Source of the DNA: Phaeosaccion multiseriatum
Taxonomy: Eukaryota > Protista > Ochrophyta, other classes
NCBI GenBank assembly: GCA_965112735.1
Contig: OZ218950.1
Location: 2,914,001-2,978,000, forward strand
Direction: 5' to 3'
Length of the DNA: 64,000 nucleotides
Shown here: positions 1 to 64,000 of the stretch, piece by piece
How positions within the stretch are numbered: position 1 is the first letter of the stretch
Layout of the letters: each line of letters opens with the position of its first letter
Notes under the pieces: generated by a model
The model's database searches: none
The model's input: only the letters and a program-made list of their open reading frames with translations
Told to the model about the DNA's origin: nothing
Position numbers and translations under genes: made by a program

Positions 1-1046
1 ACCTCTTGGGCTCTCGAATGTTCATCATCGGAGGGAAGGGCAGCGACGGCCAGTTGTATAGGGATGTACACTTCCTCGATCTCGTGGACTGGTGAGACAG
101 GACCTGTGGTGTCTTTCTTGCTGTAGCAGTTCAGTCTCTGGGCAATTTCACCAACCGAGCAGCCACTGACATTCCGCCACCCTCGACCCCCCCCACCCCT
201 CCCTCGACTTTCCCTGGTGCTCGTACGTTTCACGCTGCAGGACGTGGGTCACTGTCAACCCCACCTCCACCGGCCCCACCCCGCGCCTCAGCCCTGCCTC
301 CTGCCTGGTGGGCCGAAAGATTGTTGTGCAGGGAGGCTGGGACGGGAAGCAGCGATGTAATGACGACCTCTGGGTCTTTGACACGGACAGCTTCGTGTGG
401 ATCAACCCGAAAACAGGTACGCAACGCGGGTGTTCTCCTTTTCCTTTCTTTCTTTTTCAAGGAGGAGGCCGGGGTGACGGGGATTGCCTACTTGCACCAT
501 TGATCCTAAACATCGTAGCTGACTGCCCCTCCATCCCGGTCTCTCCCTCCGCAGGCGGTATCTCCCCGGGGGCTCGCTACGGCCATACAATGGAGCTTTT
601 GTCGAATGGAATGATCCTGGCCTTTGGTGGAACGAGCCTTGAGGTAGGATCAGGTAGTAGGCTGCTTCAGCCCAGTAGGAGCGAGCGGGAGAGGCTTCAG
701 CTTGTGATCAGGATAGACAAAACAAGCAGAAGGTTGTGTTGAAAGCTGTCCAAACTTATTCGTCCGTCCACCCCCCCCTCTCTCGCGTACCATCGCACGC
801 ATACACACACACACACACAAATACACAGCAAGAGGGCAATTTCCCCAAATACCATGGTGACATGAGGCAGCTCGATACAGAGACCATGCTATGGAGCAAG
901 CCCCGTACGGAAGGGTCAGTGCTCAGTCCTCGCAATGGACACACCATGAGCATCACAGAGGACGGGACGGTGGTCATCTTTGGCGGTTGGGGCTACGGGG
1001 GGGTGCAGAGCAGAGATGCGGGCAACAAGCGAAAGGTGCGGTATGT

Positions 1047-1077
<31 letters not shown>

Positions 1078-1827
1078 GGGGGATGGGGACGCACAAAACG
1101 CCTCGCGCTGTGCGATGGTACTCGATGGACGACGCTATCCTCCGCGAGTACGCCCCAAACAAAGCCTTGCTCTTGCTCTCGCTCTTGCCTCCTTTTTTGG
1201 CTCTGTCTTTAATCTTTGATGCTCACACCCTGAACCATCCAACCAACCAACCAATCAACCAACCAACCAACCAACCAACCAACCAACGAACACAATCAGG
1301 GGGCGGAGAGCATCTGCTGCATAGAGAGCAGCGAGCAGGGCAGTACGTCCCTGACCTTCCCCGTCCTCCGAGGCAGGGGCTTTCCCGAGCATTTGCACGG
1401 ACACAGCACTTGCGTCATTGGCAACGCCCTCTTTGTGTTCGGAGGCTGGAACGCGCACCAAGCCACCGGAAACGTCATGGTGTTTGAGGTCGAGCCATTG
1501 ATACAAGGCGAAGGAGGAGGAGGAGGAGGAGGAGGAGGAGGAGGAGGAGGAGGAGGAGGAGGAGGAGGAGGAGTAGGAGAAGAAGGTAAGGTGGTTGAGG
1601 CACGGACGATGGTATGCGCGAGGGAGAGAGGGAGGGAAGGAAGGAGGGAGGGAGGTGAGGAGGGGAGGTCGCTTGTTTGGTTGTCGCTTTCCATTCCTTC
1701 CTGCACGTGTGTGAAGGATTGCGTGTCTCGTTCTACGCTACTTGTTGTTTGTTCTTTCTCTTTATGCCTCACTCTGTCTCTCTGTCTCTCTGTCTCTCTC
1801 TCTTGATCTCGGCCAGGTCAAGCATAG
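1..1827 (+). CDS. Kelch-repeat beta-propeller protein (5'-partial, spliced)
   Basis: GT-AG exons at about 1-91, 241-416, 554-643, 829-1036, 1300-1586 and 1817-1827 give repeated kelch motifs: MFIIGG, IVVQGGWDG...DDLWVFD, RYGHTM...ILAFGG, PRNGHTM...VVIFGGWG, HGHSTC...LFVFGGWN. The last exon and stop codon are tentative. Confidence 0.85.
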
Positions 1828-2729
1828 CGCGACCAAGACGCTTGTATGTACGTAGAAATCACTCCGGAATCGCCCGTGTGACTATTGCTTAGGCACGTCC
1901 CCATCATCAGGTCATGAACAGTCATATTTTTAATTCATTGTGATCGTAGGTTGAGTAGTAGTCATAGTAGACAGGGTAGTGGTACACTCGATGTGCCTAC
2001 CTACCTATCTACCTATCTCCTCCCTGGCAGTGTGTCCCACATTACCTGTGCTCTATCTCCTTTGCTTCAGTAGGTGAGAACACACTCCAAGGCCTCTCCT
2101 CCTTTTAAAATTAGTACCGATCGAAAACAATATACTAGTTTCCCCAGGGGGTGGCTCTCCCCTCGGGGCGGTACCCACGCAAGGGTAACGCCCCCTCGTC
2201 TCTGCTCCGCGAGAAACGGAGCTACTGGTGCTGCTCTAGTGAGTAAGCTTTCTCGCCGTCCTTCTCGCCGTCGCGGCGCTTGGGTGAGGAACGTAATCCA
2301 TCGGGAGGCCTCCTCCTGTGGTCGTCGGCGAAAACTAGGGAAAACCAGCTCCCCTTTGTCGTCGCCAAGTGCTGAGGAACATCAGCATCCGGGGGCGTCG
2401 CCAGCTGTGAACGGTGAAGTGATGGGACTCGACCTCCAAGCAATCGCCAACTGTGAACGAGACGGCTGGTGGTCCAACGCGCCCACGATGTTGGGGGAAG
2501 GACTATTCGGTCAGAGTGCAGCCCCGCAATGGGGTCCCCCGTGGGAGACCAAAGGAATCTCCAAAGGGGGCCGCCCCCTCGGGGAGAGGGGGGGGCGGGC
2601 ACTGGTGTTCGGATGGAATGGAGCTTGGGGTGCCATCGCAGAGCGCCCCCCACGCTCTGCTTCACCCCCATTCATCCGAGTACCCGCGGAAGCCGTCAGC
2701 ATCCGTCCAGCCCAGCCGGCCTGCTGAAC

Positions 2730-3765
2730 CGTTGAAACCGTCTGTGCAATCGTCGAGGACCAGCGGTCCCAACACGGCAGTGAGCGCCGATCAGCCCCGC
2801 TGGCCGCAAGGGCGGTCGGTCGCACCACCACTCCGCAAGGAGTGGGCAGAGATCCGAGCGGGGTCTGTGCCAGCCCTTGCTGCTTTCGCCTTGAGCGCTC
2901 TGGTGACCTTCCTCCGCTCTGTGAAGTTGCACACTTCCTCCGCCCTGCCCCGCCTTGTCGAGGTAAAAGGACAAAAGGCTGCCCCCCTCCTCAACCTCTC
3001 GCTCTAGCCCACGCTCTCCCCCGAAGTGGTAACGGAGGGCGTTTACCGCAGCCAGAACCGGGCAGAGAACATCTGTCCCCTCGTGCGTGCGCACCTCACC
3101 ATTCCTAAAATTGTCTGTCCTGCTTGCCCGTGAACGCCAACGTGACGCGAAGCATCTGCCCTCCACGGTCGACGGCCTCGAGGACTGCCCTCCCGAGAAG
3201 CTTGCAGCCTGCTGCTTCTGTGAAGGTGACGTCCAGAGGGGCTAGGATGTACCAATTGGATGTACCGCTCGTCCGCTCTCCCAATCACATTGTTGGGAGC
3301 AAAACCCAAACTCGCTCACACGCATCAGGAAAAACCCAACCCAAGCGATTGAGGGCCCACAACACGACGCCCCTCCTCCCATCAGAGCGGAGCGCCTCTC
3401 CCGCAGCCCTCCCTTGGTCCTTCCACATCCACCGGAAGCTGCGGGACGCTATCGCCATCTGTGAGTTTGTAGCCCCGAAGAACCAACGGCAGCTGTTTGG
3501 CGACAGCGGGGCCCTTTCTTCCCTCGCGGGAAAAAAGGGTATTCGCCGCCGGCCCCTTCCCCTCCACTGTAGACGCCTTGTTGTGCTTCTTCTCCCGACA
3601 CCAGGCAAGAAAAGCCATGAAGATGTCAGAATTCCGAGGGTCGTCGTCTCCGAACAGTAGGACCGGCGGCACCCCCACTAGTTCGCAACACTCGATCCAT
3701 TGGGCTGGACCGATGAGTCGCGATCCAGGGCGCTAGAGCGGAGACCGCCTACTACGGCAGCCCGG
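2730..3765 (-). mobile_element. Degenerate tyrosine recombinase (DIRS/Ngaro/Crypton-type) pseudogene with several frameshifts
   Basis: Collinear YR motifs on the minus strand, split across frames: QWIECC...FMAFLAW...KASTVEGK...VLRGYK...LPV; FFLMRVSEF (3308-3334); SRTD...LCPV (3055-3125); SAHSLRSGGAT (about 2820-2850); ALAASGAD...RWSS. No RT or RNase H is visible. Confidence 0.8.
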
Positions 3766-6040
3766 TGTGCTGGCCGACAGCACGCTCGAAAGCCCTCGCG
3801 AAGGGCCTGAGCGGGAAGGTTCTTTCCAATGAAGACCACCTTACTCACTCGCGGGGCCTGTCCCGGAGGGTGTGGCCAGTCTAGCGAGGGCGTAACGTCG
3901 AACAAGTCATGCACGCCCTGCAACACGTGGCGCGCCTCGCTGCCCTCCACTTGCAGCACCCCCTTGATCCGGTAGATCACCACCGCCTCAGACGCCTCTG
4001 CCGCCGCTGCCGCCGCGCCAGTCTCTCCGTGGGGGCTACTGCTGTCTACACTCGCCCCTCGCTGTTCGCCCTCTCCCTGTCCATCCGCGAGCTCTACGCC
4101 TTCTCCTCCTAGATGGCCATCGTCTGTGTCGGTCCACAGCAGGGAGCCTATCCATCGCTCCAACTCGGGAAGCACAACAAACACGTCCGTCTCTTCCAAA
4201 GGCACCGTGCCCACTCGCAAGTCGTGCACTCCGCACCGAGAAGACGAGTCGGAACCCCTCGTGTCGTTACCTCCATAGCAGTGCGGCCCATGCTCGTGAT
4301 CATGATGATGATGATGATGATGATGATGGTGATGCTGATGGTCAGCCTCTGGCTCTCTACCGTTACTATCACTGCCGCTGTGGTCATGACCTTTGCTGCT
4401 GCCACTACTGCCGGCCTGCTCTACCTCGAGCGCCTTCAAGGCCTTCTCCGGGCTGCAGCTATTGATGTCCATGATCCACCCCAGATCCACCACAGACCTC
4501 TCGGTGACGCGCACCTGCGCCTCGGCATTGAGTACCTTGAGACTGGTCTGCAGCTGCTCAAGGTCCGTGTCAGACACGAGGTCGGCCTTGTTGAGCACGA
4601 TGCGGTCCGCGTAGGCAATCTGCATGGTCGCCTCGTTCGGGTGTAGTAGCAGCTGCTGCAGTCCCGCGTCCTCCTCCCCCGCCTTCTCATCCTTCATCTC
4701 CTCTCCTTGTTTAATCGGGCTCTTTTGAGAGGCCTGGATGTGGTGCCCAATGTGCTTGGCGTCCACCAGAGTGACAATGCCGTCCAAGCGGAGGCAGCTC
4801 TCCACTGCGTCGTCCATCCAAAACACACTCGCCACAGGACCCTAGCCCCGTCCGAGAGAGAGAGAGAGAGAGAGAGAGAGGCAAGGCAGCGACAAAAAGC
4901 ACCAACAAGAAGATAAGAAAAGCGCATCATTCGATACACGTTACCCCCCTTCTTTTTTCTTTTTACTTCGCACTACACTTTGGCTCAGATTGATATCACA
5001 TAGGGAAGTGTCAAGCAAAAGCGCGTCTCTTGGTCTCTGAACAACCGTGCTGCAAAGGCACGCACGTACCGGGTTGGCAAGCCCCGTGGTCTCGATGATG
5101 ACATAATCGAACTTGTCCCTCTGCTCCAGCAGCATCTCCAGCGTGGTGACGAGGTCGTCCTTGACAGTGCAGCAGATGCACCCATTCTTCAGCTCAAAGA
5201 GGTTATCCGCCAGCTTGGTGCCGTCCTCGCCCTGTGTGTGTGTGTGTGTGTGTGCAATGGTGTGGAGTTTGCGGTAGTATCCCCCATTGGGGGCGGGAGG
5301 GGGGCAGAAAGAGAGGAGTCGGACACATAAGAGGAGAGTCGCGTATATAAGGCCTTTGTTTTTTTACCCGCAGTATTCCTGCCTTAACCCGCCAAACCAG
5401 CAGGATGAGGACGAGCAGGAGCGACACAATAGCTATCTTGCTTCCCCTCTCTTACCCGCGCAATGAGTTGCTCGATGTCCATACTATCGCCGAACTCGTT
5501 CTCAATGATGGCAATCCTCCTCCCGTGTGGCTGCCTGAGGATGTAATTGAGGAGAGTGGTCTTGCCCGACCCCAGGAAGCCCGTCACCACCGTAACAGGG
5601 ACACTGCGGTCAGCGGCTGGGGAAGACAGAGAAAACAATGGATGTGAAAGGTGGCGCGTGGACAGGAGTGTTAGACTCGGCAGAACAAGGCCTAATGGGG
5701 GGCACAGGGGGGGGGGAGCAAAGAGACGGGAAGCACCACCATCCCCTCAAACATGCCATGCTCTTCTTTCACCTTTGGGAACCGCAACATCCTTCCCTTC
5801 TGCTGGATCCTCCAGCTGCACTAGCGTAGGAGGTAGCTCTTCATCGTCATCCGTCTCCTCCTCCTCCTCCTCCTCCTCCTCCTCCTCCTCCTCCTCCTCC
5901 TCCTCCTCCTCCTCCTCCTCCTCCTCCTCCTTTCCTGCTGCTGCTTCTGTTGCTGCTTCTGTTGCTGCTCCCGCTCCTACTGCTTCTTCTGCTGCTGATC
6001 CTGTGGTCTCTCCTCCGCTCATGTGGCTTGGCTCCTCCAT
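3678..6040 (-). CDS. CobW/COG0523 (G3E family) Zn-metallochaperone GTPase, ZNG1/CBWD-like
   Basis: Spliced exons give PVTVVTGFLGSGKTT (Walker A), IIENEFG, GCICC (CxCC), IETTGLANP, QIAYADRIVLNKADL, a poly-His tract, and a CobW_C end (YRIKGVL...LQGVHD...VFIGKNL). ATG at 6040; acidic N-terminus. Confidence 0.93.
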
Positions 6041-6155
6041 ATCGTAGCTTGCTCTGTCGCCAATCCGAAGACGCACAGTCGATCTTCCCAAAGATGGGTT
6101 GTTAAAGGGGGGGGCGGCAATTACGCAATTACCATTTCTAATTTCCTAGCGAGAT
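6041..6155. promoter_or_regulatory. Putative compact bidirectional promoter between the CobW and HECT genes
   Basis: Only 115 bp separate the two divergent ATGs (6040 minus, 6156 plus). Confidence 0.55.
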
Positions 6156-6910
6156 ATGTCCACCACGCGCGACGGCTTCTCGCAGCTTTTCAAGCAAAGG
6201 TATGAAGCGAATATCACCAGAGGCATGGATCAGACGGAAGCCGCTGCAGCCGCGCTGGAGTCCTTAGGAGTTGCAGCAGTAGCATCCCCAGAAACAGCCG
6301 CAGCCACCGCACCCGCTTCATCATCACCATCATCATCATCGTCAGCAGCAGCAGATGGAGGAGCAGATGGAGCAGCAGCAGCAGATGGATCAGGAGGAGG
6401 AGGAGGAGCAGCAGAAGCAGCAGCAGCAGGAGGAGGAGGAGGAGAAGGAGGAGGAGGACGGGCAGGATTTGCACCCGCCTCTGAGGATTCAGAGGCCCCC
6501 GCCGCGTCCTCAGAGCGAACGTTGTCGTCGCTGTCAGTGGCCCGATCAGGGGAGTCTCTCTCGTCCATGACTCCGTTCTCCTCACCCTCCGGGTCGTCGC
6601 CCAGGCTGCGAAGCTTCAAGAGAGGAAGGCAGGAGGAGAAGGGGGGTGACGAGGAGGATGGAAATGACTTTCCAGAGGAGGCACCAGAAGAAGAACCGAG
6701 GCCGACCGTGCCGGCTGAAGAAACGGGCTCGATGGAAAGAATATCGTCGCTGATTAGCACGTGTCGGGAGGAGAAAAGCTTTCGAAAACTCATTCACTTT
6801 GTCGGCGCGCTTTTCTCTTCTCCTGACCACCTCAACGCGAGCTTTGACCTGAAACGAGTCGAAGGAAAAGGAGCAGGAACTGACGCCACGACCAACTCAG
6901 CGGCGCCAGT

Positions 6911-6941
<31 letters not shown>

Positions 6942-7966
6942 GCAGCAGCAGGAGCAACAGGAGAAGGAGCAGCAGGAGCACCAGCCAAGTCGGGGCATAC
7001 TGTGGACGAGGATGGCGATACCTGCATGGGAGAGCCAAGAGCTTCACCCACAGCAGCAGCAGGAGCAGCAGGAGCAGCAAAAGCAGATGATGACATCGTA
7101 CCCGCACATCCCCCCCCCCTCTCGGAACAGGAGCAGGGGTCCAGCAAGTCGACTGGCGATGATGGGAAGGAAGGTCAGGGTCAGAAGGAGGGAGGGAAGC
7201 AGGGCGAAGAAGGGGCGAGCAGGGATGACCCGATAGGCATCGACATTGAAGGGGTTCGGCAGTGCTTTCAGATGCTCTTGGACCTCGGGGAAGAGGGCGT
7301 GACCAACTCCCTCGCCCACGCGCTCGAGTCATTGGTCTCCAAGTTGTGGTCGCTGCGCACCAACAGGAAAGCGCAACCCTATCAGGTGCGTGCGTCTACT
7401 TTAGATCCAACAGGGATCGATCAAGGGGGTGGCGTATAGAGGGCGTGGGACTGACTCTAAGCGGGCCGTCTGGGGACTCGGCCTCACTCTTAACCTTGCC
7501 CGTCTTGCTCCTGTCTCTCTTTCTCTCTGTTTCTCCCTCTCCCTCTCACTCACTCACTCACTCACTCACTCACTCACTCACTCACTCACTTCCCCCCCGC
7601 CCCCCATCTCACCCCTGTCCCTCGTCCCTCCCCTCAGCTTCGTTCCTTCCTGGTGGTGCTGGAGAACCCCCAACTGTCCTTCCCAGAGTATGGCGCCACC
7701 CTCGCTACGGCCTTCTCCTCCTTGGCCGCTCTACCGCTCAAGCTGAAGCGTGCGATGGTCCACTGGCTCGCACACTCTGCGGGACATGATAGATTTCGCA
7801 GGTACGCGTGTGTGTGTGCGTGTGTGTGTGTGTGTGCGTGTGTGCGTCCGTCCAGAGTGCTGTGCGATGGGTTTCACGCTTTGCCTTTTGTTGCCACATG
7901 TGCCCATGACTCCTCACTTGTTTGGGTCCGCTTCAAAACATCACTCATTCGCAATTAGCCTAAGGC

Positions 7967-8021
<55 letters not shown>

Positions 8022-9411
8022 GACTTTGTTCACTCACCCCGCTGTCGCAGCTGGCTAGGGGGCATCCAGCAGTTCATCACAATCAAGATTTACATGAACC
8101 AAACCCAGAGCCTCCTCTCCGCAGTCAAGGTACATACGAGGCCTTGTTGACTCCCTCCCTCTGTGTCAGCACACATCTCACTATACAAAGCGTGGTTGAC
8201 TCCCTCCCTCTGTGTCAACACACACACACACCCCACAATCGCATAGACCGGGGAGGAAGGAAGGAAGGAAGGAAGGAGCAAGGCGGGGGGGGGAGGCCCA
8301 GCCGCTCTTTGCGCTGTCTCGTGTGGCCTTGTCTGGGGTGGCAGGGTCATTCAGCCATCGCCTCTATTGCCCTTCGCACTGAGCGAGTGTCGCACGGCTC
8401 ACGGGATATCAACCCATCAGGCAGTCATCATCTCTCGGCCAACAGGTTCTCACACTGACCTCTCTCTCTCTCTCTCTTCCCCGCCCCGCACGCTCTCCTC
8501 TCGCCTCGTGTTCCATTCTCACCACACACCCAAAGGTGCTGGATCTTCTCCACCGGGCAAATGCCTCATGCGGCTCCCCTGCGCCGGTGAGAAGCGCCGG
8601 CATAGAGTCATGGAGTGTGTCTGTGGGCATATCTGTCGGCATAGAGTCATGGAGTGTATCTGTGGGCATATCTGTCGGCATAGAGTCATGGAGTGTATCT
8701 GTCGGCATATCTGTCGGCATAGAGTCATGGAGTGTATCTGTGGATGGATCGGGGATCGGGTCATTGGCTCCGTCAGCGCAGGGGTGGAGGGGGGGGGGGG
8801 GCGAGGGACGGTGAAACTTCCGAGCCCACACGTTTTTTATTCCGTGAAGTCCCCTCGCCAAGAGCTCTACTACTATTACGTTCGACCACATGACTGTGGT
8901 GATGTCAACTCTGTAAACGCTCTCATCTCTATGGGAAGCCTGCAAGGTTTACAAGTTTTGGTTAGCTTTGTGCTCTGGAGTCGCTCACCTGCCTGCACAC
9001 ACACACGCACGCACAGGCATGTATCTCTAATATCCGCCTGTCACTTGTCTTATCTACAGATTGTTGCAGCAGACTTCTACAACGAGGCGGTCAATTCGGA
9101 GATATTCAAGACTAAGTGAGTCAGCAGTCAAGTCACTCACCAAATTGAGTACTGCTTAACGCCCCACCCTTCCCTGGTGGACTCTCCTCTCCCTACTGGC
9201 ACCTACTGCTGTTTGCTTGGGGAGACCGTGTCCCAAATGTGTCTCGTATGAGTGTCGCTTCATTTTGCATGGCATTTGGTATTCCTTCCCCTGTCTCTGT
9301 CTCTCTCTCTCGCCGCTCTTCGTGCTCGATACCACTTGTTCCGCACCCCACACTCCTGTCCTCCCCTCCCCTCCCCTCCCCTCTCCTCCCCTCCCCTCCC
9401 CTCCCGCACGT

Positions 9412-9461
<50 letters not shown>

Positions 9462-11648
9462 ACAGCCAGGAGATGTGGCGCAACTACGACCGTTGGAGAA
9501 ACGACATCCTCCTCAAGGAAGGGGAGCGGGGTGGGGCCAGCGGGTGGGGCGATTACACCTCGCTGGTGACATACTCGTTTGTGCTAGACCCTGCCTCCAA
9601 AGCCTCTATACTGGAGCTGGATGCGCGAGTGCAGATGCGCAAGGAGCTCGAGGAGGAGATTAGGGACGAGCTCATGAGAGCGCAGGCGCATCAAGAGGAG
9701 CCTACCATTCAGCCATACTTGTTGTTGCGAGTCAGAAGGTGGGAGGAGGGGTGGGGAAGGGTGGGGTGGGGAGGGTGGGAGAGAGGGTCCGTAGAGGGAA
9801 AGAGTGAGGTGGATGGGGTGGGTGGGGCAGGGGGCGGCGAAGGAAGGGTGTTGCAAAGGGTCAGGGGCAAGGAAAGAGAGAAGAGGAGAGCCTTCCCTTC
9901 CCGTCCGTCCGTCCGGCGGTGGCCGCTGCTCCTCTTCTTTTTACGAACCGCCGCCTCTACTCTGCTCTGCTTTGTTGTTCCACCAACTGCCCTACTTATG
10001 CCCTGCCCTGTATCACCAACTGCCCTACTTGTGTGTCCTGCAGAGACTCGATCGTGAGCGACACAGTGCACAATCTTATGATTCGGCCTGATGGAGACTT
10101 GAAAAAGCAACTGAAGGTGGGTGTGTCACTTGTATGTATTATACATAGTATTATGTATGACTAACCTACAGACTGCCTACAAACCACCCCCCCCCCCCCC
10201 CCCCAACACACACACACACACACACACAGGTCCAGTTCGTTGGTGAGGAGGGCGTGGACGAGGGTGGGGTGCAAAAGGAGTACTTCCAAGTGCTTCTCAA
10301 GGCCCTGCTGGACCCCCAGTATGCCATGTTCAGCGCCAACAGCGACGCAGAGGGCAACGACACCACCATGTGGTTCAACAGCGACTCCCTAGAGGCCGGG
10401 GAGGAGTTCGAGCTTATAGGTTAGCTGGTACACGAGTCAGGGAGGAAGGGAAGGAGGGAAGGAAGGAAAGAAGGAAGGAAGGAAGGAAAGAGGGGAGGAA
10501 GGAAGTCCATAGTATCAATAGCACCCCACCACCCCAACTCTCAATCCCCCGCCCCCGGCCGCCCCCCCCTCCCTCTCTCCACCCATCCCTCACCCACCCC
10601 TTCTTCACCCCTCACCCCTCACCCCTCACCCCCCCTCCCAACCAGGCATGCTGCTGGGCATAGCCATCTACAACGCCATCATCCTGGACGTCCGCTTCCC
10701 TATGGTGGTGTACCGCCGCCTCAAGGGCCTTAAGCCCTCCCTCCTTGACTTGAAGGAAGCCATGCCTGCTCTCGGCAAGGGCTTGCAGGACCTGCTCGAC
10801 TTTGAGGGGGATGTGGAGGGGGTTTTCTGCAGGACATTCCAGGTATATGGGGAGAATGGGTGCATGGGTGTGTGTAAGGCAGGGCAGGGCATGTGGGTGT
10901 ATGGGGATGGGGGAGTAGTCAGCGTCACTCACTCACTCACTCACTCACTCACTCACTCACTGACTCTCTGACGCTCCATCCATCCTTCACCTACCTGTAC
11001 CTCTCTCCCTGTGTGCATTACACACCTCTCTTTTGCCCACTGCCAATCAACACGTAAGATCTCGAGAGAAGTGTTTGGAGAGGTGCGAACCTTCGATCTC
11101 GTCGAGGACGGAGGGCAAGTGCCGGTCACCAAGGAGAACAGGGCCGACTATGTGCGGCGCTATGTCAAGTACACGCTGGAGGACGCTATCCAGCTGCAGT
11201 TCGCCGCATTCAACAAGGGCTTCCACAAGGTTGTTCGATAGGGGCAGAAGCTCTTTTGCCTTCCTCCTCCGTCTCTTCAGCTCCCTCTCTCCCTTCTTCT
11301 CCCTCTCCCTCTCTCAGGCTCTCTCCTCTAATCCTCGCCCTATCTCTCTTTGCCTCTTTCTCTCTCTCTCTCTCTACCACCCTCTCCCTCTCTTGTTTCA
11401 ACTCCTGCAACTGATGCATACGATTGGGTACCTCCCCCCCCCCCCCACCCACTTTCTCCATGCTCATCAGGTATGCGGCGGAGCGGCTTTGGACCTCTTC
11501 AGCCCGGAGGAGCTTGAGTTGCTCATCTGCGGCAATCCTGAGCTTGACTTTGACGCTCTAGAAAGGGTAAGGAGGGGAGAGGGAGGGAGAAAAGAGCATG
11601 GAGCCACAATACTGTCTGTACCTGCCCGTACTCGTTTGGTCTCACCTT

Positions 11649-11695
<47 letters not shown>

Positions 11696-12239
11696 TGTCT
11701 CTCTTATCTATTCCCTCTCCTTCTCTCTCTTTCATCTTCCCCCCCCCAGGTGACCCGCTACGAAGACGGCTTCACGGCCGACAGCCCCGTGGTGGTCAAC
11801 TTCTGGGCAGTGGTGCAGGTAATCATTTAAAAGTAACAACCGTTTGCAACCCTTTCTCTCCCCTCTCTGATGCATGGCATACAGTTTTACCTCTCCCCCT
11901 CCCTCCTTTTCCTCTGAAACTGAAACTGGTGTGGTCATGCACATAGGCGTTCTCCGAGGCGGACAAGAGGAAGCTGCTGAAGTTCGCCACGGGCAGCGAC
12001 AGGGCACCCATCAACGGCCTAGACTCGTGAGTCCGCAAGGGGCAAGGGTCGGTCTGCTTGTTCCTTTGCTTATATTCTTCTTCTTCTTCTTCGTTCCGTA
12101 TCCTGCTTCTTCTCGATCCTCTCTCTCTCTCTCTCTCTCTCTGTCTCTGTCTCTGGGAACGATGGCCTCTTTGTTCTCTTCCTCTATCTCTTGCTGTGTG
12201 CCTCTCTCACGCCTCTCTCCTCCACCTATTTCCCTCCCT

Positions 12240-12281
<42 letters not shown>

Positions 12282-12586
12282 GTCTGTGTGTGTGTGTCCC
12301 TCTCTGCCCCTTCATTACCCCCTCCCCCCTCTCTCTTACCCTGCGCTCTCTCCCCTCCCCCCACCCCTCGCTCTTCCCCTCTTCCCTCCCCTCCTCCCCG
12401 CCTCTCTCCTGTCAACTCATCAGCTTGGTGCTCGTCATCAGCAAGAACGGCCCAGACAGCGACTGGCTCCCCACAGCCCACACTTGCTTCAACCACCTGC
12501 TACTGCCCGACTACTCCAGCAGAGAGAAGCTCGAGAACAGACTCCGGCTGGCCATTGAGCAGGCCGAGGGCTTCGGCCTGCAATAG
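6156..12586 (+). CDS. HECT-domain E3 ubiquitin ligase (UBE3A/HERC/HECTD2-like C-terminus), multi-exon
   Basis: Exons encode [68 protein letters not shown] and [16 protein letters not shown] (catalytic Cys), ending EGFGLQ* at 12586. Confidence 0.95.
8598..8743. repeat. Intronic 39-bp minisatellite (about 3.6 copies)
   Basis: Unit catagagtcatggagtgt(g/a)tctgt(g/c)ggcatatctgtcgg starts at 8601, 8640, 8679 and 8718. Confidence 0.95.
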
Positions 12587-12708
12587 ACACAAACACATGG
12601 AGGGAGACTGTGGTCAAGCCGCAGACTCTGTACATACCATAGATATAAGTATACAAATCATCAATCATCAATCATCATCCTCCATAGATCCTCCATGTCT
12701 TCGAGCGA

Positions 12709-13533
12709 AGGTCCTGATTTGAGAACAAAGGACCTCTGGAAAGATGGTTTCCGACCTTATTCCAAGAGGGTTCCGACCCGACATGGGCACTGAATCTCCG
12801 AAGGCCCAAAGTCTCACCCTCACGTGAGTGTCGTCCCCCCTAACATTAAGGGGTATACCGCCTCGGGGGAAGCCCACCGGGGTTCATAGCGAGACTGGCA
12901 TTTGACTTGGTTTTAGTATAGGCCGCTGGCACGATGATTACAGAAGGCCCAAATCTCTCGATTCCACACTATTCTCAGCTTGACTTGCTTTTAGACTACC
13001 CGCGCCGATGCGTCATGTCGACATAGGCATCGACATTGATGGACACTTCTGTCCACGTTTGAGGACAGCAGTGCCATTGTTCCCGCGAGACAAGTAGCAT
13101 CCAGTGCCCTTCTCATCGATTCTCATTATTGACGACTTGACTTGTTCGTCTCCACACTCCACAGGCATGAGCTACACGTACCAACACAATGAGGGGGGGT
13201 CTCAGAGACCGCAGGGGATGGCTACTCGCGTTCTCGGCCTGGTGACGCCAGAGAACTGTTACAGTGTCAAACAGGAGACGACGCCAAAGGGGAGGGCATC
13301 ACAACTACTGACCCTCACGTCTCTCATGATAACGGGGAGCTTACTGGCTTTCGCATTCCGCTTCTGGGCAGCATACACAACTACGACCACCTTCACGAAC
13401 ATGGAGATTTCAATCACTCCTAGGGATTCAGTGCACATGTCGGGTCGGAAACCCTCTTGAAATAAGGTTGGAGACCATTAATTGAGTGTCTATTGTTGAA
13501 ACTCTTAGGACCTTTGTTCTCAAATCAAGACCT
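12709..13533. mobile_element. Non-coding element with long imperfect terminal inverted repeats (MITE/foldback-like)
   Basis: 12709-12735 is the reverse complement of 13507-13533 (2 mismatches in 27). 12744-12796 is the reverse complement of 13425-13478 (about 4 mismatches plus 1 indel). No clear target-site duplication. Confidence 0.75.
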
Positions 13534-13602
13534 CTCCTCTCCTCACCCCTCCTTCTCCTCGCCCCGTCCTCTGACCTCTCTCCCCCTCCCCCCCTCCACC
13601 CC

Positions 13603-14052
13603 CCTCCCTCCCTCCCTCCCTCCCTCCCTCCCTCCCTCCCTCCCTCCCTCCCTCCCTCCCTCCCTCCCTCCCTCCCTCCCTCCCTCCCTCCCTCCCTCCC
13701 TCCCTCCCTCCCTCCCTCCCTCCCTCCCTCCCTCCCTCCCTCCCTCCCTCCCTCCCTCCCTCCCTCCCTCCCTCCCTCCCTCCCTCCCTCCCTCCCTCCC
13801 TCCCTCCCTCCCTCCCTCCCTCCCTCCCTCCCTCCCTCCCTCCCTCCCTCCCTCCCTCCCTCCCTCCCTCCCTCCCTTGCTTCCTCCCTTCCTTGCTTCC
13901 TCCCTCCCTCCCTCCCTCCCTCCCTCCCTCCCTCCCTCCCTCCCTCCCTCCCTCCCTCCCTCCCTCCCTCCCTCCCTCCCTCCCTCCCTCCCTCCCTCCC
14001 TCCCTCCCTCCCTCCCTCCCTCCCTCCCTCCCTCCCTCCCTCCCTCCCTCCC
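13603..14052. repeat. (CCCT)n microsatellite, about 450 bp, inside a longer polypyrimidine tract (13534-14162)
   Basis: Near-perfect tetranucleotide repeat with one short interruption at about 13876-13899. Confidence 0.98.
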
Positions 14053-14169
14053 TTCCCCCCTCCCAACCTACCTCCCTCCCTTCCTTCCTCCCTCTCTCCC
14101 TTCCTCCCTCCCCCCTTCCTCCTTCCCTCTCTCTCTCCCTCCCTCCCTCCCTTGCTCTTCCCTCGAAGC

Positions 14170-15509
14170 TGATGGGGGGCGTCGAAGGCTTGGCTTCCTC
14201 AAGCATTCTCCTAAACAATCTCAGGGATACTCTGAATGTCTCGTAGAAGACGGACGAGCTGGTACTGTTGTTTGCTCTGAAGGGCCCTTGTGTTCTGCCC
14301 AATGTCACTCGCCCTGGTGAAGTAGTTTGCGCACGACCTTTTGATGCAGTTGGCGAAAAGTGAGGACAAACATTCAGACATTCATGAGACAGTCTGTAGG
14401 GCGGTGGACTAAGCGTCACCCTTGTGTACGGCCCTATAGTCACACGCAGAGGCGGCGGTACAGAGAGTACGTACTTGAAGGTCGGTGCTGGCCCTGCGGG
14501 GGTGAAAGTGATCCAGAAGCCCACGGCCTTGTCCACTGTATTGACCTCGAGCTTTCGCATGGCATACTTCATAGTCTTGGCGTGGCTGGTTAGCTCATTA
14601 CCAAGATCGTCCTGGGAGTAGGGGATTGTGTCCTTTCCGAGCATGCACACGTAGCGCTTGCCATTCGTCGTAAAGTACATGCAGCACACACCCACATCCT
14701 TCGATGGAGTGTTTCTCGGCACTGAACGACGGAAAGGAAGACAAACGATAAGGAAGGCAAGACACGGAAGCATCCACAGAGCACGTGTTAGCAAGCGCAG
14801 AGAAGTACGCACAAAGCACTCGGCGTGTGAGTGTGCCCCCTGCTTGCGTTCTCAGTATCCGCTCTCGTCTCTTTTTCTGGAGCCTGCTGATTGCTTGTGG
14901 TCACTTACCCCCCAGACGTATCAGCCGTAAGGGCATCTCTTGCAGGCAATAGTCCAAGAACGTATCCCCCCGGTCCGTAATGATCCCCGCCCAGAATGTC
15001 TGAACGAACGGCGCCTCAGGATTTCCGGACGGACGGTGGACATGTGCTGGCATGAGCGCTCCCGGGTGACCTTGCTGACGGACAAGAGGTTTTGGAGGCG
15101 CTGCATTTCCAGCTTGCTCTCGCCTCTTCTTCGCAGCAGCTTGACGACGAGAGTGCATCAGTCCCTGAACTTTCTCCGCCTTGCAGGTCATCTCGCTACG
15201 GCCTTTCACATTTCTACTTTTCAGAAGAGATGTTAGCTGAGCAATAGAGAGGGCTTCGAGGTCCTTTTTCTTGGCGTTCAGGAGGTCATCGGTGAAAAAA
15301 ATCTTTTTCTTCTTGGCCACCGTGTCCCTCTTGGCCGCTTTCTGGAAGCGCATCAGTCCGGCAACTTTCTTGTCCTTGGTGGTCATGGTGCCTCTACCTT
15401 CGACGTCCCGGTGCTGCAGCATCTGATGTAGGGTGGTACAAGTGTAGGCTTCGAGGTCCCGCTTTGTGACGCCTCCAAGATCGAAAGGTACCCTGCCATA
15501 CGCCGCCAT
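14170..15509 (-). CDS. Orphan spliced gene with two tandem Rho_N/HeH(SAP)-like helical motifs; 3' end uncertain or truncated
   Basis: Internal repeat DLEAYTCTTLHQMLQHRDVEGRGTMTTKDKKVAGL / DLEALSIAQLTSLLKSRNVKGRSEMTCKAEKVQGL. A phase-compatible intron at 14722-14908 joins it to VPRNTPSKDVGVCCMYF...FWITFTP. Downstream sequence runs into the polypyrimidine tract. Confidence 0.6.
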
Positions 15510-16206
15510 GCTGCTGCTCCCTGAGCTCCTCTCCAGGAGTGTGCTTTCGCTTCTGCCTGCAGAGACCGTGCGAGCTCCGCCGATTCCCCGTGCAAAGCCT
15601 GGCGGGTTGTGTCTTTGCATCGAAATGATGCCCTCTCGGATCTGGGCCTTCTCGGATCCGGACCTGTTCCCACGCGCACACAAGGTTTCCGGCCCATCGA
15701 CACGGCAGCTCCGAGTTGTAAAGCTTTCTAGGTGTGGATATCAGGTGTGTGTGTGTGTCGCAGTTTCAGAAATGTGTCCGACGGCGGCCGGCCAGCCTTG
15801 TTCACGCAAATGCGAAAATATTCTTTTTCTTTCCTCATGCAGGCGCCCCCCTTTTTCTACTCTCCACATTGCTTCAGTGGAACAGCAGAGAGCGAGGAGC
15901 ACCTGCAGCAGAAGAGTGAGAGAGGGAAATGTGGGGATCGAGGTGAATCAAGCGCTCCGTCGCCAGCCTCGATCTGAGGGACCAACTGCTGCAGGAAGCG
16001 AAGCGGTGAAACTAAAACAGTTACGTCCCGTTCGTGGAATCCTCGGGTTTTCCTATGAAGAGACTTGACTCCCGATGAAGGGCCGAGAGAGTGAGTCACA
16101 CAGGGCCTGAGAGAAAGGGCCGAGAAGCATCCGTGAAGAGAGATTCGATGAAAGCTCTCAAAATCAACAATCAGGCAGGCCAAGCAGCAGACAGAGAGCA
16201 AAAGCC

Positions 16207-16888
16207 ATGACGAAAGCCAAGACCTACGACGGCAAGAAGAAAAACGCTGGAAAAGTCCGGAGCAAGGACAAGAAGGTGGTGGTCAAGCCGAAGCCCAAGA
16301 AGCCGAATACAACCCGGGAAATCCTCCAGGACGTCGAGAAGCAGCCAGCACCTCAAGATCAAATGGTCCTTCATTTTGGAGGAGGTCACAAGAGAAGAAA
16401 AGAACAAGATGGAGGGAGTGGTATACGACGCACTTACCGGGTCAAACTGGCGTTTACAAAGGACCAAGCACTTCGGCAGATTTCTCGGTGTTGACGGCAT
16501 TCAGAAAATGGACAAGGGCGCAGCAGCACTTGCTGTGGCGAGGAAGTTCAAAGGGCATACCAAGTCCTCCACAAGGAAGGTATTCCAGCGCTTCTTGGAG
16601 CAAAGGCTGCGCTGGAGTATGTACTGCCAGCTGATACCCGACTGGGAGGGAAATCTCGAGTCGGGGTAGCTACGCCACTCTTGAGCAAATCTCCATGTGT
16701 GACAAGACGTTCACCAGCTCAAGCGCGAGATCCCGGTGCACATTGTGAGAGAGCTGGCCGAGGGGAGGGATGAGAAAAAGCTGCTGAAGGACCTGAGCGG
16801 CAAAGAAGCAGACGATTTCAGAAAGCAGATGGACTCCAATATCAAGAAGCACGTGAAGGAAGACTGGGTGCCCAGCACGCTGCTGTAG
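16207..16888 (+). pseudogene. Lys-rich orphan ORF with one frameshift and three in-frame stops
   Basis: MTKAKTYDGKKK... shifts frame at a T-run (about 16374-16377) into LEEVTREEKNKMEG...; stops at 16667, 16682 and 16700; the same frame then resumes QDVHQLKREIPV...EDWVPSTLL*. Confidence 0.55.
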
Positions 16889-17276
16889 CTGCTGCCTGGA
16901 GGCCCACACAACTGAGCGGGCGGCGGGGGCCGGTGGAGATGTCTTGCTTGGAGTGAAAGGAGGCAATCGAAGCTAGCACCTCTCTACGGCGTGCCTCAGA
17001 GGAAGGGACTCACTCCCTCTGACGGCCCTTGAATAGTGTCTGGTACACCTTCATACTCTTCACGGTCTTTATTAGTTATCGGTTGGCCACCAATGGCGCT
17101 AACCTCTGGTGCCTCTGCACTGGCGACAGGAGGAGGGGGGCTCTCAGCCGCGACCTCCTGCGCTCCTACCCCCAATACTTGCACGGGGAAGTTGCTTGCC
17201 TCATAGCACACACGCTCATAGCACACACGCTCTTCTCAACACTCTGCTGCTTAGTCGGGGTAGCCCCTGTCGTCGA

Positions 17277-17678
17277 CCATGGACAAGATTATCTGACTAC
17301 TGATTACGGCCGGCGCAGCCGGCCTGATTACTGATTATGACCGGCGCCAGCCGGCCTGATTTCTGATTATGATTCGGCTCCAGACTGGCCTAGAAGCCTA
17401 GGCCTAGAGACGAAAATCGGCCGGCCTAGGGGGGCCGCAGGCCCCCGGCCTAGGCCTAGAGGGGGCCGCAGGTCCCCGGCCTAGGCCTATGGCGCCCCCT
17501 GGACAAAATTACGGTGTGCGCCGGCCGTAACCAGTAATCAGCCCCCGGCCGGCGCAAAATCAGTAATCAGGCCGGCTGGTCACCGGCTGTAAGCAACCAG
17601 ACCGGCTGGCGCCGGTCATAATCAGTAATCAGGCCGGCTGCGCCGGCCGTAATCAGAATCAGATGATCTTGTCCAGGG
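17277..17678. mobile_element. GC-rich foldback/MITE-like element A (about 80-bp TIRs), TCGA on both flanks
   Basis: tcga|ccatggacaagattatctg...ccggcgccagccgg mirrors ccggctggcgccgg...cagatgatcttgtccaggg|tcga. The core is rich in GGCCTAGGCC. Confidence 0.75.
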
Positions 17679-17682
17679 TCGA

Positions 17683-18500
17683 CTCCCTCCCTCCCTCCCT
17701 CCCTCCCTCCCTCCCTCCCTCCCTCCCTCCCTCCCTCCCTCCCTCCCTCCCTCCCTCCCTCCCTCCCTCCCTCCCTCCCTCCCTCCCTCCCTCCCTCCCT
17801 CCCTCCCTCCCTCCTCCCTCCCTCCCTCCCTCCCTCCCTCCCTCCCTCCCTCCCTCCCTCCCTCCCTCCCTCCCTCCCTCCCTCCCTCCCTCCCTCCCTC
17901 CCTCCCTCCCTCCCTCCCTCCCTCCCTCCCTCCCTCCCTCCCTCCCTCCCTCCCTCCCTCCCTCCCTCCCTCCCTCCCTCCCTCCCTCCCTCCCTCCCTC
18001 CCTCCCTCCCTCCCTCCCTCCCTCCCTCCCTCCCTCCCTCCCTCCCTCCCTCCCTCCCTCCCTCCCTCCCTCCCTCCCTCCCTCCCTCCCTCCCTCCCTC
18101 CCTCCCTCCCTCCCTCCCTCCCTCCCTCCCTCCCTCCCTCCCTCCCTCCCTCCCTCCCTCCCTCCCTCCCTCCCTCCCTCCCTCCCTCCCTCCCTCCCTC
18201 CCTCCCTCCCTCCCTCCCTCCCTCCCTCCCTCCCTCCCTCCCTCCCTCCCTCCCTCCCTCCCTCCCTCCCTCCCTCCCTCCCTCCCTCCCTCCCTCCCTC
18301 CCTCCCTCCCTCCCTCCCTCCCTCCCTCCCTCCCTCCCTCCCTCCCTCCCTCCCTCCCTCCCTCCCTCCCTCCCTCCCTCCCTCCCTCCCTCCCTCCCTC
18401 CCTCCCTCCCTCCCTCCCTCCCTCCCTCCCTCCCTCCCTCCCTCCCTCCCTCCCTCCCTCCCTCCCTCGCTCGCTCCCTCCCTCCCTCCCTCCCTCCCTC
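17683..18500. repeat. (CCCT)n microsatellite, about 820 bp
   Basis: About 200 nearly perfect units, bounded by TCGA at 17679-17682 and 18502-18505. Confidence 0.98.
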
Positions 18501-18505
18501 TTCGA

Positions 18506-18950
18506 CCCTGGACAAGATTACGGTGTCGCCGGCCGTAATCAGTAATCAGCCCCCGGCCGGCGCATAATCAGTACTCAGGCCGGCTGGCGCCGGTCATAAT
18601 CAGATATGAGGCCGGCTGCGCCGGCCGTAATTACTAATCAGATAGGTCGAGGCCTAGGCCTAGAACCGCCGGCCTAGGGAGAAAAAATGGCCGGCCTAGA
18701 GCGGCCAACGGCCGCCGGCCTAGGCCTAGAGCGGGCGTAGGCCGCTCGGCCTAGGGCCTAGAGCATAGGCTTCTAGGCCAGTCTGGAGCCGATACGATGA
18801 TTATGGCGCCAGCCCGAGGACATGGCCGGCGCCAGCCGGTCTGGTTGCTAATTACAGCCGGTGACCAGCCGACCTGCCGACCTGATTATGCGCCAGCCGG
18901 GGGCTGATTACTGATTACGGCCGGCGCATACAGAATTTCTTGTCCAGGCA
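18506..18950. mobile_element. GC-rich foldback/MITE-like element B, related to element A, with its core inverted
   Basis: tcga|ccctggacaagattacgg... at the left end and ...tttcttgtccaggca|tcga at the right end. 18766-18792 is the exact reverse complement of 17374-17400. Confidence 0.7.
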
Positions 18951-19268
18951 TCGACAGGCAGGGTCGACTGTCCCACAGGAGGAGTAAAGTGGCCCTGCCA
19001 CAAGCAACAACATGCCTAAAAGTAAAACTCAGCATCTCTCTTATTTCTATTGCCGGTCTGGTTGCTAATTACAGCCGGTGACCAGCCGACCTGCCGACCT
19101 GATTATGCGCCAGCCGGGGGCTGATTACTGATTACGGCCGGCGCATACAGAATTTCTTGTCCAGGCATCGACAGGCAGGGTCGACTGTCCCACAGGAGGA
19201 GTAAAGTGGCCCTGCCACAAGCAACAACATGCCTAAAAGTAAAACTCAGCATCTCTCTTATTTCTATT
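18835..19268. repeat. Perfect 217-bp tandem duplication
   Basis: 18835-19051 is identical to 19052-19268 (gccggtctggttgcta...ttatttctatt). Confidence 0.95.
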
Positions 19269-19314
19269 TCCCCTCCTCTTCTCTCCTGCCACCTTTCTTC
19301 TGCCCTTCGACAGT

Positions 19315-20520
19315 ATGGCGCGGGCTCAGGCAGAACAGGAGAAAGAGCTGCGCGCGCTGCACATGGTAAAGGTGCTTAACGAGGGAAAGAAGAGGAAGCA
19401 GCAGCTCAACAAAAATGTCCTTCTGGATGGAGCCTCAACCATCTTCGAGGTGCCCGGCCTCTTACAGCGAGCAGAGTGCAAACAACTCATTCATAAAATT
19501 TGCAGAGGAGCTTGGTAAGCGCGATGAGGTGACGGATATAGTGGGGAGGAGGGCTTTTGAGACGCGATCGATGACCCTTGCCTTCTTCCTTCTCCTCCCT
19601 CCTCCTCCTCCTCCTCTCGGCCCGCAAAAAAATCGGGCAATTTCGTCCAGGCCTGGAGCGCAGCTTCCACAAGGCGACCCACGAGATTGCGTATCGAGAT
19701 AATCACCGCGTAGCCGTGTACTCCCCTGAACTGGCCGCGAGCCTTTGGGCACGCATCTCCGCCTACGCCCCTTCCACTCACCCTCCAGGCCTCGAGGCCG
19801 TGGGGCTGAACGCAAACGTGCGACTCTACCGCTACGGGCCGGGCCAGCGCTTTGGACAGCACGTAGACCAGAGCGATCAAGACCCTGTCACTCCCAGTTG
19901 GGAGTCCGCATACACAGTCCTTGTGTACCTCAATGATAAAACTGACTCTGACCTGGAGGGGGGACACACGGCCTTCTACGCGCCAGCAGGTAGGTGGTCA
20001 AGGTCAGAAAAGTCGGGCTCAACAGCCCAGGGGCAGTGTGCCCATGGGAACCCTCTGCACTGGGCCTGTATGTTTGCCCTTTGCTCTCCATCGGCTCTTC
20101 GTGGATGCACGCGCCGTGCCCTGCTCTCACGTCCTGCCCTGCCCACAGCCTTCCCTACGCTCTTCGCGCCTCTCACCCTGTCCTTCCCCTCCCTCTCCGA
20201 CGTCTCTTCCAACTCCCCCCCCTCCCTCCAACCGCGCACGCACGCACTCACACCGTCTCCCTGTACCTCCCCCCGACACCAAAGGTGGCCCATCGGGAGC
20301 CAGGAGCAGCAGCAGTAGCACTAGCAGTAAGCGGAGGAGAGGAAGCAGCCAACAGCAGCAGGAGAGGCAGCAGCAGAGAGAGGTCCTCTCATACGCCCCT
20401 CAGGCGGGTGCAGCGCTTGTGCACGGCCACGGAGAGCGCTGCTTGCTGCACGAGGGCCTCGAGGTGACGGCAGGGCACAAGTACGTCCTTAGAACGGACA
20501 TTATGTATAGCAGAAGGTGA
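19315..20520 (+). CDS. 2OG-Fe(II) oxygenase (P4Hc/2OG-FeII_Oxy_3-like); frameshifted in exon 1 as assembled
   Basis: Motifs IFEVPGLL..AECKQLI, RLYRYGPGQRFGQHVD (HxD), TVLVYLN, GGHTAF, LLHEG and KYVLRTDIMY. Introns at about 19515-19650 and 19990-20284. An extra TCAT at 19487-19494 breaks the frame. Confidence 0.85.
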
Positions 20521-20773
20521 ATAGGACGACGCGAGCAAGCAGCTCCACCGCATCTGCACTCTTTTTAGAATGGACTTCATAGAATTATGGTTAATTCATT
20601 TTGCTTTCATGTCTTGCTTCTCGATGGAGCTCTGCTGGTCCCAAGCGCAGGCAGTGGTGTTGGGCGAAGGAAGCTGAACTGAAATTGGGGAAACACTAAA
20701 AGCTTCCTACGCACATTTCCTTTCTCCTCCTCCCCCTCCTCCTGCTGACTTGCGCAGAGGTGCGCTGACTTGC

Positions 20774-23700
20774 TCACTGCCGCTCGTCGTCATCACTCAC
20801 GTTGAACATGTCTTCCTTCTTCCTGCTGCCCACACTCCTCGGGCTCGTCGGACTGGTCGGGCTTCTCGCTGCTCCACTCCCCCCCTCCTCGTCCTCCCCC
20901 TCCCCGGAGGCATCGGAGCCGTCTAAGCTGTAACGGGTCAAGTCTCCCACCAAGCTCCGGCTGTGGGGCGACGGTTAACATGGGTTACATACGTAAGTAA
21001 GTATATAAGTACACGAGGCCAGAGACAAGGGGAATGGCACGGAGTAAGACCAGCAAGTGTATGGGATGGAGTGGTGGGCATTTGTAGGCCTTTATACTAG
21101 GCCTTGACCCAATCACGAAAGACACACGACGAAAGGAAAAGCAAGCACGAGAAGACGTTCTTGTGTGTGTGTGCGTGCGTGCATGTGTGGGGTGTGTGTG
21201 ACTACTCACCGCTGATCGAGGACAGCCCCTGCTGCCTCGTCGTCATCCTCATCACCATCAACCCCCCTGCCAAAGAAGCCCTCCTCGTCCGTGCCGTGCC
21301 CTCCTCCTGTATCAGAAAAGTCGCTGGGAGGCCCTGCCCCGAAGCCGTAGCTGTCATCGTCTTCGTCTTGGTCCCCCTCGCCAGGAGGGGAGCTATCACT
21401 ATTGCTAACAACTGCTTCTGACGCTCCCTCTGCTGGATCACCATCTGCTGCTGCTGCTCCTTCCATTAAGGCAGCTTCGGCTATGTCTCTCGGTTTTGCC
21501 GAATGATCTCCTTGGCGTGGGGCTGCTGCTGTACCACCAACCGCTGCTGCGGCTGCAACCGCCGCGATTTCCGAGTCTGCTTCACGCCTCACTGCGTCGA
21601 GGAAGGAGGGCCTCTTCTCGCCGGCACCTCCGGACCCCTCCTGCTCCTCCTTCTCCTTCCGTAGCCACCCTAGCCTCTCTCTACTGTGCGCAGTCAGCTC
21701 CACCTGCCCGCACACGGCCCCCGACACGCAGCTCACAAGCGGCACGCATTGGCGCACCACTGACCTGCTGCTGCTGCTGCTGCTGTAGTTGTTGTTCTTG
21801 TTGTTGTTGGTGTCTTCCCCCACGTCCTCGCTCAGCAGGCGACAGAGAGGGACTCGAGCTCGGGCCAGGACTGCGGATTCGTCTGGGGTCAGCACGCGTA
21901 CCTCCACCCCATCCTGTCGTGCGTGTGTGCGTGCATGTGTGCGTGTGTGTGAGTGTGTGTGTGAGTGTATGCTTGTGTATGGTGTGTGTATGTGTGTGTA
22001 CAGTTGTGTGCGTGGGTCGAAGCAACAGAAATGGGGAATCGCTCACTACTCACGCACTTCCTCACTCACTCACTCACTCACTCACACACGCACGCACTCA
22101 CGCACTCACGCACTCACTCCCCCACTCACTCCCTCTCACCCACGTACTCCCTCACCTACTCACCCACTCACTCACTCACTCACCCACCCACCCACCCACC
22201 CACCCACCTTCTCAAGCGCGTTGAGCAAATCCGGACCCATGTCCACGTCCAGCGAAGCCTTTACGATAGGCAATGCGTACATCTCTCCCGCACCACATAT
22301 CCTCCCGCACCGCCGCCGCCTTAGATTATCCTCCTCCTCCTCCCTTCCCAAGCCGATGCGGAAGTCGTTACTTGCTCTCCTGCGGGCACTGGTCCCTGTT
22401 CTCCTCTCCCTCTCTTCTGCCGCATCAGTGACTCCATCGGAGCCGATGATATCATAATCCATAAAGCCCAACCCTCCCTTCAGACTCTGGAGCGTGTCAA
22501 GACAGTACGCAGACTGCTCGAAGGAGAGTAGTGGAGTGGGGCCCGCCAGCTGCTGTATCACCAACTGCTGCTGCTGCTGCTTGGAGCCTGAGATGGCTTT
22601 GTTTATCAGCACAATGGAGGCGCCAAGGCTAATGGCAGTAGCTCCGTCTCGAGCAGAGGGAGCAGCAGAGGAGGAGGGGGAGGTGATAGAAGCTGGGGCG
22701 CCAGTGCTGGTGTTGTGGTGGTCTATCCCGTCTCCGAGGCCCATCTGTGAGTGCAGTGGCAAGGGGTAGTAGCAGCAGCAGAGGAAGGGGGTAGTGCGGC
22801 GAGGAGGTGAGAGTGAGACAGAGAGACTCAAAAGCCCAATCAATCAAAACCCCCAACACGACCAACATGCTAAGCTGTGCCCCAGACCTCTCCAGAAGAG
22901 GGGGGTGGGGGGGGGGGCTGATCTTCACCCACCCTCCACCTTTCACCGTCCTCCGTCCTCTCCCGTCCTGGGCTCAACTACTCACCCTTGCAGAGGCGCA
23001 GTAACGCGCCAGGCGCACATGCACAGTCACGCCGCCTTCTGCTGTATCACCAAGTGCTGCGGCTGCCGTGAGGGGCACATTCGCCTCAGTGAAGACCTGC
23101 TCTCCCGCCCCGTCCGCTTGACACGACCACAGGAACGCCCCAAGGTCCACCTCTCCCCTAACAAGAGCAAGCATATGGGAAGGAAGGGCAGGCAGGCAGG
23201 CGGGCAGGCAGACAGGCAGGCAGGCAGGCACGCAGGCACAGAGAGAGAGTATGAGAAGGTGCGCAAAGACGCGACCTAGGTTCACACAGGCCCAATTCCA
23301 GCTTCGATCAGAGTAGGTCCTCCTCGGAAGAAGGAACACAGCATTGTGTGGCGTGTTTGATGTGATTTCCACGCTGTCTTGTTTCTCACCTGAGAGCTCC
23401 CCCCTCCGGCATTATACCATCCTTGCCTCCTCCTCCTCCTCCTCCTCCTCCTCCTCCTCCTCCTCCTCCTCCTCCTCCTCCTCCTCCTCCTCCTCCTCCT
23501 CCTCCTCCTCCTCCTCCTCCTCCTCGGTCTTCTTGGACGGGCACGAGCTCGAGCGTCAGAGTCCTGTCCGCACTGTCTGCTCTTTGCTTCCCCTGCTCCT
23601 GTTTGGGTATCACCGCCCCCAAGGAGTGACCCAAGAAGGAACACGTGGAGAGGAACGGCGGCGTGGTGCTGCGCTGGTCCGCCCCCATGTGCGTCTGAAA

Positions 23701-26050
23701 GGAGTGTGTGGGTGCAGTATGATTAGGAACAACAAATTTCCGGCAAGAGGGAGAGAGCGAGACAGCGAGAGAGGAGAGAAAGAGAGAGCGGGAGACAAAA
23801 GAGCGCGAGAGAACAACGAGAGGTAAGGACGAGCGAGAGAGGCGAGGGAGAGAGACACGCGAGAAAACACATATACACAAACACACTCACGCACACACAC
23901 ACGCATGCACACATACATACACAAACACACTCACGCACACACACACGCATGCACACATACATACACAAACACACTCACGCACACACACACGCATGCACAC
24001 ATACATACACAAACACACTCACGCACACACACACGCATGCACACATACATACACAAACACACTCACGTACACACACACGCATGCACACACACATACACAC
24101 ACATGTATACACTTACCTTGAGCGCAAAGGTCCCTCCTCGAGTTCGAATGCGAGGCCGCTGCTGTGTAATGCCCAACACAGTCACGGCCACAAGCCCATG
24201 CACTGCCCCTAACTCCTCCTCCGTCGCTTCGCAAGGTGGTAATCCCAGCCGCCACCCCGGCCCAGCTTCCGCCCCTCCCGCCGTCGCTCCTCCTTCCTCG
24301 ACCCTCCTGCCCCTCCTGCCAGTGCTTCCCTGACCGACAAGCTCCACGCCAGCGATGATGGCGACGGGGTCCGGGTCTGTCGTCGTCGCGAGTTCGAGTC
24401 CTTCTCGGAGTCTCTCCATCACGTCCTTTGCTTCCTTGCACCCCCCGCTACCGCCGGTGAAGGGCGTGAAGCTGCATCGGCACGTGAGTGTCAACTGCTT
24501 TCGTTGTTGCGTGCCGTGTTCCTTTCTGGGGGACACTTCGGCTGGAGAAGCAACAGCAGGAGCAACGATGCCAATGTCGACTTCTTCCGTCCACCGTATG
24601 CTGCCATCCCCCTGCCCCTGCCCTCCTGCCGATTCGTCGAGCCCTTGCACCGTCCTCTCCCACAGGCCCCTCAGACTCGCCTCACTCCGACCGGGCAGTG
24701 CCGTTACAAGAAAGCTCAGCTCCTCGTGAGCCGCAATGCTCGCCGTGAGATGCAGTAGAGCAGAGCTTCGTTGCCGCCCCTCCCCTCCCTCCTTCTCTGA
24801 TACCCCATCTCGTTGGAGGCTGCTATCGCTGTCTCTGTTGTTGCTGCTGCCCATGTGGCTTTCGCCGCTGCTGCTCTTGCTGAGGTTGGAGAAGGTGCTG
24901 GCGCTGTTGCTCGGGGTGAGCAGCTCTAATGGAATGGAGAGCGCCCCATGCAGCATCGAGACGGGCAGTGTGGCAGAGGCCAGGCAGGTGGGACCACTCC
25001 TACTGCTGCTACTGCTGCTGCTACTGGTGGTGGTGGTGGTGGTGGTGGTGGTGGTGGTGGTGGTTTTCTCGGTGTAGACTCGGATGATCACTTCTTCAGT
25101 GCCTGAACGTAGGTAGCACGTGTAAGGAAAGAGCAGGAAGGGGTGTGAGGAGGGCGCTTTCGATGAGAAATGCGCTGTCCTATCTCCTCTGCTCAGTAGA
25201 GCTAGCAACGGAGGGGGGGGGGAGCTACACGGAAAGAGGGAAGGAGGGAGGGACTAACAGCAGTCCACAGCTCATTCAACCACCCCAACAACCCACCCAC
25301 CCACCAGCCCGAACCCACCCACCCACCCACTCCCTCCCTCACTCCCTCACCTGTCCTTGCTTCAATGACATGTGGCCCGTCCTCCGCCCCTCCCCAGCAA
25401 GGGTCCGCACAGGCGGGTACCCTTCCTGTCTCCCACAGGCGCTGTCCGTCCTCCATGGTCAGGGTGGCAAACACATCGGATTCGGAAGCCGCAGATTCGG
25501 AGGCCTCCACAGACATGGAGGCCTCCGCCTCTGATAGGCCCGTTGCCCCCCACACAGTGACAAACACCGCCGTAGTCGAGCTCTCGGTCGTCTCAGCAGC
25601 AGCAGCAGCAGTTGTGTATACAGCAGCAGCAGCAGTTGTGTATACAGCAGCAGCAGTTGTGTATACAGCAGCAGCAGCGTCCTCCCCCACGGCCGTACAA
25701 TTTGTTGAGTCCGAAAACTCATTCTGGCCCTCCTCCTCGGCCTCCTCTGCCTCCTCTTCCTGTTGCTCCTGCTTCTCCTGATCCTGCTCCTTGCCTGCTC
25801 CCTTGGTACGACTGCTACTGGCATCACTCAGGGATAGAGATATGGAAAGGCCTTCGCTGCTTCCCTCCTCCTGCTCCTCCTCCCCCTTGTTGCCGTTGCT
25901 GCTACTGCCCTCGCCACCGCTGCCCTCGCCAACGTACTGTCCTGAAGGGTAAGGGTATGGACTCTCATCGCCCCCTGGTCGAGGCATCTCCTGGGCAGGG
26001 AAGTCGAGCTCCAGCATGAGGCCCTCTCCCTCCTCCTCCTCCTCCTCCTC

Positions 26051-26096
<46 letters not shown>

Positions 26097-27614
26097 ATCA
26101 CCAACTGCTGCTGCTCCTGCTTCTCTATCACCAGCTGCTCTTCGTCCACGGCGTATACGAGTCTCTCCTTGAGCCTGACTTGCTCCTCCCCATCCCCCTC
26201 GAAGCGGACCGTCACCATCCCCTCCCGAGAGTGCACACCGAGCACTGTCGCCGCAGCGTAGTGCCCTTGCTCCTCGTGCTCATCCTCCTCATCATTCACG
26301 TCGTCCTTGTCGTCGCCAACCTTCGAGGCTCGACCCCCTCTCCTGAGCGCCTGCACTCTCTGCCCCACTATGAAAGGTGCATCCGAAGCGGTGCTCTCCG
26401 CATCATCATCATCACCATCACCATCATCATCATCATCATCATCATCGAATCCGCGGCCGTCACCCCGCCGCCGCAGCATTGGCCGGGGCTGTGCTTTAGC
26501 AGTTGGTGCTTCGCCACCTTCGTGGTCGTCGGAGAGCATTGGCACGCGCAGGGGTGCGTGTGCATGTCTTGCTCCTCCCTCCCCCTCCTCCTCCTCCTCC
26601 TCCTCCTTCTCCTCCTCCTCCCCCTCCTCCTCCTCCTCCTCCTCCTCCTCCTCTCCAGGGGCTCCGAGGGGCAACGAGGCGAGCAACTCTAGGGTGCCTG
26701 TCCTCTTCCTGCCCTTCCTGTCCCACAGAACGAGGTGCTCCTCCTCCTCCCTTCCCCCCCTCCTCTGTCTTCCCGGTCGCCGGACGCTTAAATCACAGTT
26801 GGCTAACCAGCCCAAGTCTACAACGGCTCTACCAACAAAGAACTCCTTATCGACTTCCTTCGCCGCAGGCTCTCGATTCTCCGTCAGCATCACCTCCCCC
26901 TCCTCTTCCTTACCCCCCTCCTCCTGCTGGTGCTGCTCTTCGCCGCCAGAATCTGTCCCACTCTTCGTTCTGCAACAACCCCACACCTCCACCATCACTT
27001 TACTGCTGCCGTCCATCATGACTGGAACTGACAACTCGTCCTGCCACTCCGCAGACAGCCTTCGCCTTCGCCGAGACTGAGACGGAGAGGGAGAGGGAGA
27101 GGGAGCGACTGCTACTTCTCGGCTCGATCCCACCCTCCTCCCATCTATCGAGACCTTCACGTGGAAGCACGTGGAGGAGGCCATAGAGGGCGTTTGCCCA
27201 TCACAAGACGACAGTTGCTGCTGCTGCTGCTGCTGCTGTATCACCAGCTGCTGCTGCGACTGCAGACGCAGTCCGTGTGCTGCCAAAAAGGTGAGATTGA
27301 TATCGACAGGCCCTGCAGCACTGCTCTCGGCATCCGAGTCATCGCCCTCCCGGCCACTGGCAGCTGTACGGTCGTCGTCATCTGCATCTTGGGGGTGGGG
27401 CAGCAGACTTCGGACCACTCGGAGTACCGCCCCTTCGATTTGCGTCTTTCCCCGGGGGTCCCACAGCCGCAGCTCCTGCACGCCCTCCTGTCGCTCCGCC
27501 GCCCCTGCAGCCGCCGCCGCTGCTGCTGCCGTATCACCAACTGCTGCTGCTGCTGCTACTGCTACCGGCTGCTCGAGACGGCTCGTCTGGACATAAGCTC
27601 GGGCTATCAATGTC

Positions 27615-27648
<34 letters not shown>

Positions 27649-30600
27649 GGTCAGTACTGCTACTGCGACTGCTACTGCCGCCCGAGGGGGTGCCCTGCTT
27701 CCTGTCCTTCTCTCCTCTGCGGCGGCCATCGCCTCCTTCTCTTGCCGCCCCAACACCAAACAGGGCTGTGCCCCCCCCCCCTCTCGTCTCCCACACTTCC
27801 AAGACCAGCGTACTGCTTCCGTCTTGCCGGACGGGCACCGACACTGCCTCCCACCACTGGGGGCTGACGCTGCTGCCGTTGTTGCTGCTGTTGTTGATGT
27901 TGTTGTTGGTCTTGACGGCCTGCGTCCTTCGCACCTCTTGCTCATCCACGAGAATCCTGACAAAGGTTCTCACCTCCACTGATTCGAGGATAGCATGCTG
28001 ATGCTGCCCACGACCCCTCCGCAACAAGCCCCCGCCCCCTCCTCGTCCTCCATTTCCTCCACCAACACTTGTATCGGCCATGGGAATTCCCTTTGCTTCG
28101 AGGAGCATGAGCTTCAGGTCCATTAGCCCTGCAGCGGTGCTGATACTGCTGCTGCTTCTACTCCCGATATCCTCCCCCTTCTTCTTCTGCTGCTGCTGCT
28201 GCTGCTGCTCCTCCTCCTGCGCTCTTCTCTTCTCCTCTACCTCGGCTTGAAGGCGCGGCAAAGAGCAGACGAGCCTCAAAATGCCCAGTGAAGACTCACC
28301 ATCATTCTCGTCGCTCTCGCCGTTGCCAGCGGTGAGACGCATGTCGTGGGTGCGCGTATAGGGAGCATCTTGCAAGCTCTTCGTACCGTTGGTGGTCGAC
28401 CTCACACTCTCGCGTGCTGCCTCTACCCGATCGTCTCGTTGCCCGTCCTGTCCTTCCCCTGTGTCATTGGCCTCGTTGACCGGTCTTTGTTGGTGGTGTG
28501 AATGTGCGCTGCTCTTGCTACTATTAGCAGTATGTATGCTGCTCTGGATGCTACTATTGCTGCTGATACTACCGCCATTCACCTTCTCTGCTGTGCTTGC
28601 TTCTTTTCGGCCCCGTGACCCTCCATTGTGCCCATGAGCCGCCTCCAGTTGGTCCTCCAGTTGGTCTTCAAAGTCATCTTCATCATAGGAAGCCTGGCCT
28701 TGACTCGCTGCCTCCCCTCCTCGCTGCCCTTGCTCTTGCTCGCCCTCCTCGTGCCGAACCAGGGCAGCCTCAACCCACTCCAGCGGAGGCCGAGCCCTGC
28801 CAATGCATCCGTCGCTGCCCGGCCCTGCGTCTCCCACCTCCCACACCTCAACCACCACCTCAACAGGATGGCGACTCAAGTGGCAAGAACTGCCACTACC
28901 ACGGCTGCTCCTGGTCCTCATACTCTCCTTGTTGTTGGTCTCCTTTCTCTTTCCTTCCTCTCTCGGCAAAGACACTGTCGCCGCCTCGCCCCACTCTACT
29001 TCGAGGGTGTTGGCGAGCGGCCTCGTGCGCTTAACTTCCACCCCGTCCACGACCACCTTGGCATACACATCTCCCTTCGCTGCTCTGGGCAGATCACGTG
29101 CCCCCATCACGGCCACCCGCACCTCCACTTCCTCTGTTGGCTCTTCTATGTCTGCCTCCTCCACCTCTTGCTCATCATCAGTGTAGCCTCCAGTGGACTG
29201 CCGTCTCACCAACTGTCGCTGCCGCTGCTGCTGCTGGTCCAGGCGGTCTTCGGTGTTGACCGAGTCTTCCATTTGCGCCGCTCTCTGCAGAGCGAGCTCC
29301 ATCTCCCTCTTCAGGCGGCTTCTCTTGGCCTGATTCTCTCTCACGAGGAGAGCCTCCAACTCATCAATCCTCTTCTGCCTACAGAACGCTATGCGGGCTC
29401 GGTCTGCTCGAATCTGCCTCTGTCGTTTGACCTCTCTCCGGTCCAGCGCGGAAACCTCCTGCCGCAAGTCTCTCGCCAGTTGCTCCTCGTCTCTGTGCTT
29501 ACAGATTAGGCGACGATGTCTGGACTGCAGAGCGAGGCGCTCCGTATAACCCTTGGAGACTCCTCCTCCTCCTCCTCCTCCTCCTCCTCCTCCTCCTCCT
29601 CCTCCTCCTCCTCCTCCTCCTCTGAGGTCTCTTCTCCTGCGCCCCCCAGCCCGCCCTGCGAGGATCAGCTTTGTGCCTCTCTTGGCGCCTCTTCCTCCCG
29701 GAGCACGTGCCTGGGGAGCGCTCGAAGGCCGCTGGAACAACGCCGTACTTCCCTGCCGGTGGTGCTGCTGCCTGTACTGCTGCCTGTGCTGCTGCCTTTG
29801 CTGCTGCTGCTGCTCGTACACGACCGATGCAGGTCCTCCTCGCAGCGTGGTCGGTCGCCCTGCTACTACAGGCCCCGCGAGCTCCTGCTGCTGCCGTCGA
29901 TGCCCGCTGCTTGGATAGGGCAAGGAGGAGGACGCCCCCCCCTCAGATGCTTTAGGAGGCCTCTGATGCTGGGGAAGTGGGGAGGAGGTGGCCAGGCCGA
30001 CGCCACCACCTGCTTCTTCTTCTTTTTCGTCGTCACCTTCATCTCGGTCGCTCCACCTCGGAACGTTTGGTGTCTCCGCTTCGCTTCCCGGGTGTGTTGC
30101 TCGATCACCACCCCCACTGCCCTTTCTCAGCATGAAGGCAGGAGAAAAGCCACTGGGACAAGCAGGCAGTGCAGCCCTCCCCTCCTCCTCCTCCTCCTCC
30201 TCCTCCTCCTCCTCCTCCTCCTCCTCCTCCTCCTCCTCCTCCTCTTCCTCCTCCTCCTCCTCCTCCTCCTCGGCCTCTTCTTCCTGCTCCGGCTGCTCCA
30301 TTGGTTGCTGCTGCTGCTGCTGCTGTTGCTGCTGCTGCGCCTTCAGCATGCCTTCCGCCAGGTCCATCCACATTACCTCCTGTCGTTGACCCTGCTCCTG
30401 CTGCTGCAGCTTGTGGCCCCTCTTCTGGCGCTGGGTATGAGAGAGCGCTGAGTGAGGACGGCGTTGTTCGCCATTGCCGGGTTCCACAGCTTGAAGAGTG
30501 ACGACCTTACGAAGGCGGAGGACCTCTCTGCGAAAATGCACGACAAGAGCAGAGAAACAGTAAGAACACGGCGGTATCAATGTCTGAAGGCTGGCCTCTG

Positions 30601-31089
30601 ACCTGTAGTATTCTTCGGCTTGGGCGTGAGCGTCTTCCAAGTGCGTGAGCTTTGCGCAGCGGTTCATCCTGTCTATTTCATCTTGGCGATGGACGAGGGT
30701 CCTTTTGAGCTGCTGCACAGTCCGCTTGAGCTCAGCATTGCTCGTCTTCGCTACCATCCACTGCATGTGCTGTAGAAACGCGGGCAGGGATGGAGATGGA
30801 GGTTAGCATCGACGACTGGGGAGGAGCGAAACGCACAAGCAAGGCCTCTCACCTGTGGGAGACTCTTTTGCTGGCCCTTGAGGTAAGCCATGCTGGCATC
30901 CAGCTCTTTCTCTCGGTGACGCAGGCTGTGCTCCAGTTGAGCCACCGCCGCCTTCTGAAGTCGTAGCTGGTCATCTTTGGCCGACAGCTCTTCCTTCACC
31001 TGAAGCAATTGCTGGGCGAGCGTCTCCCTGTCGAGCGTCTGCCCCCCTCGCACAGGCATTTGGTGTCCGTTGTCACGTATACGCATCAT
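20774..31089 (-). CDS. Giant low-complexity protein: IQCE-like N-terminal coiled coil, at least 4 C2-like domains and a Tudor-like module
   Basis: C2-like strands VRVAVMGARDLP..DVYAKVVVDG..KRTR..EW.E..VEVWE..CIGRA, repeated as LMLLEAKGIP, LTFLAAHGL and VTVWGATGL. Tudor-like FIVGQRVQA...YAAATVLGV...VTVRFEGD. Phase-consistent GT-AG introns; 3' exons approximate. Confidence 0.75.
23875..24105. repeat. Intronic 44-bp higher-order (CA-derived) minisatellite, about 5 copies
   Basis: Unit acacactcacgcacacacacacgcatgcacacatacatacacaa starts at 23881, 23925 and onward. Confidence 0.9.
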
Positions 31090-31426
31090 AGGCTGCAAAA
31101 TTAAGTGGGCAACCTCTTCTCATGGCCAAGAGGCATGACTCCAGAGCATAATGTGCTTGAAGGACGTGTTTGGTATTTTTCTCGCGCTGCTTCTAATGTA
31201 TCGGGCTGGATTGGGAATCTGATTCTGCCGTTTCGTTTTTTGTTGCCTTTTCCAACCCCCGTCGAGCTGCAACTTAAGAAGGGAGTGTAAACTTGCGATT
31301 TGCCTCGCGTGGCATGAGGAGTTCGGTTTGCTGATGTCTAGACCCAGGTGAAGGACGAGGTAGGCAAATAAGGTGGAAACGCAGCGTACTGGCCTTCGGG
31401 GGCAGCCACTTTGCGCTACGCTGGCC

Positions 31427-34400
31427 ATGAAAGTCAGCCCCTTGTTGATGAGTACGTATACCAGTAAGAAGCGCGTTGCAGGAGGCCGCAGGAGTTCCGG
31501 ATATGGCCGGGAGCCGATCTCAAGGCAGCAGCTGCAGCAGCAAAGGGCCTACACCTGCAGTAGCGCCGGCGGGAGAGGTGTGCGTGAGCAACCAATCCTG
31601 GCGCACCAGTACCAGCCTGTGCCTGGATCGATGGAAGAGAGGCTGCGAGACACCACGGCGGTCCTCAAAAGAACAAAGAAGGAGATGCAGTTGAAGAGTT
31701 CTGCCTGTTCTCGGCTGGAGAACCAGTTAGAAAAGGCAGAGAGGGCTGTTGCCGCCTTGTTGGCGGGCGGCGACGCTGGGGCAGGGCTTGGTCCTCTCTC
31801 CTCTTCCCTCTCCCCTCAGAGGCTCGCTGCGATACGAAGGGAGCTGGAGAAGGGCCAGCTAGTGCGCAAGCTCCGAGAACACGCGGCGGCTCTGCAGGAA
31901 GATCTGCGGCGGAGGGAAAAGGAGCTGCATCAGCTGAAGCAATCGCAGAGGGTTTCACAACTGACGGAGCTGGCCCTATCGAAGGAGGAGTATTACCGAG
32001 AGGTATTGCGCCTTCGAGCGCTACTGGCCGACTGTCGATGCCCGCACACGGCACTCGAACAGCAGCGCAACACGCAGTCTGGCCTCTCTTCGGCGATGTC
32101 TCCAACCTCAGCGTCCAGAGCGGCAGGCAAAGGTGTGCGAGTGTCGTTTAAGGAGGAGGGGTGGGCAGCTTCCTTGCGGAAGGACAGCGATACCGACCGG
32201 AGAATCAGTGCTGCGCCACGCCGGTCATATCAGCAACAGCGGAGAAGGGCAAAGAGGCCACATGTGATTACGAGGGTGTCCCGCAGACCGCAATCGGCCC
32301 GTCCGTACGACGCCCGAGTGGACCAATGCGACTATGTCGACTCTGTTTTCGACGATGACGATGATGATATTGATGTTGATGAGGACGTCCTCTACAGGGC
32401 AGACTTCGGGGAGGAGGAGGGGATGGGGGATGAGGAGGAAGAGAGGGAAGAGGAGGACGGCATCCATCGGCGGGAAGGCCAAGCGAAGAGGGCGAAGGAC
32501 GACGACGACGACGACGACGAGGAGAGTAGTTTGGAAGGGGAGCGGTTCGCCGAAGGGTCCCTGAGAAGACCGTCTCAGCAGCGCTCAGCACAAAACACAA
32601 TTGAAGAAGACTACGAGGGCGAGAGCTTTGAGAATGACAGTGACGGCAAGAGCGACGCGAGCATAGCACTCTATACAGTGGAAGACAGAGAAGCAGCGGA
32701 AGAAGGAGAGGAGCCCTCAAAATGCGGACAACAGCGAGAGAAGAAGAAGAAGAAGAAGCAGCAGCAGCAGCAGCAGCAGCAGCAGAGCCCTTCGCGAAAG
32801 ACCTCAGCTCGACGAGATAATAGTACAGAAAGAGGAGGAAAGGGACAGCAGGTCGAGGTGCTGGAGCACGAGGACGACGAGGAGGAGGTCGAGGAGGTGC
32901 AGAGCTCGCCTCTCGACGCTCGCGTCCACACTATTCTGTACTCCTCCACGGAGGAAGGGGGACTGGAGAGGGCTGCCGTGTGCACCCCTCCCTCGCGCCG
33001 GGGAAAGAGAAGGTCATTGCCAGGTGCTGTGGAGGAGGAGGAGGAGGAGGAGGAGGAAGAGGGGGAGGAGAATGGACCAGAACCTGGAGGACGAGGAGGA
33101 GGACGAGGAGGAGGAGCAGAGCGCTGCTGCCAAGGGAGCCATGGGCAGCTCCCGTCTTCGTCCCGTGGCAACAGCAACACCACCAGCAGCAGCAGCAGGC
33201 CCTTGCGACAACCCCTCTCCATGCCGCACTCTGACCACTGCCACCACTGCGGTGGTCTCAGCCTGTACGACCAAGAGGAAGAGGAGGAGTACCCTCACTT
33301 GCAGCTCCATCATCATCAGCCGCAGCGGCGCCGACCTCGGCCCCCCAGCGCTAGTGCGGGCCGCGGCGGCAGGCGGCACGATAGCGGGCCGTGGGTGGCC
33401 ATCAACAGCAAAGGAGGAGGACCAGCAGGACCAGCCGGAGCAGCCAGAGGAGGTCCCTCTTCGGTCTCTCCGCCCTCATCGCGACGGGTGTACTCCCCAG
33501 GAAGGGGCTCGGGGAGGCGTGCAGTGAAGCGGAGGAGACCCATGTCGGCAGGTGCGGCATTGGTCAAGGCAAGGAGAGGACGGAAGAATGGCGGTGGGCA
33601 GCAGCAGCAACAACAACAACCACAGTGGCAGCAACCGTGGCAGAGGCAGAGGCAGAGGCAGCAGTGGCAGAGGCAGGACGAGGAATGGGGGGCCGCCGGA
33701 ATGGAGCACGGAAGGGCAGCACCACCAGAGGGTTCAAGTTCGAGTTTCGCTTTCTTCGACGACGGAGACGAAGCGGCGAGAGGAGGAGGAGGGAGGTGGA
33801 GGTCGGTGACAAGTACCCACGGGAACAACCGTAGCAGTAGCAGCAGCCATCACCACCACCACTACCACCACCCACATGAACGACAAGGGGGCTTTGATGA
33901 GGATGGAGACGTCTCCCCGCGGGTTGTGGCAGCGCGAGCGAAGAGGCCGCAACGCCCTGCCAGTGCTAGCGTTCGAAGAGGCCCATTCGGGGCTGCTGCG
34001 GCTCATGCCTCTCAGCGCGTCGTGTACAGCCGCAGTAGGAGGACAGGATCAGGTGCAAGGCCTCGTCAAGGGGGGCGTAAGCTGCTACGGCTGCAAGAAG
34101 GAGAGGAGGAGGGGGAGGAGGAGGAGGAGGAGGAGGAGGAGGAGGAGGAGGACGGGGAGGAGGATGATGACGAGGGGGAGGAAGTTGGGGAGGGGAGGGG
34201 GTCCTTCGCGTATCGGGGGCGAAGCAGGGGCTGCGCGTCATCGCCCGTCATTCGTTGCCTCTCCCACCAGCATCAGCACCAGCACCAGCAGCACCGCTGC
34301 CATCAGCGAGAGGAGGCGGGGGAGGAGGGCCGCGACACTGACGGGATGCTGCAAGTGCAAGACATGTATGAGGCTGCCAAGGGACAAGCCATGCGCAACA

Positions 34401-34444
34401 TTCGCCACAGCTGCGCGGCCAACACAAGGGAAGACATGATCTGA
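31427..34444 (+). CDS. IQCE-like coiled-coil protein with a long disordered tail (apparently single exon)
   Basis: About 1005-aa ORF from the first ATG. The coiled coil ends RVSQLTELALSKEEYYREVLRLRALL. Several RPxSA motifs lie in the tail. Confidence 0.75.
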   Translation: MKVSPLLMSTYTSKKRVAGGRRSSGYGREPISRQQLQQQRAYTCSSAGGRGVREQPILAHQYQPVPGSMEERLRDTTAVLKRTKKEMQLKSSACSRLENQLEKAERAVAALLAGGDAGAGLGPLSSSLSPQRLAAIRRELEKGQLVRKLREHAAALQEDLRRREKELHQLKQSQRVSQLTELALSKEEYYREVLRLRALLADCRCPHTALEQQRNTQSGLSSAMSPTSASRAAGKGVRVSFKEEGWAASLRKDSDTDRRISAAPRRSYQQQRRRAKRPHVITRVSRRPQSARPYDARVDQCDYVDSVFDDDDDDIDVDEDVLYRADFGEEEGMGDEEEEREEEDGIHRREGQAKRAKDDDDDDDEESSLEGERFAEGSLRRPSQQRSAQNTIEEDYEGESFENDSDGKSDASIALYTVEDREAAEEGEEPSKCGQQREKKKKKKQQQQQQQQQSPSRKTSARRDNSTERGGKGQQVEVLEHEDDEEEVEEVQSSPLDARVHTILYSSTEEGGLERAAVCTPPSRRGKRRSLPGAVEEEEEEEEEEGEENGPEPGGRGGGRGGGAERCCQGSHGQLPSSSRGNSNTTSSSSRPLRQPLSMPHSDHCHHCGGLSLYDQEEEEEYPHLQLHHHQPQRRRPRPPSASAGRGGRRHDSGPWVAINSKGGGPAGPAGAARGGPSSVSPPSSRRVYSPGRGSGRRAVKRRRPMSAGAALVKARRGRKNGGGQQQQQQQPQWQQPWQRQRQRQQWQRQDEEWGAAGMEHGRAAPPEGSSSSFAFFDDGDEAARGGGGRWRSVTSTHGNNRSSSSSHHHHHYHHPHERQGGFDEDGDVSPRVVAARAKRPQRPASASVRRGPFGAAAAHASQRVVYSRSRRTGSGARPRQGGRKLLRLQEGEEEGEEEEEEEEEEEEDGEEDDDEGEEVGEGRGSFAYRGRSRGCASSPVIRCLSHQHQHQHQQHRCHQREEAGEEGRDTDGMLQVQDMYEAAKGQAMRNIRHSCAANTREDMI

Positions 34445-35022
34445 GGCTTGCTTTGCGCTTTTCGTTTCGCTTTCCGTTTCTGGGCCTGCCTCTGCTTCTG
34501 CTTCCTCTTCTTGCCCCCCCCCCCCAAATCCCCACCCCTTCCCTTGAGACCTCTCTGCCCCTCTTCCTCGTGCGTGTCGTGGGGTAAGAGGAGTAGGAGA
34601 GAGGTGTTGGGAGGGAGAGAGGTTCCTGGTGAAGTGAAGAGCTCTCCTCCATCTTTGCTGGGCGAACCCCCACGACGTCATGAAGAGAAGGGCTGCTTGA
34701 ATATCCAATTCCAATAACCGTCCCTCTCAGGGGTTGTTCCTATTCACTTTACTTCTACAAATAATCGGCGACTACGACACATGCCATGCCCAAGGCCTAT
34801 TTGATCAAAGTCGAGGATGGAAGGAAGCAAGCAAAGGGTTCGACAGAGCAACCCAAGCGCCTCCGAAAGCGCTCTCCGACGACAATGGCTGGCCAAGGGT
34901 ACCGTACCAACACCTGCCGCACGCCTAAGGGGGGGCACCGCTCTCTCGGGAGCAGAAGCGGTAGCTGCAAGCTACCACAGCTGCAAGGTACCACTACCCT
35001 CACGACGACAAGGGCTCTCCCT

Positions 35023-35078
<56 letters not shown>

Positions 35079-35168
35079 CCCCTCTCTCTGATCTGTGCTG
35101 TGCTGGGCTCCCCTGCTATTGCTGCGATGGGGGCGGTGAAAGCACAGATCCCGGCCCGGGCCTTGAAA

Positions 35169-36549
35169 CTATGCGTCCTCCTGAGTGGAGCTGTTGCCGC
35201 TTGTGCCCCCGCCACTGAGCCCCGCGGCCTCTAGATGCTTGGTGAGAGCCGGAAACCTGTCTGGGTCCTGCAGGAGGTCAGGATCATCCTTGACGACTTT
35301 GGAGGCGTCATCCCTCGCCTTGTGGAGGTAGAGCTTCTCTAGGCGGTCGATAACGGGCACATTCTTGCCGTGCCGAGCCCCGGGGGGCAGCAGAATGCCC
35401 GTGCTTATACACGCCTTGTCCAGCGTCTCTGCGGCGGCAGGCAGGGGCGCCGGGGGAGGCGTCGGAGAGGTGCATGGGACACGGCGGTACAGGCATAGGG
35501 TGTGTGCGTAAGAGAGAGAGGGTGTGAGAGCGGACAGCAACAGAGAAGGCGGGGGGCAAGCCAAGGCAAGCTGCATTGGATAGGGCGTCGACAAGCGTAC
35601 CGCTTCTTACCATTGAAAAGCGTCTCCGCCTTGGTCCTGACCAAGTGGCTGCTGGTCTCCCCCCCCTCTGCGCCCTCCTGCCCTTCAAGCTGCTGCTGCT
35701 GCTGCTGCTGCTGCCCCTCTGTTGCTGCCCCATCGTCCTCCACGATCCTGTCAGATCCCTTGTGGACGTCCACGTCGTCCTTCTTGCCCAGAAACTGGCG
35801 GTACGCCTTGCTCAGAGGCCTTTGCTTCATCTCCGCCTGTGTGTGTGCGTGTGTGTGGTGGTGGTGCGCGTTGTCAGAGCGAGGTCAAACATTCCAATAA
35901 TACGCTTTGCGAGGGAGCGAGTCAGTCCAACGCGATCCGAGCTCGCAGAGCAGCAACAAGCACCATACAAGTCGACACACCCGACGCCTCGCGTGCAGTA
36001 GACCGCCGGGTGTACACAGGCACCGAGGTAGCAGCAGGAGCAACACTCTCGACTCACTTTTTGCTTCTCCGCGTCTGCTGCCGCCGTCGCTTGCCAAGCC
36101 CTTTTCACGTCTGCGGGCAGACAGCAGAGCGGATCCACCTCCGCTTCCCTCGCCGCCGCCTCGTGCTCCTTTCGCTTCTTCTCTTCCGACGTTGGAGGTG
36201 AGGGTCCAAAGGTACTCTTCGCACTCGGACCAAAGCCACTGCTTGCGCTAACACCGTCCTCCTCGCCTTTACCCTTACCCTTCCCCTTCCCCTTCTTCTT
36301 CTTCTTTTTCTTCTTCCCCTTACTAGCTGAGCCTGCCTCTACCCCCTCCTTGGACCCATCGAGTACGTCATCTAGAGCGCCGTCGAGAATGTCGTCTAAG
36401 GAATCTGCTCCTCCTCCCCCCCCCCCTCCTCCTCCTCCTCCTCCTCCCCCTCCCCCTCCGTCACCTCCTCCTCCATCACCTCCTTCTCCTCCTCCCTCAC
36501 CTCCTCCAGGCAAAGGAATGTCATCCAGGAGTGAGTCCAGGTCATCCAT
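35169..36549 (-). CDS. Small protein with PEX19-like acidic N-terminal motifs and a BAG6-like C-terminal region
   Basis: Exons 36549-36058, 35836-35611 and 35428-35169 splice in phase. Motifs LDDILDGALDDV, WQATAAADAEKQKAEMKQRPLSKAY and LYLHKARDDASKVVKDDPDLLQDPDRFPAL. Confidence 0.7.
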
Positions 36550-36715
36550 CGGCAAACAAAAAGAGGAGAGAGAGGAAGCGGCTGTGGGGGATGGCCACAG
36601 CCAAGTCCTGACACCAAAAAAAATAGATGTCTACTTTGAGAGTAGAGAATTGGGTGCTGCGCGGCTCACCGGCCTCGATTATCTCCTCTCCTTCACTCCC
36701 AAGCAACGCACGAAC

Positions 36716-37868
36716 ATGACTACCATTTACATCAAGGACGTGCCTGAGGGAACCACTGAGGGCGATGTGCTCCAGGCAGTAGGCGGGTACGGGCAGGTTG
36801 CGGACGGCGGCGTCGCTCTCCCAGAGGGGCGATCCTTCTCTTTTGTCACCTTCCTCACGGAGGAGCAGGCCGAGGTGAGGGGGGGGGGGGGAGGACGGAC
36901 GAAGGGCGAAACTAGTGCCAGGAGGAGGAGGAGCAGCAGTACTAGCAGTGGCGTGGCTGCGGGTGAAGAGAATGAGGCGGGCAGACGGAAGCTCGGGGGC
37001 ACAAAGTGCGGAACATGGGGCGGGCAGGGGAGTGAGGCGGGCAGGGAGGGGGGGAGGATTGTGCAGACGAGCTTGTGTTTTGATGGGGAAGGGAAGGGCG
37101 TGCCCCAGTGGTGCTGCAGCTGGGCACTCTCAGAGTACTTTGGGCACTTGATATAGCAGAACAAAGAACAAGGAAGGAAGGATCCACCGTTGAAGAACAC
37201 CAAAAACAGCAGCGAAACGAAGAGCGTGGACGTGGTGGCTCGGGCGGATGATAGGCGTTGGGCTAGAGCGTGCACTTCATTGTTTGCGCAGCTCCCCGTT
37301 TCACAGCCCTGTGCTGGGGCTGTATCTGATCTTCCGTGGATCTGAAATTGAACCGGTTGTGTTGCTGCTGTTGCTGCTGCTAACCCGCCCCCCCCCCCGC
37401 CGCCGCCCACTCTCCCTGTGCTCTTCTCCGTCGCGCAACTGCACGCGCACAGGCTGCTGCCGCCGCGGGCTCTTGCAACATCGCCGGAACGGACTGCATT
37501 GTCGAGATGCGGACCGGATCTCGTCGGGGACTGGGCCCCCAGGTGCCCGAGGGAACTGGCACCAGGTGAGAGAAGAAGCATAAGGCCGCTACTCTATCTC
37601 TTCTTTGAGTAAAGTCCCTCTCTCTCTCTCTCTCTCTATCTCTCTCTATTTCTCTCTCTCTCTTTCCCTCCCTCTCCTCCTCCTCTTGAACTTCAAGAGC
37701 CCTCTTTCTCGCCGCTCTCCCCGGCCAGTCTTCCCCCCCCCCCCCCTCCCTCCCCATCCACTTCCATCCCTCTCTAACATGCCGTTCTCTCCTCTCCCCT
37801 CCTTCCCTATTTCTTTCTGCCTACCCCCAACACCTTGAAAAACAAACCCAACACCACCACCACACACG

Positions 37869-37917
<49 letters not shown>

Positions 37918-38879
37918 GTGCCCACATCAACACAATACTACAGCCTATACGTCCCGGACGTGAGCGACAGCGCCACTGAGGAGGCCGTCCGCGAGGCCCT
38001 CTCCGGGTACGAGGTGCTCGGCGTGGACTTCCGCACGCGCTTCGCGGGGCAGCGATACGCCTTTGTGGAGCTCACCTCTGCCGAAGATGTGCAGAGCGTG
38101 CTCGCCAACGGAGCTGCCATTCAACTGGAGGGACAGAGCGTGGAGGTGGAGGAGAGGCGATCGGTGGCTCGTCCCCAGCGCGTCCGCGGTGTCAGGGTGA
38201 GTTATGAGTTAGTTCAAGAGGAAAGGTTTTAAAAGTAAATGTGGGGATACGTAGTACTTAGTATGTGTTGGCTGTTGGTGTGTTTTGGATTGGTGGTGGG
38301 CCGGTCTCCTTTTTTCTTTCGTCTTTTGTGTTATATTCCCCACCCCCCCCCCCACCCACCCTCTTTTCTCGGTCGTGTGCTTCGTAGTCGTGCCCTTCAT
38401 TCTCTGACCTTCTCCTTCCGCGTGTTAACTCTCCGTCCTTCCTTCCTTCCTCGTCTCAGCGCAACGGAGGCGGAGAGGGCAGGGGAGGCGGAGGCCGCCT
38501 AGAGAACCCCCCCGTGGCGGAGAACTCCGTCTACGTAAAGGGTTTCCCGGCCGAGACGACGGAGGATGAGATCAAGGCGGCATTTGCCGACTACGGAGAG
38601 ATTGTGTCCACTATTGTCAGGGTCAAGGGAGACGAGGACGACGTGCGCACCTGGGCCTTTGTAGAGTACTCTGAGCCGTCGTGTGTGATGGCTGCTCTCG
38701 AGGGCATCGCCAATGCAGGAGGACTGGTGCTGTGCGGCGAGAGTGTGACTGTGGAGGAGAGGAAGTCCACGCCCAAGCCATTCGGGTCCGGAGGAAGGCG
38801 GAGCAATAGGAGACGGGGAGGAGGAGGTTCGAGGAGGAGGGCGCAGGACGGCGACGGCGGAGGCATGGAGGAGCACTAA
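36716..38879 (+). CDS. RNA-binding protein with three RRM domains and RG-rich linkers
   Basis: RNP2/RNP1 pairs IYIKDV..SFSFVTF, LYVPDV..RYAFVEL and VYVKGF..TWAFVEY. Exons at about 36716-36873, 37453-37565, 37944-38196 and 38460-38879. Confidence 0.88.
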
Positions 38880-39461
38880 AGAGCTTAAAGAAGTCGGAGA
38901 GGGCGGCTTGCTTGACTTTTGCTTGACTCTTTTTTTGGAGAGAGAAAAAGAGAGGAGGGGGGGGGGGTGTACCATGTGAGGGGCGGGGAAAGGAAGAGTC
39001 AATGGGCGAACCAAACTATAATCTCAGGGAACAGAGAAGGAAGAGGAGGGAAAGCAAACGGGAAAGCTTGCCAGAGAACAAGGGAGAAAAAAACCCCACG
39101 GGGAGAAAGTGTGCGGAGAGGGGTAGGGGTTAGGAGGGGGAGAGGACTGCATGCCAGCTGTGACTGGCGCAGAGCAGAAGTAAGGCGTATAGACATAGCA
39201 GCAAGGCAGAGCAGAGCAGAGCAGAGCAGAGAGGGCCCAACGAACGGCAGTGCGAGGCGGAGAGGAGAGGTAGTAGCGTACCAAGAGGACGAAAAGAAAC
39301 AAGTCCCCTGATCGATCGATACATCCATCCGACAAGATTTTTTTGTTACGGGATAATACAAAGGTTGAGGGGGGGGTGGGGTGGGGTCTCGCCGCAGCCC
39401 ACCCCACACAGCCGAATTAACACCAATTCAGATCTATAGACCTTCCATTGGGCTGCAACCC

Positions 39462-39510
<49 letters not shown>

Positions 39511-39818
39511 GTTGGACTTTGTCTTATGCCTACGAAAGGCCTCCTCCGAACCTTCGAAGCAGAGCAGCGACGGCAGCAGGCGACGTACAGGGCGGCGACA
39601 TTGCGTTTGTTGGCGCGTTCTACTGTGTTGTGTGTGTGTTGTTGACTCTTCCACCTGCTTCTTCTTGTGATTCGCCTTTGAGTTCCGACTACCGTGAGTG
39701 GCAGCAGCACGCCCGTGAGTGAGTGAGAGAGTGTGCCCGCGCAATGTTTTGGAACTACTATTGTAATTATTTTATTTTTTAAAGTACCCCGACGCAGCAA
39801 CCCGGCTCCTGTGGTACT

Positions 39819-41654
39819 CTACCGAAGACCGTACGTCTGTGTGACGCACGAGCGACAAAGCGGGGGAGTGGAGGGGCAATGGGAGGGGCAAGGGAGGGGA
39901 GTGGAGGGGCAATGGGAGGGGCAAGGGAAGGGGTAATGGGAGGGGTGGGCAGGCAGACGGGCGGACACAACACGAGTGGGGAGGGAGGGGCAGACAGACA
40001 GGGGGAGCAAGAGCAGTACGTACGTAAGTGGATGGATCAAGTGGGTGGATCCCGCCTCCCTCCCTCCCTCCCTCCCTCCCCTCCCTCCCTCGCTCAGGAG
40101 TCTCACAAAGCAGTAGCGATACCTCCTCCCAGCACACCCTTGCCATACACCCACAACCACCCACCAAACACGATACCACAATTACAAACTACGAAGTACT
40201 TACGTAACTATTACGCTAACGTTTTGTATGAATCTCACCTTGAACTTCTTGTCTTGTTTCTTGACCTTTAGCAATCCGATGGGCACCTGTATACCGAACA
40301 CGGCAGCGAGGGCGAAGCACCCCCGAATGGGCATGAGGGCCTGCGTGGAGGCCAGCAGAATCAGACCAGCGTTGAAGAAGGTGCCGAACGCGAGGGTGTT
40401 GTAGAGGTTGCTCTGGGGCATCATGGTGGTCATGGGGGTGGGGGTGGGGGGGAGTGAAGGAGACGGAGAGAAGGAGGGAGGGAGGGATGGAGGGAAGAGG
40501 CAAGTGAGAGTGAAGGACTGAAAAACGCAATGCATGAAAATTGCAGGAGTCTTGCGATGCACCTCAGTGCGTACACAAATACACACCACGCGCGCACACA
40601 CACATGCACACATATAAACGCACATACACACAAGTCCACACCACGTGCACACACACACACACACACACACCTGCACAAGCTCCATGCGACTGAAGGCTCG
40701 CTCCGCCTCAAGCACTCTGACCCTGAGTTTGAGATCGCCCGCCTCGAGCTTCTGAATGGTGTCATCCACGCGGCTCACTCGCCGGGGCTGCTGTACCAGC
40801 GCCTTGATGTCCTCGGGCCTCCACCCCACCTGACACCAAGTAGAAAGAGAGGGGGGGGGGGAGAGAGAGAGAGGGAGAGCAGAGGGAAGGGGGGGGCGGG
40901 AAGCGAGAGAGAGAGAGAGAGAGAGAGGGAGGGAGGGAGAGAGAGAGAGGGAGGGAGAGAGGGAGCGAGGGAGCGAGGGAGGGGGACAGAGGAGAGAGCA
41001 CACGTCTGTCAGTCACCATCGACCCGTACAACTCACTTCACCTTCCTTCCCTTCCTTTTGTGCCCCAATGTTGTATGCATACACGCAGTACATCGCACTG
41101 ATCGTACCTTCTCCAAGAAGGACTTGCCCAGCGTGACGAAGACACTCCCGTCCTTAAGGTCCAACAGCTCCTTGAGGAAGGGCTGTGCAAGGCGTGTGAG
41201 GTCATAGGACGGATCCAGGCCCTTGCCGATACCGTCCAGGGACGTGAAGGCGCGGAACACGAAGGTGAAGCTGTGGTGGTGGTGTAGTGTGCGTTTGCGA
41301 TGTGCGGTTGTCGTTGTTGTTGGGAGGGGGGGGGGGGGAGGGGGAGTCAGAGAGACTTTGGTTGTGAGGAATAAATGACTTATGGCTTGGGAGTAGACTT
41401 TGTCAGACAGACTTGTCTCTCCATCTAAGAGTGAGTGCACACATTCGGTGCACGCACACGCACACGCGCCGCCCTCCCTCCTCCCGCCAAGCAAGAGGCT
41501 ATTATGAGGCGGGTGCCGGGTGGGGTTGTGGCGGGTGGGGTTGTGGCGGGTGGTTCTTCTGCAGAGAAGGCCGCTCCAATCCCTCCCCTCTCCTCTCCTC
41601 TCCTCTCTCCTTCTTCCCAAGTCTACTTTCACTTACACTGGAGGGAACTGTCAA

Positions 41655-41687
<33 letters not shown>

Positions 41688-42587
41688 AGGGGGTAGGAGG
41701 GGGAGGGGGGGTGGAACGAGTCGTTAGGCGATGTCGAATGGAGAGCAACACAGTTAATCACTTGCAGAGGGAGCGGCGCGAGTGGGCGCGTGAACGGGGG
41801 CCAAACAACTTGTCATGTGAGATGAAAGAGAGCCCCGCAAAAGCATCTCTTCTCCGCTCCTTCCTTCTTCTTGCTCAAACGCCTCGGCGAGTCAAGCCTC
41901 AGAGAAGAGCGAAGGACCAACACGCGACCCTCAACCTGGTGTCACAAATGGCTCACCCACCTTGAAAGGCACGTCGGAGGACACGCTGAGGAGATCCTCT
42001 CCGAGCTTGGCCCTTCGCTCCTTGCGCAGGGTCTTGGCGTCGGCCTGAGGCACATGGGTAGAGGTATATGGGCAGAGAGGGGGACATGAGACATGAGCCG
42101 AGTCAAGCGAAAACACCTTTCAAGAGAGGCAACTTTCTATTGTTCACGAGACAACGCGACTGTTTGACAGAGCCCCAAGGGCGTCCGTCCTTTGCCATGC
42201 TGATTGCCCAGCCAAGGTAGATAACAGTATCATTGACAGCTCAACTATCGGAAGTAGAGAAACGAGAGAGAGAGAAAGAGAGGGAGAGAGAGAGAGAAAG
42301 CAGACGAGAAAGACAAGAGACCGTGGTTGGGGGGGGGGGGGGGGAAGGACAAAGTCAGAGAGGGAGAGAGAGATTCCATTGGCTTCGCACCTTGTCTAGC
42401 TCCTGCACCCAAGGCTGCTTGTCATTAATCTGCTTGGTGAACTCCCCCAGGAAGGACCTCGCAATCTTCTCCACGCTGATGCGGTCGGCCCCCTTCCTGA
42501 GGATACCCATTTCCTGCAAGGCGTCACACACTCCCTTGTAGCTGTCCTCGTACGTTGCGAAGATGAGGTTCACAAAACCGCTGCGAC

Positions 42588-42631
<44 letters not shown>

Positions 42632-44646
42632 GAGATCAGAAACAGCGAAAGTGTCTTTTGAGGGCAGGGAGAGGCCAGCGCGGGAGCAAGCGACCGCCTC
42701 TGCAACAAGCAATCGCCTCTCCCCTCAGCTCAGCTCAGCTCAGCTCAGCTCAACCAAAAGTCCCGCTCAACGCATTATTCCCCTCCCCTCAAGTCTCTCA
42801 CCTGCGCACATTGGGCTGAAACTCGTCCACCATGCCAAAGTCATAAAACACGAGAGAGCCGCCATAGTCCGCGTCGCACGCCACATTGCCCGGGTGGGGG
42901 TCGCAGTGAAAGAAGCCAAAGCGGCACAGCTGGGTGAGGTATGCCTCTGCGCTTCTCTTGGCCAGCAGCTTTCGGTCAATGCCGGCAGCGTCAATAGCCT
43001 CAAGGTCATTGACTTTGATGCCGGGGACGAACTCCATGGTGATGACACGCTCCGAGGTGAGGTTGGTGTACACTCCGGGCACTTTGACATACTTTGTGTC
43101 CTTGAAGTTGTTGGCGAAGGTAATGGCGTTCTGAGCCTCAATGTTGTAGTCAATCTCTCGGTACAAGAGCTTTGCGCTCTCTTCGTAGACGCGCACCCAG
43201 TCGCGGTCGGCGCCGTCAAATTTGGGGTCCAGTTTGTCGAAAATGGTGACGGCCAGCTTGAGATTCTGAAGGTCCTGATCGAACAGCGACTTGAGCCCCT
43301 GGCGCTGCACCTTGACTGCTACTTTCTGATCAGTGCCCTTGAGGTAGGCTGTGTGCACCTGCCCTAACGAGGCCGCGGCCAAGGGCACCTCACTGAAATT
43401 GTCGTAAATCTCATCCACGGGGCTCCCCAAGTCCTCCTCGATAATCTGCTTTGCCTTCTCAACGCTGAAGCCAGGCACCTGGTCCTGCAACAACACAAGC
43501 TCTTTAATGTACTCAGGAGGTACCACGTCGATGCGCGTGGACAGCAGCTGGCCTAGCTTGATGAAAGTAGGGCCCAGACGAAGCAGGCCCTCCCTGAGCT
43601 TCGCTGCAAGAATGACTCTCGCCTCGGACCTCTCCTCCGCTGTCACTTTCCTGAGCTTTGCCTCTTTGAGTCCAAACTTTATGGCAAACAAGTAAATCTC
43701 CAGGCTTCGAGAAATAGCCGACCCTACTCCTCGTCTGTTCCACCCAGCCTCAATGTCAAGCGCCTCCACAGCACCGGTCGAGGAGGCCGCTTCGTTCGCA
43801 GAGTTGCTGTCGTCCTTCCTGAACGTTGAAGATAATGAGCGGCTCTTCCCCACCGCCCGCGACGCCAGCGCCCTCGTAAAGTCCCTCTTTCGCAAGTCTC
43901 CCTCTCTGAATGTATGTATGCACAACATTGACATTGCATTGCACCCACGGAGGAGGAGGAGGAGGAGGAGCAGCAGCAGTAGGAGGAGGAGAAGAGGGTG
44001 GACGAGGAGGAGCAGCAACAGGAGTACGAGAGGGAGAGAAGGGCGTAAGTACAGGATTTAGGCAGCTAAGGGTAAGCTCAAGAGATCGGGCCAGCAACAT
44101 GTACTGCTAAGAACTTATTGAACAACAAGTAGAAGCCAAAAACAGTCAAGGGGCGGCCGCTCTGCCCAGCAGCAAGTGCACTTTATCCATCAAGCAATCG
44201 GCCCCGGCCCAACAGGGGAATGAGGCAGTCACATCATCTAGAGAACAACATGGACGTCAAGTCATGCTCTCGAAAGACAGCCTAACACAGCGATGTAAAG
44301 GATTGGGAACGTACATAGCCGCCCGGAAGATGTCCTTCGTCTTGATCTTTCGCCACAGGCCAGCGTTGAGCGAAGCCTTGCCCTTGGACGGAAGGGCAAT
44401 CGCGCTCTTCATCACCAACCCCTGCCCATGCTGCCCCCTCCTCTGCTGACGCTGCTGCTGGTGACGATGGAGGCCATTTCCATTCACTGACCCTCTCCCA
44501 GGTGCGGTGGTAAAGGCAGGAGCGTTGGGGGAAGAGCATGACGACGAGCACGGAGAGAGAGAAAAGCCGAATGCTGCGACTGGAGTTGTCGCGCTGTAGG
44601 TGGCTCCCACGGCACCGAGGACCGCCCCAGCAGCGGTCACCCTCAT
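39819..44646 (-). CDS. ABC1/UbiB-family atypical kinase, ABC1K8(OSA1)/ABC1K7-like, plastid-targeted
   Basis: [75 protein letters not shown]. The N-terminus [11 protein letters not shown]...VAA|FGF resembles a bipartite plastid signal. The terminal exon is tentative. Confidence 0.92.
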
Positions 44647-45087
44647 GGCTACCCCCTTAGTTCTCGCCAAGCTGCTCCTGCCTTCCCTCTTGCTCACCAG
44701 GACGTGAGACTAAGGAGAGGAACAAGAGCCTTCCCAAGAAGGCGCTGAGACCCCAAACGAGTTTATCACTCGCCCTACTATGCGCGTGGGCCGTTGTGTG
44801 TCAATGCAAAGTATTATTTGTCTCAAAGAGATTGGATTTTGAGACCTTTCCCACCTTCAAAAAATCGATGACTCACACATGAAAAAACAAATTATGACAC
44901 CCTTAAGTGCCATCTATGGTTGTCTAAAAGTAACGCCTCACCGCCCCGGGGAACTTAGCCCCCCCGAAGTCGTATCTGTCCACTAATCCTCCCCATCGGA
45001 ACAAAGTTGATACCAGGACCCTGTGTCGCCTTCTATGAAATGAGGGGGGCCAGTTATACCCATACACCTGTAAGATTCTGAGGCGAC

Positions 45088-45165
45088 CCAGGTTTCTGGC
45101 CGGCGCCAGCAGGCCAGGTTCCAGGTTCTGATCGGCGCCAGCCGGCCAGGTTCCAGGTTCTGGGG
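45088..45165. repeat. Short GC-rich tandem repeat sharing the CGGCGCCAGC core with elements A and B
   Basis: cggcgccagc(a/c)ggccaggttccaggttctg occurs twice in tandem. Confidence 0.7.
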
Positions 45166-45635
45166 GAAAGCCATCTAATAAGGCCATGATGCTGCTCTGC
45201 CAAGCCTCGCCAGCGGGGCAGGTTCCACGTTCTTACAAACCTTGTCAGCAGGGCCGATCCTAAACCCCGCTTTAAAAGCTTGGTTGGGAAGGGAGGGAGA
45301 ACGAGGAGAGGGTTGGGGGGGGAGGGGGAGTGAGTCAGAGGGACGGGCGCAAAGGAGAGAGAAGAGGCGAGGAGGGGGGTTGAAGGGTGAAATTAGAATG
45401 AAGAGAGAAAGAGGCAAGCACAGCAGCACACGACAGAAGGCTGCAAACCGAGGGGACTTCTCTTGTCTTCGCTTCCCTTGCCTTCTCCTCCCCAAAAACC
45501 ACACCAAAGAAACTCGACCAGCCCCTTGCCCAGAGTCCAGAAGACACTAGGACGAAACAAGACAAAGACAAGACAAGGCAAGGCAAGAGAGGCAGGCGGC
45601 CGCCGTCTGCGCAGCCAGCAACGACACAAAGGAAC

Positions 45636-46457
45636 TCACTCGAGGTGCTCGTGCCACTCCTTGAAGAGCTTGGGGGCCTGCGAGTCGTCCAGGCCCTGCC
45701 ACTTGAGCAGGCTCTTGTCGCTCTCCATGCGGCGCTTGATGCGGTACAGCACCGCCCCGAACACGATGATTATGCCCATCAGCCCTGTGTGTGTGTGCGA
45801 TAGCGTGTGTGGGTGTTCGTCAGAAAATGGAATGGCGTGTAAGCAACGAGGTTGACTTGGAAGGCAATCCACCAATTGAGGAGAATTAATCGGGGTGCGT
45901 CTCGACTTCTGTCTCCCACTGCCTCCCTCTCCCTCTCCCTCTCTCCCTCTCCCTCTCTCCTCTCCCCTCCTCCTCTCTCCAACCCACTTACCCTGCTCCT
46001 CCACAGGGTGGTTGTAGATGAGGCAGGAGGCCAGGATGCTCAGCGCGATGCGGACCGTCATGATGATGGCGAACACAACAGCGCCGAAGTTGCGAATCGT
46101 ATGGAAGATGAGCAGCTGGCCGATGGTGCTGCAAAGGGAGGGGAGGGAGTGCAAGGGAGGGAGGGAGGGAGGGAGGGAGGGAGGGAGGGAGGGAGGGAGG
46201 GAGGGAGGGAGGGAGGGAGGGAGGGAGGGAGGGAGGGAGGGAGGGAAGGAGAGAGGGAGGGAGCGAAGATGGGGTCGGGTCGTTGATTAGCTTCGAGGGA
46301 GAGAAAAATATCGGAGAGGAGAGTGAACCAATGTGAGCCTTTGCCCTTGCCTACCTGCAGGCGCTAAACGCGATAAAGTGGAGGTGAATCTCGGGGTGGT
46401 TGCCCACAAACTCGAAGAAGGGCATGAGCTCGTTGGCATGCACCAGAGTCACCAGAC

Positions 46458-46504
<47 letters not shown>

Positions 46505-46835
46505 CAGGGAGGGAGGGGGCAGGGGCAGGGGCAGACTGAGGATAAGGAGGAAAGAGAAGGCGAGCAGTAGTCGAACATGACTCTTGAAGGGCTGCAAGGA
46601 GCGTGCACCCCCCCCGTGTAACCGTCCACTCGGGGGGGGGGGGGGGGCGTCCTTCGTCTGCGGGGCGCCACGTAAGGCCGCTCTCAACGACTCGAGTGAA
46701 TGATAGATGATTACTACTGACTTTGATGACTTATTCTTCTTACCTGAAGACCGTGCTGAAGGCGTTCATCACGAACATCATCTGCAGAGGACTGAGGTCT
46801 CGATGCTTCGTGAACATGCGGCTTTGCCACTGCCA

Positions 46836-46896
<61 letters not shown>

Positions 46897-49140
46897 AACC
46901 AATGCGCCAGAGGAAAAATAGAGGACATGAGAGCCTAATCCCCGAGCGGATGGATGCGATGCGCTACCAAAAGGGGACGAATGACACCAGACCGGCACAT
47001 AGTTGACTGAGTGGCGAGAGTTCAACCCCTCCCCTCCCAGAGGAAGATGAAGAAGCAAAGTCGCCTTCCCTACTTCATCCCCAACCGACCCTGGCTAGTC
47101 CTCGTAAGGTCTACAAACAAAACAGAAACAGAACTGAACCTGAAACTGACCTGGCTGGTGAAGGAGTCGAAGACGAGGAATAGCAAGATGAGCATGATGC
47201 CACATGCGAAGTTACCCCCCCCTGCGTCGTCAGGCTGGCCGAAGCCGTCCGTGGTGAGGCTCACACCCTCGCTACTTTGCACGAACAGCGTGCACCCCAG
47301 CGCGATGAGACCCTGGGGTGGGCATGGATCACCAACCGACCAATCACAGAGGACGGGACGAAGGGTTGACCAGTAGCGAAGGAGAGAGGAGGACCCACAG
47401 GGGGGAAGGGGGCGGGTCAAGGTCTGCAAGTGTGTGGTGGGTGTGTGCGTGCGGTCCTTTGGAGGGTCTCTTTTGAGTACGTGATTGAATGGTGGTGGAT
47501 GGCTACCGTTACTCACCGCGACAACGTAGTCGTACAGCGGGTAGCTCTTGTCTCCAAGGAGCTTACCCATGACCATAATGGGGGCGATTTTGAAGCTCTT
47601 GGACAGCACTTGCGTGGGGAAGGTAACGTATCTGGGCAGCAGAAGAAGCACACACGTTGCCGACACAAGTGAGAGACCGTCGAAGAGGGGGTGGAAGAAA
47701 AGACATGCCTCGAGTGGTTGCGTCTCTTGATGAGTGCGTGCGTGCGTGTGTACCCACGCGTGTGTGCGGTGCGCGTGTTTGCACTCACTTAAGCGCCTCA
47801 TATTGGCACCAGCTGCTGAGCATGTTGCTGACTGCAGGGAAGGAGTATTCGTAGGCCATAGCTTTGCTCCAAGTGGGCCGCGTGTGGAAGAGGAAGGCGC
47901 CGCTGGGGAGGGAAGGAGGGGTGTGGAGAGAGGAGCGGAGGGGAGGGGGCAAGGAGAGAGTGGCAAGGAGAGAGGAAGGGGCGTAGGGAAAGGCTGGGTG
48001 GGCGAAACAGGACACACACACATACACAGAACACACACATACACACAAAACACACACGCACGCACACGCCGCCCCCCCAGGAACGCACTCACCTGAAGCA
48101 AAGGCCGATGAATCTGTTGGTGAACACGAGGCCGTACGAGTAGGTGAAGAACTCGCCTTCGCCGTACTCCATCTTCAGGATTCGCTCCTGCAAGATGCCC
48201 CAGGTGACCTGCATACAAGCAAAAAAGGGAGGCGGGAGGCGAGTAAATGAGCAGCAGCAGCAGCAGAAGGACGGGGTGGTGGTGGTGGTGGTAGTGGTGG
48301 TGGTGGTGGAGGAGGAGGAGGAGGAGGAGGAAGAGGAGGAGGAGGAGGAGGAGGAGGAGGAGGAGGAGGAAGAGGAGGAAGAGGAGGAGGAGGAGGAGGA
48401 GGAGGAGGAGGAGGAGGAGGAGGAGGAGGAGGAGGAGGAGGAGGAGGAGGAGGAGGAGGAGGAGTATCACCCCATAGCGACTTACAAATGTGACGTTGAG
48501 GCCCACCGCCAGGCCTGCCAGTCTCCGCAGCACCTGATCCTTGGTCTGAAACTGCTCATGCACGCGCGCACACAGGTGGCGGGCGGACAGGCCGACACAA
48601 GAGCACAGGAACAAGAGACACGGGCGGGAGATGGTGCCGTGCAAAGGGAGGGAATGATGAGGCGGGAGAGGCAAGAGATACTCATCACGGCCCTGTTGAT
48701 GCCCCCTGATGCACGGCCCGCTAGCGGAAGCCTCACGGCCATCTCACACCTCTCGAAGGCCTGGTTTACGCTTCAGTATATAGCCAAGACTCCCTCCACC
48801 CGTGGAACAAGGATCATGCATTCAATATCGTAGACAGACCAGGAGACGTGAGCAATCCTCCTGTCTCTGTCTCTGTCTCTCCCTTTGACACCCCCCCCCC
48901 CCGGAGTTTTGCCCCACACACTGAGCGCACCTTCTCTCCCTCCTCAAAATTGAGCAAGCTCATCCGCCGAGGGGGTAAGGTGCCGCTGCTGGAAGGTTCT
49001 TTGCTGCTGCCCGGTGCCCCTCCGCCAACGCTACCGCTGCGGCGCAACTCACGCCTCGCCTCGACGCTGGCGGAGGTTAGCTCCAGCCCTGATACAGAGT
49101 AAACAAGATATTTCGGGACAGTGTCGTTTAGGAGATAGAT

Positions 49141-49211
<71 letters not shown>

Positions 49212-49841
49212 GAGATGTAGTCAGAGGCAGGCAAGGAGAGGAGGCGAGGTGACACTATATTGCAACACGTCAATCCCGCCCGCCTCTTACGCAAGTGTAC
49301 CGTGCTGCTGCTGCGGTGCTTGTCGTGACCTTACGAAGCTCTTACCGCTGTGCGTCGAGGGCATGCGATTGTAGCTGACATTCTCGTCGAAAAGCGGGTT
49401 GTCCGGGGAGCTCTCGATGTACAGCTTCACCACTAGGTAGGAGATGAGAACGAGAGCTGTATAGAGTAGGAAGTTCGTGGCCAGCTGATATAGGATGTCG
49501 CCCGTGTTGTCTGAACTGAAGCTCTGCCCTTGACTTGTGGAGACTGGTGCAACGGCTCCATCCTGGTCAGCCGCAGCAGAAGCTCCAGAAGCTGCCGCAA
49601 CTGGCTGATTTGCATGCCCAAGCTCATTGGAAAAGTAGGACGCATCCCCTGCTGCTGCTTCCAAGCTCCTCCCTTCTTGCAGCTGATGTCGGCGTTCTTC
49701 GCTGACGGCGTCTCCTGCTACTGGACCGAAGACAAGCACCAACCCAAGTACAGCGAGCGCGCCCCATACCGTCGCCCGTTTCCAAGGCAGGAAAGTCCTT
49801 CTTCGGGGCGCCTCCCCCCGTGCTGCTGGCTGCCGCCCCAT
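45636..49841 (-). CDS. PAPS transporter 1 (SLC35B2/PAPST1-like, UAA nucleotide-sugar transporter family)
   Basis: WGILQERI...[85 protein letters not shown]. Long N-terminal extension; exact stop uncertain. Confidence 0.9.
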
Positions 49842-50982
49842 CGAGAGAGAATGAGAGGGAGAATTCAGTTTCAGTTTTAGTTTATAGGGACTTCACACTC
49901 CTTCGAACTCCTCCCTCTCCTCTCCCTCCTTCCCTTCTTTTCCCTCCCTCTTTTTTTTTTTTTTCCTACTCCAGTCTTCTCACGGCTTCAGGGACAATTC
50001 CCTCTAGCCAAGGTGGGGAGAGGGAGGAGGTACAGTGCGAACGGTGCGGTGAAAAAAAAACTTGTCTTAAACCTTGCTTACTAACCAACAAGAGGACATT
50101 TTTCTCTACCTCTCTCAATCTCTCTTTTTCCCTTCGCTGGTTCACTACGATGTGTTTGTGTGCTGTCGTCCTTTCGTCCACAACGAGCGTGCCCCTCTTG
50201 CCAGGTACGGGCTTCCACCCGCGCCCCAACATTCCTGAATCTCCCACCATTACAGCGCTGCCTCATCCTCATTGACGAGTGAGTGGGCCTCCTTCTCAGT
50301 GATCGACGTGATCGCTGTGGCGGGCAGAGGAGACGCCGCTCGGTGATGGTGGGGTGCACGCAAGAGCGAGTGAGTGTACGTGCGTGGGGGAGAGAAAAGC
50401 TCTCTCTACGGCTAACCTGGGGATAATTAACCCTTACCCTTCCTGTGGTAGCCATCTCGCCCCGGCCGGTGCTTGCTCGGCCTCCTCTCCTCCTTGGAGT
50501 CACCGCTGCTGATGGGCAGACTACAGTGTGAAACACAGCTGCCACTTTCGGCCTTGGTCACGTTTCCTAGCGTTCCACTAGAGGAAACTGGAAACCCGGC
50601 CGGCTCGAAACTGGGCGGAAAGCGAAGCCTAAGAAACATTTCCACACGGGCCGAGCATTGGCCTTGACTGCCTTTTGATGGAGCGGTAGTGGTAGAAAAG
50701 CAAGGCGGAGCCAGAAACTCCATATTGGCAGAGAGATAGCAAAGGATAAAGCGCTACTGGCGTCCCGTCCTCCACCCTTTCGGCTCTCGCTTTGCGCCTC
50801 TTTCTCCCACGCTGGGGCCGGTCAGAGGCGTCGTTTCCATTCCAAGTCCAAAACCCGGCCACACCGCAAATCAAGGCAAAGGGATGAGAGAAGGCACCCA
50901 GCGACCATCCCCCTTTCCTGCTGCTGTATGCGCAAGCTTCAATCAATTCTAGAGCCTTGGTGCCCCTCACTCTCCCCCTCCT

Positions 50983-51354
50983 TCACATTTTGTCCTGCAG
51001 CTGCTGCATGGCCTTCATGGCCTTCTTCATAACGGCTTGCCTGCCCAACTCATCTGCGGTGCCCCCTTTTCCCTGGTAGGTCATGAGAGAAACCATGTTT
51101 TGGACCTTTTGAGAACTCATTATCTTCTCCTCCTTCCGTGCGGCCTCCAGCAAGCTCATCCGAGGAGCCCGACGCTTCCTCTTCTTCGGCTGCTCCTTCT
51201 TCGTCACCGCCTTCCCCCCAGTGGATTTCTTACTGCTCTTCTTCGATCCAGAAGAAGAAGAAGCAGCAGCAGCAGCAGCAGTACGGAGGGTACCCTTGTC
51301 GAGCTCCTCCTCCACTCCCTTGAGCATCCGACGGACGCTTTTGGCGGACGACAT
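50983..51354 (-). CDS. Small basic Lys-rich protein (possibly AROS/RPS19BP1-like)
   Basis: Intronless 123-aa ORF MSSAKSVRRMLKG...KKRKRRAPR...VMKKAMK with coding-like codon usage and an NLS-like run. The family guess is weak. Confidence 0.55.
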   Translation of the reverse strand: MSSAKSVRRMLKGVEEELDKGTLRTAAAAAASSSSGSKKSSKKSTGGKAVTKKEQPKKRKRRAPRMSLLEAARKEEKIMSSQKVQNMVSLMTYQGKGGTADELGRQAVMKKAMKAMQQLQDKM

Positions 51355-52089
51355 GGTTTGTCTCTCTTCCCTCCTGCTCCAGCCCCCCTCCTTCCCTATC
51401 ACTGCCCCACGCCTCCAAAACAATCTTTGGTCAGGCTGCTGCTTCTCCGTCTGTGCTTGCTCTCAGAGGATATAGCGGATGGTGAGGAGTGTGGGGCGGT
51501 TGTGCATCCGCGTCGTCGCGAGAGCAACATGTTTTTCACTTTTCACCCCTGGGGTTTCGGGGTTTCCCTCCCGTTCAATTCATCACTTTCCAGCAGAGGT
51601 AGGTGCCTGTCTCTGCGTGTATTGTGTTCTCCCTCTGCTGCGAGTGCATGTCCTTGAGCTGTTGCTGCTGCTGCTGAGCCCGTTGTATCTTCTGGAGCAG
51701 CGGATGGAAAATATTTTGTGGCCACAGTGGTCCTCCAGTCTATGTTCGGTGGAGAGCTTTCTTCGGTTGTAATGGGCTCCTGTGCCTCGCACCGCTGCTG
51801 AAGTGTTACGAGCGCCTCGATCCGCCTGAGCGTGGAGCTCATGTGTGATTCGTTGCTGTATTCTAGCTCTGACAAGTCCGAAGGGCGGGAGCCGCCCTCT
51901 CATGCCGCACTTACTTTGAAGTCTCCCGTTGCATGGCAGAGGGCCTTCTCCGGCCTTCCCTGCCTACTCCCATACTTGTCTTCATGCTTCTCCCTCCCTG
52001 CTGTTCCCCTTCTTCCTCTTATCCTGCTGCTGCTGCTCTTGCCCCCTGCTCCTCCGCCTGGCAATCATCATGTGTTCTCTACGAAAGAC

Positions 52090-52800
52090 ATGTTGCGAGC
52101 GTCGATGCTTCGATCAGCGGCGCCTACGGCGTTTGCCGGCCGGCTCCTTACAAGGGTGAGTGAGCCAAGGAGGCGAGGAGGCGGGAAAGAATATAGTGCG
52201 ATGGAGAAGGAGGGGGCGGCGAAAGCCAAGGGGAAAACATACTTTTCGTGATTTCCCTTGTCCCCGTGCAGGCACGTCATGTCTTGCAGGTCGCCGTATC
52301 TCTCCTCACCCCACCCCCCACCCCCCCCCGACCCTCTGTATCTATCTCTCTTCTCTTCTGTCTTTGACAGGGAGGCACTGCTCGTTTCATGTCGGGCACC
52401 CCGTTGTCCACGTTGGACCCCTCGGGCAGCCCCACCATTGAACAGACTTACGAGCGAATGGACAAGATGATCCACGCCGCTCGCAAGACCACGGGAGGAG
52501 CGCCCCTGACCCTGTCCGAAAAGATCATCTACGGACATCTCGACGACCCCAACCAGGTGAGTGAGTGGTGGAGTGGGGAAGGAGCAGGGAACGCATTGGT
52601 CTCTCTCTCTCTCCCTCTGTGTGTGTGTGTGTGTGTGTCTATCTCCTTCCCTGCGTGCATGGGTGTGTATATGCGTGTGTCTACGATGGAGCTGGATGGG
52701 GCCGTACCATATCGCATCACACCAAACACGTCCCCTCTTCCTTCTTTCTACTCTACCCCTCCCCCCCCTCCACCTAACCCCATCCCCCCCCCAACCCTAC

Positions 52801-52845
<45 letters not shown>

Positions 52846-53069
52846 ACCCGTCCGAGGAGAGACATACCTAAAGCTCCGGCCCGACCGCGTGGCCATGCAA
52901 GACGCCACTGCCCAGATGGCCGTGCTGCAGTTCATCTCCAGCGGCCTGCCCAAGACGTGCGTGCCCTCCACCATCCACTGCGATCACCTCATCGCCGCGG
53001 AGAAGGGAGCTGCGGACGACCTGGCAGTGGCCAAGGTCACTCACAAGGAGGTGCGTCTGTGTGTGTGTC

Positions 53070-53106
<37 letters not shown>

Positions 53107-53725
53107 ACGCGTCTGTGTGTGGGTAGCTGGGTGGGTGCGCTTGACATTGTCGATCGTACTTGCCTTGTTGAGTCTTCGCACTGTCAGTCTTGTTTGTCTA
53201 ACTTGCCCTGCCTTCACCCCGTTGCCCTCACCCACCCACCAACCCAACACCAACAGGTGTTTGACTTCTTGGCTTCCGCGGGAGCGAAGTACGGAATTGG
53301 CTTCTGGAAGCCCGGATCAGGAATTATCCACCAGGTTAGAGTTATTTTGCAAGGCCAAAGGAAGCTCTCCTCGGGAACGCTCATGAGAGGGAAGAGTCGA
53401 TTGGTCTTCACCTGCCTTTCACCCGCTGCTATTGCTGGGGGCTCTTGATGTCTCTCTCTTTCTCTTTCTCTTTCTATTTCTCTCTCTTACACACACACAC
53501 ACACACTCCCCCCCCCCCTCTCGGTCCCTCCCTCCCTTCGTCAGATCGTGCTGGAGAACTACGCCTTCCCTGGTGGGCTGATGATCGGCACCGACTCGCA
53601 CACTGTCAACGCCGGAGGCCTGGGCATGTGCGCCATCGGAGTGGGAGGCGCTGACGCTGTTGATGTAATGGCGGGCATGGCGTGGGAACTCAAGGCACCC
53701 AAGGTGAGGGACAGAGGGAGAGAGA

Positions 53726-53769
<44 letters not shown>

Positions 53770-56700
53770 GGGAGAGAGAGAGAGGGAGAGGGAGAGAGGG
53801 AGAGGGAGAGAGAGAGAGAGAGAGGGAGAGAGAGAGGGAGGGTCTGGTGGGGAGGGCAAAGGCAGCTCAACGCAGCTCGCCGCTTAGCTTGCTGAACGCG
53901 AGTAAGCAATCTGTTACTCTCAGGGCAACTTGGAGTCGCAGCATACAAGGGATCCACCCTCCCTTCGCCGCCAACTTCGCTCCTCCACGCCTCTCTCCTC
54001 CCCTCTAATGACCTATACCCTGCTGCCCCAACCCCCCCCCCCCACACACACTCAGGTGATCGGCGTGAAGCTGACTGGCGAGCTGTCGGGCTGGACCTCT
54101 CCCAAGGATGTTATTCTCAAGGTTGCAGGCATCCTGACGGTCAAGGGAGGCACCGGAGCCATTGTAGAGGTAGGTCAGCGTGAGCACAGAACTTGCTCCT
54201 CTTCGGAAGAATCAGCACATGCGTGTATGGCAACACAGAAGAAGAGAGCCCCTTCCCGGCCTTTGGGGGTGATCTTCCTCGCAAGTGGTGTGCACGGCGG
54301 CCTCGTCAACTCAAAGTCGAGATCTATCGCTCAACTTCCTCCTCCTCCTTTTCCTCCTCCTCCCCTACCCCTCTTCTCTCGTTCCCTTCTCCTTCCTGTG
54401 CTTGACGGTCCATGTCCCCCCCCCCCCCCCAACCCTGATTCAAACAAATCTCAAAACAACCAAACCAAAACACAGTACTTTGGCCCCGGCCTGGAGTCCA
54501 TCTCGTGCACGGGCATGGCCACGATCGCCAACATGGGCGCTGAGATTGGCGCCACCTGCACCACCTTCCCCTACAACAGCCGCATGAGTGACTACCTCAA
54601 GTCCACCCAACGAGCCGGCCTGGCCTCGGCCGCCGACAGTTTCAAGGCCAACTTGGTGGCTGATGAGGGGGCTCAGTACGACGAGCTGGTGGAGATTGAC
54701 CTGTCCACCCTCAAGCCCCATCTCAATGGGCCCTTCACCCCGGACCTTGCCAACGCGGTAGGGTCGGAGTTCAAGACCGCGGCCAAGGAGAACAACTGGC
54801 CCGAGGAGCTGTCTGCAGGTGTGTGTGTCCGTGTGTGTGTATGTGTGTGTGTGTGTGTGGTTGTGTATGTGTAAGATAATATTGGGAAAGGTGTTATGCT
54901 TTTCCCCGTGGGAATCACGGTGCGGGTGAGGAGGGAGGGAGGGAGGGAGGGACCTCCACATCTCGGTGTCGCTTCCTTCCCCTTCCTTCCCTGGCAGGGT
55001 TGCTTGTCTACTCAACACCGGAATACATGTAGGCACAGATGGGAAGTAACAATGCTCTTCATTTGAAAGCCCCACCCTCACCCTCGTCGCCCATCTCTCC
55101 CTCTTTCCCCTCACTCCTCCTGCGTGTGATGCCCTCGCCCTCCCCCCCCTTCCCTCCCTCCCTCCCTCCCTCCTTCCCTGCAGGCCTCATCGGCTCGTGC
55201 ACCAACTCCTCCTACGAGGACATGGCAAGGTGTGCGATGCTCACGGAGCAGGCCCTCGAGGTAAGGTGGGGGTGTGGTGTGTAGTGCTAGGAATGGGAGC
55301 TCCAAGCTTCTTTCTTGGGCGGTTAGTTGGGTGGTTGGGTAGTTGTTTGGGTCGTTGTGCCCTCTTGCGCATTTGGGTGGGGACGTGCATGTATTTGAAG
55401 TGAAGCGGCTGCCTTTTTAGAGTCACTGCCTGGCCCTCCTCCATGGCCCCGCGGCGCTACTGGTCAGCCCAGAGCAACAGGTGGTAAATATAGCGACGGT
55501 GTGCCCAAGTCCCCTCGGGGGCTCGCCCCGTGAGCGTAAAGACCCCATTCGACATTTCTCTCTCTCTCTCTCTCACGCACACACACTCTCTCTCCTTTGC
55601 ACTCCTCCTCCTCATTCTCCTCCTCCTCCTCCTCCTCTCCTCATCCTCCTTTACGCTCGACTTTCTTCTTCACCACAGGCCGGGCTGTCCTTCAAGAGCG
55701 ACATGCTCGTCACCCCCGGGTCGGAGCAGGTGCGCGCCACTATCACGCGCGACGGTTTCACCGGTACCTTCGAGAAGGCAGGCGCCACTGTGCTTGCCAA
55801 CGCCTGTGGCCCTTGCATCGGACAGTGGAACCGAGACTCCAAGCAGGGAGAGGCCAACTCCATCATTACTAGTTACAATAGAAATTTCGCCAAGAGGAAT
55901 GACGGCAACCCGCAGACACACGCCTTTGTGGCTTCTCCGGAGATGGTCATCGCCACGGCCATCGCAGGATCGGTGAGTTGAGGGAGTGCAGCGAGTGGAG
56001 GGAGTGGAGTGAGTGGGTGAGTGAGGGAGTGAGTTGAGGGAGTGCAATGAGTGGAGGGAGGGAGGGTGTGACACGCTGAGTTGGAGGAGAGAGGGGAGAG
56101 AGGGTTGTTGGTGTGGCTGACTGATGGAAAGGGGGAGGATTGGGGCAGGAGGTAGCCCGAGTAATCTTTTGATTGAAAGGGTGGCGAGGTGTTGAAGAGG
56201 GCTAGCACTGTAACGATACCTACCTCCTCTCTCTCTCTCTCTCTGTTTGCGGCCCAACTCAACCTCTGACCCCTTCTCTTTCGTCGTCTGTTTTTATCTC
56301 GTCTCTCTCTCTCCCTCCCTCTGCCCTCCCACCCCCCCCCTCTCTCGCTCTCGCTGTATCTCTCGTACTCTGGTCTCTGCCTTGGTCAGGTGACGTTCGA
56401 CCCCGAGACGGACAGCATCAAGGGCCCCAACGGAGACTTCAAGTTCGACCCCCCCTTCGGCATGGAGCTGCCCCCCAAGGGATTCGACCCCGGAGAGGAC
56501 ACTTTCCAGGCCCCCCCTGCATCCGGGTACGTACGATTCCTCAGTAAGATACCTCAGAGGAGGCATGTACGCACGCACACAGTCACAGTCATAGAGTTAT
56601 CTGCTTTCTCTGCACCATACCCTGCTGCCCTGCCGTGGCGTTTTGGCGTGCCCTCTCTGACCCCAAGCTCTGCTCTTCTGCCTTTGCCTTGTCGTCTTGC

Positions 56701-57952
56701 CATCTCTTGCGGCTATGCTGCTCTCTCTTGCTACTGTGCTTCTCTCTCAGCGAGGGCCTGAAGGTTTCTGTGGACCCCGCTTCCTCGCGCCTCGCTCTGC
56801 TGGAACCCTTTGATGCGTGGAGCGGGGAGGACCTGACTGATCTGCAGGTGCGTGTGCGTCTTGTGCGTTGACTAAAGAAGTGTGCTTGTTGGATAGAGGC
56901 AGAGCAAGGAGCAAGCGAGAGATATATTGAGGCCTCGCTACAGGCTTAGTAAAGCCGAGATCTAAGAAACATGCCCCCAACCCCCACCCCCTGCTGCTCC
57001 TTCGTAACTCCCGCCCATTCTTTCCCTTCCCTTTCCTTGCTTCTTGCGGCCGTCATCACGACCATACGCCTGTGGTATGATCCCTCCATCGCACCTCTCA
57101 CCTCTTATCACCCTCGTGGCCTGACACCAGGTGCTGATCAAGGCGCAGGGCAAGTGCACCACAGACCACATCTCCATGGCCGGCCCCTGGCTCAAGTTCC
57201 GTGGTCACCTGGACAACATTTCCAACAACCTCCTCATCGGAGCCGTGAACGCCGAGAACGGAGAGACCAACAGCATCGAGAACCAGATGGACGGGACCTT
57301 CGGCAAGGTGAGGAAGGGCGGGGGGGTGTGGGGGGGGGGAAGGGGAGAGAGAGAAGTACAGTTGCTGAGGCGTACGCAATGTAATCACCATTTGCGTGCT
57401 TTGGTCTCCCCCCCCCCTCCGTCCCCATCTCTCATTCTTCTTTTGTCTCCTGTCTATTCTCTTCTCCCCCCCCCCCCCCCCCCTCTCTTTCTCTCTTGCC
57501 CGCAAATGGCCCATTCCCACCCCCATTTAACAAAGGTCCCGGACGTGGCCCGTGCCTACAAGGCCGCAGGGCAGGCGTGGGTGGTGATTGGCGACGAGAA
57601 CTACGGCGAAGGCTCCTCAAGAGAGCACGCCGCTCTGGAGCCGAGGCACCTGGGCGGATGTGCGGTAATTGTCAAGTCCTTTGCCCGCATCCACGAGACC
57701 AACCTCAAGAAGCAGGGCATGCTCCCCCTCACCTTCAAGAACCCTTCCGACTACGACAAGATTACCGGCAACGACAAGCTCTCTATCACGGGCCTCACGT
57801 CCTTTGCACCAGGCAAGCCTTTGACGCTCAAGGTCACGCCCAAGGCAGGAGGGGCGCCCTTTGACGTGGTGGTAGAGCACACGTTTAATGAGGAGCAGAT
57901 TGGGTGGTTCAAGGCGGGCTCGGCCCTTAACGTGATGAAGAGTGGCATGTAG
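52090..57952 (+). CDS. ACO2: Mitochondrial aconitate hydratase (ACO2-type), about 13 exons
   Basis: [111 protein letters not shown]. Arg/Ala/Leu-rich presequence. Confidence 0.97.
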
Positions 57953-58419
57953 GCATGTTAGCGTCAGGCCAAGAGGAGGTGGGGGAGGAGGAGGAGGAGG
58001 AGGAGGATCGATGAAAAGGCATATTGTGTGTACAGGAAGGAGGGTGGAGTTCTCGGAGACTCGGGAGGGAAGAGGAGAGAGAAGATGGGATGTGATGCTA
58101 GCTAGGGCTTGCGTTTGGTTTTGCCCGACGGTTTTGTGTGCCGATTGGGGTATAAGTTTTATGTACTACGAAGTATCTCAACAGAGGTTAAAACGCAATT
58201 TCAATTTCTCTATATATTCTTCTGTGCCATCAGTCTTTATCGTGTCCATGCCCGTCTGGCCGCTTATGGTTTGCCTGAGTGACCGGGTCACTTGGACGAT
58301 TTGTCTATGCTCTCTTCTATGTATATATATATATATATGTATGTATGTAGGCCCCATCTCCTCTACGCATTGCCCTGCTGCTGCTCCGTCTCACCGGCTA
58401 GGCCCTCCCTTCCTCTCCT

Positions 58420-60374
58420 TTATTCGATGCGGACTTGGACGGCGTTCTCCTGCGAGATGCGCACGGGATAGGCCTTGATGTCTGCCGCTGGTTTCTGCGC
58501 TCATGTGGACATCGCAAGTGGAGGGGGAGGCAACAGGAAAGAGGGTGACACCACCCACACACACACAACACACGCACAGGGCCCAGGCAGAGGAGAGAGG
58601 GAAGAAGGGTCAGAAGGAGAGAGACCCGTTCCAAGGGTTTTAGTAGGGTAAGCGCCACGATACGTCGTCCATCCTCGTTGGGCCAGTCATGATGATTTGC
58701 CACAGCCATCAACACAAACGGCTAACTCTCTCTCTCTCACCTGCGCCATCACTCCAGCTACTAGGCTCTTGAGAAAGGGAAGCTTCTCTCCGTCGTCAAT
58801 GAACTTCCCTGGATTCCCCAGAGGGTGAGGGTGAGTGGATGGGTATGTGGGCGGGTTTGGGTGAGGAGCTGACAGAGAAGGGAGTGAAGCCCCGCAAGTG
58901 GAAGTGGGAGTTGCATGTCGCGCACAGACTTAATTGCTCCTACACCCTGCCAGCGGAGCACAATAAATCGATACGAAAACACAGACTCGAGATAGAGAAA
59001 TAGCGAGCGAGAGAGACTGAGAGAGAGACAAGACACGCGAAGAGAGACACTGAGAGAGGGACATATATAGAGAGAAAAGACAGAGAGGGGGAGGGAGAGA
59101 GAGAGATAAGAGAGAAGAGAGAGAGAGAGAAGCATGCCTACCTGAATTCATTTCGAATTTGAGACCGCACAGGGGACAAGTGATGCCAAGGTCTCCTCCT
59201 TCACTTCCCTCGTTCCCCTTCTGGAGAGGCTCGATTTTGCCGCTCATCATGGGGAATCTGTTCGCAGGGGAGGAACAGACAAACCCAGTGGAGGGGAAGC
59301 AACAGTAACGGCGGACAACGAAGCGTGAGGGGTCCAGAGGCCAAAAGGTGCGTTACACCGCTGCTGACTCGACTGACGGAGCGGGGGGGAAGGCACAGGA
59401 ACCGAAGAGCGTCGTGGGACAGAGGATGCGGATGCAAGAGGTTCCAGTAGCAATCAAGGCTGGGGGGCGGGGGGGGCGGGGGGGGGGAAGAAGGGCCAGA
59501 GGTGCCTCAGCTGCATGCTGTGCCTTTCACGGGGCCGGCACTTACTTGCAACGCCCGCACGACTCGCTTATCTGCAAGACATCACCGTGCGGTGGGGGAC
59601 AAACAGGGCCAGTAGTAGCAGCAGCAGCAGCAGCAGCAGCATGCGAGGGGGAAGGGGGGGGGGAGGGCAGAATGTTAGGCCTGGGGGCTGCATTCTCTTT
59701 CTGCGACTACTCGGTTTATGAACGTCTCTGATAGCTCAAGCTTTGGCACACTGTCTTCAACCCCAACCCATCATCATCAATCAGCTCTCATTCCTTCGTG
59801 TGCGACCGTCGGGGCTGGGACGATGAGTAGCCGGAGCACTGGGCCAGGACTCACCGCGTAGATTGTGTTGTTGTACCGCGCTAGGATGAAGAACAGCTCG
59901 TCTGGGCCGTACTTGCCGCTGACAACCTTCACGGAGCCATCCTCTTTCTCGAGCTTGTCTGCATCACCGAGCACCTGCATCCAAGTTGCTTGGCCGCCGC
60001 CTCCCCCGGACTTCATCTCACCCATAGCCTTCTTGTTGAGGTCTCCCTTCAGCATCTTCCGTGAACTTTTCCGTGGTCCACCCATCATTAGAGCTGTGTT
60101 GCTCGTACTACTACCGCTACTTCTGCTGCAAACATCCCTGTTGCCTGCTACGAGACCTCTGGAGGGTCGCAAAGGTGGGGCGAGTGAAACAGAGAGAGAG
60201 AGAGAGGGAACCACGTTAGCTTGGGAGGTGGGCCCAACAGCATTTCGGAGCCTTACCACATCCTCCCTTTGACCATGCCTACCTGCTACATGTGCCGAGC
60301 ACGAAGCCATGCACCACCACAAAGACTCCTTGAAGGGAGAGGAGCAGAGGGAGCAGGTACGTCGCAGTCTTCAT
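58420..60374 (-). CDS. Plastid-targeted Rieske-fold (ferredoxin-like) protein with CxxC...CxxC motifs
   Basis: Six exons splice in phase: MKTATYLLPLLL...VHG|FV signal; ...FILARYNNTIYA-ISESCGRCKFPMMSG...ITCPLCGLKFEMNSGK...DIKAYPVRI..AVQVRIE*. Confidence 0.8.
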
Positions 60375-60623
60375 CGCGCCTTCCTTCCTTGCCGACTCTT
60401 TTGAACTGCCTGTTCTTCGCTTCACTAACGCAGCGCTTCTCCCCTCGTTGTACCTCGCTGTATTTGAAAAGCCTCTCTTTACACGGATACCAACACCTCT
60501 CTGAACAATTGCCACGCACGAGAGCGTTGACGAGCAGCCCCCATCTGTGAGTCACCCCGGATGTCCAACTTCTCCTCGGCAGTTGCCAAGGGCCAAGGGG
60601 ATGGCCTCACCTCTCTCCCAAAA

Positions 60624-61555
60624 ATGCTGCGGGTACTGATCTCGCTCCTCCTTGTGACACAGCTTGCATCAGCAGCACAAGTCTCCGAGCCCGTGCTGCA
60701 GCCCATCCTGGCCTACTTAGGTGCCAAGGGGGGGCTCGCTATCGCGACCTCTCAAGATGTAAGTAGCGGAGGAGGAGAAAGTGAAGAAAGGAGATCTGTG
60801 AGCATCGAAGAGCTTCCCATCTACTCTTCTGCAACGGGCGGCGATGACCAGGTCAACTTTTTCGACGTGGCCCGCGATAGTAGCACGAACACTCTTTACT
60901 TCAGCTCCCTTTCGGCAGTGCATCGGCTAGACGACACTCCTGTCAGCGGTGGCACGGAGTCCGAACCGCTGAAAGTAATGGCCGGATGGGTAACAGTTAC
61001 AGTCACTGGACACAACTTTGGGTCCTCCATTGCAGAAGTCGTGGAGCTGAGTGTCCATGGTGTGTCTTGCTCCACCCTGACGCACTTGAGCCCCACCGAG
61101 CTGCGCTGCGAGTACGCGGATGAAGCAGTCGTATGGGACGCATCGTCGATTGCTGGCGGTAAGGGAAGAAGAGAGGGGATGGTGAAGAGTGCAGAGCGCG
61201 CTAGAACCATTCCAAGTTGGGATGCCAGTATTCATAACCCCACGCCTGCACTTCTAACCCTGGCCCACTCACCCAAAACCCAACACTGCGCCCTATTGCG
61301 ACATTGCCAGCCGATGTGGTGGTGCAGACGGTCAAGGGGGGACGCAGCAAGGGAGCGCACGTGGGAGACTTCGTCGAGGCTCGGCTTGCGGATGGAACGC
61401 TGCAGCCCTTTGTCCTGGAAGCTCACGTCAGCGTGAGGGAAGAAAGGCCGAGAGGTTGGACGGTCCTAGGCCATTGTCATCCAGACACTCTGCTCACCTA
61501 TCTTGCCCTAGCCTTTTGTTTGTTATTGGCGTATCCTCCTCATATTTTCTCTTTC

Positions 61556-61614
<59 letters not shown>

Positions 61615-62913
61615 TTGTGTGTGTGGATACAGCGGTGGTGGTCGACAGTGGAAGCACCAGTAACAGCAGAGATAGCCCCGGCGGCGGCAAGCTGTACTGG
61701 AGTAACCTCGCTCAACGCTCCATCGAGCGCTGCAACTTGGACGGCTCCGAGCTGCAAATCGTGCTTGAAGGAGCCGGCCATGTCCACGGACTGGCCATCG
61801 ATGAAGCAGGGGAATGGCTCTACTTCACAAGCTCTGACGGTTACATTGGCAAGGTGAACACCGCCATGAGCGGCCAGATAGTATCCTCCTCCTCCTCCTC
61901 CTCCTCCTCCTCCTCCTCCTCCTCCTCCTCCTCCTCCACCTCCTCCTCCCCCCTAACAAGCACCTCACTGCGAGACGTCCTCTCGGCTGATGATGAGGAC
62001 TCGAAGTCCGTCCAAATCGTTGTGGACTACTGGGCGGAGAGTGCCGCTCTCGTGGGCAAGGGCAGGGGCGGAACCCTGATGGACGTGGTGCTAGAGGAGA
62101 GTAGAGGACTCCTGTACGCGTCGGACGCCGACGGGAGCATCTTTAAAGCGAGAATGGATGGAGCCGACATGCAGACCCACGCATTGGCGCCTCGTAAGCT
62201 GCTGGAGCGCCTCGTCAAGCTGCCTCGCAATCGGAGGCCGGACGGACTGGCCATCCTGCCCAGAGCAGCCGTCACTGCGGGAGTGAAGGACGACCCTACC
62301 GAGGTGAGGCAGGGGTTGGCAGGCGGGCGGGTAGGGCAGGCAGACGGGTAGACCAAGCGGGTAGGCGAGGGAGGCAGGCAGACGGCGGGTCTTGTCATTC
62401 GCGCGCGCTGTGGTGAACGGCCTCGCTCTTTTTCTCTGACTCCCTCTCTCTCTCTCTCTCTCTCTTGCTGCCCCCCTTGCTGCGGCCATCGACCGTGTAC
62501 CATGCGATCCTGCTCAGATGCGCTTGTTCTGGACGGAGGCGGGCGTTGAGCACTCCCTCAAGGCGTCGACCCTCTCCGGCACCAGCGTGCGCACTGTCCT
62601 CAGCACCGCCTCCACCTCGACCACCAACAATGCCCAGGTGGAGACGCCCCTGTGGCCGAGAGGAGCCACCTTGTCCCTGTCCAGCAGCAACGACGGAGAC
62701 GATGTGACCCTGTATTGGGTGGAGTACATGGGGAAAGTGAGCAAGCTGAATGTGGGGCAGGCGGCGGCTCTGTCGGAGAGCAGGCGGGGCGAGGCGGTGG
62801 AGGTGTTGGTGGAGGAGAGCGACGCGGCGGGGCGCATCTTGCGGGGCCGCATTGCCAAGGAGCGGAGAGGGGGGCACCAGGAGGCCTACTACGTGCTCGC
62901 TCAAACGTCTTGA
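60624..62913 (+). CDS. Secreted protein with an IPT/TIG domain and YWTD-type beta-propeller repeats
   Basis: Signal peptide MLRVLISLLLVTQLASA; VTVTGHNFG...VSC...TELRC (TIG); ERPRAVVVD...KLYWSNL..RSIERCNLDGS; HGLAID...WLYFT; LFWTE; LYWVE. Confidence 0.82.
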
Positions 62914-63231
62914 AGGCAGTGATCCAGTCATAAAGAGGTGAACACGAAATAAGAAAAATAGTTGATTAGACCCCTAATCCATGGCTGGCCCGCCCTTTGA
63001 CCATTCGGCCGTCAATAATCAATAATAAGCCCATTGTAGATTGTAGTCGACAATTCGACCAAAAAAAAAAAATGGGTAGTATGTAGGACGAAGGGCCCAA
63101 GAAAAGAATCAATACAGCCTGGAAAAATAAATATAATCATCAAATTGATTTATTAAATTAATCAATGGTCAGAGAACAGCGACAAGTCAAAGCGGCACAT
63201 GAATGGTCGTGGTACACAGCCTCCTGCAGGT

Positions 63232-63537
63232 CCGAGACGGCTCTTGTCTCACTGCACAGTCGATGTGACGCGGCCTGGCTGTGCTCCGATTAGATGGCCT
63301 CCTGCGTGGCGTCATCATCGCTGCTGTCGACGGACAGAGGAGTCTTGGACGAATGGGCTGTGGGCTTCTCATCTTCGTCGTGCTGCTCCTCATCGTCATC
63401 CTCGTTCTTCTCCTCCCGGTCTCTGCAAATGGAGGCCGAGACGGCTCTCGTCTCACTTGCACTGCAGGTCCGATGTCCCCCGACGCGGCCTGCCGATGTT
63501 CAGCTCATATGGCCTTTTACGTGGTGTCATCATCGCT
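63232..63537. repeat. Degenerate direct duplication (about 90-100 bp units) in probable decayed coding sequence
   Basis: ccgagacggctct(t/c)gtctcact...gtcatcatcgct at 63232-63322 and 63436-63537. Confidence 0.6.
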
Positions 63538-64000
63538 CTGCCCACCAAAGCTGATGAGCTCCTCGAACGCCGTAAGAGCCGGGGTAACTGCTGTCGCTCT
63601 CGCTGTCAGAAGACGGGGCGCTTATCGCTGCGTCGAGCTTTCAGCGCGAGGCTGGGCCATACACAGAAAGGCGGCGAGGGAGAGAGAGAGCAAGAGAGAG
63701 AAAAAACAAACAAACAGCACAACACTCAGCTCTTCGGTCCTTCTCCCATGGTTTTCTCCCCCTCTCTTCTCGTCGCTAGTCTCACTGTCTCTCTCTCTCT
63801 CTCCTCTCGCCACCTGTTCTGTGTCTCACCTCGCAGCCGCTGCCAACAGCTCCTTCCCCTTCTGACGACAAGGGCGAGGAGGGGCATACGGGTAGGCTCA
63901 TGTGCAGCGCCCTGCACTTGCCGATCGAAGTCGTCCACAAGATCAACAGAGTGGTCCCCCCCTCCATCGAGGGGGGGAGAGTTGATGAGTACGAAGTAGC

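Follow-up and report, generated by a model that had tools for sequence, protein, structure and literature searches.

The 64,000-nucleotide stretch of DNA from the heterokont alga Phaeosaccion multiseriatum that was analyzed here (the window) contains a minus-strand gene at 36549..35169, in which three exons separated by canonical GT..AG introns join into one uninterrupted reading frame of 325 codons and a stop (Table 1). GC content by codon position is 0.68/0.36/0.81 in exon 2 and 0.66/0.44/0.76 in exon 3, indicating coding periodicity, and this pattern is like that of a Pfam-confirmed reference exon (ABC1) within the window (0.59/0.37/0.72); in introns 1 and 2, GC content is flat by position, with no coding periodicity. 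The sole alternative acceptor found for intron 2, a CAG at 35571, breaks the frame when used. An earlier examination of the same DNA from its letters alone (the sequence-only reading) had described a spliced protein of about 325 aa, and the joining of the exons in one frame across canonical introns bears this out. The three-exon gene is considered real, with its splicing predicted from the sequence, and its product is probably a largely disordered, low-complexity protein of 325 aa, the C-terminus of which reads ..TQEDA. All four strings quoted in the sequence-only reading are present in this product, namely, MDDLDSLLDDI (aa 1-11), DSLDDILDGALDDVLD (aa 49-64), W..PLSKAY (aa 152-176), which straddles the junction of exons 1 and 2, and LEKLYLHKARDD..DPDRFPAL (aa 269-301).

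Table 1. Features of the minus-strand gene, in window coordinates
Feature	Position	Strand	Description
Exon 1	36058..36549	(-)	aa 1-164; ATG at 36549, GTGAGT donor at end
Motif 1, MDDLDSLLDDI	36517..36549	(-)	acidic LxxLL helix at extreme N-terminus
Gly/acid low-complexity spacer	36409..36507	(-)	aa 15-47; (CCT/CCC)n-type repeat; public contigs end here
Motif 2	36358..36408	(-)	aa 48-64; LDDILDGALDDV aligned with human PEX19 LEELLESALDDF (residues 18-29)
Lys/Gly run	36265..36321	(-)	aa 77-95
TRC35/Get4-docking-like stretch, first half	36058..36120	(-)	aa 144-164; L144/V148/W152 aligned with BAG6 W1004/V1008/W1012
Intron 1	35837..36057	(-)	221 nt, GTGAGT..CAG, phase 0; interrupts the TRC35-like stretch
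Exon 2	35611..35836	(-)	aa 165-239 plus one base; strong coding periodicity
TRC35-like stretch, second half	35789..35836	(-)	aa 165-180, RPLSKAY..L; L172/Y176/L180 aligned with BAG6 L1032/Y1036/M1040
Poly-Gln run	35690..35713	(-)	aa 206-213, in linker; (CAG)n repeat; public contigs end here
Intron 2	35429..35610	(-)	182 nt, GTAAGA..CAG, phase 1
Exon 3	35169..35428	(-)	aa 240-325 plus TAG stop at 35169-35171
BAGS-like region, main part	35250..35428	(-)	aa 240-299; helix-1-like TLFNETLDKACIST, long helix, then DDP..DPDRFP

Much of exon 1 and of the exon 2 linker consists of repeat-derived low complexity (Gly/acid, Lys/Gly, and poly-Gln), of which the Lys/Gly run is possibly a nuclear-localization or a membrane- or nucleic-acid-binding patch. 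The four public runs that include the locus come from one sample and yield DNA-like contigs, with the introns present, that are identical to the window outside the repeats. All four assemblies break inside the gene, at (CAG)n in 35682-35724, (GT/GTG)n in 35831-35868, and (CCT)n/(CTT)n in 36257-36507, and because of these breaks, there is no independent confirmation of how long the poly-Gln, Gly, and Lys runs are. Another microsatellite, (CT)n of ~70 bp at 35020-35090, lies in what is presumably the 3' UTR, ~80 bp past the stop.

On the plus strand, an RRM-domain gene (36716-36877; Pfam RRM_1, E = 4e-5 on its first exon) lies head-to-head with the studied gene, its ATG 166 bp upstream of the ATG of the latter, an arrangement that looks like a bidirectional promoter. 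Because the RRM gene begins at this distance, the start of the studied gene is fixed, and an undetected exon encoding a UBL could not fit at the N-terminus. The fixed N-terminus and the absence of any Pfam match on exon 1 agree with the earlier statement that the UBL domain and the Pro-rich region of BAG6 are absent. Elsewhere in the window, a stop-free stretch of 1854 codons at 25205-30766 (-) encodes a single C2 domain along with long acidic low-complexity parts, the ABC1 atypical-kinase exon that served as the codon-usage reference is located at 42801-44018 (-) (Pfam E = 1e-75), and an exon at 47073-48674 (-) matches a UAA nucleotide-sugar transporter.

Two C-terminal blocks aligned with BAG6

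According to the TRC35-BAG6 structure paper, BAG6 contacts TRC35 via W1004, V1008, and W1012 (interface I) and via L1032, Y1036, and M1040 (interface II). When algal W152 is set on human W1012 in an ungapped comparison of aa 144-189 with BAG6 1004-1049, all six contact positions are matched at the same spacing, four by identical residues (V, W, L, and Y) and two by hydrophobic substitutions (W to L and M to L). The 12 identities among the 46 positions are enriched on the TRC35-contact positions (hypergeometric P = 0.03), and the block reaches a Smith-Waterman score of 43, with P ~1e-3 against shuffles of the algal protein.

The second block, aa 236-299, begins in exon 2 (35611-35623) and resembles helices 1 and 3 of the BAGS domain together with the DP..RFP tail. 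The BAGS interface, as given in the paper on the Ubl4A complex, includes L1064, V1068, A1071, A1072, A1077, P1079, L1080, L1086, L1090, and Y1099, along with D1106; mutating L1086 together with one other residue abolishes Ubl4A binding. With algal Y272 set on human Y1099 and no gaps allowed, L1064/V1068/A1071/A1072/G1076/Y1099/D1106 of BAG6 correspond to F/L/A/C/G/Y272/D279 of the algal protein, and the algal DDP is aligned with EDP of BAG6 and the subsequent DPDRFP with SPQRFP. No algal counterpart is seen for the loop and helix 2 of BAGS (P1079, L1080, L1086, and L1090). This block scores 51 by the Smith-Waterman method (P ~6e-4 against shuffles of the algal protein). A single-sequence AF2 model of exon 3 alone is of low confidence (pLDDT 54); in this model, a long helix (aa 262-286) spans the stretch aligned with helix 3, a short helix coincides with the C-terminal portion of what corresponds to helix 1, and no helix 2 is predicted.

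Over part of the helix-3-like stretch, a closer match than BAG6 is provided by the C-terminus of a bacterial RecG-like helicase. This helicase, encoded on an AT-rich marine metagenome contig (L001 1081-1167), shares 14 of 16 residues with the algal KARDDASKVVKDDPDL helix, and the RecG tail and the algal long helix have KARD.A.KVVKDDPDL in common. A relationship with RecG was rejected, the match, which was the sole one in a metagenome scan with exon 3, being attributed to chance; such a helix therefore recurs easily.

The scores of the TRC35 and BAGS blocks are uncorrelated and were never reached together in 80,000 shuffles, and the Fisher combination of their empirical P values is ~7e-6. The summed score of 94 was never reached in the 80,000 shuffles either (maximum, 93), and the window's 322 stop-free stretches of 100 aa or longer peak at a sum of 78. 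Comparison with a four-sequence vertebrate profile using hhalign recovers the same two blocks, with P values of 0.0075 and 0.019 and probabilities of 5% and 2%. The above-chance, colinear match to BAG6 contact residues is, like the gene model and the motifs, a direct observation of this analysis. For a proteome with an assumed size of ~20,000 proteins, the combined P translates into roughly 0.1 chance matches to one query; because the sequence-only reading effectively involved comparison against many families rather than one query, these statistics are suggestive, not significant.

Kinship with BAG6 received no backing from profile searches. Pfam Bag6_BAGS (PF20960; 53 positions, cut-off 22.9 bits), on which vertebrate BAG6 fragments score 79-98 bits, gave no match at E<=10 with exon 3 or with a 69-aa segment across the junction of exons 2 and 3. 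Likewise, no BAG6 chain was returned by phmmer against the PDB at E<=10, whether the query was exon 2, exon 3, or a 57-aa peptide across the junction. The probabilities obtained with hhalign are low. Nothing relevant was found in Pfam with any exon or N-terminal piece, and by the profile tests run, the algal protein is not a member of the Pfam Bag6_BAGS or Pex19 families. An exhaustive phmmer search with exon 3 against 1.84 billion cluster representatives yielded two proteins only (P0001 and P0002), both of which were rejected as artefacts consisting of 5-7 near-identical tandem repeats of ~60 aa, whose summed scores mimic significance; one of the two proteins repeats ..GSDRFPALRAE... Word searches from a stop-free 240-aa reference gave nothing for region 100-164 and Gly-rich junk only for region 1-70, and in the ESM Atlas, exon 3 led to low-recognition methyltransferase clusters and exon 1 to no usable match. 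No ortholog was found by these Pfam, phmmer, word, and metagenome searches, in which the databases were queried with pieces of exons and with segments no longer than 72 aa.

The human sequences quoted in the sequence-only reading proved correct, the BAG6 and PEX19 strings matching PDB entries 7ru9_D, 6au8_C, 4x86_B, 4wwr_A, and 3mk4_B at 100%. Specifically, the last 123 residues of human BAG6 used in the comparison match 7ru9_D exactly, as well as 6au8_C, 4x86_B, and 4wwr_A over the parts that these chains hold, and residues 14-33 of human PEX19 were checked against 3mk4_B.

A doubtful but serious possibility is that the gene encodes a lineage-specific, repeat-inflated disordered protein with an unrelated function, the likeness to BAG6 and PEX19 being made up of chance matches between short motifs picked by comparison with many families. 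This explanation accommodates the lack of support for any family from profile or database searches, the microsatellite origin of much of the low-complexity protein, the ease with which a 16-residue stretch of the long helix matches the RecG tail (14/16) by chance, the hhalign probabilities of 2-5%, and the P value of 0.05 for the PEX19-like match (see below) at kept composition. However, chance would also have to account for two independent blocks, each with P ~1e-3, that are found in the right order and in the C-terminal position, the first of them on all six defined contacts in register, when nothing else in the window comes near. If the resemblance is indeed due to chance, the gene is one more repeat-rich orphan.

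N-terminal acidic LxxLL motifs

The Pex19 peptide of H. polymorpha has been crystallized with Pex3, and the motif consists of an LxxLL triad plus Phe, with a shorter spacing in yeast (PMC12797020, 2025). Motif 1 of the algal protein is identical to DDLDDLLDDF of this peptide in 8 of 10 positions, with Ile-11 instead of Phe. Motif 2 matches all hydrophobic positions of human PEX19 18-29 at the human spacing, with Val-62 in place of Phe-29 (score 36, P ~0.003). The leucine triad is present in both motifs (L4-x-x-L7-L8 and L51-x-x-I54-L55); the residue characteristic of this motif, a Phe facing the PEX3 cavity, is absent, its place being taken by Ile-11 at the yeast spacing and by Val-62 at the human spacing. 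When only the D/L-rich motif region is shuffled, the P value of the PEX19-like match becomes 0.05, and because this is the value once local composition is kept, the likeness to PEX19 is mostly compositional. A proline follows two residues after motif 1. Pex19 was not matched in Pfam by the exons or N-terminal pieces, and neither N-terminal motif matched a PEX19 or BAG6 chain in the PDB.

The sequence-only reading had interpreted these motifs as PEX19-like docking sites for PEX3. The LxxLL triad withstands scrutiny, whereas the characteristic Phe is replaced, the Pex19 profile is not matched, and the similarity is mostly one of composition. The same reading had noted the absence of the PEX19 cargo domain and CaaX box, which is confirmed by the lack of a Pfam match and by the end of the protein, and a divergent PEX19 was rejected as an identification, given that the protein is without cargo domain, CaaX box, or profile match. 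The sequence by itself does not allow the N-terminal helices to be assigned to PEX3.

A role as a GET-to-peroxisome adaptor, in which a mini-BAG6 would sit on PEX3 by means of its PEX19-like helices and bridge the Get4/Get5/Get3 pretargeting complex to peroxisomes, is very unlikely. The idea draws on the 8/10 match of motif 1, with the triad intact and the same two-residue gap before the next hydrophobic position, and on the agreement of motif 2 with the hydrophobic residues and spacing of human PEX19. Furthermore, other proteins (Inp1 and Atg30) are known or predicted to occupy the same Pex3 cavity as Pex19, and peroxisomal tail-anchored proteins are delivered via Pex19-Pex3 or via GET. However, these points are set against the replacement of Phe by Ile-11 and Val-62, the proline two residues past motif 1, the missing Pfam and PDB matches to Pex19, and a likeness that is largely compositional (P = 0.05); moreover, bridging to PEX3 in this manner depends on the kinship with BAG6 being true. 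The proposal in its entirety, namely, a natural UBL-less mini-BAG6 that would link Get4 and Get5 and dock the tail-anchor pretargeting complex on PEX3 via the LxxLL helices, is most improbable. If this full proposal were true, the BAG6 scaffolding module would predate animals, and the peroxisome link, if real, would represent a new route for tail-anchored proteins.

Acidic LxxLL helices of this kind can also be read as nuclear export signals. Paxillin-type LD motifs and leucine-rich export signals are like algal motif 1 in fitting LDXLLXXL and in being disordered, acidic, and N-terminal. LDSLLDDI (aa 4-11) fits this pattern, with Ile as the last residue; the pattern is very common, retrieving >6000 human sequences (10.1101/278903), so the fit says little. 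According to that proteome-wide study, LD motifs were co-opted from nuclear export signals, exportin-1 (XPO1) was present in all proteomes examined, and LD-motif signaling and the corresponding binding domains arose in the ancestor of opisthokonts and amoebozoa (10.1101/278903); because of this origin, only the exportin interpretation would be applicable in an alga. In such a case, the LD-type motifs would be read by exportin-1, the Lys-rich runs would serve as import signals, and the protein would shuttle between the nucleus and the cytosol, with or without a role in GET. We consider this unlikely. Apart from the LDXLLXXL fit and the derivation of LD motifs from export signals, it is consistent with the series L4-x2-L7-x3-I11-x-L13, which by our own reading fits the spacing of leucine-rich export signals, and with the Lys run (aa 77-95) and the basic residues near PLSKAY, which are reminiscent of the bipartite import signal masked by TRC35 in BAG6. 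However, highly acidic LxxLL helices serve many other partners too, and shuttling leaves the C-terminal blocks unexplained.

Relation to known scaffolds and a candidate role

The minimal module of metazoan BAG6 (human ~1000-1132; 7RU9 chain D, 6AU8 chain C, 4WWR, and 4X86) and the algal protein share the order of their elements: first a hydrophobic stretch with a Trp in it, then basic residues, PLS[D/K]AY, a linker, and a helical domain, with a DP..RFP tail at the end. The six TRC35-contact positions of BAG6 have algal counterparts in register, and BAGS helices 1 and 3, Y1099, and D1106 have putative ones. Compared to full-length BAG6, the algal protein is without the UBL domain, the Pro-rich region, and the BAG6 (PF12057) domain; its linker comprises 60 residues versus 28 in BAG6, BAGS helix 2 and Leu-1086 are not recognizable, and PF20960 is not matched. 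In addition, the host belongs to the heterokont algae, while BAG6 is termed a metazoan factor in the structural literature; the work on TRC35-BAG6 describes it as a metazoan addition that replaces the direct Get4-Get5 contact.

Two other known proteins are similar in part. Yeast Get5/Mdy2, like the algal candidate, is a scaffold of small size that combines a peptide for binding Get4 with a helical dimerization domain at the C-terminus, structurally similar to the BAGS-TUGS pair. In Get5, however, the Get4-binding part is N-terminal and a central UBL binds Sgt2, and neither feature is seen in the algal protein. The N-terminal helix of PEX19 (human 14-33 in 3MK4/3AJB; H. polymorpha in PMC12797020) likewise has an acidic amphipathic LxxLL at or near the N-terminus, and the algal motifs represent both the yeast-type and the human-type spacing of PEX19. 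The algal protein differs from PEX19 in the change of Phe to Ile/Val and in having no recognizable PEX14-binding motif, cargo domain, or CaaX box.

Of the mini-BAG6 described in the sequence-only reading, what survives is the pair of colinear blocks above chance, with the six TRC35-contact positions in register; BAGS helix 2 and a profile match are missing. We tentatively regard a UBL-less, mini-BAG6-like scaffold as a plausible interpretation of the protein, the likeness being at the motif level only. The chances of this interpretation are raised because the blocks are colinear, C-terminal, and located on experimentally defined contacts, and they are lowered because helix 2 is missing, the profile test failed, and no orthologs were found. 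If the BAG6 likeness holds, the algal protein would be a variant of BAG6 that is UBL-less and non-metazoan and has different N-terminal motifs. No such mini-BAG6 protein surfaced in a non-exhaustive literature search.

A minimal C-terminal fragment of BAG6 suffices for the targeting of mammalian tail-anchored proteins (reviewed in PMC8287540), and the order and C-terminal position of the algal blocks are the same as in the sufficient fragment (7ru9 chain D, 132 aa). We infer every binding event and the pathway assignment in the following scheme, for which the algal Get4, Get5, and PEX3 lie outside the window. The C-terminal 180 residues of the algal protein would act like the minimal C-terminal module of BAG6. 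As an extended peptide, aa 144-180 would wrap the C-terminal domain of the algal Get4/TRC35 via L144/V148/W152 and L172/Y176/L180, as the NLS region of BAG6 wraps TRC35, and the Get4 complex may mask the basic residues on either side. The helical tail (aa 236-299) would pair with a C-terminal domain of the Get5/Ubl4A type or, alternatively, dimerize as Get5 does. The two N-terminal acidic LxxLL helices would recruit a partner, be it PEX3, exportin, or another protein. The whole protein would thereby serve as a small, UBL-less scaffold of the pretargeting complex for tail-anchored proteins in a heterokont alga.

Plants, Plasmodium, and diatoms still lack a settled occupant of the Get5/BAG6 slot in the pretargeting complex (for diatoms, PMC11170914). 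In a diatom, Sgt2 and Get4 candidates were all that BLAST recovered (PMC11170914), and because of this, the bridging factor is an open slot in heterokonts. If the BAG6 interpretation is true, the algal protein would be a concrete, cheaply testable candidate for the missing Get4-Get5 bridge and would suggest that the peptide docking on Get4 long predates animals or originated twice.

Finally, intron positions were compared with those of vertebrate BAG6, for which two turtle contigs (L002 and L003) were read and the locus on L002 was used. The vertebrate intron is about two codons off algal intron 1 and thus does not occupy the same position, so a shared intron was rejected and is not used as evidence. 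The same turtle locus (3552-4024) contains at least five tandem copies of a short exon that encodes ..YL.GMPAKRRK, which are either an assembly artefact or the result of local duplication.
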